Below are positions 1 to 64,000 of a stretch of DNA of 64,000 nucleotides, one piece after another; position 1 is the first letter of the stretch; each line of letters starts with the position of its first letter. The notes below the pieces were generated by a model, which made no database searches, was not told the DNA's origin, and worked only from the letters and a program-made list of their open reading frames with translations. Location of the stretch: the NCBI RefSeq assembly GCF_001194135.2, contig NC_068993.1, positions 49,557,504-49,621,503 of the forward strand, in the 5' to 3' direction. Made by a program: the position numbers and the translations under genes. Source of the stretch: Octopus bimaculoides. Its lineage: Eukaryota.

Positions 1-77
1 CACATGTATTTAAAACTTTGTTTAGTCAAGTTTCACTTCAGAAGAAAACTTGAAGGGATCAAACCAACAAAGGTTTC

Positions 78-235
78 TCTGTCTAGTTGCTCAACCTACT
101 AGAAATAGCAACCAAATTTCCTACATGTTATACTGATCTTGAAAGACATTGGATTCTGCAGTCCATAGTACTTATATCCTTATATCTGAAAAAGAAAAAA
201 AATGACTTGATGGTCATGACTGGCCTTCCTTTCAT
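78..235. repeat. Dispersed repeat fragment (family F, SINE-tail-like, core CTAGAAATAGCA.CCAAAT)
   Basis: The core ctactagaaatagcaaccaaat recurs in reverse complement near 3950-3985, 17480-17520 and 34340-34370, and in related form near 12650-12700 and 24310-24345. Confidence 0.55.
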
Positions 236-1102
236 CATGGGGCTGTTTGATCAGAGCTGACTGCTTGAACAGATCTACGATAGGAATTAAATCATAATAG
301 CCTAAAATATGGTACAAACAAAATGAAAAACTTTATGGCAGTGTGTCAGGATATATATAAAAAAGGGAAAAAAAACCCAATGTATGTTTAAAGTTGTTTA
401 AGCCTGAGGTAACAGGATGGATGTCTAGGACAGGAAAAAAGCAAATTCAATTATTCTAGCCACTTTAGAAGTTACTTATCTCACATGTAATGTAAGTAGT
501 AATTCCTTAGACTTGAGGGACTGGTACTGAGATCTGGTTTCATGATCTTAAGCGAATAAGAGATAAAGTTCCAGATACCAGTTTATTGCCAGTGACATTC
601 CCAGTTGATGTGCAACCTATCATTTAGAGCCATTTAAGCCGAGATATTAAATTAAGTGTACTGCCCCAATATACACAGAAAGTACCTACAGCAGCTCTAG
701 ATTACTGGAATGAATTATTATTTGCTGATGGCACAAATTTTGAGGGCTCTTCTTTTTTTTCTTTCAGATTTCTAAGACTATATTTAAAATGATTTGATCT
801 CCGTTTCTTATAAGGTATCATAGTTACCTTTATTAATGTTTGTGTGTTCGTATCGGCAAATGAGGGAGCTTTATGTGAGAATTAGATTAGCTAGAAATAG
901 CTGCAAAACCTCTCTTAAATCATATCATACATCTAAAAAATGTACTTATTTGACAACATAGTCTGGAATACTCTGTGCTTTAAAAAAAAAAATGGTACGA
1001 TCATGCTGGAATTTCTTCAGTGATAAGTGTACTTTATCAGGGTTGACTTGGGGCTAAACAAAAAGAACATGTGCTTTGGCTGGGTTTTATGTAGTTTTCC
1101 TG

Positions 1103-1314
1103 TGGCCGTTTTCGTGCGGGTGACACGTAAAAGCACCCACTACACTCTCTGAGTGGTTGGCGTTAGGAAGGGCATCCAGCTGTAGAAACTCTGCCAAATT
1201 AGACTGGAGCCTGGTGTTGCCATCCGGTTTCACCAGTCCTCAGTCAAATCGTCCAACCCATGCTAGCATGGAAAGCGGACGTTAAACGATGATGATGATG
1301 ATGATGATGATGAT
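1103..1314 (+). mobile_element. 5'-truncated SINE/LINE-tail copy, family A, with (GAT)n tail
   Basis: Ends in GGAAAGCGGACGTTAAAC(GAT)n. Near-identical reverse-complement copies at 8640-8890 and 24934-25086. Confidence 0.9.
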
Positions 1315-2204
1315 TAAAAGATAGTTCTGGTACCAACTCTCCAAAATAGTTTTACAAAACTGCAAAGATAAGGCTTACAGTGGATATGAACTTAAATCTT
1401 ATGAAATGTAGACCGGCGTTGTATCTAACCGACAATTCTCTGAATGCTTATTTCTCATGAAGGAACTGCAAATGATGGAATAATAAGTGCAAGCTTACCA
1501 GCTGTATGCTCCATTATTGGTATCCTGTCGTTAGTCCAGTTCACCTAGCTATAAATAAGTATTATCGGCAACATAAAACTCAGTGCTTTAAAGGACACTG
1601 ATTAATTAATGTTTCATAGGCTTGCAATGATAGAAAGTAATAATAAAAAATATATAAACTAAACCCAAAAAAAAAGTAATGAAAAAGAAACTTGTTCCCA
1701 ATTTGTGATAAACTTACATCCTATCCAAAGAGTCTTTTTTTTTTCACTCTTGATTAATGATATGAAAACTGATAAGCTTCAGAACAGTAGGACACCTGTT
1801 AACAAAACCTAGCCAATAAAAGAACATTCCACTGCCAGGTAAAAGGAAAAATAATCCAGATGATTTAAAATGTTTATGAATTATTAAGCAGCAGTTGTAG
1901 TAGAAAAGACTATCTATCATCTTTAGAAGACGAAAGGTCACCTCTTTCCTTACAATACTAACTCTCAATCATTCATCAATTTAGCAGCTGTATAGTCAGA
2001 ACCTTTAGTGAAAAATCTTCACTTTCTAAGCCCTACCAATCTATAGAAATGTCACATTAACATACATCTACATACTCTCACTACCACCACAATCACCACA
2101 TATTCAAAAGTAAAGTGGAGGTGTGTGTGCTTGACAAATTTTGGTTATAAATTTTATATATCTGTTAATGATTGTTATTGCTATGATTTAACACTATCAA
2201 ACCA

Positions 2205-2235
2205 TTTTTCTTTTTCTTTTTTTTTTTAGGTAAGT
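2205..2235 (+). promoter_or_regulatory. Juxtaposed 3' and 5' splice sites (poly-Y AG|GTAAGT), candidate recursive splice site
   Basis: A ~23-nt pure T/C tract, then AG at 2228-2229 and GTAAGT at 2230-2235, with a branch-like TTTAAC about 35-40 nt upstream. Confidence 0.45.
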
Positions 2236-2845
2236 ATCTTCCAAGATATCACAAATTTTACGAAGCATTTTTGTTCAGTTTGTTGAAAAAGAATTTTATT
2301 TTTTTCAACTGGATATCAGGTAAATGAATTTGATTTATTTCATTGAGGTATAATCCTAATAAATTAAGAAGTGAATCACCATTTTAGTAAATTGCTTATT
2401 CGTTGGAAGTTTGAGAATGTGTGTATGCATGTGGGTTTTTGTGAAATAAAAACCAGAGCTAGAATTCTTTAGCTAATTTCTTTCACTTCAGTGAAAACTA
2501 ATGCTGCTTTCAAAGAAAAATCTCTGCTTTATTTTCAGCAAGGCAAATAGATTATAGGAAATAAATGTTCATGTTACCACAGTGGAACATTTCTTATTTT
2601 CATCCCTAATTTCAAATGTAGTAGTGGTGGTGGTGGTGGTGATAGTTCTGGTGTTGGGGTTATTTACTTATGCTTTTATGTTTTCCTTTTTTTCTTTTTT
2701 CTTTTTTCATTTCTGAGGAGTTGAAAGAGATCTGTTGATATTCATTTCTCTGGCATTTTAGCAGTTCTGCAACTTGCCGATTTCCTCAGGAATAGGGTGA
2801 AAGAATTCCAGAAAATAAAGTTGATTTTTCTTGTAATCTTTGGAA

Positions 2846-2886
<41 letters not shown>

Positions 2887-2938
2887 CATTATTTGGTTAT
2901 TCTGTTTGTGAATTGATATTTGATTTTTTAGTTTTCAA

Positions 2939-3118
2939 ATAGAGTTTAACTGCATTTTTAGCTGTTTAAATAAGAATTTGACTACATTTTAGCTGTTGAA
3001 AAGGGTTTGACTGCATTTTAGTTGTTTAAATAAAGGGTTTGATTGCATTTTGAGCTGCTTAAAATTAAGGGCCTTACCAAATTTTTAGCTGTTTAAATTA
3101 GGGATTGGCTGTATTTTA
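2939..3118. repeat. Minisatellite, ~30-33 bp unit (AGGGTTTGACTGCATTTTAGCTGTTTAAATA), about 6 degenerate copies
   Basis: Units readable directly, e.g. agggtttgactgcattttagttgtttaaataa followed by agggtttgattgcattttgagctgcttaaaatta. Confidence 0.85.
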
Positions 3119-3834
3119 TAAGTTCCAAAGTTCAAAGTTCCTGCACCTATGATTTTGTGAAAATTTTAAGAGGCAACTCTGTGCCTGTGCACATATATGT
3201 ATGAAAATATATATATGTATATAGATGACATGCAGTTTGATATTAGCTTCGAGCAAGCTTCCAACTACTAAGTATAACCTGTCAACTCGATATTGCTGTG
3301 GTCCATGTCATAAAGTGACTATAAGAAAAATGAATTATATGGCTTATAATCATTAACTTCGATTTCCAGAATAGGATTTCAAATTAAGTTGGATAAATTG
3401 CTGGAGAGAATACATTTGTTTGTTTATATACCTGTCCAACCTGTTTGAATCTCAAGACATAATTGCATGAAAGGCACTTCTTTCTACAATCGCTTTATAC
3501 TTCAACTGTTATTGAATAATCACACCAACCTAGCTATTGTAATCCTATAATCAGAGTGTGATTCTATTTTTTCATTCGATTTTTATATAGGAAATAATAT
3601 AATGATGACGATGTTGATGATAATGATGACAGTGATGGTTAAAGATAAATACATATCCTTGTAAAAAGAAATACTTAAAGTTGATAAGTACTTTGACTCA
3701 TACTCTTAAACCTTCTGCAATCTGACTATGAATATGCAAGAAGTGAGTCTTTGAACAAATAAATATAATTTGAATCATGCTTCTCACTTTTGTTGTTGCT
3801 GTTTAACCCTCACATCAAACTGATTGGACAGATC

Positions 3835-3990
3835 TACAATCAAAGACATTCCAGCTATTAGTGTCCATTAGGTTCTTCTAAAGGGTACATTGGACTACAT
3901 CTTGCCATCTTCTGTGTTTATCTAAGGTGGTGGTTTGAGATTTGAGAGAGATTTTGTGGGTATTTCTAGCAGGTTGAGCAACTACATTTA
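3835..3990. repeat. Dispersed repeat fragment, family F (opposite orientation to 78-235)
   Basis: Contains tatttctagcaggttgagcaac, the reverse complement of gttgctcaacctactagaaata at ~86-107 apart from a few mismatches. Confidence 0.6.
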
Positions 3991-4179
3991 GGCATCTTTG
4001 TTAAACATATCTCTGGTTGAGATGGAGTTATGAAAAATTATAGACATTTTAGTGTAAGAACAATTCCTTTTAATATACTATAATCTTTTCTTTACATCAT
4101 AAATGAAATATAAACAGATAAAAGTAGCCATAATTACTTGTCCTGGTATTGGAAACCTGGTTATCCAACTTTATTCCTC

Positions 4180-4385
4180 TTGCTCTACTATATTCTTCTT
4201 TCTCACCTATACCTTTTACGATAACCTATGCTCTACTTTATCACCTATGCTCTTTTTGCTTGCTATACTCCTTGCTCAATTATTCTCTTTTTCCTCACAT
4301 ATACTCATTTTGTGCATCTGTGTTTATCTTGCTCAGCTATACTCATCTTGTTTTATTTATTTAGCTCAGTTATTCTCCTCTTGCT
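4180..4385. repeat. Decayed pyrimidine-rich tandem repeat (~20-30 bp unit, CTTGCTCAGCTATACTCATCT-like)
   Basis: Recurrent TGCTC...TA(T/C)(A/T)CTC units. These explain the hydrophobic ORFs 4103-4390 and 4149-4364. Confidence 0.6.
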
Positions 4386-5553
4386 TGTAGTGTTTGGTTA
4401 ATTTAGCAACAGCAATACATCTAAGTTGTAAGTGTATCTGGAACTACAGACTTTTGGGTTAGATTTAGTATTTTTGCCAACTACCTATTTGTCAACCTAT
4501 TTGCCATGGATCTATGCAATCTAAACCGATTTGTGGCTCTGCCACCACCACCATCACCACCACCACCACCACAGCAAAATCAAAAACTTATACTCCTTCT
4601 ACGTGAACTTCCTCAATCTCTTGAAGTGGGGAGAGAGAGAGAGAGTGAGTGTGTGTGTGAGTGTGTGCAGATGTGTGTTCATAGCCAATAAATTCATTTT
4701 GATTTTCAAGAGGGAGTGAACAAATAATTTTCTCTTGAAATTCATACAGTTGAAGCTATTGCTCACACCACTAACTCGCTGATTGAGAATATTTTGCACA
4801 ACTTCGAATATAGTTTTATGTGAACTTGTGTATTTATTACTGTTCTTATATTTAGATGTCAGATGGAGATGAATGACTCAAATATCAAATCTGTGATATA
4901 ATAACAAAACATATCATACTGACATTTATGTGATAATATAATTTATCTCATCAGCAACATTAAAAAACTGTTTACTAGATCATTTTTTCCTGACCTATTT
5001 ACTTTTAGCCTCACCCCACAATTTTTTAATAATCAGTACAGCAGATAAGAGCTATTTTTATATTTTATTTTAGTTATTCAAATTGTGTTTCAAATCAGTA
5101 AGTTGTACATATGTGTTTTGTTTAGATTCATGCGATATCAGAAATAAGCTTTATTGGTGTTAAGCTTCAAAATTATAGTTTAAAGAAAATTGTATAATCT
5201 TTTTTGCAAGTCAGGATTTTCTGAATTGTGGAAATGGTAAAATAAATAAGTAAACAAAATACAATTCAAATGGCAAGCAAAACCCTTTTCTCTTTTTCCC
5301 TTTTTGTTTGTTACTAGAATTTGCCCCTCCTCTTCTTGAGGGATTTAATGATGACAAAACCAAGGGTGTTCTAGATTTTGTCATTCAACCCATTCATTTC
5401 TGTGGAAGATTAAAATTTTATCCCATATTCGTTATTCAAGATTTATAGTGGCCCAAATGAACCAAATTTTCAGGAGTGTTTTATAGATTTTGTTATGTTA
5501 TTTATTGTTGTCATCATTATGGTCATCATCATTGTCAATATCATTAATGTTAT

Positions 5554-5653
<100 letters not shown>

Positions 5654-6811
5654 TAATTTTCATTTTGTTTTATCATTATTGTTGTGATATTGTTATATTT
5701 TTAGCTTTTGTTTTTAGATTTGGTTTCTATTCTCTTCCTTTACCCATGGTGTGTGTATGTTTTATCGTATATATTTGTTTAGATTTTCTGTTTAATAATA
5801 AATTAATTTTTATCATTCTTTATACCAACCACCAACCCTAGCTCCATTTTTCATTTTCATATGTCCTTTCTTTTGTTAATTTCTTGTATTTTCCTAGATT
5901 TTTTTTCCTTCACTTTTTTACTCTCTTCTTCTTTTCTTTATAACATTTCTCTTAAGAGCTAAGAAACCATCTTTTGGTTTATTCATGATATGACAAATTC
6001 AAGAAATATGTCACCCCTGAACCATAAGTGATGGTGTAACACAAAGTTAATCTCACTCAAAGACTTTCGAGGCATTGAGCTTCTTTCCTGAGACAAATAC
6101 TTCATTCTTTATTGAATTCAATGCTGTTAGTTGTTCTACAAGATTTAATGTCACCTGCACCTTGAAGGCATGTATATTAAATAAACCTTGGCCAACCTAA
6201 AATTCCTGAATTTCATTAAATATCCATAACAAATGACTGTTGCAAAGCTATGGCACTTTGGTCGCTTTTTATTCCCTATATTCAGATTTGTCTAAATTAT
6301 TCTTGTACACTTCCCTCGGCAAATGGTATTATCATGTAAGTGAGCGGGAACATCTCTACAATGGCTTCATTCATTCCTCTTATTGTCTTGCTCCCTACTA
6401 ATTTTGTCTTGAAAATGTGAGTACTTCTCTAATGTTCTATATTCATGCCAGAGGTTTTTAGTCATTCTCACACATTTAAAAGCTTCATTTTAGTGAGCTG
6501 TGAATGTAAGAATACTTTTAATACATATTCTTATCTGTACATTTCTTATGCTAATTTCCCCTGCCAATTACAACTGCATTAGCACCAGTGTCTTGCCACA
6601 ATGATAAATCTACTTAACATGAATGATGACTTTTTAGTGTGAATGATATTTCAAGTTGCTGAAAATCTCTTTGTTTTTAACCATCAAAATATTTTGTGAA
6701 TTTCTTATTAAAGCTAACATTTTCTGCTAAGATTTATATATCAAAACTATTCTGAACATAAATACAAAGAATTGTTTTTAGTATAAAGTGGACAGATTTA
6801 CTATAAAAGCT

Positions 6812-6842
<31 letters not shown>

Positions 6843-7329
6843 ATAGAATCTTTCTATTCTTTCTATTTTTGCCAATTTCTTTTGCTACAATATTCTTTTC
6901 ATAATACCAACCAGCTTCTGTTGCAGTTAGTTTCTATTTCAAAGTTGTACATGAAAGAAAAATTCTTATTTCCAGATTTATAATACACTGTACAAATCTT
7001 ACAGTGATATAATCCATTTAGTTAGAATTTGATAATGCAAATCATCATATTAAAAATAAACTAAAATTACTTCATTTAACTGATGAGACAACCTAAGAAA
7101 ATATTTTTATTAAAACTATTAAGAAAATAAATCATCTCAATTTTTGAATTCCTTAAAGGCTTTAAGCTTGTAAAACAAAAGTTACTGTTATTTAACCCCA
7201 GCTCGGTCCAATCAATCTGACTGATTTGGAAGATTAATAGCAGTTCAGTTCACTGAATGCTATTGTTAATATTCAAGATTATGTAACTATCTATATGTTG
7301 AGAGATGCAATATATATCTTTTTCCCTTT

Positions 7330-7545
7330 CCTTTTATTTTTTACTTGTTTCAGTCACTTGACTGTGGCCATACTGCGGCACTGCCTTGAATTTTTAGTGA
7401 AACAAATCGACCTCAGTATTTCTTTTTAAAGCCTGGTACTTGTTCTATCAATCTCTTTTGCTGAGTCACTAAGTTACGGGGATGCAAACACAGCATCGGT
7501 TGTCAAGTGATGGCGGTAGGGGACAAGCAGACACAAAGACACACA
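7330..7545 (-). mobile_element. SINE family B, 3' half
   Basis: Begins TTACTTGTTTCAGTCA(C/T)TTGACTGTGGCCAT, the same as the copies at 12370-12560 and 17790-18000. Confidence 0.85.
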
Positions 7546-7599
7546 CATAGATATATGTGTATATATGTATATATATATATAAAGAAATAATTGAGATTC

Positions 7600-7685
7600 T
7601 GTTGAATTAGGTACTTATGTTGAAGGAGTGCTCCAGCATGGCCACAATCAAATGATTGAAGCCAGTAAAAGAATAAAAGAATAAT
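7600..7685 (+). mobile_element. SINE family B, 3' tail with (TAAAAGAA)n end
   Basis: gtgctccagcatggccacaatcaaatgattgaagccagtaaaagaataaaagaa is the reverse complement of the start of the 7330 copy, about 80% identical by eye. Confidence 0.8.
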
Positions 7686-8469
7686 ATATATATATATTTA
7701 TACACACACACACACATCAATACATAGATATATGCATGTGGTTTTTGTCCCATGCACTTATGGTTGGTGAGTACATCAGTCCCTTGAAAGTAAGACCAGG
7801 GGAACACCAAAGAGCCATAATCAGAGAGGAAACAGAAAATCAGGCATGAGTGATCATTTGTGGAGGGTAAAAAAAAAAGGATTCACTAACTTTTGTGGAA
7901 TAAAGACATGATAATACCATGGGAATAATGCAGCAAGATAAGATGCCCCTTTCTGATAACCTCAGTAGTTCTAGCATAAAGATAAACACAATAGGAGCCT
8001 TTAAGAAAGATAACAGAAAACCTAAGATAACAAAAGCAATAAGCAAAAGTTTGGCTTAAAGCTTCTAATTTCCGTTAAGTAATTGTTCTACAAGACACAG
8101 TGGACACTGTGAATATAAATGTCAAGTGTTGAATCCCTGGGTTATTATGTCTATATACACTTTATTTCAAGTTGAACGAGCAAATAGCATCACGAGTATG
8201 AAATTGCAAGGATAATAGAATGGGAGAAGTCTAGCTTGGTTGGTTGAATATAGGGCCTGGTTTAAAATTTCAGGACATCTCTATACATCTGATACCCAAA
8301 GAAGGTTGGAGTATATGACAGCTAAACCATTGTGAATGCAACAACCAAAATGAAGACAATAGTTGGAGTATATCAATGTAATGATGACGATGATGATAAT
8401 GATGATATTTATCCTTGAAGATTCTGGCACAGAGCCAGTGATTTTGAGCAGATGAGGAAGTCAATTTCA

Positions 8470-8637
8470 TCACCACCAGCAACCTCAGTGCTCAGCTAGT
8501 ACTTATCTTATTAACCCTGAAAGGATGAAAAGCAAGTTAACCATGGTGGTAGTTTAACTTAAACATACATAAAGAGCTGGACGAAATGCCACTCAGCAGT
8601 TTGTCTGGTGCAGTAACAATTCTGCTAGCTCACTGCC
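8470..8637 (-). mobile_element. SINE family C, degenerate
   Basis: Aligns by eye to the reverse complement of 56951-57165 (agtacttatctta..accctgaaaggatgaaa; aattctgctagctcactgcct). Confidence 0.75.
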
Positions 8638-8639
8638 TT

Positions 8640-8890
8640 CATCATCATCATCATCATCATCATCGTTTAACGTCCGCTTTCCATGCTAGCATGGGTTGGA
8701 CGATTTGACTGAGGACTTGTGCAACCGGATGGCTACACCAGGCTCCAATCTAATTTGGCAGAGTTTCTACAGCTGGATGCCCTTCCTAACGCCAACCACT
8801 CAGAGAGTGTAGTGGGTGCTTTTACGTGTCACCCGCACGAAAACAGCCACGCTCGAAATGGTGTCTTTTATGTGCCACCCGCACAAGCCT
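8640..8890 (-). mobile_element. SINE family A with (CAT)n tail
   Basis: Near-perfect reverse complement of 1103-1314, extending further toward the element's 5' end. Confidence 0.92.
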
Positions 8891-8908
8891 TAATAATAAT
8901 AATAATAA

Positions 8909-9128
8909 TTTCTGATTTAGGCACAAGGCCAGCAGTTTTGAGAGGAGAAAGTGTAGTTGATGTTATCTTACCTGCGCTACATGACTAATATTATATTTTC
9001 TTTCAATTGGCTCCAGAAGGATGACAGTTGATCTTGGCAGGGTTTGAACTCAGAATGCAAAGAACTGAAAGAAATACTGCAAATACATTTTGTCTGATGC
9101 TATAATGATTCCATCAAATCATTGTTTT
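8909..9128 (-). mobile_element. SINE family C
   Basis: tttaggcacaaggccagca at the start and gggtttgaactcagaatg (reverse B-box region) inside match the family C copies. Confidence 0.8.
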
Positions 9129-9129
9129 T

Positions 9130-9330
9130 ATATCTGCTTTCCATGCTGGTATGGGTTGGATAGATCATCACAATCTCAGTCAGTTCCTGTTCTGAGTCAC
9201 TACTCTTTTAGATGGCTCTGAAGATCACATTTTGCCTGTCTAGTTCAATTTAGGCTTTATTTCTATGTCTGGATGTTTTACCTGGTGCCTACTTCTTTAC
9301 AGAGTGCCCTGGGTGGATTTATTGTGACAC
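9130..9330 (-). mobile_element. Old, degenerate family A-like copy
   Basis: ctgctttccatgctggtatgggttgga resembles ccgctttccatgctagcatgggttgga; ggatgttttacctggtgcc resembles ggatgcccttcctaacgcc. Confidence 0.55.
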
Positions 9331-9384
9331 TAACACTATGGAGTTGCATGCACGTATGTATATATACATGTATGTGTGAAGGTA

Positions 9385-9658
9385 TGTTTCCTAGTGGTTA
9401 ATGATGATGCACTCACAATTGTGAGATCGTGGTTTCAATTCTCAGACTGGCTGCAGCATTGTGTTCTTGAGCAAGACTCTTCATCTCACATTGTTCCAGT
9501 CTACTCAGCTGTAAATGGGTAACTCTGCTATGGACTAACCTTCCGATCAGGGGAATGCTGGTCTGCTCACCTGGCCAGTGGGGTGGCATCATTCAAAAGC
9601 TAAAACGATGTAAAGGGCATTGTTATCAGCAATGTATAACAATATCTGATAGTCTGGT
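9385..9658 (+). mobile_element. tRNA-derived SINE (family E head)
   Basis: A-box-like CTAGTGGTTA and B-box-like GGTTTCAATTCTC. The core ttgagcaagac...ccagtctactcagctg is shared with the reverse complement of 20520-20590. Confidence 0.75.
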
Positions 9659-9700
9659 TGATACAATGATACAGTGATATATATTTATGTATATATACTT

Positions 9701-9890
9701 TAGGCGTGGGCATGACTGTAGGCGTGGGTATGGCTGTGTGGTTAGGAAGCTTGCTTCCCAGCTACATGGTTTCGAGTTCAGTCCCACCGCATGGCACCTT
9801 GGGCAAGTGTCTTCTGCTATAGCCCCGGGCCGGCCAAAGCTTTGTGGTTGAATTTGGTAGGCGGAAGTTACTGCCGTGTGTGTATATGTC
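9701..9890 (+). mobile_element. SINE family B, 5' tRNA-like head, with an 18-bp tandem duplication at its 5' end
   Basis: TGGCTGTGTGGTTAGG (A-box) and GGTTTCGAGTTCAGTCCC (B-box-like). Reverse-complement homolog at 18815-18983. Confidence 0.85.
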
Positions 9891-9913
9891 TGTGTATGTG
9901 CTTGTGCCTCTCC

Positions 9914-9948
<35 letters not shown>

Positions 9949-10051
9949 GGATACTTGTTCATTTCTTGCTGAGGATGCAGAATAAACTTTTCTGTATGTA
10001 TTGAGTACCCTTCTGATTTTAAACCCTAATGCTTATATGTATATGTATGTG

Positions 10052-10058
<7 letters not shown>

Positions 10059-10125
<67 letters not shown>
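10059..10125. repeat. (AT)n microsatellite
   Basis: Direct reading. Confidence 0.98.
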
Positions 10126-10129
<4 letters not shown>

Positions 10130-12369
10130 TTAATAAATAGACTTAAGTAAATAATTGATATTTCTATACAATTATACACATACATATACAAAGTAACTCA
10201 TAATCACCGTATGGATTATTTGTGGCTCCTGCAGCAACAGGTATATACACTCGGTTAACTTATTCAAAATAAACATGCATGATAACATATAACAACCAAT
10301 TTAACTTTAGCTTTCAGAAATCCCCATGTGTGTGTGTGTGCGCTTGCATGCGTGCACACATACATACACATTTAAACCTCCTGTTTCTCCAACTATCTCT
10401 GAATTTTGTCAAAAATAATCCTTAGCTACAAAATGCTTTTCAAACATCTCTGCTGGGTTAAAAAAAAACAGAAAAAAGAAGCTTTGTCTTTCAGTTTATA
10501 ACAAAATTTCTGATAACATCAAACAATGATTCAATTTTCAAAGAAAGATTATTTGAACATATTTTACTTATCACACATTGGGTGATAATCTCCAGCTTTT
10601 GAAAAGACATCTCTCTCTATCTACACTCTAACTACTTTATGTTGAGTTGCTTTATTTATGGAAACAGATAGAAAAAGACAGAAAAGAGAGATAGGGGTGT
10701 ATTTATGTGTGTGTGTGTGCGTGTGTACTTATGTATACATGCACATACACATATAATATGCTTATATATTTGTGGAAGAATAGGAAATAATCTTAAATGC
10801 TATTTCTAAAATTTGTTAATATACATATATGTAGATATATGTGTATATATAAGTACATCATATAACACACACACACAAATATAAGCAGATGAGGGGTGTA
10901 TACTGAATGGCATTCACAATTCTTTATTTATTAAAATTTCCTTTGAATTCTGAGAAGATAAGCCAAAAAAATTAGCAGTGATTGTTAGTGATTGAATGGG
11001 AATGGGGGAAGGTAATTGCAAAAATTAGATCTGCGGAGAATTATCATTATTAATGAGCTACAAAAAAAAAAGACAATCTGATTTTTGTTTCAATAACAAG
11101 AGAAGCCTAAGATACATGTTTTTGCCTTAACAGACATCATCAGCATAGCATTGCTCTTCTGACCTCTGAACAGGTTTTAGACATTTGACTTATAGAGTAT
11201 AGTTGAAAACCTTCTTGGTCAAGCATAATTTCCATAATTAAGATGAAAAGGAGCTAAGAGAAAATATTTCAAAAGGGCCATTTGCGTGAATTTAGATAAC
11301 AAAGTTAATAGAGGGTGTGCTGTATGTTGTAAAGGCAAATTTTTAATTTATTTAAATTTCTTTCAAGGTCAGAGAAGGTAAACAAAAAACTTTATTGTTA
11401 GTGAGTCTGAATTGTTTGTATAACATTTATTTTTGAGTAATAGCTGCCAAATCCCTTTTCATGCCACATCTGTTTATTCTTTGTCAATAATGGAGATGGA
11501 GAAAGACAGCAAGTTGAATTGGGGTGGTATCAGAAGAAATGCATGAATCTGAAAGAGAGTAGTAGTGTCAGTAAAATTAAGATTTGAAAATACATTTATG
11601 TAATATTGAACTTCTTTGATGTCCTTTCTCATTCAGTCACTCTTTAATCTTTCTCTCTATTTCTTTCTGAAATTGTGAAGCTATGAGTGAAGACTGATGG
11701 TGATGGCAGGAAATCAGTCACATAAATATTAGGTTATGAAACTTCCCTTTGAGTGAACCTTCAAACCAAATTCTACAAGTTTGATTTGAAGATTGATATA
11801 TTAGACAATACAATGTTGTTTTTGATGGATGAATCAATGGGATGGACATGGCTTGAAGGCCTTTTAATCGTGGGTTGCTCTCTCTATCAGGTCATTTTTG
11901 GAGTTAAATAACAACAATAATTAAACCAAGTTTACAAATTTATAAGGAATTAACTAAATTAAATGCATATAAGCCCTTAGTTTCAAAACATATAAGCCCT
12001 TTAAATACTCCCATGCTTATTTCATGCAAAATAATGACACTAACTGATGAGTACACTTGTCTTTTGAAGGCATTAAAAATGGTGACACATTAATTAATTA
12101 ATGGGAGTCTTATTTTAAAAATGAATTCAGGGATGCTCTAATTGTACTTACCAACAGCATCAGTAAGAGAGATAACAAAATCAGACAATAATGAACCACT
12201 CATGTAGCCACTTTATGTTGTCTTAATCTTGAAGACATAGCAGTCAAATCTCTTTCACATCACACCCTGTTAGCTTATATTTATGTTAGCCAATGACAGA
12301 GAAATCTACATTGTAGCCACACCTCGTTGAAACATCACCCAAAATCTCTCTCAAATCAAATATAATCTT

Positions 12370-12560
12370 ATCTCTTTTGCTTGTTTCAGTCATTAGACTG
12401 TGGCCATACTGGGGCATCACCCTGAAGAGTTTATTCAATCAAATTAACACCCACAATTATTTTCATGTCTGATACTTACTCTATCGATCTCTTTTTGCCT
12501 AGCCACTAAGTTGTGGAGGCATAAAGAAACCAATGCCCACAGTGAAGCTGTGACAGACAA
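12370..12560 (-). mobile_element. SINE family B, 3' half, degenerate
   Basis: gtttcagtcattagactgtggccatactgggg and tacttactctatcgatctctttttgcc match the 7330 copy. Confidence 0.8.
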
Positions 12561-13078
12561 ATATGAACCCACATGCATCTGTGCATGCGCAAACACCTAG
12601 TGATGAAGCATGCTAATGGATAAGCCTCTACATGGTTATACAACCTACAAGAAATAACAAGCAAGCAAACCTCCCTCAAATCACACCCCCACTATGTTCA
12701 AAAAGAATGAACCCATTGGATAATATTGTCACAGACTAATCTTAGAAAAGAGAAAATGGTAAAGTATGGTCATGGTTGGAATGGTTTTTATCATAGGTCT
12801 GTCTATTCCATCATGGTTGACCTGGGGCTGAACACCACCACCAACAACAGTAGCAACAACAACAACGTAATTATCACTGTTTGCTGGCATTTGGAAGAAC
12901 ATCTTTCTCTGTCTCTGTTTTTCTCTCTCTCTTTCTGTCTCTTTTTCTCTTTCTCTTCGGGCACTGCTTATCTCCACCTGTCTTTTCATCAACATATCAC
13001 TTACTTAGATCTTAATCTCATTACCTTTCTTCAAGTTCTCATTTCATTCACCTCATCTACTCTCTATATCTTTCTCTC

Positions 13079-13080
<2 letters not shown>

Positions 13081-13164
<84 letters not shown>
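13081..13164. repeat. Compound (CA)n(CT)n microsatellite
   Basis: Direct reading. It underlies ORF 12726-13238. Confidence 0.97.
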
Positions 13165-13168
<4 letters not shown>

Positions 13169-14083
13169 TGTTCATTTCTCTCTGTCCACATCATCTGTTC
13201 TTATCAGATGTTCGTACATCTCTGTCTTTCTTGCATGAAATAGAATTATCATAATTTATTTATTTATTTATTTATGTTTTTGCCTCAAAATGCAAATGGA
13301 ATGGTTTTCTATGAAACAGCATATGTTAACATGTTGTTAGCATTTATAGGTTGATAATGTGAATGCACTAAAAGTATTGCTTATTTCAACTTGAGGATTC
13401 GGTTCTGAGCTAATACTACTGTAGGTTTAGGTAAACTATCTACAAAATCAATGAACATGATTATTAATGTTCTAATAAGGAATGATGATAAAAGAAACAA
13501 AATAGATAAGCAAAATGACAAAACAAAATAACCAACGTTTCTCTTTTAAGTTAATGATTATTCTTGCTAAGACTGCATCTTTGCAAATGTGAAAATATAC
13601 AATCTTTTCTCAGATAATGTTTTCTACCAAGTCCTCCATAGATTTCCTCTTGTACAGAATTTCAGGAAGTTACATGTTAATGCTTATTGAAAACTTGAAT
13701 ATAAATTTATCAGGAATTCTGCACAGCTACGTTGTTTTGAGAATTCTGCCTTGTGACAGAGAGATAATGAGATATAGACATGATAGAGAGATTATAGTCA
13801 GAAGGATAGATGGTAGAGGAGGAAAAGAAGAAGAGGAGGAGACGAAGAGGAGACAAATGAAAATGTAGATTCTTCATTTTAAGTACAAATTTCTTAATAA
13901 CAATCATTGGTTCTGCTGTTAGCAATAATGACTGACAGGTGTAATTTTTGCTGGCTAATAATGATGCAACTTCAGTGTACAACGTTGATCATTATTTAGT
14001 AGTTTCCTTTGTTAATTTTTTTACTTTACACCTTCGAACCATGCACAACAGCAGTAGCAGCTGCTGCTGTCACCACCACCACC

Positions 14084-14115
<32 letters not shown>

Positions 14116-14332
14116 AATTAGGCAAATTGGTCTACCTTTTTATCTCTGTTTTCGGGTTTCAGCTATATATATTTATATGCTTTTGTTCTTTTTTTTCTTC
14201 TTCCTGATGTAATGGCAGGAATGAACAGTCTCATCGTTATTGCTAATTTCAACTGTTGCTAACTGTCCCTCGGGCATTTCAAATAAATGCATATGCATAG
14301 ATATGTATGTGTCTACACATAATCTCTCTCTC

Positions 14333-14414
<82 letters not shown>

Positions 14415-15167
14415 TATAATCGATTCTCTTCTTTTGCTAAAATTTTAATTTCCTCAAGAAATATGTCACTCCATCTTTTTCATTCTCACATTCTCTCTAT
14501 TGTCTCAGTTTTTCTCTCACTTTTACTCAACTCCATCTCTTTCTCTCTCTCTCACACACACATACACACACTTTCTCTTTGCTTATCTGTTGGTTTATCT
14601 TTTCTATTCTCTATCTCCTTAACTATCTCTCACATTCACTACATCTCTGTAAGTCTCTAAATGTTGCTCCCACCTACCACTACCATCACTATTCCCAATA
14701 GAAAAGACATTTCTGTCATGATCTTATTCTGTTTGTTTTCTGTTTTTTTCTGGTGCTTGAATATGAATTTGTCTTTTTAATTCCTATACCTAGAGAGCTT
14801 TGTTGTCAAAATTAACCCTTCTTTGATTGAGAAAGCTGCCTTTCTCCAATCGTTGTACACCATAGAAATCGCCACCTTTATCATAGGAACCTACAAAATC
14901 ACAATATAGTTGTCACTAGAACTACCACTGCTACTTAGACATTTCCAGTTTCTTCTCAACGACTCAACCTGCTTTCATGGTTATTGGCCTGATATAAATT
15001 TAAGAGTAACATTTAGCAGTGCCTTCTCTTCTGTCTTTTACTGATATTCCATAAATTCTATTCACAACCTCTCTTTTTCTATCTCTCTTTCACTCACACA
15101 CACACACACACACAAACACTACTGTTTGATTTTAGAAACTCCAGAAAATTTTTAAGCCACTTCAAAG

Positions 15168-15210
<43 letters not shown>

Positions 15211-15689
15211 AAGACAGAAAGACAGTAATCACTGTGATGTGAAGACAAGTATTTTGGTGACATAGATGCTGAGTGGTTGTAGTACTGCTGTTGGTAATAG
15301 GGTGGGTGAGAGTGTAAGGATTATAGCTAGAAGTAGTGCTGTTTTGGCAGGGGTTATAGTATGGTTGCTCATGATACTGTTTGAGAGAGTGTTAGTAATA
15401 GATATTCTTTTATAAGTCTTTTATACCTGCTTTCTTTATTCTGGTTGAAGGACATGTCATAACATCTTCAGAAGGACTTGAACTCACTGTGTAATCTGAT
15501 GAAACTACTGGAAGTCATTAACTTAACCACTTTTTGTTTTCACTCCATTACCTGCCATACAAAAAAGCAACAACTTTCGAAAACCAACCACAAAAATTGC
15601 AACTTAAGCAGCTCAAAAAAACACTTCAACTCTCGCAACCAACACCAACAACAACAATAATAATTACAATAATAATGGCTTTGAAGAAG

Positions 15690-16030
15690 CGGGTTAGTCA
15701 GTGCTATCAATGCTAGTACTTTATGTTATTGATTTCAGAAACATGATAGTCTCAAAGTTGACCTTAGCACGATTTGAACTGAGCCAGAACAGAAATTGCT
15801 GAGCATTTTGTCTGATGCTTTAAGTATAAGTATTCTGCCAATCCAACAATGGTTTCTAATTTAGGCACAAGGCCAGAAGTTCTGAGGGTACTGGGTTAGT
15901 GGATGTTATCAACTCTGGAGTGATGCAGGCGCAGCGAACGCCAGGAGGATTTGAACTCTAAATGTAAAGAGCTGGAAGAATTACCACAAAGTATTTTTCA
16001 GCTGCTCTAATGATTGTCCCAACATGCCAG
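15690..16030 (-). mobile_element. Two adjacent degenerate family C SINE copies
   Basis: Two gatttgaact B-box remnants (~15771 and ~15948), plus tggtttctaatttaggcacaaggccag at ~15848-15875. Confidence 0.7.
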
Positions 16031-16507
16031 AGGTAGTGGTGGTGGTGGCAGTGGTGGTAACAGCAGTTGTTGTTGTCATCGCACTTGGGGACAGTGTTCA
16101 TACTAGAGAAACTGCCATTGTGATTTATTGTGGTAGTTGCCTGTTATTACAGTAGTGGTTGTTATATTCCTGGAAACAGCAACAACAATGTTTAGTGGTG
16201 ATGTTTGGTAAAGTGGATGATAGAGGTCTGTGGCAGCCTTCTTGCTGAAGTAGTGTGTTATATTATATTGTTGTGATTATTAGTGTTGATAATTCACAAT
16301 GGGGTGTAGAAATCTGTAGGAAATTTATTGGTGTTATTGTAGAATAATCATCATCATTCAACATATTTCAATATGTAAAGCCAGCTTTTATTGTGGTCGT
16401 AGGTTTTGATTGGCCAGTGTTTTAGCTGGGCAGATATGCGCCACAGAAATAGGCAATTGAAAAGTTGAAAGCTAGAGGGCAACCAATAGATCTCACTTGC
16501 ACAAGCA

Positions 16508-16544
<37 letters not shown>

Positions 16545-17789
16545 ACACACAAAATATGCTCAATTTTTGATTAGCTTTTAGACCATGCTGTGTTCTCCAC
16601 CATTCTATGATTGATTGTGTGGGATGCAGTATGACAGTCAGGGCATGCCACATCCAGTCTAGTGTCTTGTCTGTTCTACTACGCACAGATGGTATGATGG
16701 TAAATGCAGTGAAGATTGATATGATTACCGTTATAATTTGTACTCTTACACAGTTGGAAGCTAACGAAAAGATCGGTAGATTTGGATCTGTATTTATCTT
16801 CTGTCTGTGTGAAGTAGAAATTATAACTGGACGTACAGAAATGCTGGTATTGTGTAGAAATATTATTTTTTCTTTGAACTCACACGTGTGCATAGTGGTG
16901 TAAAAGTACTATGCTTGTTGGCATTGTCAAGGATAAACTGTGCTAATCATTTGTCTGTGTTTTTTGCACTTTTGAAGTTTTTGATACTCATTTTACTGCA
17001 TTGGTGAGGAAATTTATATACTGGTGAGTGTCCTTGAGAAAGACACTTTTGAGAAAAGATGTGTGTGTGTGTATGTGCCTTTTGTGCATGTCAGAAAATA
17101 GTCCAACTGTATTAGCATTGTCCATATTATATATATTGGAAAAATATTGAGAAATGATTGAGAATGCATCAAATACATATGTGTGTGTGTGTATTTCAAT
17201 TAATTAAATGTCAATTAGATTTTAGGTTTTTTCCCTGTCTGTCCACTATCTACTCGTCTGCTCTTCCTATATATTTGAAGTCTGGTCAAGCAGATTTATG
17301 AGATGAACATAGTTGATCAAACACTGTGGTATACCTAACTCTATAAACACTTATGTTCCCTAATATAATCAGCATGTAAGTTTGTATTGAACCTCAATAC
17401 TTCAGCTTTTCTTGTCATCTCCATCCCATCTTTATTTTTGTTTTCCTGTTTTCTAAAGACAGTGGGGTATAAGGGGAAGAATTTTGGCTGCTATTTCTAG
17501 CAGGTTGAACAGTTGTGTTGAAGGTCTCTTATTTGTTGAGTAACAGCAATAAAAAATATGAATGTTATCTTGCATAATCTTCACATTTATCGATTCTAGA
17601 AACCTTGCCATAATCAAAGAGGCTTCCTTTCCATTTGATTATTATTATTTTTTGAAAAGAAAATGAAATAAAAAAGAAGCAAGTAAGCAAAAACTTTGAA
17701 AATACATAAATATTTGACCAAATTAGCTTTCTATAAAGCAACTGGTTTGTTGCTTTCTAAAACGACTCTGTAGAGCTTCTATTTATTTC

Positions 17790-18000
17790 TTTTATCTTTT
17801 ACTTGTTTCAGTCATTAGGCTGTGGTTATGCAGGGGCTCCCGTTTTTAAGAATTTTAGTCAAATGAATCGACCCCAGTACTTATTTTGCTTTGTAAAGCC
17901 TGATACTTATTCTCTCAGTTGTTTTTGCTGTAATGCTAGGTTACAAGGACGTAAACACACCAACACCAGTTGTCGAGTGATAGTAGAGAGGACAAACACA
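17790..18000 (-). mobile_element. SINE family B, 3' half
   Basis: ttacttgtttcagtcattaggctgtgg...aatcgaccccagtacttatttt...gatacttattc matches the other B copies. Confidence 0.85.
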
Positions 18001-18019
18001 TACACAAAGACATGCACAC

Positions 18020-18057
<38 letters not shown>

Positions 18058-18171
18058 CAAAGAATTATACAGAGGATTCCAAGGTGGCAAACACAAACCA
18101 AGACAGGAAAAAATGGACAGTGAAAACAACATTCAAAAGCCATACGGCCAAACGCAAATCTGAGGTAGAAC

Positions 18172-18509
18172 NNNNNNNNNNNNNNNNNNNNNNNNNNNNN
18201 NNNNNNNNNNNNNNNNNNNNNNNNNNNNNNNNNNNNNNNNNNNNNNNNNNNNNNNNNNNNNNNNNNNNNNNNNNNNNNNNNNNNNNNNNNNNNNNNNNNN
18301 NNNNNNNNNNNNNNNNNNNNNNNNNNNNNNNNNNNNNNNNNNNNNNNNNNNNNNNNNNNNNNNNNNNNNNNNNNNNNNNNNNNNNNNNNNNNNNNNNNNN
18401 NNNNNNNNNNNNNNNNNNNNNNNNNNNNNNNNNNNNNNNNNNNNNNNNNNNNNNNNNNNNNNNNNNNNNNNNNNNNNNNNNNNNNNNNNNNNNNNNNNNN
18501 NNNNNNNNN
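18172..18509. other. Assembly gap (N); further gaps at 20070-20092, 26588-26696, 28232-28241, 38699-38853 and 57982-58083
   Basis: Runs of N, mostly abutting simple repeats. Confidence 1.
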
Positions 18510-18814
18510 ATAGATAGAAAGATAGATAGATAGATAGATAGAAAGATAGTCACGTCAGAATAATAGTAGACTTACTTGCAAAAAAGGACGTGTGCGTTCA
18601 ATAATGTAATAATACAAAGAATATATATACATGTATACACACATATATGTACATACTTACATCTACATGTGTATATACATGCATATCAGGGTACAGGACG
18701 TTAGAACAATAAACTACAGACAACGGAACGAACACATAGGAAAACGGAAAGCCACTTGGAATATCCCTTCATCAGCTGTCTCTATTCTATCTAGACGTTT
18801 CGAAGACAAGATAT

Positions 18815-18983
18815 ATATATGATGGGCTTCTTTCAGTTTCCGTCTACCAAATTCACTCACAAAGCTTCAGTTGGCCTGAAGCTGTAGTAGAAGACACATG
18901 CCCAAGGTACCATGCAGTGGGACTGAACCCGAAACCATGTGGTTAGGAAGCAAACTTCTTACCATACAGCCACACCTGCACCT
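18815..18983 (-). mobile_element. SINE family B, 5' tRNA-like head
   Basis: Reverse complement of 9720-9880 (gcagtgggactgaacccgaaaccatgtgg; ttaccatacagccacacctgc). Confidence 0.88.
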
Positions 18984-20337
18984 ATTTATTTAATATCATT
19001 TAATATTTCCTTTTCTTATTTTCCTTCTTGATTTGTAAGTTTTAATTCGTTTTTCTAATCCCTTTAGTATGACTGACCAAATATAAAAGCTGACATCGTT
19101 TGACCATGTATTACAAACATGGTCTGATGGAATTAAAGTGTTGTTGGTATATTAGAAATATCTCTGTAGAACTCTTTTCTTTTATACTACGATTTTCATT
19201 TGGTGCCCACCCCACCATATAGCTATATACACTTGCTCACTCACACTTAAACACACATACATACACACACACAAGATCACTGCATGCACATACACACTCA
19301 CACAACACACTTTGGACAGGAACATATGTAGACTTGTAGATATTTATGCTCAAGAATATCCTCCTCTCACTTCAGCTTGTAAATGCATACATAAATCTTA
19401 CCTATACACTTGAAGCATTAACATATACACAACACAATTCAATACACATACAGAAATAACTAACAGAGCATCATACACACACACACACACACACACACAC
19501 AAGCTCATGCTCATATAAACAGTCACATGTTCAGATGCAGGCATATGATGCTCACTCTCTCACACACACACATACTCATACACAGTCAACGCTGCAATGT
19601 CGACCATGTTTACTGCTCTCCTTTGCCCACAAGATGAGATTATCATCCATAGCTCTGGTTGGACTTATTAATAATTAACTCACTGTTAGAGTTGCCAAGC
19701 ATGTTAGCTGTGTTCTGTGTATCCTTTGTAGGGCCTCGCTGTCAAAATGTCGGATACTTACTTCAATGGCCAGTTTTAACTGGACACAGACAGCTGGAAA
19801 GAACTAGTTGTTTTCACAGTCTCTCTCTCTCTCTCTCTCTCTCTTTCCTCCATCGCCATTCACTTCCACCAACACTTTCCTTTTCCTCCTTCGTCTTTCT
19901 TGCCTGACAACTGACAAACCAACACCTGGTTTCGTCAGAATATTGGTTAGTTCCAATGCAATTCTGTCAAGCTGCTTTTCAGTTGCAAGCAAACATGCAT
20001 TTTTCATGAAAATCAAATTGATTGTATTTATTTATTTATTTATTTATTTATTTATTACCCCCCCCCCCCNNNNNNNNNNNNNNNNNNNNNNNACCGTATC
20101 TGCAACCTAATATCTTCACTCATCTTGCTTTTATATTGTTCTTATTCAAAATTGTGTTGTTCTTTCCAAAAATATTTCAGAGCTGGGTCCTTCATTCTAA
20201 TTCAATGGCTGATATAAATGTAACTTTTATCTGACTCTGTTTCTTTTTCTTTCTCTCTCAGTCCCTATTACACACACACACACATCCGCACACGCACGCA
20301 TGCACACACATGCGCACACACATACACACACACATAT

Positions 20338-20655
20338 GGCACTCCATAGGTTACCATGACGAGGATTCCAGTTGAGCCAATCAATGAAACAGCTTGATCA
20401 TGAAATTAGCATGCAAGTGACTGAGCACTCCACAGACATGTGAACCCTTATTGTAGTTCTCAGGGAGATTCTGTGTGACACGGAATGTGACAAGGCTGGC
20501 CCTTTGAATTACAAGCACTGCTCATTTTTGCCAGCTGAGTGGACTGGAGCAAAGTGAAACAAAGTGTCTTGCTCAAAGTCACAATGTGCCACCGAGAATC
20601 GAACTCTTAATCTTACGATCATGAGCTGAATACCTGTGCCACAAAGCCACATGCC
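20338..20655 (-). mobile_element. Composite tRNA-SINE: family E-type head plus family D 3' module
   Basis: 20338-20512 is roughly 80% identical by eye to the reverse complement of 21212-21386. 20520-20655 resembles the 9400-9520 head. Confidence 0.85.
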
Positions 20656-21006
20656 TTCAATATATGTATATATTTTATATATTTTATATATATGTGTGTG
20701 TGTGTGTGTGTGTAAATAGATAATAATTTTGATGTCATTTGACCTCAGAGGAAATGTATTGGTGTGTTATTTATAAGGATTTTACTCTTCCTTAAATTCC
20801 TCTCACAAACCTAAGTAGGTTCAGTTTTAATGGTGATAATTGAGTAGGACATATTCCACTGGATGTGATACTAGTCTCTCACAGGCTGGATGCTTACAGT
20901 ATTGAAACATTAAATGAGAAATCCAGTGTTTAAATCCACTGATTTGACACTTAGTAGTAGAATGCTACTCAGATTGCTAATTCTTTAAAGCTTATTATTT
21001 GCTCTA

Positions 21007-21392
21007 GTGGGGGCACAATGGCCCAGTGGTTAGGGCAGGGGATTCGCGGTCATAGGATCGCGGTTTCGATTCCCAGACCGGGCGTTGTGAGTGTTTATTG
21101 AGCGAAAACACCTAAAGCTCCATGAGGCTCCGGCAGGGGATGGTGGCGAACCCTGCTGTACTCTTTCACCAAAACTTTCTCTCACTCTTGCTTCCTGTTT
21201 CGGTTGTGTCTGTAATTCAAAGGGCCAGCCTTGTCACACTGTGTGTCACGCTGAATATCCCCGAGAACTACGTTAAGGGTACACATGTCTGTGGAGTGCT
21301 CAGCCACTTGCACGTTAATTTCATGAGCAGGCTGTTCCGTTGATCGGATAAACTGGAACCATCGACGTCGTAAGCGATGGAGTGCCAACAAC
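21007..21392 (+). mobile_element. Full-length tRNA-derived SINE (family D) with a 13-bp target-site duplication
   Basis: A-box TGGCCCAGTGG (21019-21029), B-box-like GGTTTCGATTCC (21062-21073), (AAC)n tail, and TSD ATTATTTGCTCTA at 20994-21006 and 21393-21405. Confidence 0.95.
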
Positions 21393-23489
21393 ATTATTTG
21401 CTCTAAATCCTATTGGAGATTTTTGCTTATTTGTCAGCTTCTAAACTGTCAAATGTCTACTTTTAATTCAACAATTGGAAGTCTTAGTTGATTGTGTCAT
21501 TAAATTGACCTCCAAAACAAGGAGTTAACAATTCATAGCCAGTCTTAGCAAAGACAATATTCTTCAGTTCAATCCACTTAGCTGAAAAGAAGCACTCTGA
21601 GAAAGTAATATTGTTGATTGGTAGAACTGGTAGTCAGTCAGACTGCTTTGTGTTTTATTTCATTGTATTTCTTTACATTCTGAGTTCAAATCACAATGAG
21701 GTCAACTTTGCATTTCATCCTTCCCTTAGCCAATAAAATAATGTACCTGTTTATTTAATCGACTCTAATCTCTCCACAGAATGTGTGGTTTCATTCTCAG
21801 TATTAAAAATCAATATCATGTAATATATTTCAGAAATAGTGCCTCAATAATTACTGTCAGAATCATGGGAACAAACAGTTCAATGAACATATTGTCTTTT
21901 GCACTTAACAGAGTGGCTATTTTACTAAATGTGTATGTGTGTGTGTGAGATCCTGGTTTAAGCCCTGGTAATTTATTTATTCAGATATAAGCCTTCTCTA
22001 CTTCTTTCCTCATTATTTTATTTCTATATAAATGTTAGCCCTCACAAGCTTTCCTGTTTAATGCCTCACTTATGTTATTGTTGTGATTGTTAGTGTGGTA
22101 GTTGACAGTCATTAGCAATACTATCTGAATGTATGATTTCGTTCATGAGATGTTTAACAAGTCCTACACCTGTTCTCTGGGGCAGCTTTCAAACATTTAT
22201 GTGAGTGCTTTGCATTTCAGATTTTTAATTCTTTCCTCAGCTGCTGCCATCCACTGCCATATAAATGATGTTGAGCAAACACTCTACATCCTGTTGATAT
22301 CCCCTTATTTAAAAACAGTTCAATAATAATTGTTCCCCACTAACGTCAGTTTACAATCATAGGTTTGAACAGTACTTTGGAGTATTTGCATGCCAAATCC
22401 TTATTATTTCTGTTGAGCCATAAAGTGGACTGACATTAGAAAGCCCCACTCACCCTGTATTGAAATTTATTTACAGTTTATGTCTTACTCTTTTTCGTTT
22501 GTCATTTTGTTTTTTGCTCATCAGTTTGTATTGCTGTTGAAGTTGGCGAAACTATATTAGCTTCCTTCAAAAGCTATGTCTACCTTCTTTAAATGCACTT
22601 AACTCTTTAAAATTATTTGAAGATTTAAAATAATATAATAATAATAAAAATGATAATAATAGCAAGAGCAGAAGGAGAAAATAATTGGAAACTATCTCAA
22701 TAGTTCTCCATGTAATAAAGCAATAAAAATGTAATTTTTATTTAAATGGCCTTTTAAAACTATATTAATATTTTGGAACATAATCACTACCTGCGTTTTC
22801 TCTCAGAGAGTATGCTATGAAGAGAAAGAAAAACAAAAACATTTTTATTACTGCATTTGTTTTTGTTTTAAATTTTCTTTCGCAGTTATATTTATCTTTT
22901 TATCTTTTCTTTTGCGGCAAACTTTTGCAATACAGTTTAATCCATAAGAACTTTTTATAATCATCACCATCATCATCATCATGTCAGTGCCGCCTCTCCT
23001 CCTCTTCATCATCATCACCATCACCATCACCATCATCATTGCCATCATCATGATCGTTAATAATCACTCTTGGTTTATGTGAATATTAACCATGAAAATT
23101 TTCATTGATAGCCTGGGAATCTCACATGAGAATTGATTTAGCTAACTTAAAGTAATTCATACACAATATATTGTTTTATCTGAAGAAATATTAAATATTT
23201 CTACCTGCTCAAAAGGATTACACATGTATATACAAACACATATGCATGTGTCTGTATTAGCAAATGAAAAGAAGTAGAAACATGTAAATATTCATTTACA
23301 TGAATACATTTAGTAACAAGGTAATTGTCATTTTTTAAACACAATTGTTGCTAAATAGTTTATCATTACTAAAACTATTTACCAGATGCCAATTTAATTA
23401 TGCTTTACCATTTATAGAAAATTTCTTTGGCATGTAAACTATTGCAATAAAATTTCTTTGTCTAAAAGAACAATACCAACAACAACGGC

Positions 23490-23544
<55 letters not shown>
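23490..23544. repeat. (AAT)n microsatellite
   Basis: Direct reading. Confidence 0.97.
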
Positions 23545-23548
<4 letters not shown>

Positions 23549-24933
23549 CAATAATAACAAATTACTAAATAAATTTTTTTAATTTTTGGTTATTTCTGAA
23601 ATACATTAATCAATATTGGAACATGAAACATTAATCTATGTTCTGTCATCTGATGGCTATTATTAGAATAAATGAAATTTCTGTTAATTACTCTCTCTGG
23701 CTGTACTTTATTGCAATAGGGACTGAGATAGGCATCTATTCCTTCCATAATGGCTTCCAGATATTCCCTTTTTTTAATTTTTGGTTTTCTTCTTAGTATA
23801 TTTTAACCAACAAAAACCTTTATTTTATTTTATTTTATTTATTTATTTTTTGTTTAATTAGTTAAAATCATTAAATGTTTAAGTAGTTAATTTTCAGCAT
23901 TCACAATTAAGCATTTGTACTGTTACTTTATTTTTTTTTTTTTTTTTTTTAATACTTTTTATGATATGATAATATTGTAAATCCTCTCTTTGCATGTTAA
24001 ATCGATGGGTGGAGAGATAATGTAATATGTTAACTAAATTATGGTTAATGTAACAAGTTTTTTAAACATTTTGCTAACGTGAGTATTACACGACCATAGT
24101 ATTGAGAATAGAAGTAGTAATGATAATTTCACAGTGAAAGTTATTATTTAACCCCCCCCTCCCTGGTGAGTTGTGTTGTAGAAGAGCTATAACCAAAGGC
24201 ATTCCAACCATGACCACCCTATCTTTTTCTCAGATATAGTGTATGTAGGACCACAGTATTCGCTGTATTCTTCCAGTCTATTTTAAGAGATGGTAGGGTG
24301 TTATATGAGCTTCTAGTAGGTTAAAGAACCGCATTGAGGCCTCTCCCCAACTTTTTCTTCTTTTAGCATCAAAGTATTATAAAGCACAGTGAAAATTATA
24401 CTTATATGAAAATGCTACTTCCATCTACTGAATTCCAGATTGGGGTAGCATTGGTTGTTGTGATGGTGGGTCAGTTAACTATTAACATCTATAAATTTGT
24501 TACTATCTGCCTGTTTGGGAAATCTTTGTTTGACCTACTCAAAAAATATGCTAACACAGTCTAATCAGATGCAGATTCAATCTAATATGCAACTATTCCT
24601 TTCTTGAATTGAACCTGCTGTGATGTACATTGACTAGAAACCTAAATTTTTTACTTTGAAAAAAAAAATTATTTTTTATATAAACTCATTCCGTCAAGTT
24701 TACAAGTGTGTGTGTATGTGTGTGTGTGTGTGTAATACTTGTCATGTCATAGAAGACTGTCTTCAGGTTGGCTTGTGCCATACTCTTCACAATAGCATTT
24801 ATGAGTTTCTTTTAAGTGTTGCTCGAAGCTCCACATAGCGGGACTGAACCCAAAACTACATGATTATAAAATGAATTGTTTAACTGTATACACACACACA
24901 CACACACACACACACTTTCATATATGGGTACAT

Positions 24934-25081
24934 ATCATCATCATCGTTTAACGTCCGCTTTCCATGCTAGCATGGCTTAGACGATTTGACTGAGGACTGG
25001 TGAACCAGATGGCTACACCAACCAGGCTCCAATCTGATTTGGCAGAGTTTCTACAGCTGGATGGCTTTCCTAACGCCAACC

Positions 25082-25086
<5 letters not shown>
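24934..25086 (-). mobile_element. SINE family A, truncated
   Basis: catcatcatcgtttaacgtccgctttccatgctagcatgg... is near-identical to 8655-8800. Confidence 0.92.
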
Positions 25087-25128
<42 letters not shown>

Positions 25129-26726
25129 GGTGCATATTTATATACATTTGTGCATTTATTATAGGTCAGTTCAAATTTCCAATAAGATTTAGTAAAATTC
25201 TGTGAACAACAGTAATGGACAGGAAAATTTAAATGTCTTATGTATGCAATGGAAGAATTTTAGCTCACTTTGAATTACACTGTATACAAGATATCTGCTT
25301 TACTGGTTTAAACTGTAAAAGCCACTATTGACTTCTTCAGCATTTGATGTTGTACCAGTGAAACTTAACCCTTTCAATGCTATACAACACAAAAGTTAAT
25401 TGACTGTTTATATTTGGCTGTTTCATCTCACATACTCCCATCTTTTTCATTCCTTTAATCAGTTCATCAAAAGCTGAGATTTAAAAGGGAAGGTGGTGGG
25501 AAACAAGTCGATGGAAGAAAGAGGAGAGAGAAAAGAAAAAAAAAAAAGAGAAATTCCATGCATGGAAATCAACAAATGAAATTTAGTATATCAACTCAAT
25601 CCTAGTTCCGTTATGGTAACTTAGCGAAGAATTAACCACTTCTTTAAGATCAGTTTCTCAAACCAGATGGCTTTCTTTTCTTCTCTTTTCTTTTTCAAAT
25701 AACAAACCTTTTCATCTCTAAAGCGCACAATAAACACTTCTCTAACGATGGACTTTCTCGTTTAGATTTTCCAGTTACGGCATTGTTAAACTTTTCTTTT
25801 ATTTGTCTCAAAATCTGTTTGGGAGTTGCTACTTCTGACATATTGCTTTCCTTTCTCACTGTTTCTCTCTCTCTCTTTTCTATTACACATACACACACAC
25901 ACATACACACACACACACACACATACACACATACATTCTGATTAAAAATACTCTTGTAGAAATTAGTATATTGTTGCTGTTCTGTTAACATATAATTAAC
26001 TTTGGTGTACAGCCTGCTTAACCACCTTCATAGTTTTGTGTGTTCCATATTATAATAGGTCTTTTTCTAATTTCCAAATTTGAAACAAAACAAAACTAAA
26101 CTAAACAGAAAAACAATTAACACCACTACTACCACTACCACTACTATTACCACTACTACTACTACTACTCACCACCACCATTCTTACTGATAATAATAAA
26201 TGAAGAAAATAGCCGGCTATGGAGATTCATTTATCCCTTATATATATATTTTTTATATGACTAATCTCAACATCTATATAAGTTTGTTTTTTTTGTTCTT
26301 TTTTCTTTTATCTTTTCTTCTTGCCTGTCTTCATTTTTCTATTATGAGTTTGTCTGAAATTTCCTTTGTCATCCTACACTTCTTCACATTCCTCATCTGA
26401 TCCCCCCCTCCCACCACCACTTCATTCTTTCTTTCTTTCGTTCTCTCTTTTTCCCCCCTATTTCTCTTCTTGATGCTCTTCTACATTGACATTGAGCCAA
26501 CCACATACCAACTGTCATTTATTTCTCGTTCAGGCGTGCATGTGTGCATACATATATATATGTGTGCGTGTGAGTGTACGTGTATATNNNNNNNNNNNNN
26601 NNNNNNNNNNNNNNNNNNNNNNNNNNNNNNNNNNNNNNNNNNNNNNNNNNNNNNNNNNNNNNNNNNNNNNNNNNNNNNNNNNNNNNNNNNNNNNNNATAT
26701 ATATATATATACTGAGACATACACAG

Positions 26727-26783
<57 letters not shown>

Positions 26784-28869
26784 TTCATGAGGTAACTCCA
26801 GTCCTAGACTATCTGCTAACTAATTAATTATAGGGATAAACGACAGTCACTGACAGAAGATGGTAAATTATGACAAACCTAATATATTTCACTGACAAGT
26901 TTAATTTAGAAATTCCTTGCAGCCCCATCTCTTGTCCCATCAATTCCTTGAAATGTGGCTTCCTTATGCTTTTATACCCAACATTTTTCAATCATACACA
27001 GTAGATTCTACAAGATATTTTTAGTTGAATAGCTTACAATGCCATTCCGGTGTAAGAGTATGTATGTATACGTCTACTATGTGTGTGTGTGTGTCTCTGT
27101 GTTTTTCTCTCTAATCTGTCCTTACAAACACACATTTATGCCTATATATTCATTACTAGAAATACGTATATATGTGTCAACGTAATATACATATATATGC
27201 ATATACTCTTCTCCTTTTTCTTCTTAATATTATTATATACATATATATACGCAGTAATTACACACATATTTGTGTGCAGTGTGAAAGTATGTGTTGTGCA
27301 TATAATAGATTTGTATGTAGTGTGTATGTATATGTATGTATATATATATATGTGTGTGTGTGTGTGTATTCAGAAACACACACACACGCATACATTCATG
27401 CATACACTCACGCACACATACAGCTGATCGAGAAAGCATGAATTTATATTATTATTATTTTCAGTATGTATGCATCTAATTTCTTAATACTTTATTGCTG
27501 TTATTCCAAGTCACTTTCACTTTCTTATTATTTACAATCTGCACTCATGTCTTCTCCCTCTCCTTATTTATCTATTTCATCTATTTATTTTACTCCCATA
27601 TTGTACTCTTCTCTCTCTCTCCACCCCCTAATTGCATTATAAATTTAAGCTCTCCACTCCCAACCCTAAACTACTTACTAACTCCTTCCCTCCATCCCTC
27701 CCGATCCTCTCCTCCCCAAAGATTTCCCATTTCTTCAGACTAGATGCAACTTCTTCAGGAATTATTTATTACCCTTGAAAAATTTAGGCTTTAAAACATG
27801 GTTGATGTAGAGAGGATGACTTATTTTGAAAATTACATATAAAGTGACAATTATAGACTTTTTTACTGCCACACCTCACCTAACCACATCTATTTTGCTA
27901 TTTTGGAAAGTTTAAATCTCAGTTTTCCAACATATATGTGCGTGCGTGTGTGTATACACCCATGTAATATAACTTTACAGTATATGATTGTATGTGTGTA
28001 TCTATGTATATCAGTGTTTTGAAATATATGTTCCAGAATATCAAATTCTATGCTTCAAATTAATTTTTCTTTTTCTTTTCTTTTATTTTCTTTCTCTAAT
28101 TGAAACTCTTTGCTGTTAGTATCTTCTTTTTTTTTTTTTTACTTCCCATTAAATATTTCTCATTAAAAGGTTTAGGTGTGTTAATAATTTGTTCTCATAT
28201 TTTCATCAGAATTTTTTTTTTTTTTTTTTTTNNNNNNNNNNTTTTTTTTTTTTTTTTTCTTTTGACTGAAATGGGAATATTCCTCAATTCTGCACCAACG
28301 CCGCCATTTCTCACTATCCCTTCATCACCCTAAATGACGTTCAGTTCACTTAGTATTATATTAATCTTACGTCGTTGTCATATCAAAAGGAGGGTTGTAG
28401 CTCAGACGTGTATAGCATTTAATATAGAGTCTTGATTCTTCCATAATTAAGAAGGAGCCATATTTAAAGCTCAGCTTAGATCAAAGAAATTCCATATATG
28501 GCTTTATCAAATAATCCTGTCAGTTGACCTAGTGCAATGCTTAGCTTAATATGGCTAATATTTGTTAGGTAAGTTAAATATTATAGCAGGTCTGTCCATG
28601 TCCCTGGGGTGGGGCACTACTGTTGGGTATTAGAGTGTACAACTTGGCAATCATAGATAATCACAGTACAATCCTTCAAAACTGGATATTCTTTATAAGA
28701 AATCTATGGAGCCATAAATGACCCTAACAACTGATTAAAAATCCTTCTTGTAGAAATTTAGTGCTGATTCAAAGAATGGAGTAAGTGAATAACATCATAT
28801 TTCATATTATTAATTATTAATCACCATCTTTTCAACTGTTCTTTATGAGTTTCTGCTGCAGTACTATAT

Positions 28870-30164
28870 GTACTTATAAGTGTTCCTGAGCTGTGTGCAG
28901 CTTGTTTTGCTGTGGAATTTGTTTTAAAGATTTTTGTGTTATTTAAGTGTTTTGTCTATTGGTCTGGAGTTTATGCAATGCAAGTTGTTTTATTTTGCAG
29001 GATAGTGTGTATCTTTCCCATGTGCTATGCGATTGGTGTTTTGTGTTTTGGTGTTAGTGACTGTATACAGAATGTGCATCATTGGTTGTGTGATATAAAC
29101 AAGAACAAGTGGAAAGTCTATAAGATTTGAGTTCTGTGAGCTGTTAATATTATAATAGGGTGGCTGGATTATATAAGTCTATGTGTGGTGTTATGTTATA
29201 GGCTGGTGGAGTCTGTGGAGTATATATTGTGTAATATTGCTTGATAGTAATTATATATTGTGTAAGCTGTGTTATTTTATTGGGTGATGATTATATAGAG
29301 TATATGTGTTTTGTGGAGAGAGTCTACTATTTCAGATATTCCATAGAATTGCATGCAGAGAAATCTTCATTGTGTGCAGGGGTAGGTGTATTTTAACTTT
29401 ATATTTTCTTTGCAGTAGTAGCTTTGGAATGTTGTTAGTTTCCTGTTTTCTCAGTCTAACTAAGCTCTACAATGTAATTCACTTCTAGTTTATTATGTTA
29501 AGGTTGTAATTTTATAAGGATGTGAACTGTATTTATAACTATTATATTATTTCTAGCATCATGTTCACTTTTTTTTATATTACCTTGACTCTTCTGTAGG
29601 ACTCTTTCCTAATTTTCTCCTTCATTTCTTTGTTGTATCTTACCAGTTTCATTTATTCTTAAGCATTTGTATCGCTGGTTTTGCTCTAATTCTCTCATTT
29701 TGAGCATCTGTATTTAATTTTAAATTCTTAGTTTTAATGACTTTGCCTCTTCTAGTAGTTTTGACACATTTCTCTAATGTCTTGCTCGGTTTTATGTCTT
29801 GGGAGAATTTATGAACAAATTTTAGTAGGTTTTCCTATTAGGCATTATCCCTTGTAAACATTTTAAATTTATCCCATTATAGATGGAGATGATTTATCGT
29901 CTGTCCATAGCATCGATAACCATTGGTAATATCATTCAACAGACTTGTTAAGAGCACAGGACTAGATAAAAGAGTAGCAGAGATAATGAACCACTCTATA
30001 AAATTCCACATCTTATGGGGATTAGGCTGCCTTTAATTAACATCTTTTTTACCTTGTCATGCTGTAGTTATTATTCATTTTGTCTAAAATATTAGTAATG
30101 TCTCCTAAGAGTTTGGGATGCTTTCAAATTCCTTTTGGTAATCAGTCCAGGACCATACCAAGGC
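28870..30164 (-). mobile_element. Decayed non-LTR retrotransposon ORF remnant, R4/Dong-like RT (RT-like portion ~29350-30164)
   Basis: Minus-strand translation across frameshifts and stops gives WTDYQKEFESIPNS* (W.DY.KAFDS.PHSW), SLLNDITNGY..QTINHL (RT catalytic region, INHLLYMDDLK), FSQDIK...LEKC (FS.DI.M.FGLDKC), RYKCLRINE (YKYLG) and MKEKIRKESYRRV, in the expected order. Confidence 0.8.
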
Positions 30165-33100
30165 TTGGTTTTCTCTTTTTTTTTGCTGTCTTCTTTAATA
30201 TCCCAATTCACTAGCAGCTTCCCTTTTATTTAAGGTGTTGTTGTTGTTATTATCATCATCATCATCATCATCATCATCATATGAATAAAGTTAATGATAT
30301 AGCAGAAGCCATGAAGCAAGGTGCTAAAATTCCTAGTATGCTTGATCAGAGCTGACTTGAAGCTTAGCAAGACTAAAATTAAATTAAAAAAAACATTTAC
30401 TAATCACCCCTTCTAAAATCCATATTCACAAGATGTATTGCTTAAAGTCAAAATTCAAGGCCTTTTCTGTGACAATAATATAACAATCATTTAAAATAAT
30501 CCCTTTACTTGATATGTGACTGTTTTAGTTGACATTTTTTTTTATGTGAGATAATTTACCCACATACACCAACTATATGCATGAATTTGTATGCCAAGTG
30601 CAAACATGTGTGCAAACATGTGTGCAAACATGTATAACATTGCATACACATGTACCAAATACACTCATATCTGCATAAACATTAGCATGAAAAATGCACA
30701 CACATGCACAACTATTCCCAGTTAACAAACATGTATGCATAAACATGCAATGCACACATAACCCAGCATACATGAAATATAATGCACACAAAGCACACAA
30801 ACATATCCATCCTCCACTCAATGCACATGATGCTTGGATGCTAAATCATACATGCAAGGATGTAGGTAAATATATTTGCACGTGAATATTTACATTTTGA
30901 TTGGTTTATTTACTGTAGGTTCTTCTTAAAGGGTTCTGTTTTAAATTTATTTGATAGCAGTTAAAATCTTTGGATAATCTCTATTTCTCAATAGAAAATA
31001 CTTGACATCATGCAGTTTGCTCTTTCAAGAATCAAGTTATTGACCTACGGTTTCAATACCCACAGACAGGAATTAGCACAGCTTCTACTGGCTAATGGCT
31101 CTAACTATGAGGAATTACCTGGAATTCTATCCACCTTTATTTTATTCTCTTTAATAATCTAGTATGACCTTAAGCAGAAATACAGAAGTTCTATGTAAAT
31201 GAAATGAAATTGTCAATTTAGAACAAGTGGATTACTTTCTTCTCTCCTTTTGCAAATGATTCTGGTTTTAGCTTAAGCTAGGAATATTTCCTCCATTACA
31301 AGCTTAAGTGCTTTTAAAATGGAAACATTTCGTTACAATGATTTGTTATTATCTCTGTTTGCATATTGCAGCCATAAATGCACTATCGTAGTTAAAAGAT
31401 TTAGTTTTGGCTTGGAATTATTCTTCAATGCTTTCCACTGATCAGATAGGGGTGGTAGGTGTATGTCAGCTAGAAGAATTATATATGCATTTATATATAT
31501 ATATATATCTATATATATATATATATATATAAAGTAAAATAAAAAAATAATTAAAGAAAGACGTATTTCTTTTAAAATATATGAATAAATGTGAAAACTC
31601 TTACAGAGATATTAACTCCTCTCTTTATAAAGAAGAGAAAAATGAAATAAGATTTTGGTCACTGTATAGGTTAATGTTTATTTTTAAATCTTTTATTTTT
31701 TAATATGTTTCATTTAAGAGGTGTCTTATAAAACCTCTTACAGACCTCATGGTGTGGAATCATCTTGAGTTAAAGACTGAATTCTATTGCTTGTTTATGA
31801 ATCTATAAACCTAGTTGCTCAGTATAAATGGTGTTTAAAATCTACTTGTACTCACTCCAGGTATTTTATATGACTTTTTTTAAAGTTCAAAATCTACAGA
31901 AGTTACTAAAATAGCTGTAGTGGCTATGAAAATGTTAGGTAATGTATTTTTCTTGTTTGAAAAATTCAATAAAGAAATATTCCTTTTTTTTCTTTTTTTT
32001 TTCTTTTTCTTTCCATTTTGGTGTTCTGGCAGCTGAAAATGAAACCACTATGACAATTCTTTGAGCTCTTACTGGGATGCTGTCTGGTATGTTTGTGTGT
32101 TGCAGCAGTACCAGCACAGTTGTGTTATAAATAACAAGAAAGTGAAAAGTACCTGTTAGCCATGAAAATGCATAAATTCCTCCATCCTGCTAACGCATAC
32201 AAACATGGAGAATTATTGATGGAAACTACCAGGAAAAAATATTTTTAAAGCATTAGAAATAAAAGTTATGCGTTTTGTTTCATGTAGTTTTGTTAAACCC
32301 ATCTCTTAATTGCGTGGCTTTCACCAAAATGTTTGTTCATCTATAATCTCTTTTGTTCTTATCCAAATTGGTAAATATCCATATTCTCTTTGAAGACCCA
32401 ATTAGAAAGGGGCTTCTTACCTCATGAATATATCTCTTGTATCTATTCTCTCGTAATTACTCCTTACAATGAACCACATGCAAGCATAGTAATTAATTTA
32501 TTTGAAAAGCTGTTGGTGATGTGTGATTTCTTTTAATCCAGCTTTGTTTTATGCGTTCTATTTTTATCTAATATATTTATATATTTTAAGAGAACAAATA
32601 TGGGTCCATAGACTGCAAGAACAAATTGTTTTATTTAATTTTCTTAAATCTTTTTTTGTTTTTTTTTTCTTAATGTATTTTTTTTCTTCTAACTTTGAAT
32701 ACTATACCATATAAAATGCAGCCTCATATATGGATAGATGATCAAGGCTGGAATTAAAATGGCTGACTGAGACTTAACCATTTCTCACCTACTCTGATGT
32801 CTACTGTGATGTCTATTCCTGTATTGATCAGTTCATACTGACATACTGATCTATTAGAGACAAATTTAATAGCCATATTTAATGATTGGAAATAAAAGTT
32901 TTCTTCTTGACTTAGATATTCTAAAAGCTGGATTTTTTCCTTTTCCTTTTATTTTTGCATTTTTTCTTTTTTATTATTCTGTTTTTCCAGCAATTCTATA
33001 TCACATTGATTATTGTAATTTCTTATCTTAGTAAATTTCTTTGCTCATGTTTCAATACAAATTTTCATCTCAGGTGATTAATTGATCGAAAATTTCATAA

Positions 33101-34040
33101 AAAAAAATCTGTTTGTGATTTCCAAAAAGAAAAGAAAAAAAATTATATATAGAAATGAACAAAAATAACCAAGAGAATAGATGATAAGCTTTGCTTCTGA
33201 ATAATTTAGTTTACCAAACTTGTTTATAGTTTATGAGTCAATTTGGTATAACTATTGTCTGGCTTATTCTAGAACTGCCCCTATAATTTCTTTTTCTTCT
33301 ACACTGATATTTGGTTAGTGAAATCAAAGCTCACATTCTCAGCAGCTATGAAAAAGAGCTAACGAGTTGCAATCGTCAACATTCCAGCCTAAGCAAATTT
33401 TTTTTTTTATTGATTCAGTTAGATCTCTCCAGTACACCTTCAGCCTGCCAACAGTTGCTTCTCACAATTGACTGATGATTCACGAAAAATAACCCACTTT
33501 CTATGTGCTTGGTTATGATTGTTATTATTGATCAATAAAGCACACAATTTTCCTATTCTGTGTGCTGTTTCAGGTAACTAGATATATCAGGACACTTGTC
33601 TTTGTGTCATCTATATGTTTTGACCTATTGCTTCGCCATATGTATATGTGATTCTAGCTACAATTGGTTATATGAAATACTTTGTCTACTTTGTGTATAA
33701 AACACTTTCATTCCCCTTTAATATCAGACAGATATTTATTCAACTTACATCTATGAGAAACATGTTCAGCTTTTATTTTTATCTTTTCATTTTACCTATG
33801 ACATATGTTCATTTCACTTTTGGTTAAGATCTGTTCATTCCAGTCTTGTATACATGATACTTGTTTATCCTACTTTATTCTTTGACAGATTTGTACTCTG
33901 TATTCAGTCTATGGAAGACCTGTATTGTCATTCTGATCTAATGTACAAGAGACCATTTCACCCTACTTTATTGTTTGACAGACTTGTTCTCTCTACTTTT
34001 GTCTGTGGGAGACTTCTTTGCTTTATCCTATGACCAGTTC

Positions 34041-34812
34041 TTCTGATACCAACCTGCCCGAGACCATTCTTGGTTCTTTGATACAAATCTCATGTTTTAA
34101 ACCGATCAGAATTAAAGTCCTCTGTCAAAATTTTAAGTTAATTTATGAACCAAACACCAGCTTAATATAATCTCATCTATAATAAGAAACATGAAATTCT
34201 GTCTGTCTGGACCCCTGTATCTCAGTCTACATTTGCTCTACAAAGACATATTATACCTTTTTGGAATCAGGATGATCCAAGGATTGAAAATCTGCTCTCC
34301 ATTTGGTTTTTGAACATCCAGCATTGGCATCTGATTTAAAAGCATTTGGATTGCTATTTCTAGCAGGTAAAGCTTGGCTGATTCACACCATCTTGGTTGG
34401 CATTTGTCAGATAATGTCAAAGATCAAGGGGGAGATAAGTGACATTCGCTTCATTAATTTTATGATGAGATAAGAACTTTGGGACAAACTGGTCAACAGT
34501 TGGAATTCAAATTGGGACTGGAACAATAGCATGATTGCATTACAGAATTGATTCTCATCCGGCCTTAACCTCTGATCAAACACCACCAGAGCATATAGTC
34601 ATTATAGACTTATTATAGTTGTGCTATTCATCTCTCTTTAGTTTTGGGCCACAAGCCCGATCAGCCCTTCGCAGGAGCTAGCTTAAAAGTCCACATGGAG
34701 TGCTGCTTTTAGGCTAGTTGCTTAATAAAAAGTTATTTCCCTAAATTTTATATTATTTTCAAAATTAATTGAAACAAAAATAGTGTAACTTAAAAGAAAA
34801 ATGGTAACAAAA
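34041..34812. mobile_element. Degenerate MITE-like element (11-bp imperfect TIRs) interrupted by a ~550-bp insertion
   Basis: TTCTGATACCA (34041-34051) matches the reverse complement of TGGTAACAAAA (34802-34812) at 9/11. The internal segment 34168-34719 is bounded by the direct repeat GCTTAATA (34160-34167, 34720-34727). Confidence 0.45.
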
Positions 34813-36733
34813 TGGTTTATCTATAAGAAGCTTATCTATATATTTTTTTCTGCTAGAGAGGGATCTGATCTATTTTTTTGTTGAGAGACACCTGTTCAAT
34901 CTACTTTTGTCTATGGCAGACCTGCTTATTCTACTCCATTCTGCGATAGACTATTCTTATTACTCTGATGCTTAGATTATTTTTAAATGCTTATATTGTT
35001 TCAACTTGTTATTGTACATTGAACACTGTTACTCAGTGTTTGTAACAAGGTACTGACATTTCATTATTTCACCTGATACATTGCAATTCCCATTTTGCTT
35101 ATTAGAACTTCACTTGAAATAAGTACAGGCTTTATCTTCAAAGAACTACAGTTTGTTTTGGGGATATAGCCAGCTTGCTATGTATTAATATCCAGTAGAA
35201 TTGGCAGGAACTTATTGGATGAAGATCGAGGGGGTGTAGAAAACGGAAACAGCATAGACATTGCAAATAATGGCAATGCGGATATAGTTACTTCAGTCCA
35301 CACAGCCTGTTTGACAGACCTGTCATTGTTTGTGAATTTAATAATCTGGACACTTTTTTTGTAACCACATTTCCATTTTTTTCTCATTAATACTGTTACC
35401 ATTACCAATTGGCACTTATATTTAGTGTCGTATCAAAATGTGTCCACTTAATCAGAGACATTTTCTGGCTCAGATATCTGACAAGAGCATTGCTTTTGTT
35501 AGAGAACCATTATTGCCAGGCTGAAAAAGCCATTAGGAAAGGGATGTCAGTTGAGTTGATCAATCAAGCAGAAAGTGTCTGCCAAAACAGCCTATCTATT
35601 GGTCCCTTGTTTATCAGTAAGCTATTGAAGCCAGTCTCTGATCATACAATGAAATAATTGTCTTCAGGAAAAAGTAGCTAAGTGAAAAATAAATAAATTA
35701 AAGGAATGGGAAAAAATATAATAAAATATAATAAGGAAACAACTGATAAAACTCATTCCTTGGTTAGAATTATCTATTCTCCCAGTTAGTGACATTGGCG
35801 AATTGTCTCTGGTATTGTCTAAGAATTTTCCCTTTATTTATTGAATATTTTGGAATTGACTGGATGTTGGTTTTGAAGGAATACTTTTCAAATAAAATTG
35901 GCAAATTTATATTTTATGTGATACATTAATACCTGATATTTCACATCTTTTTTACTCTTACTTTTATTCTTTTATATAATAATGTCACAATATGAGTTAG
36001 GATGGAGAGAAAATATGATGTATTATTGTTGCTATTCACAGGTTCTTATATAGGTATAAATAAAAAAATTTAAAAATTGCATCTATATCTATCTTTATGA
36101 TAATCCGAAAACATTTCCTTTTATTTCTTAAATTCCTTCACAATATGTCAGACAGAACTGTGACTTGAACCAGAGAGCCAGAGGAAAGCAGTTGAAAACC
36201 ACAACCGAGTTTTAATTCTTGAGTGCTGCAGTTTGATTTAATTTATGCTGACTGATACCATGAACATTACAATATTACATCTTATTTATCTCTTTAAAAA
36301 AAATTCAGATCTTTATATCTAAACAATACAAATCAGAAATATCAGTGTGGACTGCTGGATTTAAAGTGTACCAGTGTATTATAATATATGTTCAAAACTA
36401 GGCAACAAGTGTAACTTCATTTTTTTGTTTATCCTCATAATTTCAAGCATTATATTCCTTACTTTTACTGTTCTCTGTTTACTGCTGAACAGTATTTGTA
36501 TTAACATACTATAATAGTAGTAGTTTCTCCACAGATAAGTCTGTGTGTTTCTGTGTTTTTGTCCTTCACCTTTTTATTATTCATCTTTGATTTTTAATTG
36601 GTAAAGAAATAGAATATAAGAATAAAGTAACATTAAAGAAATTTCAAATCACAAGCCTCAAAAATAGTTTCTGGGCAACACTGTTTTCTTATGTTGTTTA
36701 GATTCTACAGCAGTAATTGTTTTCACCTCAATA

Positions 36734-37210
36734 GACGTCAGTGATTGGTTGAAATTACACAAATGCGACAACTTTTTACATGAAATAACTTCGAATACAA
36801 AAATTTTTATCTGTTCTATAACATTATAAGAATTGGATGAGATATGATGGCTCGGCCATCTCTCCCCAGTTCTTATATTAATCATTAAATCCAGAAATAC
36901 AACAACACGAGGGATAACGGTAACAACAGATCAATAATTTATTCTAGGTTGGTGTAGAGCCGTTTCGTTCCTGGGTTAACAGGCATACCGCTAAAATACC
37001 AAGGAAGCTTCGACCACACGTCGAGGTCGAGCTGAGAGAGCCTGGAAGAACGTGTTGTCACGACCGCTGCTAGAGAGAAAAGAGATCGAACGCTATTGCT
37101 CTCTCTCCACCTGTTGCATTGCGCATGCATGCTCGGGTACTTCTGCTGACGGCAAGTCCCTTGCACATGCGCAATGGCACTTCCCAAGATGGCGGCCACA
37201 CGCGCCACTA
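36734..37210. promoter_or_regulatory. CpG-rich promoter-like island, probable minus-strand TSS near 37082
   Basis: The most CpG-dense non-repeat segment in the window. TCT-initiator-like CTC(+1)TTTTC on the minus strand (37084-37077), NRF1-like TGCGCATGCA (37120) and TGCACATGCGCA (37162-37173), YY1 CAAGATGGCGGC (37185-37196), CRE-like GACGTCA (36734) and reverse CCAAT TGATTGGTT (36742-36750). Minus-strand donor candidates at 36999 and 36988. Confidence 0.6.
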
Positions 37211-38293
37211 CAACATAAAATATACATGAAAGTGTTTCGGTACCAAAAACACTACATACAACATAAATGAAAAATGTTGCCCGTCAAACCAAAAAGATCC
37301 TTTAATTTTGTCTATTAGCCACATCATATAAACACACATGCACACACACACTTTCTCACTCTCTCTGTCTCTCTCTTTCTTACGCACACACACACACTCA
37401 CACACATATACAAATGGTAATCTTAGCCTGTTTTTTGCAACTAACTACATAATAGTCAAGGTTCAAATTTCAAAAATATAGTACTTCTAATAATTCATAA
37501 AAAATGAATTTGAAATTCAAGTAAGACTGATGTAAGGAGCCTGGTAAATTGCTACAGTAAAAAGAAAATCCCTATAGACTGAATTAAGGTGTTCACTTAA
37601 TTATAAGAAGGATAAGTTAAGGTCCTTGAGGAGTACAGCAATATAGATGTTGAATTATAGAGGATTTGAAATGATGGCTATCAAAGTTGTGGTAAATATA
37701 GTTTTCTATATTCTTCAATTTATTATTTTTTTTTTCTTTGCCACTACATATTTGATTACATATTTCACAGCAGTTTTAAATTGGCAAAAGATAGCAGTAT
37801 GGAAAGGAGGAAGAAATCTTTGTTTGAACTATGTCAACATGAAGACAGGATCTGAACTTACTTAATGAGGCCAGAGAGAAAAACAAACAAAAAAAAATTA
37901 AAAAAATAAAATCTTTGGTGTGTTGTTATAAATAAGGATTCATTCATGTGAATGAACAAGATCAAGTTAAATTACTGTGTACATGATACTCAGCTGTCCC
38001 GTGGCTTCTTGGGTGCTTATGTTAGTCACTTGGTTTTGATACTACACCATAATGTCAAGCACCACTAATCTGTGTTTCTTACTTTTAAAAGGTACATGAT
38101 TTCCAACATGCACATGTTACACACACACACAAAGTCCAATCCTTGTAAATACAGAAAAATAAAACTTATAATTATGAAGATAATAGTGATATATAGATAT
38201 ATTTATCAATTATATTTGTGTGTGTATGTAAATACGTATGTACACCACCCACACAGACACGTGTGTGTGTGTGTGTAAGTATGTATGTACGTA

Positions 38294-39725
38294 TCCATAC
38301 TATAAAAGGCAGATTTTCTCTGTGTGTGTGTATGTTTGAAATTTTCTTGGATTAAAGAATCGCAATTAATATTCTAAATACAATTTGTTAGGTCACTGCG
38401 TCATTTTTTCACTCAAAAAATTTCCTAATAACGAATATAATCCATAAAACTACACGAGTAAACATTTTCTCCCTAATAAAATCTAATTTCCTCTTTCTAA
38501 TACAAATCCTTTCAACTCCTACTTTCTCTTATGGACCTTTACAAACAATCCAACAACAAATACAAAAAGAAAGGAAGGAGAAACACTGACAGTAAAAGAA
38601 AACTATTTCAGTATCAAATCACATTTCGATACTGTCATGACAGATACTAAAACTACATACAAAATTACTTTGCCCCTCTAAAATTAACTATTTCTATTNN
38701 NNNNNNNNNNNNNNNNNNNNNNNNNNNNNNNNNNNNNNNNNNNNNNNNNNNNNNNNNNNNNNNNNNNNNNNNNNNNNNNNNNNNNNNNNNNNNNNNNNNN
38801 NNNNNNNNNNNNNNNNNNNNNNNNNNNNNNNNNNNNNNNNNNNNNNNNNNNNNGAATGTATTGAATTGATGCAGTCTGTTGCTGTCTTTTTAAACCGGTT
38901 GCTTTCTTGTTTGGAGGCATAATCTATGTACATATTAAAGAGAACAACAAAAGTTATAACAGTTGGCAGGGTCAGTAGTTTTCACATTTCGGTAATTTTT
39001 CAGATTAACACTGGCACGATTTTCACTAGGGTGTTAGGGTTACAGTTTTTGGGTCAGGGTTAGGGTTACGATGAGGGTTAGTGTTATGGTTACGGTTTTA
39101 GAGTCAGGGTTAGGGTTTAAGGATTACGGTTACGTAATCGTGCGGGTGTTAATCTGAAAAATTACCGAAATGTGAAAACTACTGACCCTGCCAACTGTTA
39201 TAACTTTTGTTGTTCTCTTTAATATGTACATAGATTATGCCTCCAAACAAGAAAGCAACCGGTTTAAAAAGACAGCAACAGACTGCATCAATTCAATACA
39301 TTCCAGAAGCTATTTTGAACATAATGCAAAATGGTGCATCAACATGTACTACCCAATCTGATACAATTCTGGCAGAACTGTGTACAACAGATTGCCAGCA
39401 ATTGCTTCATCAGAAATTGCTGTCCTACCTCCTGCGAAAAAGAATTACCCTGCTATGTATAATCAGGGCAGCGCAAAAAGTTGTTTTGCACAAGCATTTG
39501 TATAGCCAATTAGATGAATGAAATTTACATACGCTTAATAATGTTATGCAAAACAGCCTTCAGCCTTTCCCTATTAATTTCATCGTCTTTTGAATTGTGA
39601 ACATATTTACATCATAAGGGTTTTTTCGTTGTAAGGCTTCCTTTTTTAGTTGATTTTCACCTAGCAAGACTTATTGTAGATGGCGTAATAAGTCACACCC
39701 GGACAACGTCGGGTTATACTGCTAG
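38294..39725 (+). mobile_element. Non-autonomous Helitron-like element
   Basis: 5' end A|TCCATACTATAAAAGG followed by (TG)n. The 3' GC-rich hairpin ACCC-G-GAC-AAC-GTC-GGGT (39697-39714) lies 7 nt before CTAG|T (39722-39725). It is inserted between A and T with no TSD. A 155-N gap inside means linkage of the two ends is inferred. Confidence 0.72.
38854..39303. repeat. Long perfect inverted repeat (158-bp arms 38854-39011 and 39146-39303) around degenerate TTAGGG repeats
   Basis: The arms read as exact reverse complements, and the ORF track gives MPPNKKATGLKRQQQTASIQYI on both strands. The inner extension GCACGATT/AATCGTGC flanks a 114-bp spacer (39022-39135) with eight GGG runs, several as TTAGGG/TCAGGG. 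Confidence 0.92.
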
Positions 39726-41960
39726 TTACCTCTATTTGCGATTATATATGTGTGTGTGTGCATCCACTGTAATGGAATTTACGTCAGCAACCTAGTACCA
39801 ATTGTTTCATACAGACTGAGGAGCCATTAATAATTCAACTAGGGAATGCAACTGACACCCTACTATCATGGCTAGTGAGAATATAGGATAAGATGAGTTG
39901 AGATATTAGCAATTTAAGGACAAAATAAGACATGTTGTTGCTAGTTCAATGGAGGCAATCTTTCTTGATAAAGATATTTCTTAGCACTTTTATTTTGATA
40001 TAGTGTGATTAGAATTCTACTGGAATACTAAAATTAACCAATGGGAGTTATAGTTTGAATTATATACTCAAACAGTTATGTGTCTTGCACACTCCTTATC
40101 AAGTGCATTCTCACACATGCTAATTCAGGTGAAATCATACTGATTAGTTGCTTAAACAAGAGCTTTATGTACCAATAATTTGTGAGGATATTGAAGTGTT
40201 ATATGTTGTTGTTGGCTCAGAAAAAGCAAGGGTGAGTGGTTAACCTGATACTGATGGCGCAGAAAGTTAGTGAGTACATATCTACACTGAGTGATAGTTT
40301 AGCTGTACAAATTGATTAGTTCAATATAATATATAGCTATCTGTAGGAAATGCTCAGCTGATCTTAGTACTTCATTCCTATGAGAGTTACCTAAATCAGA
40401 CAAAAATGTATTTTTATTGTACAGAATCAATTGAAAACTTCAATAAAATGGACACTTTTGAAGCAGCTTTCAATAAATGGGCTATCAAAATCTCATAAAC
40501 TGAATTAACACAGCCAGAAATAACAACTATGATGACTGAGATTGTTAGACAACCACCTTACTTCAGTTTTCTGTTGAACACTGATAACAATTTAAAATGT
40601 GTGTGTGTGTTTGTTTGTATGAATATAATAATGGCATATAAGGTGATATATGTATCGATGTAGTTCAGTAAGAATTGAGTTCAATGTATATTCAGTGGCT
40701 ACATTTTTTTTTCCTATTTTTGTTTTTCTCTTTCACTGAATTTATCAGTTTGACAGCTTTTAAGATGCACAAACTTATGAGACATATCTCATTTTTAGTA
40801 GGCTTTTCCACTAACTTAAACCCTGATCTTGTGTTTAGAAAATGCAGGCTGATTTTCACAGACTTTTTGTTATAATATGTGTGTGTGTGTACCTCTTAAG
40901 CCATGAAATATGGTATATATATTAATCAAATCAGGTAGCTATTTCAAGAAAATTTGGCCCAGGGATGTCAAGATCATATCTCAGTTTGGGAATATCATAG
41001 GTTCTAAATGTGATACATAATTCAACTTGTTGCAATTTAATGAGCTGAAAAATAATTTGCCTCATGGTTTCACTAACTGAAATTAATTTGCTATCTACTC
41101 TTGGGAAAAGTAACTTGTTACAAAGTTCCAGCCAAAGGAAGATTCATGGATTTGTTTATCATCTGTTTTATATTATAGAAAGTTTAGCTTAACTCTTCCC
41201 TGTTATTTCCTATAGTTCAGTGTGTACGTGTGTGCGTATGCTGATTATTTCAAGTATGATGTATGTGTACCTGTTTTTACAATTTTTGCTTAGGTTAGTT
41301 GTTTATATGTGTGTAACTTCAGACATTAGTAGTAGTAATAATAATTGTAGAATTTACAATGAGGAACAATTCTTATGCAATGCATAGCTGCATCTTTTTT
41401 TGCTTTCCTGCATGCATAAAGATCTTAACATATGGATATATATAAATATGTGCTTCTCAGAAATGCTATGTGCATATTGCATGAATTAATTGTCATAAGC
41501 TAATGTCTATAAAGTGTAAGTCTTTGAAATGTTCAAAGAGTTTCAGTACTCCCAACACGTGTATCAATTTCAAGTACATTTTTTTGCAAAACTGTTGTAA
41601 TTGTTTGTTGTTGACTTGCTCTGGTTAGTTATGCAATTGACTAATGTTTCATAGACATAGCCATCTTGTTGTCTTGTGTTAAATTTTACAACTTCAAGCA
41701 TATTCTCTCTGTTAAAGTTATTATGTGGTGGCTTGTGGAGTTAGCTTTGGCTGTTACTTGAACAAAAATGAGGGATTATCTATAAGTTGCCATGCTGGCT
41801 TGAACACTGTCAGTTATACCTAAATGTTGTTAGTCTAAAACAATGTACGCATGCATTAGCACATTGCAGTTATCTCAATATATACATATATATATATATA
41901 CACATACATACATGTATCTGTACACACTGGTATTCACTTATGCAATTGTAAACTTAAATA

Positions 41961-42165
41961 TTGGTTTCAAATTTTGGCACCAGGCCAGCAATTTCGGAGG
42001 AGTGTGTAAGGTGATTATGTTAGCTCCAGTGCTCAACTGGTACTTATTTTAGCAACCCCAAAAGGACAAAAATGAAGTTGACCTCGGTGGAATTTGAACT
42101 CAGATGGATGAAATGCTGCTAAGCATTTTGCCTGGCATGCTAACGATTCTGTCAGATTGCTGTCT
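41961..42165 (-). mobile_element. SINE family C
   Basis: Near reverse complement of 56951-57165 (ttggtttcaaattttggcac; aagcattttgcctggcatgctaacgattctg). Confidence 0.9.
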
Positions 42166-43194
42166 TGTAAGCTTAAATATTACACACACTCATATGCACA
42201 GACACACATAGATACCTATCTTATAATGTTCAAATGTGCATACCTATGATTAATTTATACATGTATAGATGTACTTACATGATCAATGAAATGTGTATAG
42301 ATATATTGAGAGACATTTTTTTCTGCGATAACAAATCTGAGCTTCCAAAAAAATTGTAAATTCCAGCAACTCCAAGCAACAAATTTAGTATACAGATTGT
42401 TTTCAATTAAATCTAGCATGTTTGATTGATATCCAGTGTTATAATAAATAAGTAAATAAATAAATAAGTCTTATGTCTTCAGAAATCTATTATGCTGAAA
42501 ATTCTAAATTCTTCAAGTAGAGAATGAAGAAGTAAAAAATAAATGATTTAAGAAAAGGTAAGAAAAAAAGAATTAATATATGTTTTCAATAAGCTATTTA
42601 AGTAATAAATTGGTTAATTCTTATGTGTTTGAATGTGTTGGAATATTGAAGAACTGTCAGGAATAATCTACAAGGAGCTGCTCAAGTGAGAGAGAGAATT
42701 GAGGAGAGTGAGAAAAAGAAAGAGGAGGGGCAAAGCTTCTTATTTACTCTTCAGATTTCCATTACAGATTTTAATTATTCCTAATGTACTTAATTTGGTT
42801 CTCCTTCCTCTTTGAAGGATGCTTAAATCAAATTTTCAACTACAGCAATGTAGCACCCTGTTCCACTACCCACTTTTCCTGATAATATTCCATTGGGGTC
42901 TGATGATAATGTCTTTGATATAAATTTAATGGTGTAGGCGGAGAGGAATGTGCCTCCCTAAGAAAAGTTTTCTGTTGACTAGCTAAATATATTTCAAATA
43001 CATCCATGTGCATACACTGTATATGTATGTGTGGTAGTGGTGGAGCGTGTATGGTAGCACACAGGATATTTACCCATACATATTTCTTGAAGAATTATGC
43101 TTAAATAATAAGGTTAAATAAGAAAATGTTTCACCTCTGTTCTTTTGAAAAGTACTACTGATGTATAATATATTGGACATGTTTTGTCTGATAC

Positions 43195-43232
<38 letters not shown>

Positions 43233-44745
43233 GCTGCTGGCACAGAAACACAGATATGGGCATGCACATATCTGTGGTGTGGGGATGTATACATAAATGC
43301 AAATCAATGATTATCAATTTGTTACACATTAAGCCATGATGTGTGCTGAAGTGCATCTAGATGCTTTAATAGTCTCAAATGGATCCACCCCGCAACTGCA
43401 AAAAAAAAAAAAAAATCAAAAATTAAATATGACATTGTAAATGCAACTTCAAAGAGGAATTCTTAGGTAGACTTCTTGCCTTGCTACCAATTCTTTCCTT
43501 CATTTCTGTAAATTATGGAGCCAGACCTACCATATGCTAATTACATATGAAAAAAACATCATCCTGAAGCATTAGGCTGGAATTGTTAAATGGTCTTGAA
43601 GATATGTAACACACACACACACACACACACACACATGCACAACGTACTTGAAAATAACAGGCAAATCTCCTTCATTAAACATTCTCCCATATTAAAAAAG
43701 AAATGATACAAACAATGTAGTCATAAATATAGATGTTAATCATGGCTAGAGCATCTTTGAAATAGATGCTAAAGCATCTGTTTGATCAGGACTCGTGGTG
43801 CTAAACTGCAACAACTGATGCAGTAGTAGAACCACTCTTGTCAACCCTGTCATGCAAATTGACATATATGTAGTTAGATGTCTTGACAAGCTGCACTGTA
43901 AATGACTGGTCGAGACATGTAATTTGTGGTCAACATTCAGAAAAGCCTTATTAACATCAGCTGTTGGTGTCTGTATGAGAGAGAGAGAGAGAGAGAGAGA
44001 GAGTGTGTTTATGATTACAAAATGTTAGCTGATAATTAAGAAACTTTGGTAACCACAACATTTATGAGAAAGTGCCATCTTTTACTGTATTTAGCTATGT
44101 AAAGAATTGTAATGTTTAAAAGTGGACAGGATGTTATCCTTCTAGCTGAGAAGTTGTTACTTCATATTGGCACCAAGCTGAGTCTTTGTTAGAAGTAACG
44201 ATATTTCACGAATTTGGAAACAAGCTGAACAAGTTGATAAGGTACAAAGCATGAAATTTTGTCTAAATGACTGAGTATTCCACAATTTTTCATTTGGGTT
44301 GACTCCACTTTTGTAGAAATTAGTGCTACTTATGATTCAAAGATACATGTAACTACTAATGATAGACAAACTGACTGCTTCAGAAAAACTGTTTGAAAAC
44401 AACCACTTGTCCTTCAGTCCAACAACCTTTAAAAATTGTCATATTGTGAGATAGTATTGTAAAGACATTCATGGAGTGGTTGGGCTGTTTCAAAATATTC
44501 TGTGAGTACTGATTCTCTTGTCCACTATATCTCTAACCAGTCCCACTACTAACCAAGTCCTTTGTTGATTATGCTGCTGAGTGAAACCTAAATTCAGGCA
44601 AATCAAACTTAAACACAGAACCATGGGCTCCCATTTATAATGCTTCATTACAGAGCAACATCTCTCTATTTCATGTAATATACTTGTGTGCATACACACA
44701 CACACACGTCTGTGTGTATACATGTTTGTGTGTGTATACATACAA

Positions 44746-44777
<32 letters not shown>

Positions 44778-46690
44778 ATCAGTATTCCTAAAAACTTTCA
44801 TCTTTTATACTTGTTATCTGGTTTAGTAGTTTATTTTCCCCAGTATTCAATTACAGCACCAGGAGAAACAGAATTACTGTAAACATACCCATAACACTTC
44901 ACTGACCAGTTACTCTTGCTTCAATCAGACTGTTGGTTGTTTCCGGTGTCTCTATGCAATCTTTAGATAACTGTGATTGTTTCATGGTCATAAAAGTCTG
45001 CTATAAATGACGATGGCATCATAGCATTGGTGTCCTGGAAAACAATTTCAGATTGTTCTGTTCATTTACACTGTCTCCTCCTCACCACCAACACCACCTC
45101 GACTTCATTTCAATGGATGATTATTCATGGCTGTTAGAATAATCACTGCTTGAATCATTTCCATCCCTTCTCCTTCCTGTGTCCCAAGGGTTAAGTGTAG
45201 CAGGGAGGTGCAGGCACAAAATCCCCACTCTAGGTGAAAGCAGCACCTTTTTCTAATAGGGTCAGATCTCTGCTACAGACTACTATTATAGCTTCAGCAA
45301 GAACAGTCTGAGCGAATTGTAATTAGAATAATGAAATATGTAAATGGAATCAAGTGTAATAATGATAACAGCTATAATTATAATCACAACAATAGCAATT
45401 ACAACAGCAACATTAATATGAAAAATACTAAAAGCAACAACAATAACAAAAGCATTGACAACAAGAACAACAACTACGACAAGAAAAAAAATGTACAAAT
45501 AATGGGTTCTTGTATTGATACAAGACTACAAATTTGTTAGTGCTACGGTGGAGTTGATTTAATTGAAACTGATATATTACTGGTACTTATTTTTATCAAT
45601 ATAAGAGAAATGAAAGGCAGAATCTGTTTGTTAGTATTATTCTCCTACAGGTTACTGTGTGTGTGTGTGTGTGAACATTTGCGTGTGTCTGAGGAAATGC
45701 TAAGATGTTTTAGAGGAATATTGTGTGTGGTGATATTTAGTTTAGCAAATGATCCTTATAAAGGAACCACAGAAGAGGGGACAGCCAATTACAATTAGAA
45801 ATATTGTTTGGAATCCAGTCAGCTGTGATTGAACGGAATTATATACATAGGAGTAGTTCGCAAATTGGACGCTCCTGGTAAGTCAGGCACAATGGTATCT
45901 TATTGTTTGCTTAGCTTCTAAGACATAAGACATGCCATATGTGTGGGCTGATTGTCTTTAAATTGTGGTTCCTTACATTCTAAGAAAATAATAGTAACTT
46001 AACTACAAATTCTGCTGATGCATTCCTGAAACATGGGATGATTTTCTGTTTCATTAAAAAAAAAAAAATCCTTAACTGGGAGAATTTCACTTTGACCCTA
46101 ATAAACCTAATTATTTTAAATGGTTGTTAAGGAGCATATTCAACATCAGATGTTTTAGAGCCTAGCCTGGACAATTTAAATGTTCAAATGTTTGGACGCA
46201 TTTGCCCAAATCACTGATTTTTGGGACCCATTATATGATAAATATATTACACTGTATCGCTTGTACAATACAGCGGCTATATTTGTAATGCAACATGGGT
46301 TTGGATCTTGTGTAAGTAACCTTACTGAAGGCATAAAATCTTTTAGATTAAATTTAATTTTTCTTATCTGGAACATGAAGGCAATAAACTAGTTCCTTTC
46401 ATACTTAGAGAATTCTCCTTTCAAGCTGTCAACCATAATAACAAGTCATGTATACAATTTTAAAAATCAATTTTATTCATTTTCTCTTCCTTTTACTTAT
46501 ATATTTGCAATTGTTGTTGAGATGTTGTTTTATGTTGCGATACTCAGTATATGAGAAATGAAAGAAAGCACAAAAAAAAAAGGAAAGAAACTTAGTGTAT
46601 TTTATTTTTCTAAATGTCTAAAAACAAATTCAAGACATCTTTATATCATCATTAAAAAATATGATTAAAGAACTTTTTAATGTAAATGTG

Positions 46691-46733
<43 letters not shown>

Positions 46734-47732
46734 ACACATAAATACATACAGACAGACAGACAGACAGATGTATGGTATGTAAGCATATAATCATATACAC
46801 TTTCATATATCTTTGGATATAAGAAATTTTTGAAAAATGATATACAGATATGTTCATAATTTTATATTTAATATTTTAAAACTTTTTCTGGAAAATATTC
46901 AACAATATTGCATATTGAGAAACGAAATATTTACAGGGTCTCATCAATTATTATTACTTAGAAATGGAATTTTCCCTTTTAATATCTGTTAGTGTGTGTG
47001 TGTGTGTTTCAGATCTGTGTATGTGTATTTTCAGTTCTGTGCATGTGCTTGTGTATGTATGATGCATGCAGATGTCTGTCAGTGTATGTAATAGTTGGAT
47101 GCAAGTGTCTCTATAAACATGATATATATATGTATATATATATATAATGTGTTTGAGTGTATTTATGCTGGTGTAAAATATCAATTTCTCCATTTCTCTC
47201 TGTATCTGATGTAAAGGTGTTTCTTTTATGTGCATTACATGCAATTGTTTTTGCTGTTTTTGTGTGAGTGTGGTGTGTTCCTTTTATCTGGTGTAGGGTA
47301 GCTGGTCACTAGACTACTCCTGTCTAATCTGATGCTTCCAAATGCACTGAATTCATGATGGCAGCTACTGCTGTTCTTGACAGTTTTCTTCTTCTGAGGC
47401 TGCTTCTTTTCTTTTCCCTTGTTGATTAGGTGTTAGGGGTTCCGGGATCAAAGGCGTTGAACAGTGTGTTTTACATGAGAGTTGAGAAACTGGAAAGCCA
47501 CACTGGTTTGGAGTGTATAAAAAGGAATGGAGGTGGAAAAACCAAAATGAAGAAAATTCCTCATCGTTTTCTCACATTTTTGCTTTATTTATATATTTAG
47601 CTTTTATTTATCATCTTTTTTTTTATTCTGCTTGTCTTTTTATTTTTGCTTTCTTTTTCTTTTCATTTGCTATTTTTCAATCAGAAAAGGACATCTGACC
47701 TTATCAAAGGACATAGCAGTGTAGTTCAAAGT

Positions 47733-47985
47733 TTAATTATTTGTCTCCTGTTTATCTGGGAGTAGTTCACAGCTCTCTCGGTTGGAATGTCTAAAATATG
47801 ACATCGCAGAATATTTGTGCAGGAACAGTGTAAGACATAGGTGAGAAATTTTGATGGTTTTCAATGATAATTTCTGCGAAGACATTCCACAAGCACTGAT
47901 AATAAATGTCTGGTCTGGGGATTGGTAGTTCTCACCTGAATATTTTGTCAATCAATAACCCCAGATATTTATATAAGGAGAGCAG
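47733..47985 (-). mobile_element. Decayed RTE/CR1-type LINE reverse transcriptase C-terminal remnant
   Basis: Minus strand reads YKYLGLLID, then after a frameshift SSQKLSLKTIKISHLC...YFRH, resembling the RTE motif W....LSLKTKIKIY..C.L..LLY.SE.W..Y.RH. Confidence 0.6.
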
Positions 47986-48705
47986 AAAGAATGTTTGCCA
48001 TGTCTGTCGTTTACCACTTATGTATTAATTTTTGTTTTCTTTTTATGTATCAAGGTTTTTTTTTTTTTTTGCAATTGCTTTCTCTATGTATGGCGTATAG
48101 TTTAACTGTGGCTATATTAACAAACTGAATGTTATTTTGTTGTGAAATGGTATTTTTATTACTGTTTGTACTTTGTCTTCCTTCACCTTGAAAATTCAAA
48201 ACAAAAAATTGCCAAATAAAAATAAACCTCCATCATTTTAATCTCCCCAAGCTGCCAAGCTATATTTTGACTACATACTTAAACCTTGAGTTATTGACAC
48301 AATACAGAGTTTATATTTAGGATGAAACTGCAGAAGCATTAAATTTTTTTTTTTTATTAACGATGTGTCTTGAAGTAAATTCATTTATAAATAATAGTTT
48401 ATAATACATTGGGTAAGAAAAGAAAACAAACAACTCTTGTATGGTAAAAAAGACAGAAAGCTGCCTATGTGACTTGAACCACCAAACCAAACATCTTTGC
48501 AAGTGGTTTGAATCACCCAAACAATTTTGTCTTTTTTTCCATTCAAGGGATTTTTAACCCAAAGTATTATAAGCTAGTATTCATAGCTGAATATATTTTG
48601 AGACATTGTTAATAAAGACTCATTCACAATGTAGAGTATTTTTGCTACATTTTAATCTATATGATTCAACTGACTTCTGGTCATAAAAAGACTTGTATAT
48701 ACTAA

Positions 48706-48929
48706 CCCTTTAATATTCAGATTACTCCATCAAATGTGATACTTATTTATCCACATTTTTTAAAATTAATTATGCATTATCTCATAGCTTCAATATTTCA
48801 ATGATGTGATTGTTTATTTTTAGAATGAACTTATAGGGTAGATGTAAGAGGCCAGATCTGGCTGGTTTGAACATAAAATATTTGGATAGAATATTTGGAT
48901 TAGATATGGCTGCTTTAAAGGCTAAAGGG
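48706..48929. mobile_element. TTAA-type (piggyBac-like) MITE, 224 bp
   Basis: Termini CCCTTTA / TAAAGGG, flanked by CTAA (left, one mismatch) and TTAA (right, 48930-48933). Confidence 0.65.
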
Positions 48930-50033
48930 TTAAGTAGGTTCCTCAATAGCTTTACTACTTTAACTGAAGTAATTTTACACAAATGGTATGCTAATATAAA
49001 TTTTAATTCTTTGGTTGATGTTATATTGTATAGTACTCTGTACAATGCCATGTAACACTAGTAACTATTCCACATTACACTTGTGTAACATTAATTCAAA
49101 TCATATGTAATAATACTATTCTGTACTCTTCCCTTTATCTTATAAACAAGATGTGTTCTAAAACATTTGATGTCATTTCACACAGCACTATTCTCTTCTG
49201 TGCTGTACTATATTGCTTTATGCTATATTACCTTATATTATATTTATGTTCAGCTCTATTAAAATACAGAGCTTAATGTAGGATGGCTGGCCTTGTAAGA
49301 AAACAAAAATGACGTCACCCCACAGTGAATTTTAATAATTGTTTTATTATGCAAAAGGGGTTGTTGCAGTATCAATTTGAACCCACATTTAAGGTCCTGT
49401 GCCTATGATTCAGTTCAACTATTTAGGGATATGGTAGCTGATCATACAAAATTAGCAAACGAGCTGATGTCAGTGAAGTGTAAACTTGTGTTTAATTAAA
49501 CATTTTACAAGAAATTAACAAAAAACATGAATGTTTGTTTAAAGGAAGCCAATGAAGAAACAAACAAAACATAAAAAAGCATCGTATAACAATAATAATT
49601 TACTTATTTACACTTGTCATCTCATTTTTACTCTTAAAGCTTTCCAGACGTAGATATATTTGAATGAATGGATGAGGTAGAGTACACTTAAGAACAGAGA
49701 AACTTTTCTTCACACCATTAAAGAAAATTAAAGCTTGCAAAGGCAAAAGAATTGTTTATATATACATATAGTTTATTTTTCTATACGTTTATTTATTTTA
49801 TTAATCATTATTATTATTATTATTATTATTTATTTATTTAATTATTTATTCAGTTATGCCTTTTATCTCTGTCTGCTTGATGATTTTTTCAGTGTCCCAG
49901 CTAAAGTTATATTTCTTTTTTCTTTTTTTTTTTTTGTCGTTTTGGTTACCCTCCGTTTATTTTTCCTTTCTTCTTCCCTGCTTTTCACATTTTGCTGTGT
50001 ATTAAAACCAGTGTCTACATGTGTGTGACGACA

Positions 50034-50047
50034 GCACCCTCTAGTGA
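50034..50047. promoter_or_regulatory. CTCF-like motif GCACCCTCTAGTGA
   Basis: One mismatch to the reverse-orientation CTCF consensus GCRCCCTCTAGTGG, inside a small CpG-containing non-repeat patch. Confidence 0.3.
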
Positions 50048-50111
50048 TGCGCACTGGTGCATGTTCGTCCATGAATGGGTTGCTTTTTCTGGGATCTCTC
50101 TGCCTTGTATG

Positions 50112-50148
<37 letters not shown>

Positions 50149-52509
50149 ATACACACGGCACACACAAGACCCTCCTAATTTCTCATCAGACAGTTGCCTG
50201 GCTTCACTGGGTTTTTCTGAGCAAGGCTGGGATGATAAGCTAGATTATTTTACACTTAATTGCTATTGAACTTGGTTTTAAATCCCCCACCCCATCACCA
50301 TCTTGCACCCTTTTTTTTAACATAAGCTCTCTTTGGGTCCCTTTAATAGTTGTCATGATCTAATCACCAAGACCCACTCTGTTACCATTCTCCTTTATAG
50401 TCGGAAAGTTTTTTTTTCTTTCCTTCTCCTTTTGTCTCTTCTTCAGTGTTACATTCCACCCTTTCAATTAAATTAAGGTATTCAACACCCCTGTGTATTT
50501 GTCTTTGATTTTTAGATGAAAGGCTTTTTCTTTCCATACTTCAGCTTCTTTTTTTTTTTCCTCTTCCATACATATATGTTTGCTCACACATGTATGTGTA
50601 CACATGCACACACAAACACACATGTCCATGCTTACATACATTGTCCATTGAATTGCAAAATTCTTGGTAAATGTAAAACTGGAGCTAAATAGAGAAGAAA
50701 TTATCATTGAGTCAGTATCTCACGACATCACTGTCTTATGTCAAAGTGTCATGTGTGAACATGCATGCATACATACATGCATGTCTGTGTTTATATACAT
50801 GTGTGTGTGTGTGTGTGTGCATTTAAATATATATATACATATATGTATGTATTTATATAAGGTGAAGTGTGTGTGTTAGTATATAATTGTGTATCTCTGT
50901 ACATGTGTGTAGAAGCATGTCTATATGGTTAAGCAGAAATGCTTAGACAGTCACATATTGATACTCTTATATATATGTAGCTTTACAAACACTGTAAAAC
51001 TCATCTGTACACAACTCATGTTTACCCTTGTAATACTTTTTCACATGACCATAAATACCCTTACATAATTGTCTCCGCAGCTCATTTGTACTATTCTTGT
51101 ATGCTTTTTCACATGGTCACACAATTTCTAGCATGCTATTAATCATATGTTCTCACTGTTTCTACACAACTCTAATATACACAAACAAACAAACAAACAC
51201 ACCACACTTAGATATATACACTTATTGGAGTATGTATAGCTATTTGCATATATCATCATCATCATCAACACCACCACCTCTATCGTCAAACTTCTACTCT
51301 CCATGCAGACATACTTCAGCACATATGTACACTTGCATGTTTGTGCATAAATGCATGCATGTGTATATGTGCATTGTATTATGGCGCTGTATACTCATAT
51401 ACACTCACATATATTCTTGCATGTACAGATAAATGGTTTTGAATATACACATTTATTAGAGATAGTGTTCTTCATATACACTTCTACATATATATATGCA
51501 CTCATATTTGCATGCACGAACATGTACTTTTTAAATACCTATTTCATATACATCAATTCCATACATACTTTCATTTGTATGCAGTGACTCGCATATATAT
51601 CTAGTTATGTACATTTATTTATTTATAATTTAGGCTACTGGAACCTAATTATTTGTCTTTGTGTATATGTGTGCATGTGTGCTGCGCTGTGTGCATGCAC
51701 ATGCAATATTTTTATTTTAACGTTAGTATTCGGTATTAGAATCAGTTATCACGAGATGAATAACTTAGAAACCAAATCTTAATTTGATAATGAAACAAAA
51801 ACATATATAAGAAATACTAGAACCATTACAAAATCCAACAATACACAATTGTCTTTGTTTTAATATTTCTAGTGTGTAGTCTTTTTAGATTTTAGTTGTG
51901 AGTGCATTTTGATTTAGTACTTCTTAACAAATGGAAAGAATTTTTTTTTTTCTAATATATTACAGAAACATTAAATGGATGTAGGCTAATTCTAGGCAAG
52001 AATCTTGAGAAAATGTAGAATTTTCCATTCAACATCACAGAATATGTCAAACATTTGATATTTCCAGTTTTGAACAAAAACAAAATATAAAAAAACACAG
52101 AACAAAACAAAGAACAACAACTTTAAATGGTTGTATTAAAATGTCAGATACCAGTGCCACCTTGAATCCTTTAGAAATTTGATGGCACAATGCCTCCAAG
52201 ATCTTTATTTACAGTATCTGGTGTTTGGTGCTTTATTTTTGCGATTAAAAACATCAATCTCTAAGTGCGTGCACTTAATTCCAACTCGTAGAAGCTACCA
52301 AAATCCTAGCTGCATACAAACAGTTCTTAGTAGTCTGCATGTTCACTCTCTATCTCCTATATCAATGCTTTCTGTATTTCTGGTTAATACTGTTTGTTGG
52401 AAATGTAATTTAAGATCTTCAGATTAAAGAAAGAATTTAGCGTAATATATTTTTGAACTTTTCTACTTATTGCTTAATATATGTGTTTCCATAGCACAAT
52501 ATTTTTCCT

Positions 52510-52545
<36 letters not shown>

Positions 52546-52554
52546 TCTCTCTCT

Positions 52555-52613
<59 letters not shown>

Positions 52614-53496
52614 TTTATCCTTTGCTCTTGCTGTCTCTATCTCTCTTGCTATGTAAACTTTTATGTGATAAATAGGTTAAGTACTTACTCCAAGATTATA
52701 TTGTAGGTAAACTTGTAGAGAAATGCAAATGTTAAAGAATTACACTCTGCAGTTAGTTGTTTCTTGTTCCAAACACAGTGTTTTAATCTTCATTCCAATT
52801 TTTTCCTGCTTCTCCTAATGTGATATGTTATAATGAAATGGTTTACATTTAGATTTTAGTAAAAGATTACAGAAATTCTCTGATGCAACATACTTTTCGT
52901 GATTGAAACAAAATTTGGCACTTGTATTTAGCTCTTACATAGCATCAGAGTGGTATGGGGGAAAAAATTATATAGTCCCTGGTTTTTCTGTCTTGAACTT
53001 TTGTAAACTTGCTATAAAGATTCTATCTATCTGTCTGTATATTGATGCACAAACATTAGAAAGAGTTCTTAATTCATGTAGTGGAGTGTATCTATATACT
53101 TAAAGGTGATGATTCACACTGTCATTACTCTGAGTTTCCTGTTATGTGCACTTGTTCAAATGAACACTCAGGTTTGAATGAATGTGTGTGTTTGTGTGAG
53201 TGGGAGTTATAATTAAAGTTATTTAGTTTCTGTGCAGACTTCTATTTTATTTTTAATGTATGTGCACAAGTGAACTGATGTCATTTCAACTATGAAATAG
53301 CAAGATGGCAACAACAGATCTCCACAAATCCTGACTGTTGCCATAGCAAAAGCAATGTCATTTCATTTCAATTTTAGGATTGCGTGGTGTCTTAAATTTT
53401 CGTTCATTTTCCATTTTTAAAATGATTTTAAAAAATCTTTTTGTTGCTAATCTGTTATATTCAGTATTCCCATTCAGCTCTATGTGCGTGTGTGTG

Positions 53497-53547
<51 letters not shown>

Positions 53548-53839
53548 AATTGCTTCCAAGTTTCCAGCAATTTATTGTATTTACATATCTTGTTTCATAT
53601 ATACATATATTCCTATCATATTTCTCTGTTCGTATTTACAATTTATAGCTTCAAGTTTCCAATCAGTTTCTATACATATAAGTATTTTCAGCTTCTAAGT
53701 TGCAAAGCCATTATTTACAATATTTGTTTTCTCTATTTCTTACATATTAACCTATCATTTTAGTTTGTTCTGAAAATGGAGCAGGTGGGTAAAATAACAG
53801 ATCTTTCATTGTTTCATATATATATATACTGCCATAAGT

Positions 53840-54770
53840 TGAAGAGATTTAGGAAAAAGTCAGATTAAATTATTTCAGGGAATATGGCTTAGTATAGATA
53901 CTAATCTTATCTCTGTTGATTATCTAGAACAAACCTGAGACTAGATAACAGTAGTTTCAGATAATACCTCAAACTAAATGAGAAATTAGTATACATGTAC
54001 AAGCAATCACATCATTTGCTTAGCATTTTGAGAAACTTAGTCAATGGTGTAAGTAAATCTGCATTTTCAATATCTTCCAATGAAGATACTTATATGAGGG
54101 CAACTGAGTATTATAATGAAGTGCTCAGAAATAGTGGTTTCAATGATAAGCTATATAGAAGCACTGAGAGCGAAAAGCATAGGAACTGGTAAAAGAATAT
54201 TTTATGTTACAACCCTGTATTTAATCTAGCAGTAAGAACTAATATAGCTACGGGGCTCCTTCATTTGATAGATTACTATTTCTTAATGAGACATAGATAT
54301 TGTATGATAGTAGAAAAGACTGTTATGGTTAGTTATGCAAGTTGTAAGAATTTTGATTGTTATATCAGGAATTATAATGCTGCATAGCTAAACGAATCAG
54401 AAAGGCAAGTATCTAACCAACACCAATCATGCAACTGTAGAATTCATGAAATTCATGGAAATTCTTTAGCAAAATCAGTAGCATATAGTTCTAAAGTCAA
54501 AACCAAGTATGTATTGGGGCAGTTGAACTGTCATTACAAAATCAATATTCTAAGCATAACCACTCATTTGTCAGCTAAAAAAAAAATAATAATAAATGGT
54601 ATGGTTTTTATCAAAATTTATCACAAATTCAAAATGATTTGGTCAGTTGTAGATCTTCAAACCAGATATGTGGTGTGATCTTTGTTTGAAAGAGAAAAAC
54701 AGAATGGTTTGAACAAAAGAACTGATTTTGTTAGTACCTTATGTTCATGAAGCTAAACATCTTTTGTGCA
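53840..54770 (+). mobile_element. Decayed Penelope-like element: RT C-terminus, Cys-rich linker and GIY-YIG endonuclease
   Basis: Translations with stops and frameshifts: NLISVDYLEQT (V.FLDVT), VYMYKQSHH (YI...SNHP), SISSNEDTY..ATEYYNEVLRNSGF, NILCYNP...VRTNIA..LL.LIDYYF, TVMVSYASC, CNCR, CIGAVELSLQNQYSKHNHSF (YIG.TE..FK.RY..H..SF), CDLCLKEK, LNKRTDF. Confidence 0.85.
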
Positions 54771-55400
54771 CCTCCTTGATTTTTGACCTGGTTCAGCAAA
54801 AAAAGCATTTGTTTTGAAGTTGCAATTCTCTTCAGATGTTTTTAAGAAAGTTGTTTAAATAACAATGGAATTGCATAAGCGAAGAATAATTTCAGTGCAA
54901 CATCCTTTGTATGCGGTTGGACTCTGCATGCGATGACAAATGAAAAGTGTGAAGATATTTAGATTATTTATTTTTATATCACCATCTTACCCAGGAAGAA
55001 TATGGAAAGCATGATCTTGAAGTATATGTTTTTATAAATTTTACTTGCATGATTTTTTTGAAAGAATATTGATGTTTCTAGATAGCATTCATATAATATT
55101 TTGACATATATTCAAACATCTGATGATTTAGGAGGCAGCAAGCTCAGATTGTCTGTTGAAAAAGCAACAACACAAATCTCAGAGAGTTGGCTTTTTAGAG
55201 CCATTCAGTTCAAATTTATTAAAGAAAAATACTCTGCCTTTACATCTTGAGTTATGTAATTTATTGCTTCTTAGTGAATTCATTCAAAATGATATATACA
55301 TGTATAAATATATATGTATGTGTGTGTTACAGTTTACAGTAAGATATCAGTTCAGTTATTTCTGAAACGGAAGATTTACATACAGGTTTTTCATTATTTC

Positions 55401-55431
<31 letters not shown>

Positions 55432-56909
55432 CTACAGCTTTCAATTTTCAAAGTGTAACTTTCTACTTTCTATCTCATACATTACAATTCTTCACACTAA
55501 CAAATTTCAATTTTAAGAGGTTCATTTGAAGCTTTCAGTTTAATATATTTCATTTTCTATTCGTATGCGTTACACAAAATGTTGTTTTATATTCATACTT
55601 TTGCCTTTTGAGCTTTGTTTCATATATATATATATGTGTATATCTGTGTGTGTATGTTTTATTAATTATCTGCTATCTACTTATTCAAGTCTTTCAATTT
55701 CTTTATGAACAACTATTAATATAATGCCCATTTTATAAATTTCATTTTCAGCTTTCAATTTGATACACACCAATTCTTAACGCTGGCATGCTGTTTTCCT
55801 TCAGTTTCCCCCTATCTGTTTCATACATGTTTTTGAATACATTTACAAATACAAAAGTGTTACAGTGTGACATTACAAACATTATCCACCACTGAAAATG
55901 CATATCATATGAATGAAGGGAGACTTACCCTTCACAGCTTACAAATTCAGAAGCAAATATTGGCAAACCTGTTTAGCACAAGAATAATGGCTGCTGTAAA
56001 TTTATATGGAGCTACAGATTGGAGATCACAAATACAAGAATAGCTTGACAAAGAAGAGCTATTGCAGGGAAATGGCAGGTAATTATGATAAGGGAAGACA
56101 GAGCCATAGTGGTTGTTTTAGATAGGATAAGACAAGCAACTCAGTTTCAAAGCATAACATGAAGAATGAATTTGGAGTGGGCGGGCAGTGAAAATACTAA
56201 CAAAGTATATATGGAAGTTTGATATTAAATGTTCCCCTTATAATGCAGCTTTAGTTTTTACTTCCTGCAGGTATTAAGAATGTTGATTTGAATACCACTG
56301 ATGTTCAAATATCCATCAAATTCGTTGTTGGTTCTTTCATTGATTAGTTTCTAATTTAATTTGCTCTAAAAATGAGAACTCAAAAGTATGTTTGCAATAC
56401 CTTATATCATTGAGAGCAAAAGGTGCAAATATTTATCACAGGGAACAGAAATGACATGGGAGGATCTTAGAGGATAATGAATTTGCAGCTCTATTTCAGA
56501 ATGATAGCAAAAAATACTTGAATACTGTTTTTAGTATACAAGAGCTTTCAATGCATATTCTTGAAAATAAACATGCTTCTAGATTTAGTATCTGAAGATG
56601 CAGATTGATCACTGCAGAAGTTATTTATACTAGATACAAACCTGGAAACACTAGAACCAGAATGACCGTAATAGTGTCCTATCAGAGAGGCTGCAATTCG
56701 GACAGGTTCTACAGTGTGTGTTATGCTACATGGAGAAGACAGCTTCAATATGGTATCATCTGTGAGTAGCTTATGAGCGAATAGAGTAATACTTAAGTCT
56801 TCACAGCAGCAACAATATGCATTATAAACACACTGCATACCATACACAATGACATTGCCAAGTAAACTATCTTTAAGTACTATATTTGCACTAACATATG
56901 CCAATATTT

Positions 56910-56950
<41 letters not shown>

Positions 56951-56952
<2 letters not shown>

Positions 56953-57165
56953 CTGGCAAGCTACCAGAGTCATTAGCATGCTGGGCAAAATGCTTAGCGG
57001 CATTTTGTCCAGTTTTATGTTCCGAGATCAAACATCTGCCAAGGTCTACTCTGCCTTTCATCCTTTTGGGGTCAATAAAATAAGTAACATTTGAGAACTT
57101 GGATCGATGTAATCAACTCACCCCTCCCTCAAATTTGCTGGCCTTGTGCCAAAATTTGAAACCAA
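56951..57165 (+). mobile_element. SINE family C, near full length
   Basis: gctggcaagctaccagagtcattagcatgctgggcaaaatgcttagcggc...ccttgtgccaaaatttgaaacca. At least six related copies occur in the window. Confidence 0.9.
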
Positions 57166-58083
57166 CATTTATACATATATATTTGTGTGTGTGTTTGCGT
57201 GATATACATTTTGCTTTCGAATTTGTTTTGCAGGAATTTTGATTTGAAAATGTGTGTTGTAACTGATATCATAATATTTTGGGAGAGTCATACTGTTATA
57301 CAGAGTGTAAGCACACTCAACATTTAAATTCTCATTGAAATGATGACAGGAAAAATGTGATGAAAAATTTCTAGGAATATAACCAAGAACACAAGTAAAC
57401 CACATCTGGTGAGTGTGTTTATGGCTCTCCCAAAATAGAGTTACATACATGCACAAACCTTCACACACATATACCCAAAATGGCTTCCACACAGTTTCTG
57501 CCTTCCAAAATCACCTCACATGATACTGTTGAACTTGAGGCTATAATGTAGAAGACACTTATGCAAGGTGCAGTGTGGTGGAAGAACACTTAGAAACTCT
57601 TTCTCTTCTTAACGAAGATAGTGGTGTAGTCATAAACACATACGCATGTTGATAAAGAAACAACCGCTTATACTCAGAAGTAAATGAAACAAATGGTATT
57701 CTATAAAGAACACTACAAAATTCTTTCTTGTTCCAACCTCAATTTCGTTTAATAATTCTCCTAATCTGCTAGTGGCAAACACCATGGTGTAGTGGAAGGT
57801 AAAAACACACAAAGATTTGAACTCATGACTGTCATTAAGCATCTTTACTAATGCTGCTTGTGTTTTGTAAGTGGAGTTTTAAAAAAAAAATATATAAAAC
57901 AGAAAAACATTCATGCCACAATACCTCTTTTCCTTTCCTCCTATATATATACATATATGTATATATATATATATATATATGNNNNNNNNNNNNNNNNNNN
58001 NNNNNNNNNNNNNNNNNNNNNNNNNNNNNNNNNNNNNNNNNNNNNNNNNNNNNNNNNNNNNNNNNNNNNNNNNNNNNNNNNNN

Positions 58084-58119
<36 letters not shown>

Positions 58120-59167
58120 TAGACTTGTATCAGCATCCTAGATTTAAAAATTAATGTAAACTACATCTGTAAAAGCTTACGTGTGCTCTAATTTCTGGCA
58201 TGTATTTTATCCAATGTATCATGTCTTCCTTAACAATACTATTTAGAATTCCTTGAAACTTTTAAAATCCTGTTTTGCAACATAAAAGACAAGTAAAGTT
58301 AGTGAATACCAATTAGACTTTAGAGCAAAATGAACCAAGAAAAACCTACTTTTTTTATATATATATATATTTATTTTTAAATAATACATCATAATGTTCT
58401 CTTACATCCTCAGCTACATTTTGGAAAGCATTTCAATTTTACTTACTTTTTATTATTCTATGAGTGAAAAATTTTTCAATACAATGTTCTGAAACTTTAT
58501 CAGTGATCCAACTGTGATGCAAGTCTTTAACTACCATGATTTTCTTTCTGCCATGCAGTATGAACGATAGAGCTTAATTGCTGAATCCAACCTTGTATGG
58601 GATTTTGTTTAATTCTGTAGTGCCATTATATTCTAGCAATTAGAATCTATTATTCCATACACTAGCCTCGGCAACAACAGTTAAAAATCTTTCTTTTCTG
58701 CTACCATGGCAACAATCATGGTTTTGCTTGTTGTGTAAGCAGCTTGATTTACTACCATTAGCAGAGTTAGTTTCCACACACTACCAACACCACTACTTCA
58801 TTAATCACGCACGAATTTGAGTAGTCATACCGTGTGTGTGTCGTTAAACAACTGATTAGTCATTAAAGTTCCCTACTGAACTATAGTTTTGCTGGGAGGT
58901 GTCAGTAGAAGCTTCAAAGTAAGTTGATGAACATCACTGTTGTGAAACTGAGTTCAATCTCAGTCTCCAGGTGAGATCAAAATTATATTTTCTGTTTCAT
59001 ATTAATTAAATTGCTTCGGTAAAACTGAATCAATTTTAAGACACCTGACTGGTTTGATGTTTTAGAACCTACAGTGGTTCCAATGTTATCACGTAAGACA
59101 TTCCATCACATCTCACAGAGTGAAGGTCTTTAGTAATTGAACAATAGTAGTAGTAGTAGTAGTAGTA

Positions 59168-59330
59168 ATTTCTACCTTTGGCACAAGGCCACAAATTTGT
59201 AAGGAAAGGCGCTGGTTCAATTGATTTCCCAGAATATCAATTGAAAGGATGAAAGGAAAAAACTCAACCTTGTTTGAACTTGAACTCAAAATTTAGAGGG
59301 ACATAACTAAATATGACGAGATATTTAAAT
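59168..59330 (-). mobile_element. Degenerate family C SINE
   Basis: tttggcacaaggccacaaattt, gaaaggatgaaagg and tttgaactcaaaatt match family C. Confidence 0.65.
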
Positions 59331-59483
59331 GCAACACTATTGTTTCTGTGAATCAAATTCTCAAGGATAATAAAACTAATCTTAATGATTTCTTCTTACA
59401 TTACAAATATTTTGGGGAATCAGTGTTGTTGACTGAAGCAATCTTAAAATATCTTTAGTACTTAATTAATTATACCAAGATAG

Positions 59484-59881
59484 CAGGGATGTGCCGCATG
59501 GGTAGGTAAGGGCCTACCCTGAATGAAATAGATCGATAGTAACATTTTCCTTTTATGGCAAAATATGCACGTAATTCAATAAACTTATGAAGGTTACTCT
59601 GATTATTAATGCATAAAATGCAAAATATTTTACATTTTTGTAGATTAGGTAGGTATGATTCGCCCCTGCCTTTCAATCTCAGTATTAAAACTATGCATAG
59701 AATTGCTGTAGTACACGTGCTGCGTGCATTCCTACAACGTTTTCTTTATGTGCTATAAAGGCAGAAGTAAATCTGCCTCCAACTCCGTCATGCGTCTGTG
59801 CTTCACTTACTTTTTTATGTGTTTTACTACATAAACGTCACCAACTGCCTACCCTGAGTAATTACTGACGGCACGTACCTG
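59484..59881. mobile_element. hAT-type MITE, 398 bp, with TIRs and a perfect 8-bp TSD
   Basis: Left CAGGGATGTGCCG versus right reverse complement CAGGTACGTGCCG (11/13). TSD CAAGATAG at 59476-59483 and 59882-59889. Subterminal GGGTAGG/CCTACCC motifs at both ends. Confidence 0.9.
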
Positions 59882-61276
59882 CAAGATAGATACCCCAACA
59901 TGAGTGAACTTCATATTCAATTTATTTATATTTATATTTCAGTTATCGGAAGACAGGTAGTGACCATATGTATGGTTGTGAGACTCATGATAGTGGAAGT
60001 AAACCCCATTTCATAGTTTATTGTCAGACCAAAATACATCCAAATATGCAACCATACTTAGGTCAGAAATCTAATCCAAAAGCTAGCAACAGAGTGGACA
60101 CTACTGAATGCACCCATAAACCATGTGGTGGTGTTTAAACCTGGTATTGAATTAAATGCAAGGATGTGGGAACACCAAGCTTAGTCCTGAAATATGTTTT
60201 GAATGATGATGATGATGATGATAAGAGTGATGATTTCCTACATGAGAACTATTGTAGGTATTTGTACAATATGTGCATCATTGGTTGAAATGGCCCAATT
60301 TAAGCTAAAGGTAATTACATTATCAAATGCACAGGAAGAGAAGACAGTGTTAACCCTAGCAGAAGGCCAATATTGTTCCACTGTTAAACTAATTGCCTAT
60401 AACCTGTCAATAATGATAACAAAATAGAAGGAAAAACGAACCCTACTAAAATAACTGTTATCAAAGCTTTCATGACTTCATCCAAATCCTACACTGGGAA
60501 TTAATTTGCCCTTGGTAACCTAGATTTTACTACTTCAACAAATGATTTGGTCTTTCTGGTTTTATGATATAATCATCTTTTCATTTCTTGAACACTATTT
60601 TGTATGCTGATGGTGTTTTTCTACCCATTTTCAATTTAGCATCAACTCAAGGACTCTATAATATTTGTTGTCTTCTCTTTGATAGCATACACTTCTTCTC
60701 CATTGTCAGCCCTTTTAGACGGCTGGCATCAGAATGTGTTTGCTGGAATCACTATTGAATATATGTGTCTATATATCTATATTTGCAAACACTCACATAT
60801 ATATATCCCCCCCACACACATCCACACACAAAGCAGTCACTCACTTTCTTTTTTTCTCATTCCCTAGCATCGTAGCTCTTTACTCTCATTCTTAAGCTGT
60901 TCTAGTAGACTTACACTTGGTAACTAATAAAACGACACATATTTACATACCAATAACAACTGCACTAATATTGGCATTCAACGACAGAGCTGTAAGTGAT
61001 AGTAGCGATTTTGTTCGACAGAGAACTAGTTCTTTGACATTGACTGTGGAGTCAGTTCTGTTTAATATTCCACCATATTTTCAATCATGATTTATGGATT
61101 GATAATAACGGTTATCTCTGTTGGTTATCTTCATTTTATTTTCATTTAATTGCTTTTGTATGTGGTTAACAGAAGCTGCATATTGACAACAGACACTCAA
61201 CCCTCTTCAGCTGACTTTCGACTGTGACGCTGTATAGTTAATTGATTGTTTGGTGGTTACATAGATATATCCTTAG

Positions 61277-61317
<41 letters not shown>

Positions 61318-61504
61318 AATATAGATGCCTGTATACATATGCATCTATGCCTGATCATATCGAAATATATGCATGTGCACACACACACATGTACCATATA
61401 CTCAGATATTATTGCATTTAACATTACATTATAATGCTGAGACTGTAGTCATATTTATCTATTCGCACATACATAAGCATATGCAATTCAGAGTATATAT
61501 GAAT

Positions 61505-61574
61505 GAAAGCATATATTATGTGTGTGTGTATATATGTATATATATATATATATGTGTGTGTGTGTATATATATA

Positions 61575-61649
<75 letters not shown>

Positions 61650-61680
61650 GTATATACACATATCTACACACATATATATA
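61505..61680. repeat. Compound (TA)n/(TG)n low-complexity tract
   Basis: Direct reading. It explains several YIYI/CVCV ORFs. Confidence 0.97.
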
Positions 61681-64000
61681 TTGCCCTGATTTTTAGTATT
61701 TTATCTTAGCAACAGAGAATATCGTGTTGCTTTGCTTGGTTTATTTTGTGGTAATTTTATCATGGACAGGGGTGAGGTTGGGAACTATTTTATAGATGTG
61801 TTTAAAGGAGTTGTCAGCACAGTTTATTGGCTAAAGCACGAAAACTCATTGCTTAAGTTAAGGTGGGTGCTTGATGTCAAGATAACTGAGTTTGAGAATT
61901 CATTTAGCTGGTGTTTGAACTTATTTTGGCAGTACTGTGCAATGTTCAAATCTTCAAAAGTTTCTGTTTTGTTTTGTGTTGTTTTAAATTTTCATTTAGG
62001 TATTTCACTTTATTTTTGTATATATTTTATTCATGTGGTAATATAAACATGTCCCTTTCTCTTAGTACGTTTTCATAACACATGCCACAATGAAGTAGAT
62101 TATTTAAAATCTAAAGCACTTTCTGTGGCTGTACAATTCCAAGAGTTTAAACAGTGAGCTATGAATGTAAAACATTGCCTCAAACTGATGCCTAATAGGT
62201 TGTCATTCAATATTACATTGGTTATAAATTGTCTATAGATGCCACTTATCTTTGGTGTATGGCATTATGTGACATTTCTTCCATGACCTTAATATTCTAC
62301 AGTTTAAATTGAAATTTCTAATGAAAATTTAGAGATTAGTTTAATTTAAAAGTATAAGTATTTTAATATCTAAATTGAAAATTGCTGGACTTCAGCTTCA
62401 AATTTCTATTTTGGTAGAGCTTTGACTATTTTACATCACTGCTCCCTTTTTAAATCAACAATATTCTAGTGGCCTAGTCTTAAGACTTCACTAAGTATAA
62501 TATTGTTCCTGATGAGATGTGAATCCCATCACTAATTTGGTTGTTGGGACATTGCTAATCCTGCTGTGTATCCAAGACTACCTGACCAAGCCCATTGCTT
62601 TCCAGGCTATAGCAATAGAAGGAGATGCACTCAGTATCACAAGTTAACAATATTAGTTATATTACACTCTTCATTATTGTTTAAGTTGTATTAACATGTG
62701 GCATTCTTTTACTGTATCAATGAGAATTGTCTTTCTCATGGACATAATATATCTTCAGTGATACAATACATATCATCAAATCAATGGCTGGTAGTTTGCC
62801 ATTATACCAAATTGACAAATATGAATTTATTATATTACTTCTGTTAGACAAACAGATAGAATTTTCTTGTTTTATAATAAGCAATATGCCTTTACATTTA
62901 TTCTCTAGACTGTTTATGTTCTCATTCAATGATGGGATTCTCATAATGCAGCAGTATATTCTACTAATATAGTCTGAAAAATCTGTTTTCATACCACATT
63001 GAAATGCTTCACTGCAGTTCTGTCACTAATACTCTTTAAAAAAACGAAAAGCAAAACAAGAAAACATAAATGTCTTAACATATCATATCCGTTTTCTTAA
63101 AAATCTTGAATTTCATGACTATCTATAAAAAAACAAAAGCAAAAACAAAATCATCAGTCTTTCACATACATCTACATAACTGTGTATGGAAGCTGTATAT
63201 TGTAATAACTGCAGGTATATCATATTTTAAATTAACAAAGTTTAGTGTTATACATAGCTTTAGTTTACAGAGTTATTTCAGAGAGAAATAGAAATAACGG
63301 CGTGTAATGGCTGTGAGGTTAAGATACTTAACTACTGATCATAAGATCATGTGTTCAAACTTTACAATGACTAATCCATTTTGTCTTCAGGTTAGGAGCA
63401 TAATAATGCTTGCTTCTGTTAGCTTGGTTGACAAAGTTCCGTTTCCATTTCACACTGCATGAATGGGTTACTGTTAGATATGATGCTATGCTGCAATACC
63501 AACTGTTCTAGCAAATACCATCCTACCCATACCAGACTGGAAAATGGAATTAAAATAACAATATTTACATGTGTGTGTGTGTTTGATGATGATGATGATG
63601 GCATTCTTTGTGTCAGAATATCACGAACAAGAGTGGCAAGCCTTCAGATGGCCATGTAAACTGATACTTGAATGTCAGTCTCTAGTGCTCTTGTGGCAAA
63701 TCTGTAGACTTTGGTCTGATTGGGATTGTGAACAATGATTCTTTCTTTCCTTTGACATTTCTCAATATATGGAATAACATGATCCTTAAACAGAATTTAC
63801 ATGACATGGTGGGGCAGACTGGCCATTTGAGTTGCCAGAGCAAGGCCCAGTCCATTTATATGGGCCATCACTGTTTCCCCTCTACTCAAGTGTACTCACG
63901 AAGTTTGGATCAGCTCCTGGCTATGTTAAAGAGGGTAAACTAAAAATGTCACTTGATTGAATTGCAGTTCAGATCCCATAATTGTGATGGCAATATCTTA

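What the first reader, a model, noticed from the sequence alone, without database searches (positions are those of the whole stretch)
38294..39725. Helitron-ended element carrying a giant fold-back with an interstitial telomere-like core
Seen in sequence: A|TC 5' end, hairpin+CTAG|T 3' end, and between them perfect 158-bp inverted arms (about 168 bp with 2 mismatches) enclosing 114 bp of degenerate TTAGGG/TCAGGG repeats. Established: these termini define rolling-circle Helitrons, and TTAGGG is the ancestral metazoan telomere repeat. Inference: this is a Helitron family that disperses a cruciform/hairpin cassette with a telomeric-repeat loop, or a fold-back element nested in a Helitron. It could seed interstitial telomeric sites, recruit telomere-binding proteins, or give a long dsRNA if transcribed.
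Basis: partly seen in the sequence, partly recalled or inferred. Interest (0 to 1): 0.75.

Follow-up and report, generated by a model that had tools for sequence, protein, structure and literature searches.

The report
Rearranged octopus Helitron with telomere-like repeats
This is a defective copy of a rolling-circle transposon (Helitron) in an octopus-type genome; at least one other copy shares its short telomere-like repeat, while the large mirror-image duplication is found only in this copy and runs into an assembly gap, so it cannot yet be fully trusted.

Summary

The Helitron call holds. A 94-codon ORF that starts in the right arm led to two Octopus bimaculoides loci (L004, L005) carrying the same family.
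- L004 has canonical ends (A|TC...CTAG|T) and decayed RepHel coding with hits down to E=4e-95, many of them Helitron_like_N proteins.
- The window's last 62 nt are 92% identical to L004's 3' end, and similarity stops at CTAG.
- The 5' end at 38294 resembles Helitron 5' ends of relatives. This is suggestive, not proven.

The telomere-like array is shared, collinear, with L005, so at least this subfamily carries it. L004 lacks it.

The fold-back is not a family feature. Neither relative has a left arm. Similarity to L005 starts exactly at the fold-back junction (39015), at an 8-bp microhomology.

The left arm begins at the first base after the gap, so its true length, its link to the 5' part and its reality remain unproven. 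I put it at about 65-70% real.

This is an ordinary transposon copy with a private rearrangement, of low to moderate interest.

The parts
38294..38338 (+). Putative Helitron 5' terminus (left terminal sequence): A|TCCATACTATAAAAGGCAGATTTTCTCTG...
   Evidence: It ranks first of 1831 A|TC sites in the window for anchored similarity to the 5' termini of L004 and L005. A 36-nt match (86%) covers window 38288-38322 and L009 8687-8722, which lies at an A|TC 1.3 kb upstream of an O. sinensis RepHel gene on the same strand. Caveat: (TA)n(TG)n microsatellites in control loci reach similar scores.
38339..38698 (+). A-rich sequence between the putative 5' terminus and the gap. It has no detectable relative. 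Whether it belongs to the element is unproven.
   Evidence: No blastn hit in L004-L009 or elsewhere in the window. No significant similarity to the 5' region of L004/L005.
38699..38853 (.). Assembly gap (155 N, estimated length). Continuity across it is unknown.
   Evidence: The inverted repeat does not resume on its left side.
38854..39014 (-). Left arm: an inverted duplicate of 39143-39303 (the family 5'UTR plus the first 22 codons). It is private to this copy and is cut by, or ends at, the contig edge.
   Evidence: It is absent from L004 and L005. It is the only non-low-complexity inverted copy among 64 gap edges tested.
39015..39021 (+). CACGATT: the fold-back junction microhomology and the first bases shared with L005. 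With G39014 it pairs with AATCGTGC at 39136-39143.
   Evidence: Similarity to L005 starts at 39015. L005 has ...GGTAAATATAC|CACGATTTTCACTAGGG.
39022..39135 (+). Degenerate telomere-like minisatellite (TTAGGG, TCAGGG, TTACGG, TTATGG and others), made of two ~50-nt higher-order units, G-rich strand on +.
   Evidence: It is collinear with the array in L005, including the shared variant run GGGTTAGTGTTATGGTTACGGTTTTAG. L005's array scores 17 hexamers per 109 nt. L004 has no array.
39136..39303 (+). Right arm: the family sequence upstream of and including the ORF start (ATG at 39237).
   Evidence: 81-86% identical to L004 12648-12802 and to the matching part of L005.
39237..39505 (+). Decayed start of the family ORF. 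It has an 18-nt deletion after codon 3 and a frameshift near 39386.
   Evidence: HMMER hits P0002 (73% identity) and P0003 (71%), both O. bimaculoides predicted proteins. tblastn splits P0002 across two frames, at 39234-39386 and 39386-39502. The deletion is seen in the alignment.
39506..39663 (+). Tail specific to the non-autonomous subfamily. It is shared with L005 as far as 39633, where L005 enters a gap, and is not shared with L004.
   Evidence: Window 39304-39633 is 93% identical to L005 46796-47126. L004 continues into RepHel coding instead.
39664..39725 (+). Helitron 3' terminal sequence, with hairpin 39697-39714 and CTAG 39722-39725, followed by host T 39726.
   Evidence: 92% identical to L004 14085-14148. 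Similarity ends at CTAG, and all three 3' ends are followed by T. Anchored score 38/40, next best in the window 9. One compensatory A-T to G-C change in the stem in L005's upstream copy.

Best explanation
The right-hand contig (38854-39725) ends in a non-autonomous, decayed copy of a canonical Helitron family of Octopus bimaculoides or a close relative.

In this family the order is: 5' terminus (TC...), a ~280-nt 5' region, in one subfamily a degenerate TTAGGG-like minisatellite about 100 nt upstream of the start codon, the RepHel ORF, and a 3' hairpin plus CTAG. The window copy keeps the minisatellite, the 5'UTR, about 90 decayed codons, a subfamily-specific tail and the 3' terminus.

The minisatellite is inherited with the element (shown for one other copy). 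The subfamily therefore spreads short telomere-like tracts, probably as a passenger.

The giant fold-back is a rearrangement private to this copy. At least 161 nt lying just right of the minisatellite were copied in reverse orientation to its left side. The join is at an 8-bp inverted microhomology (GCACGATT / AATCGTGC) that brackets the array.

Inferred mechanism: fold-back priming or template switching, either at a fork or break stalled at the G-rich array or in the single-stranded rolling-circle intermediate.

The sequence left of the gap starts with what looks like a genuine Helitron 5' terminus of a related subfamily. The simplest reading is one chimeric 1.43-kb element (38294-39725). The gap leaves this unproven, along with the true arm length.
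For: Family and organism:
- An exhaustive HMMER search with the ORF found only two real relatives. Both are O. bimaculoides predicted proteins.
- Their loci L004 and L005 share the loop, the right arm, the ORF start and the tail at 78-93% identity, and the 3' end at 92%.

Helitron identity:
- L004 has A|TCTATATATATAAAG... and ...CTAG|T.
- L004's internal reading frames hit 329 proteins, down to E=4e-95, many with PF14214 Helitron_like_N.

3' terminus: similarity stops at CTAG, and it is the only such site in the window.

5' terminus: rank 1 of 1831, plus the match to L009.

Array is family-borne: the alignment is collinear and shares variant units.

Fold-back is private:
- Neither L004 nor L005 has a left arm.
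- The breakpoint at 39014/39015 coincides with the microhomology.

Fold-back is not a systematic artefact:
- Only 1 of 64 gap edges shows it, whereas direct duplicates across gaps are common.
- The two inner junctions differ by 2 bases and the 114-nt loop is asymmetric.
Against: - The left arm starts exactly at the contig edge, and its outer 158 nt are 100% identical to the right arm. A contig that turned back on itself would look the same.
- No reads or independent assembly could be consulted.
- Only two relatives were available, so 'private to this copy' rests on n=2.
- The 360 nt after the putative 5' terminus match nothing.
- The 5'-terminus score can be approached by (TA)n(TG)n microsatellites, and the site sits in such a tract.
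- L004 lacks the array, so the array belongs to a subfamily rather than the whole family.
Confidence: 0.65

Rival explanations
1. Assembly artefact. The left arm does not exist in the genome. The contig, or a gap-closing walk that extended leftwards through the hard-to-assemble telomere-like array, turned back onto its own reverse complement. The real sequence left of the array is something else, for example the L005-type 5' region.
For: - Complementarity runs to the very first base after the gap, and the outer 158 nt are perfect.
- The array breaks contigs elsewhere in this assembly: L005 gap 43721-46330 starts inside the array.
- The assembly has many unmerged contig-end duplicates.
Against: - The loop is 114 nt and asymmetric, not a zero-loop palindrome.
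- The two inner junctions differ by two bases, so each needs its own read support.
- The only pre-existing inverted repeat is 8 bp, too short to confuse a k-mer graph.
- Fold-backs at gap edges are not recurrent, 1 of 64.
- A contig break exactly at the outer end of a real inverted repeat is also what a graph assembler produces.
Confidence: 0.28
2. One reading: the inverted repeat plus telomeric loop is a cassette that this Helitron family disperses in many copies.
For: - The array and the right arm are family sequence.
- Both termini look genuine.
Against: - Two of two relatives lack the left arm.
- Similarity to L005 begins exactly at the fold-back junction.
- The 100% arm identity, against 7-20% divergence between copies, points to a recent local event.
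Confidence: 0.06
3. Two unrelated pieces. The 5' terminus at 38294 belongs to a different Helitron (or is chance), and the right contig is a 5'-truncated, rearranged fragment. The scaffold merely juxtaposes them across the gap.
For: - There is no similarity between 38339-38698 and any family copy.
- The gap is unresolved.
- Microsatellite contexts give near-equal 5' scores.
- Head-to-tail and adjacent Helitrons occur in this genome (L005 43392-43398).
Against: - The best 5'-terminus-like site of the whole window lies 1.43 kb upstream of, and on the same strand as, the only 3' terminus.
- The L009 match is independent of that test.
- No other terminus lies between them.
Confidence: 0.3
4. A fold-back or MITE-type element (terminal inverted repeats with a microsatellite core) nested inside a Helitron.
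For: The 450-nt unit has long inverted arms and a repetitive core.
Against: - The arms are the Helitron's own 5'UTR and ORF start.
- The core is at the same place in L005 without any left arm.
- The outer arm end at 39303 is not a boundary in the family alignment.
- No second copy exists.
Confidence: 0.02

Closest known systems
Canonical animal Helitrons (Helitron1 / HLE1) and their non-autonomous deletion derivatives
   Same: - 5' TC after A, 3' hairpin plus CTAG before T, and no terminal inverted repeats.
- Relatives encode RepHel.
- Copies share termini but differ internally.
- Helitrons are already reported in octopus genomes (PMC13282606).
   Different: - This copy has an internal telomere-like minisatellite and a private 161-168-nt inverted duplication.
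- Its 5' and 3' halves resemble different subfamilies.
Helitrons and Helentrons that carry internal tandem repeats or sit in telomeric repeats. Examples: Drosophila DINE-TR1 and oyster Helentron-borne satellites (from my own knowledge); Paramecium Helitrons with internal satellites, inserted in C4A2 repeats (PMC13085455); subtelomeric Helitrons in Hydractinia (PMC11934779).
   Same: A rolling-circle element with an internal minisatellite whose length varies between copies, and an association of Helitrons with telomere-type sequence.
   Different: - Here the telomere-like units are inside the element, upstream of the ORF, and degenerate.
- The copies are interstitial.
- In Paramecium the telomeric repeats are the flanking target.
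Mu killer of maize: an inverted duplication of the 5' part of MuDR that makes a hairpin RNA and silences the family (from my own knowledge)
   Same: An inverted duplication covering the 5'UTR and the start of the transposase ORF of a DNA transposon.
   Different: There is no evidence here of transcription or small RNAs. It is a different transposon class, the arms are much shorter (168 nt) and the locus is unverified.
Fold-back inversions and spaced inverted duplications formed by microhomology-mediated fold-back priming or template switching (from my own knowledge)
   Same: A short pre-existing inverted microhomology at the junction, an asymmetric spacer, and near-identical arms.
   Different: This is at the kilobase scale inside a transposon. 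The outer end is hidden in a gap and the mechanism is inferred only.
Short interstitial telomeric sequences (ITS)
   Same: A short internal tract of TTAGGG-type hexamers.
   Different: - It is strongly degenerate: 3 perfect units out of about 18.
- It has a higher-order ~50-nt duplication.
- It is carried inside a mobile element rather than left by chromosome fusion or break repair.

Membership tests
Helitron (canonical) | 3' end CTRR followed by a host T, with copy-to-copy similarity stopping there | tested here: met
   CTAG at 39722-39725 plus T. The alignment with L004 and with L005's upstream copy diverges right after CTAGT. Anchored score 38/40 against 9 for the next site. No hit for the right flank.
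Helitron (canonical) | Short G+C-rich hairpin about 10 nt upstream of CTRR | tested here: met
   Hairpin at 39697-39714, 7 nt before CTAG. It is weak on its own (-4.1 kcal/mol, z = +0.34). It is conserved in three copies, with one compensatory A-T to G-C change and 89% of cells paired. With n=3 this is anecdotal.
Helitron (canonical) | 5' end TC after a host A, with a terminal sequence shared with relatives | tested here: met
   A|TC at 38293/38294. Rank 1 of 1831 sites against the L004/L005 termini. 36-nt match to L009 8687-8722, upstream of a RepHel gene. Caveat: microsatellites reach similar scores.
Helitron (canonical) | Both termini belong to one contiguous element | not testable with these tools
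   The gap 38699-38853 lies between them. No copy shares the window's 5' part.
Helitron (canonical) | Insertion between A and T without a target-site duplication, shown by an empty site | not testable with these tools
   No searchable octopus genome DNA collection was available. The flanks match nothing in the loci held.
Helitron (canonical) | Autonomous relatives encode a Rep/helicase protein | tested here: met
   L004's joined frames gave 329 hits down to E=4e-95, many with PF14214 or named Helitron helicase-like. The window copy keeps only about 90 decayed codons. The same pseudo-protein gave no Pfam hit itself, because the stretch lies N-terminal to the Pfam domain.
   L004 and L005 have the right-arm sequence once, and other sequence to the left of the array position.
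   L005 46474-46610 is collinear and shares variant units. The array is absent from L004 and from the other Helitron loci L006-L009.
Fold-back / MITE-type transposon | The inverted arms are the element's own termini, flanked by target-site duplications, in multiple copies | tested here: not met
   The arms are the Helitron 5'UTR and ORF start. The outer arm end is not a family boundary. The repeat is single-copy in the window. The left flank is hidden by the gap.
Contig-edge fold-back artefact | Arm complementarity runs to the contig edge with 100% identity | tested here: met
   The left arm begins at 38854, the first base after the gap. The outer 158 nt are perfect.
Contig-edge fold-back artefact | Exact mirror junction with no loop or a sub-k-mer loop, recurring at other gap edges | tested here: not met
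   The loop is 114 nt and asymmetric. There are two mismatches at the junction and only 8 bp of microhomology. Only 1 of 64 gap edges shows an inverted copy.
Contig-edge fold-back artefact | No read support for the left junction | not testable with these tools
   No reads were available.
Interstitial telomeric sequence | Tandem TTAGGG-type hexamers at an internal site | tested here: met
   3 perfect and 11 one-mismatch hexamers in 114 nt, with a maximum of 4 anywhere else in the window. TRF gives period 6. That TTAGGG is the octopus telomere repeat comes from general knowledge and was not tested here.

The most novel reading that the evidence does not exclude
The inverted duplication is real and is transcribed. 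Because its arms are the 5'UTR and start codon region of the Helitron's own ORF, the 168-bp hairpin would act like maize Mu killer. It would be a natural hairpin-RNA locus producing small RNAs, or a heavily A-to-I-edited dsRNA in an animal known for ADAR editing, that silences this Helitron family in trans. The G-rich telomere-like array would be the fragile pivot that created it.
Probability: 0.07. Interest if true: 0.6.

Novelty: new member of a known kind. Interest (0 to 1): 0.3.

Why it matters
For genome annotation:
- Two RefSeq "uncharacterized proteins" of O. bimaculoides (LOC128248710 and LOC128248902) are Helitron remnants.
- An octopus Helitron subfamily carries a short telomere-like tract. 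Some interstitial TTAGGG-like sites in cephalopod genomes may therefore be transposon cargo rather than traces of chromosome fusions or telomerase repair.

The fold-back, if real, is one example of a microhomology-mediated inverted duplication pivoting on a G-rich repeat inside a rolling-circle element. It would also be a possible hairpin-RNA source against its own family. None of this changes current views of Helitrons. Its main value is as a caution: a striking structure that abuts an assembly gap should be checked against reads before it is interpreted.

Tried and rejected
- In-window copies: blastn of the 5' part, arm, loop, 3' part and flanks found none.
- Rfam on the whole window: no hit. 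ORF listings showed no clear genes.
- Exact-protein look-ups for five window ORFs: none on record.
- Word-indexed protein search with the 94-aa ORF: nothing. Only the exhaustive HMMER search found the relatives.
- Arm 22- and 24-mers in viral and metagenome collections: 0 hits.
- The 3' hairpin+CTAG pattern: 0 viral hits and 3 metagenome contigs. These turned out to be one plant locus sharing only the 17-mer and CTAG. I rejected it as chance or a generic Helitron-type end.
- Pfam on P0002, P0003 and the L004 pseudo-protein: no hit, because that stretch lies N-terminal to PF14214.
- P0001 (E=8e-26) and P0004: rejected. P0001 is 13 weak repeats summed. P0004 is mucin-like, low-complexity sequence.
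- Continuation of the inverted repeat left of the gap: none.
- Overall similarity of 38294-38698 to the L004/L005 5' region: not significant.
- A 29-nt direct repeat bracketing the region (38200-38228 and 39733-39760): judged a microsatellite coincidence, not a target-site duplication.
- Other octopus Helitron loci (L006-L009): no telomere-like arrays and no fold-backs.
- Literature searches for Helitrons with internal telomeric repeats: only looser associations.
Full report
OBSERVATION

The inverted repeat:
- The repeat finder reports arms 38854-39021 and 39136-39303, 168 nt, 99% complementary, 114 nt apart.
- The outer 158 nt are perfect. The two mismatches are adjacent (39012-13 against 39144-45). 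The innermost 8 bp (GCACGATT / AATCGTGC) pair again.
- The 450 nt fold as single-stranded DNA at -199 kcal/mol, z = -35.

The core:
- It holds 14 hexamers within one mismatch of TTAGGG, all on the + strand, 3 of them perfect.
- The rest of the window never exceeds 4 per 109 nt.
- Tandem Repeats Finder gives period 6, and the core is two ~50-nt higher-order units.

The termini A|TC (38293/38294) and hairpin plus CTAG|T (39697-39726) are there. Taken alone they carry little information:
- ATC occurs 1843 times in the window.
- A hairpin+CTRR+T motif occurs twice against 0.67 expected.
- The hairpin folds no better than shuffles.

THE GAP

- The left arm begins at the first base after the N-run 38699-38853.
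- The repeat does not resume in the left contig.
- Nothing in the region has a second copy in the window.
- So the arm is either cut by the contig edge or ends at it. Continuity with 38294-38698 cannot be shown from the window.

FINDING RELATIVES

The window is AT-rich, full of microsatellites, and has no Rfam hit and no clear genes. It carries SINE copies that I recognise from memory as octopus-type.

Most routes to related sequence failed:
- DNA scans of the viral and metagenome collections with arm sequence found nothing.
- The 3' hairpin pattern hit only one plant locus, which shares just the 17-mer and CTAG.
- A 94-codon ORF (39237-39521) starts inside the right arm. The word-indexed search found nothing for it.

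The exhaustive HMMER search did find two real relatives, P0002 (73% identity) and P0003 (71%).
- Both are "uncharacterized proteins" of Octopus bimaculoides.
- P0002 continues in a second frame of the window (39386-39502, 87%), so the window copy is frameshifted.
- It also lacks 18 nt after codon 3.
- Their loci were fetched from GCA_001194135.2 as L004 and L005.

IT IS A HELITRON

L004 carries the family between A|TCTATATATATAAAGCTGAAG (11470) and ...GGTTATACTGCTAG|T (14148).
- Its internal frames, joined across frameshifts, hit 329 proteins down to E=4e-95.
- Many of those carry PF14214 Helitron_like_N or are named Helitron helicase-like, from octopus, cuttlefish, rotifers and spiders.

The 3' end:
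- The window's last 62 nt (39664-39725) are 92% identical to L004's 3' end.
- In a three-way alignment the sequences diverge immediately after CTAGT.
- Scored against the 3' termini of L004 and L005 only, 39725 gets 38/40. The next CTRR|T site in the window gets 9.
- The hairpin is conserved, with one compensatory A-T to G-C change. With three sequences this is anecdotal.
- The 3' end is therefore a verified family terminus.

THE 5' END

- The 405 nt left of the gap have no overall similarity to the 5' region of L004/L005.
- Of 1831 A|TC sites on both strands of the window, 38294 ranks first for anchored similarity of its first 45 nt to the family 5' termini.
- Independently, window 38288-38322 matches L009 8687-8722 (86% over 36 nt): gtA|TCTCTTATTATAAAAGGCAGATTTTATCTG. 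That site lies 1.3 kb upstream of, and on the same strand as, a RepHel gene of O. sinensis. That gene's element ends in a related hairpin plus CTAG|T at 15547.
- Control loci show that (TA)n(TG)n microsatellites can reach similar anchored scores, and the site sits in such a tract.
- I rate the 5' terminus as probable, about 0.7-0.75. I rate its belonging to the same element as the 3' end at about 0.65.

THE TELOMERE-LIKE ARRAY TRAVELS WITH THE ELEMENT

- L005 has, in the same place, ...GGTAAATATAC|CACGATTTTCACTAGGG, then about 130 nt of TTAGGG-like units, then GGTGTTAATCTG..., the 5'UTR and the ATG.
- The two arrays are collinear and share idiosyncratic units (GGGTTAGTGTTATGGTTACGGTTTTAG).
- Window and L005 are 93% identical in the tail 39304-39633. 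They are paralogous copies of one non-autonomous subfamily.
- L004 lacks the array: 55 nt of other sequence sit at that position. Four other octopus Helitron loci have none either.
- So the array is a subfamily trait, about 100 nt upstream of the start codon.
- I cannot tell whether it was captured, added by telomerase at a break, or grew in place from TTACGG/TTATG-like seeds still visible in L004.

THE FOLD-BACK IS PRIVATE

- Neither relative has an inverted left arm.
- Similarity between the window and L005 begins exactly at 39015 (CACGATT), which is the fold-back junction.
- That heptamer, with G39014, is complementary to AATCGTGC on the other side of the array. The join therefore uses an 8-bp inverted microhomology that brackets the G-rich array, with two unmatched bases next to it.
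- The arms are the Helitron's own 5'UTR and first 22 codons, so this is not a nested fold-back element.
- The arms are 100% identical over 158 nt while family copies differ by 7-20%. That means a recent local duplication, not two insertions.
- The outer arm end (39303) is not a boundary in the family alignment.

REAL OR ARTEFACT

For an artefact:
- Complementarity runs to the contig's first base.
- The outer arms are perfect.
- This array breaks contigs elsewhere in the assembly (L005 gap 43721-46330).
- The assembly has many unmerged contig-end duplicates.

For a real structure:
- The loop is 114 nt and asymmetric.
- The two inner junctions differ by two bases, so each needs its own reads.
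- 8 bp of inverted repeat cannot mislead a k-mer graph.
- Only 1 of 64 gap edges in the window and three loci of that assembly shows an inverted copy.
- A graph assembler breaks contigs exactly at the outer end of a true inverted repeat.

I put it at about 0.65-0.7 real. Only reads or PCR can settle it.

MECHANISM (inferred)

A non-autonomous Helitron is mobilised in trans by RepHel-coding relatives and carries a degenerate telomere-like minisatellite as cargo. In this copy, replication or repair stalled at the G-rich array, or the single-stranded rolling-circle intermediate folded. A fold-back or template switch then occurred at the 8-bp microhomology and copied at least 161 nt of the neighbouring segment in reverse.

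COMPARISON WITH WHAT IS KNOWN, AND VERDICT

- Helitrons are already annotated in octopus (PMC13282606).
- Helitrons with internal satellites, and Helitrons associated with telomeric repeats, are described in Paramecium. Subtelomeric Helitrons are described in Hydractinia.
- In the searches I could run, I found no report of telomere-like units inside a Helitron.
The dispersed fold-back cassette is not.
- This is a new member of a known kind, with a copy-specific and unverified rearrangement. Interest 0.3.

Noticed in passing
window 34176 (+ strand): A|TCTATAATAAGAAACATGAAATTCTGTCTG is the second-best of 1831 A|TC sites for likeness to the family 5' terminus (score 15 against 16). It may be another Helitron 5' end. 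No matching 3' terminus is in the window.
   Followed up: partly
window ~8650-9900: This is the G+C-richest stretch of the window (about 41%). It holds several tRNA-like SINE copies of a type I recognise from memory as abundant in octopus genomes. This fits the O. bimaculoides origin of the relatives.
   Followed up: no
window 38200-38228 and 39733-39760: A 29-nt imperfect direct repeat (TATTT..ATTATATWTGTGTGTGT) brackets the finding. The 17-mer core occurs only at these two places in the window. It is probably a (TA)n(TG)n microsatellite coincidence rather than a target-site duplication.
   Followed up: partly
L005 43392-43398: The CTAG of one Helitron copy is followed directly by the TC of the next (CTAG|TCTAATATAAT). 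This is a head-to-tail junction of two Helitron copies from different subfamilies.
   Followed up: partly
L005 gaps 21204-21382, 38907-38916, 43721-46330, 54009-54018: Contig ends on either side of these gaps are exact direct duplicates of each other (164 nt of 100% identity at the third gap by blastn). This points to unmerged overlaps and doubtful gap sizes in the O. bimaculoides assembly. The third gap starts inside the telomere-like array.
   Followed up: partly
L004 10001-13227 and L005 10001-46998: The RefSeq genes LOC128248710 and LOC128248902 ('uncharacterized protein', P0003 and P0002) are built on the decayed start of a Helitron ORF and are probably not host genes.
   Followed up: partly
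L004 11701-12517: The 5' region of the L004 Helitron copy is interrupted by about 817 nt that are rich in CT and CA microsatellites and absent from L005.
   Followed up: no
L001-L003 (metagenome contigs Ga0315915_1000359, Ga0228710_1015308, Ga0315914_1000678): Plant-like DNA (a PsbP-domain-like ORF at L003 5328-6059) carries the same 17-nt hairpin CCCGGACAACGTCGGGT, then 7 nt and CTAG|T. It is either chance, with roughly one hit expected for 21 fixed bases in a collection of that size, or a plant Helitron end with a convergent hairpin.
   Followed up: partly
L009 8694-15547 and L006 ~14607-14854: O. sinensis carries a ~6.9-kb Helitron with RepHel genes, a 5' end TCTCTTATTATAAAAGGCAG and a 3' end CCCCGAGCAACGCCGGGCAATTCTGCTAG|T. 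A 95%-identical 3' region is in L006. Both lie in (TA)n tracts.
   Followed up: partly
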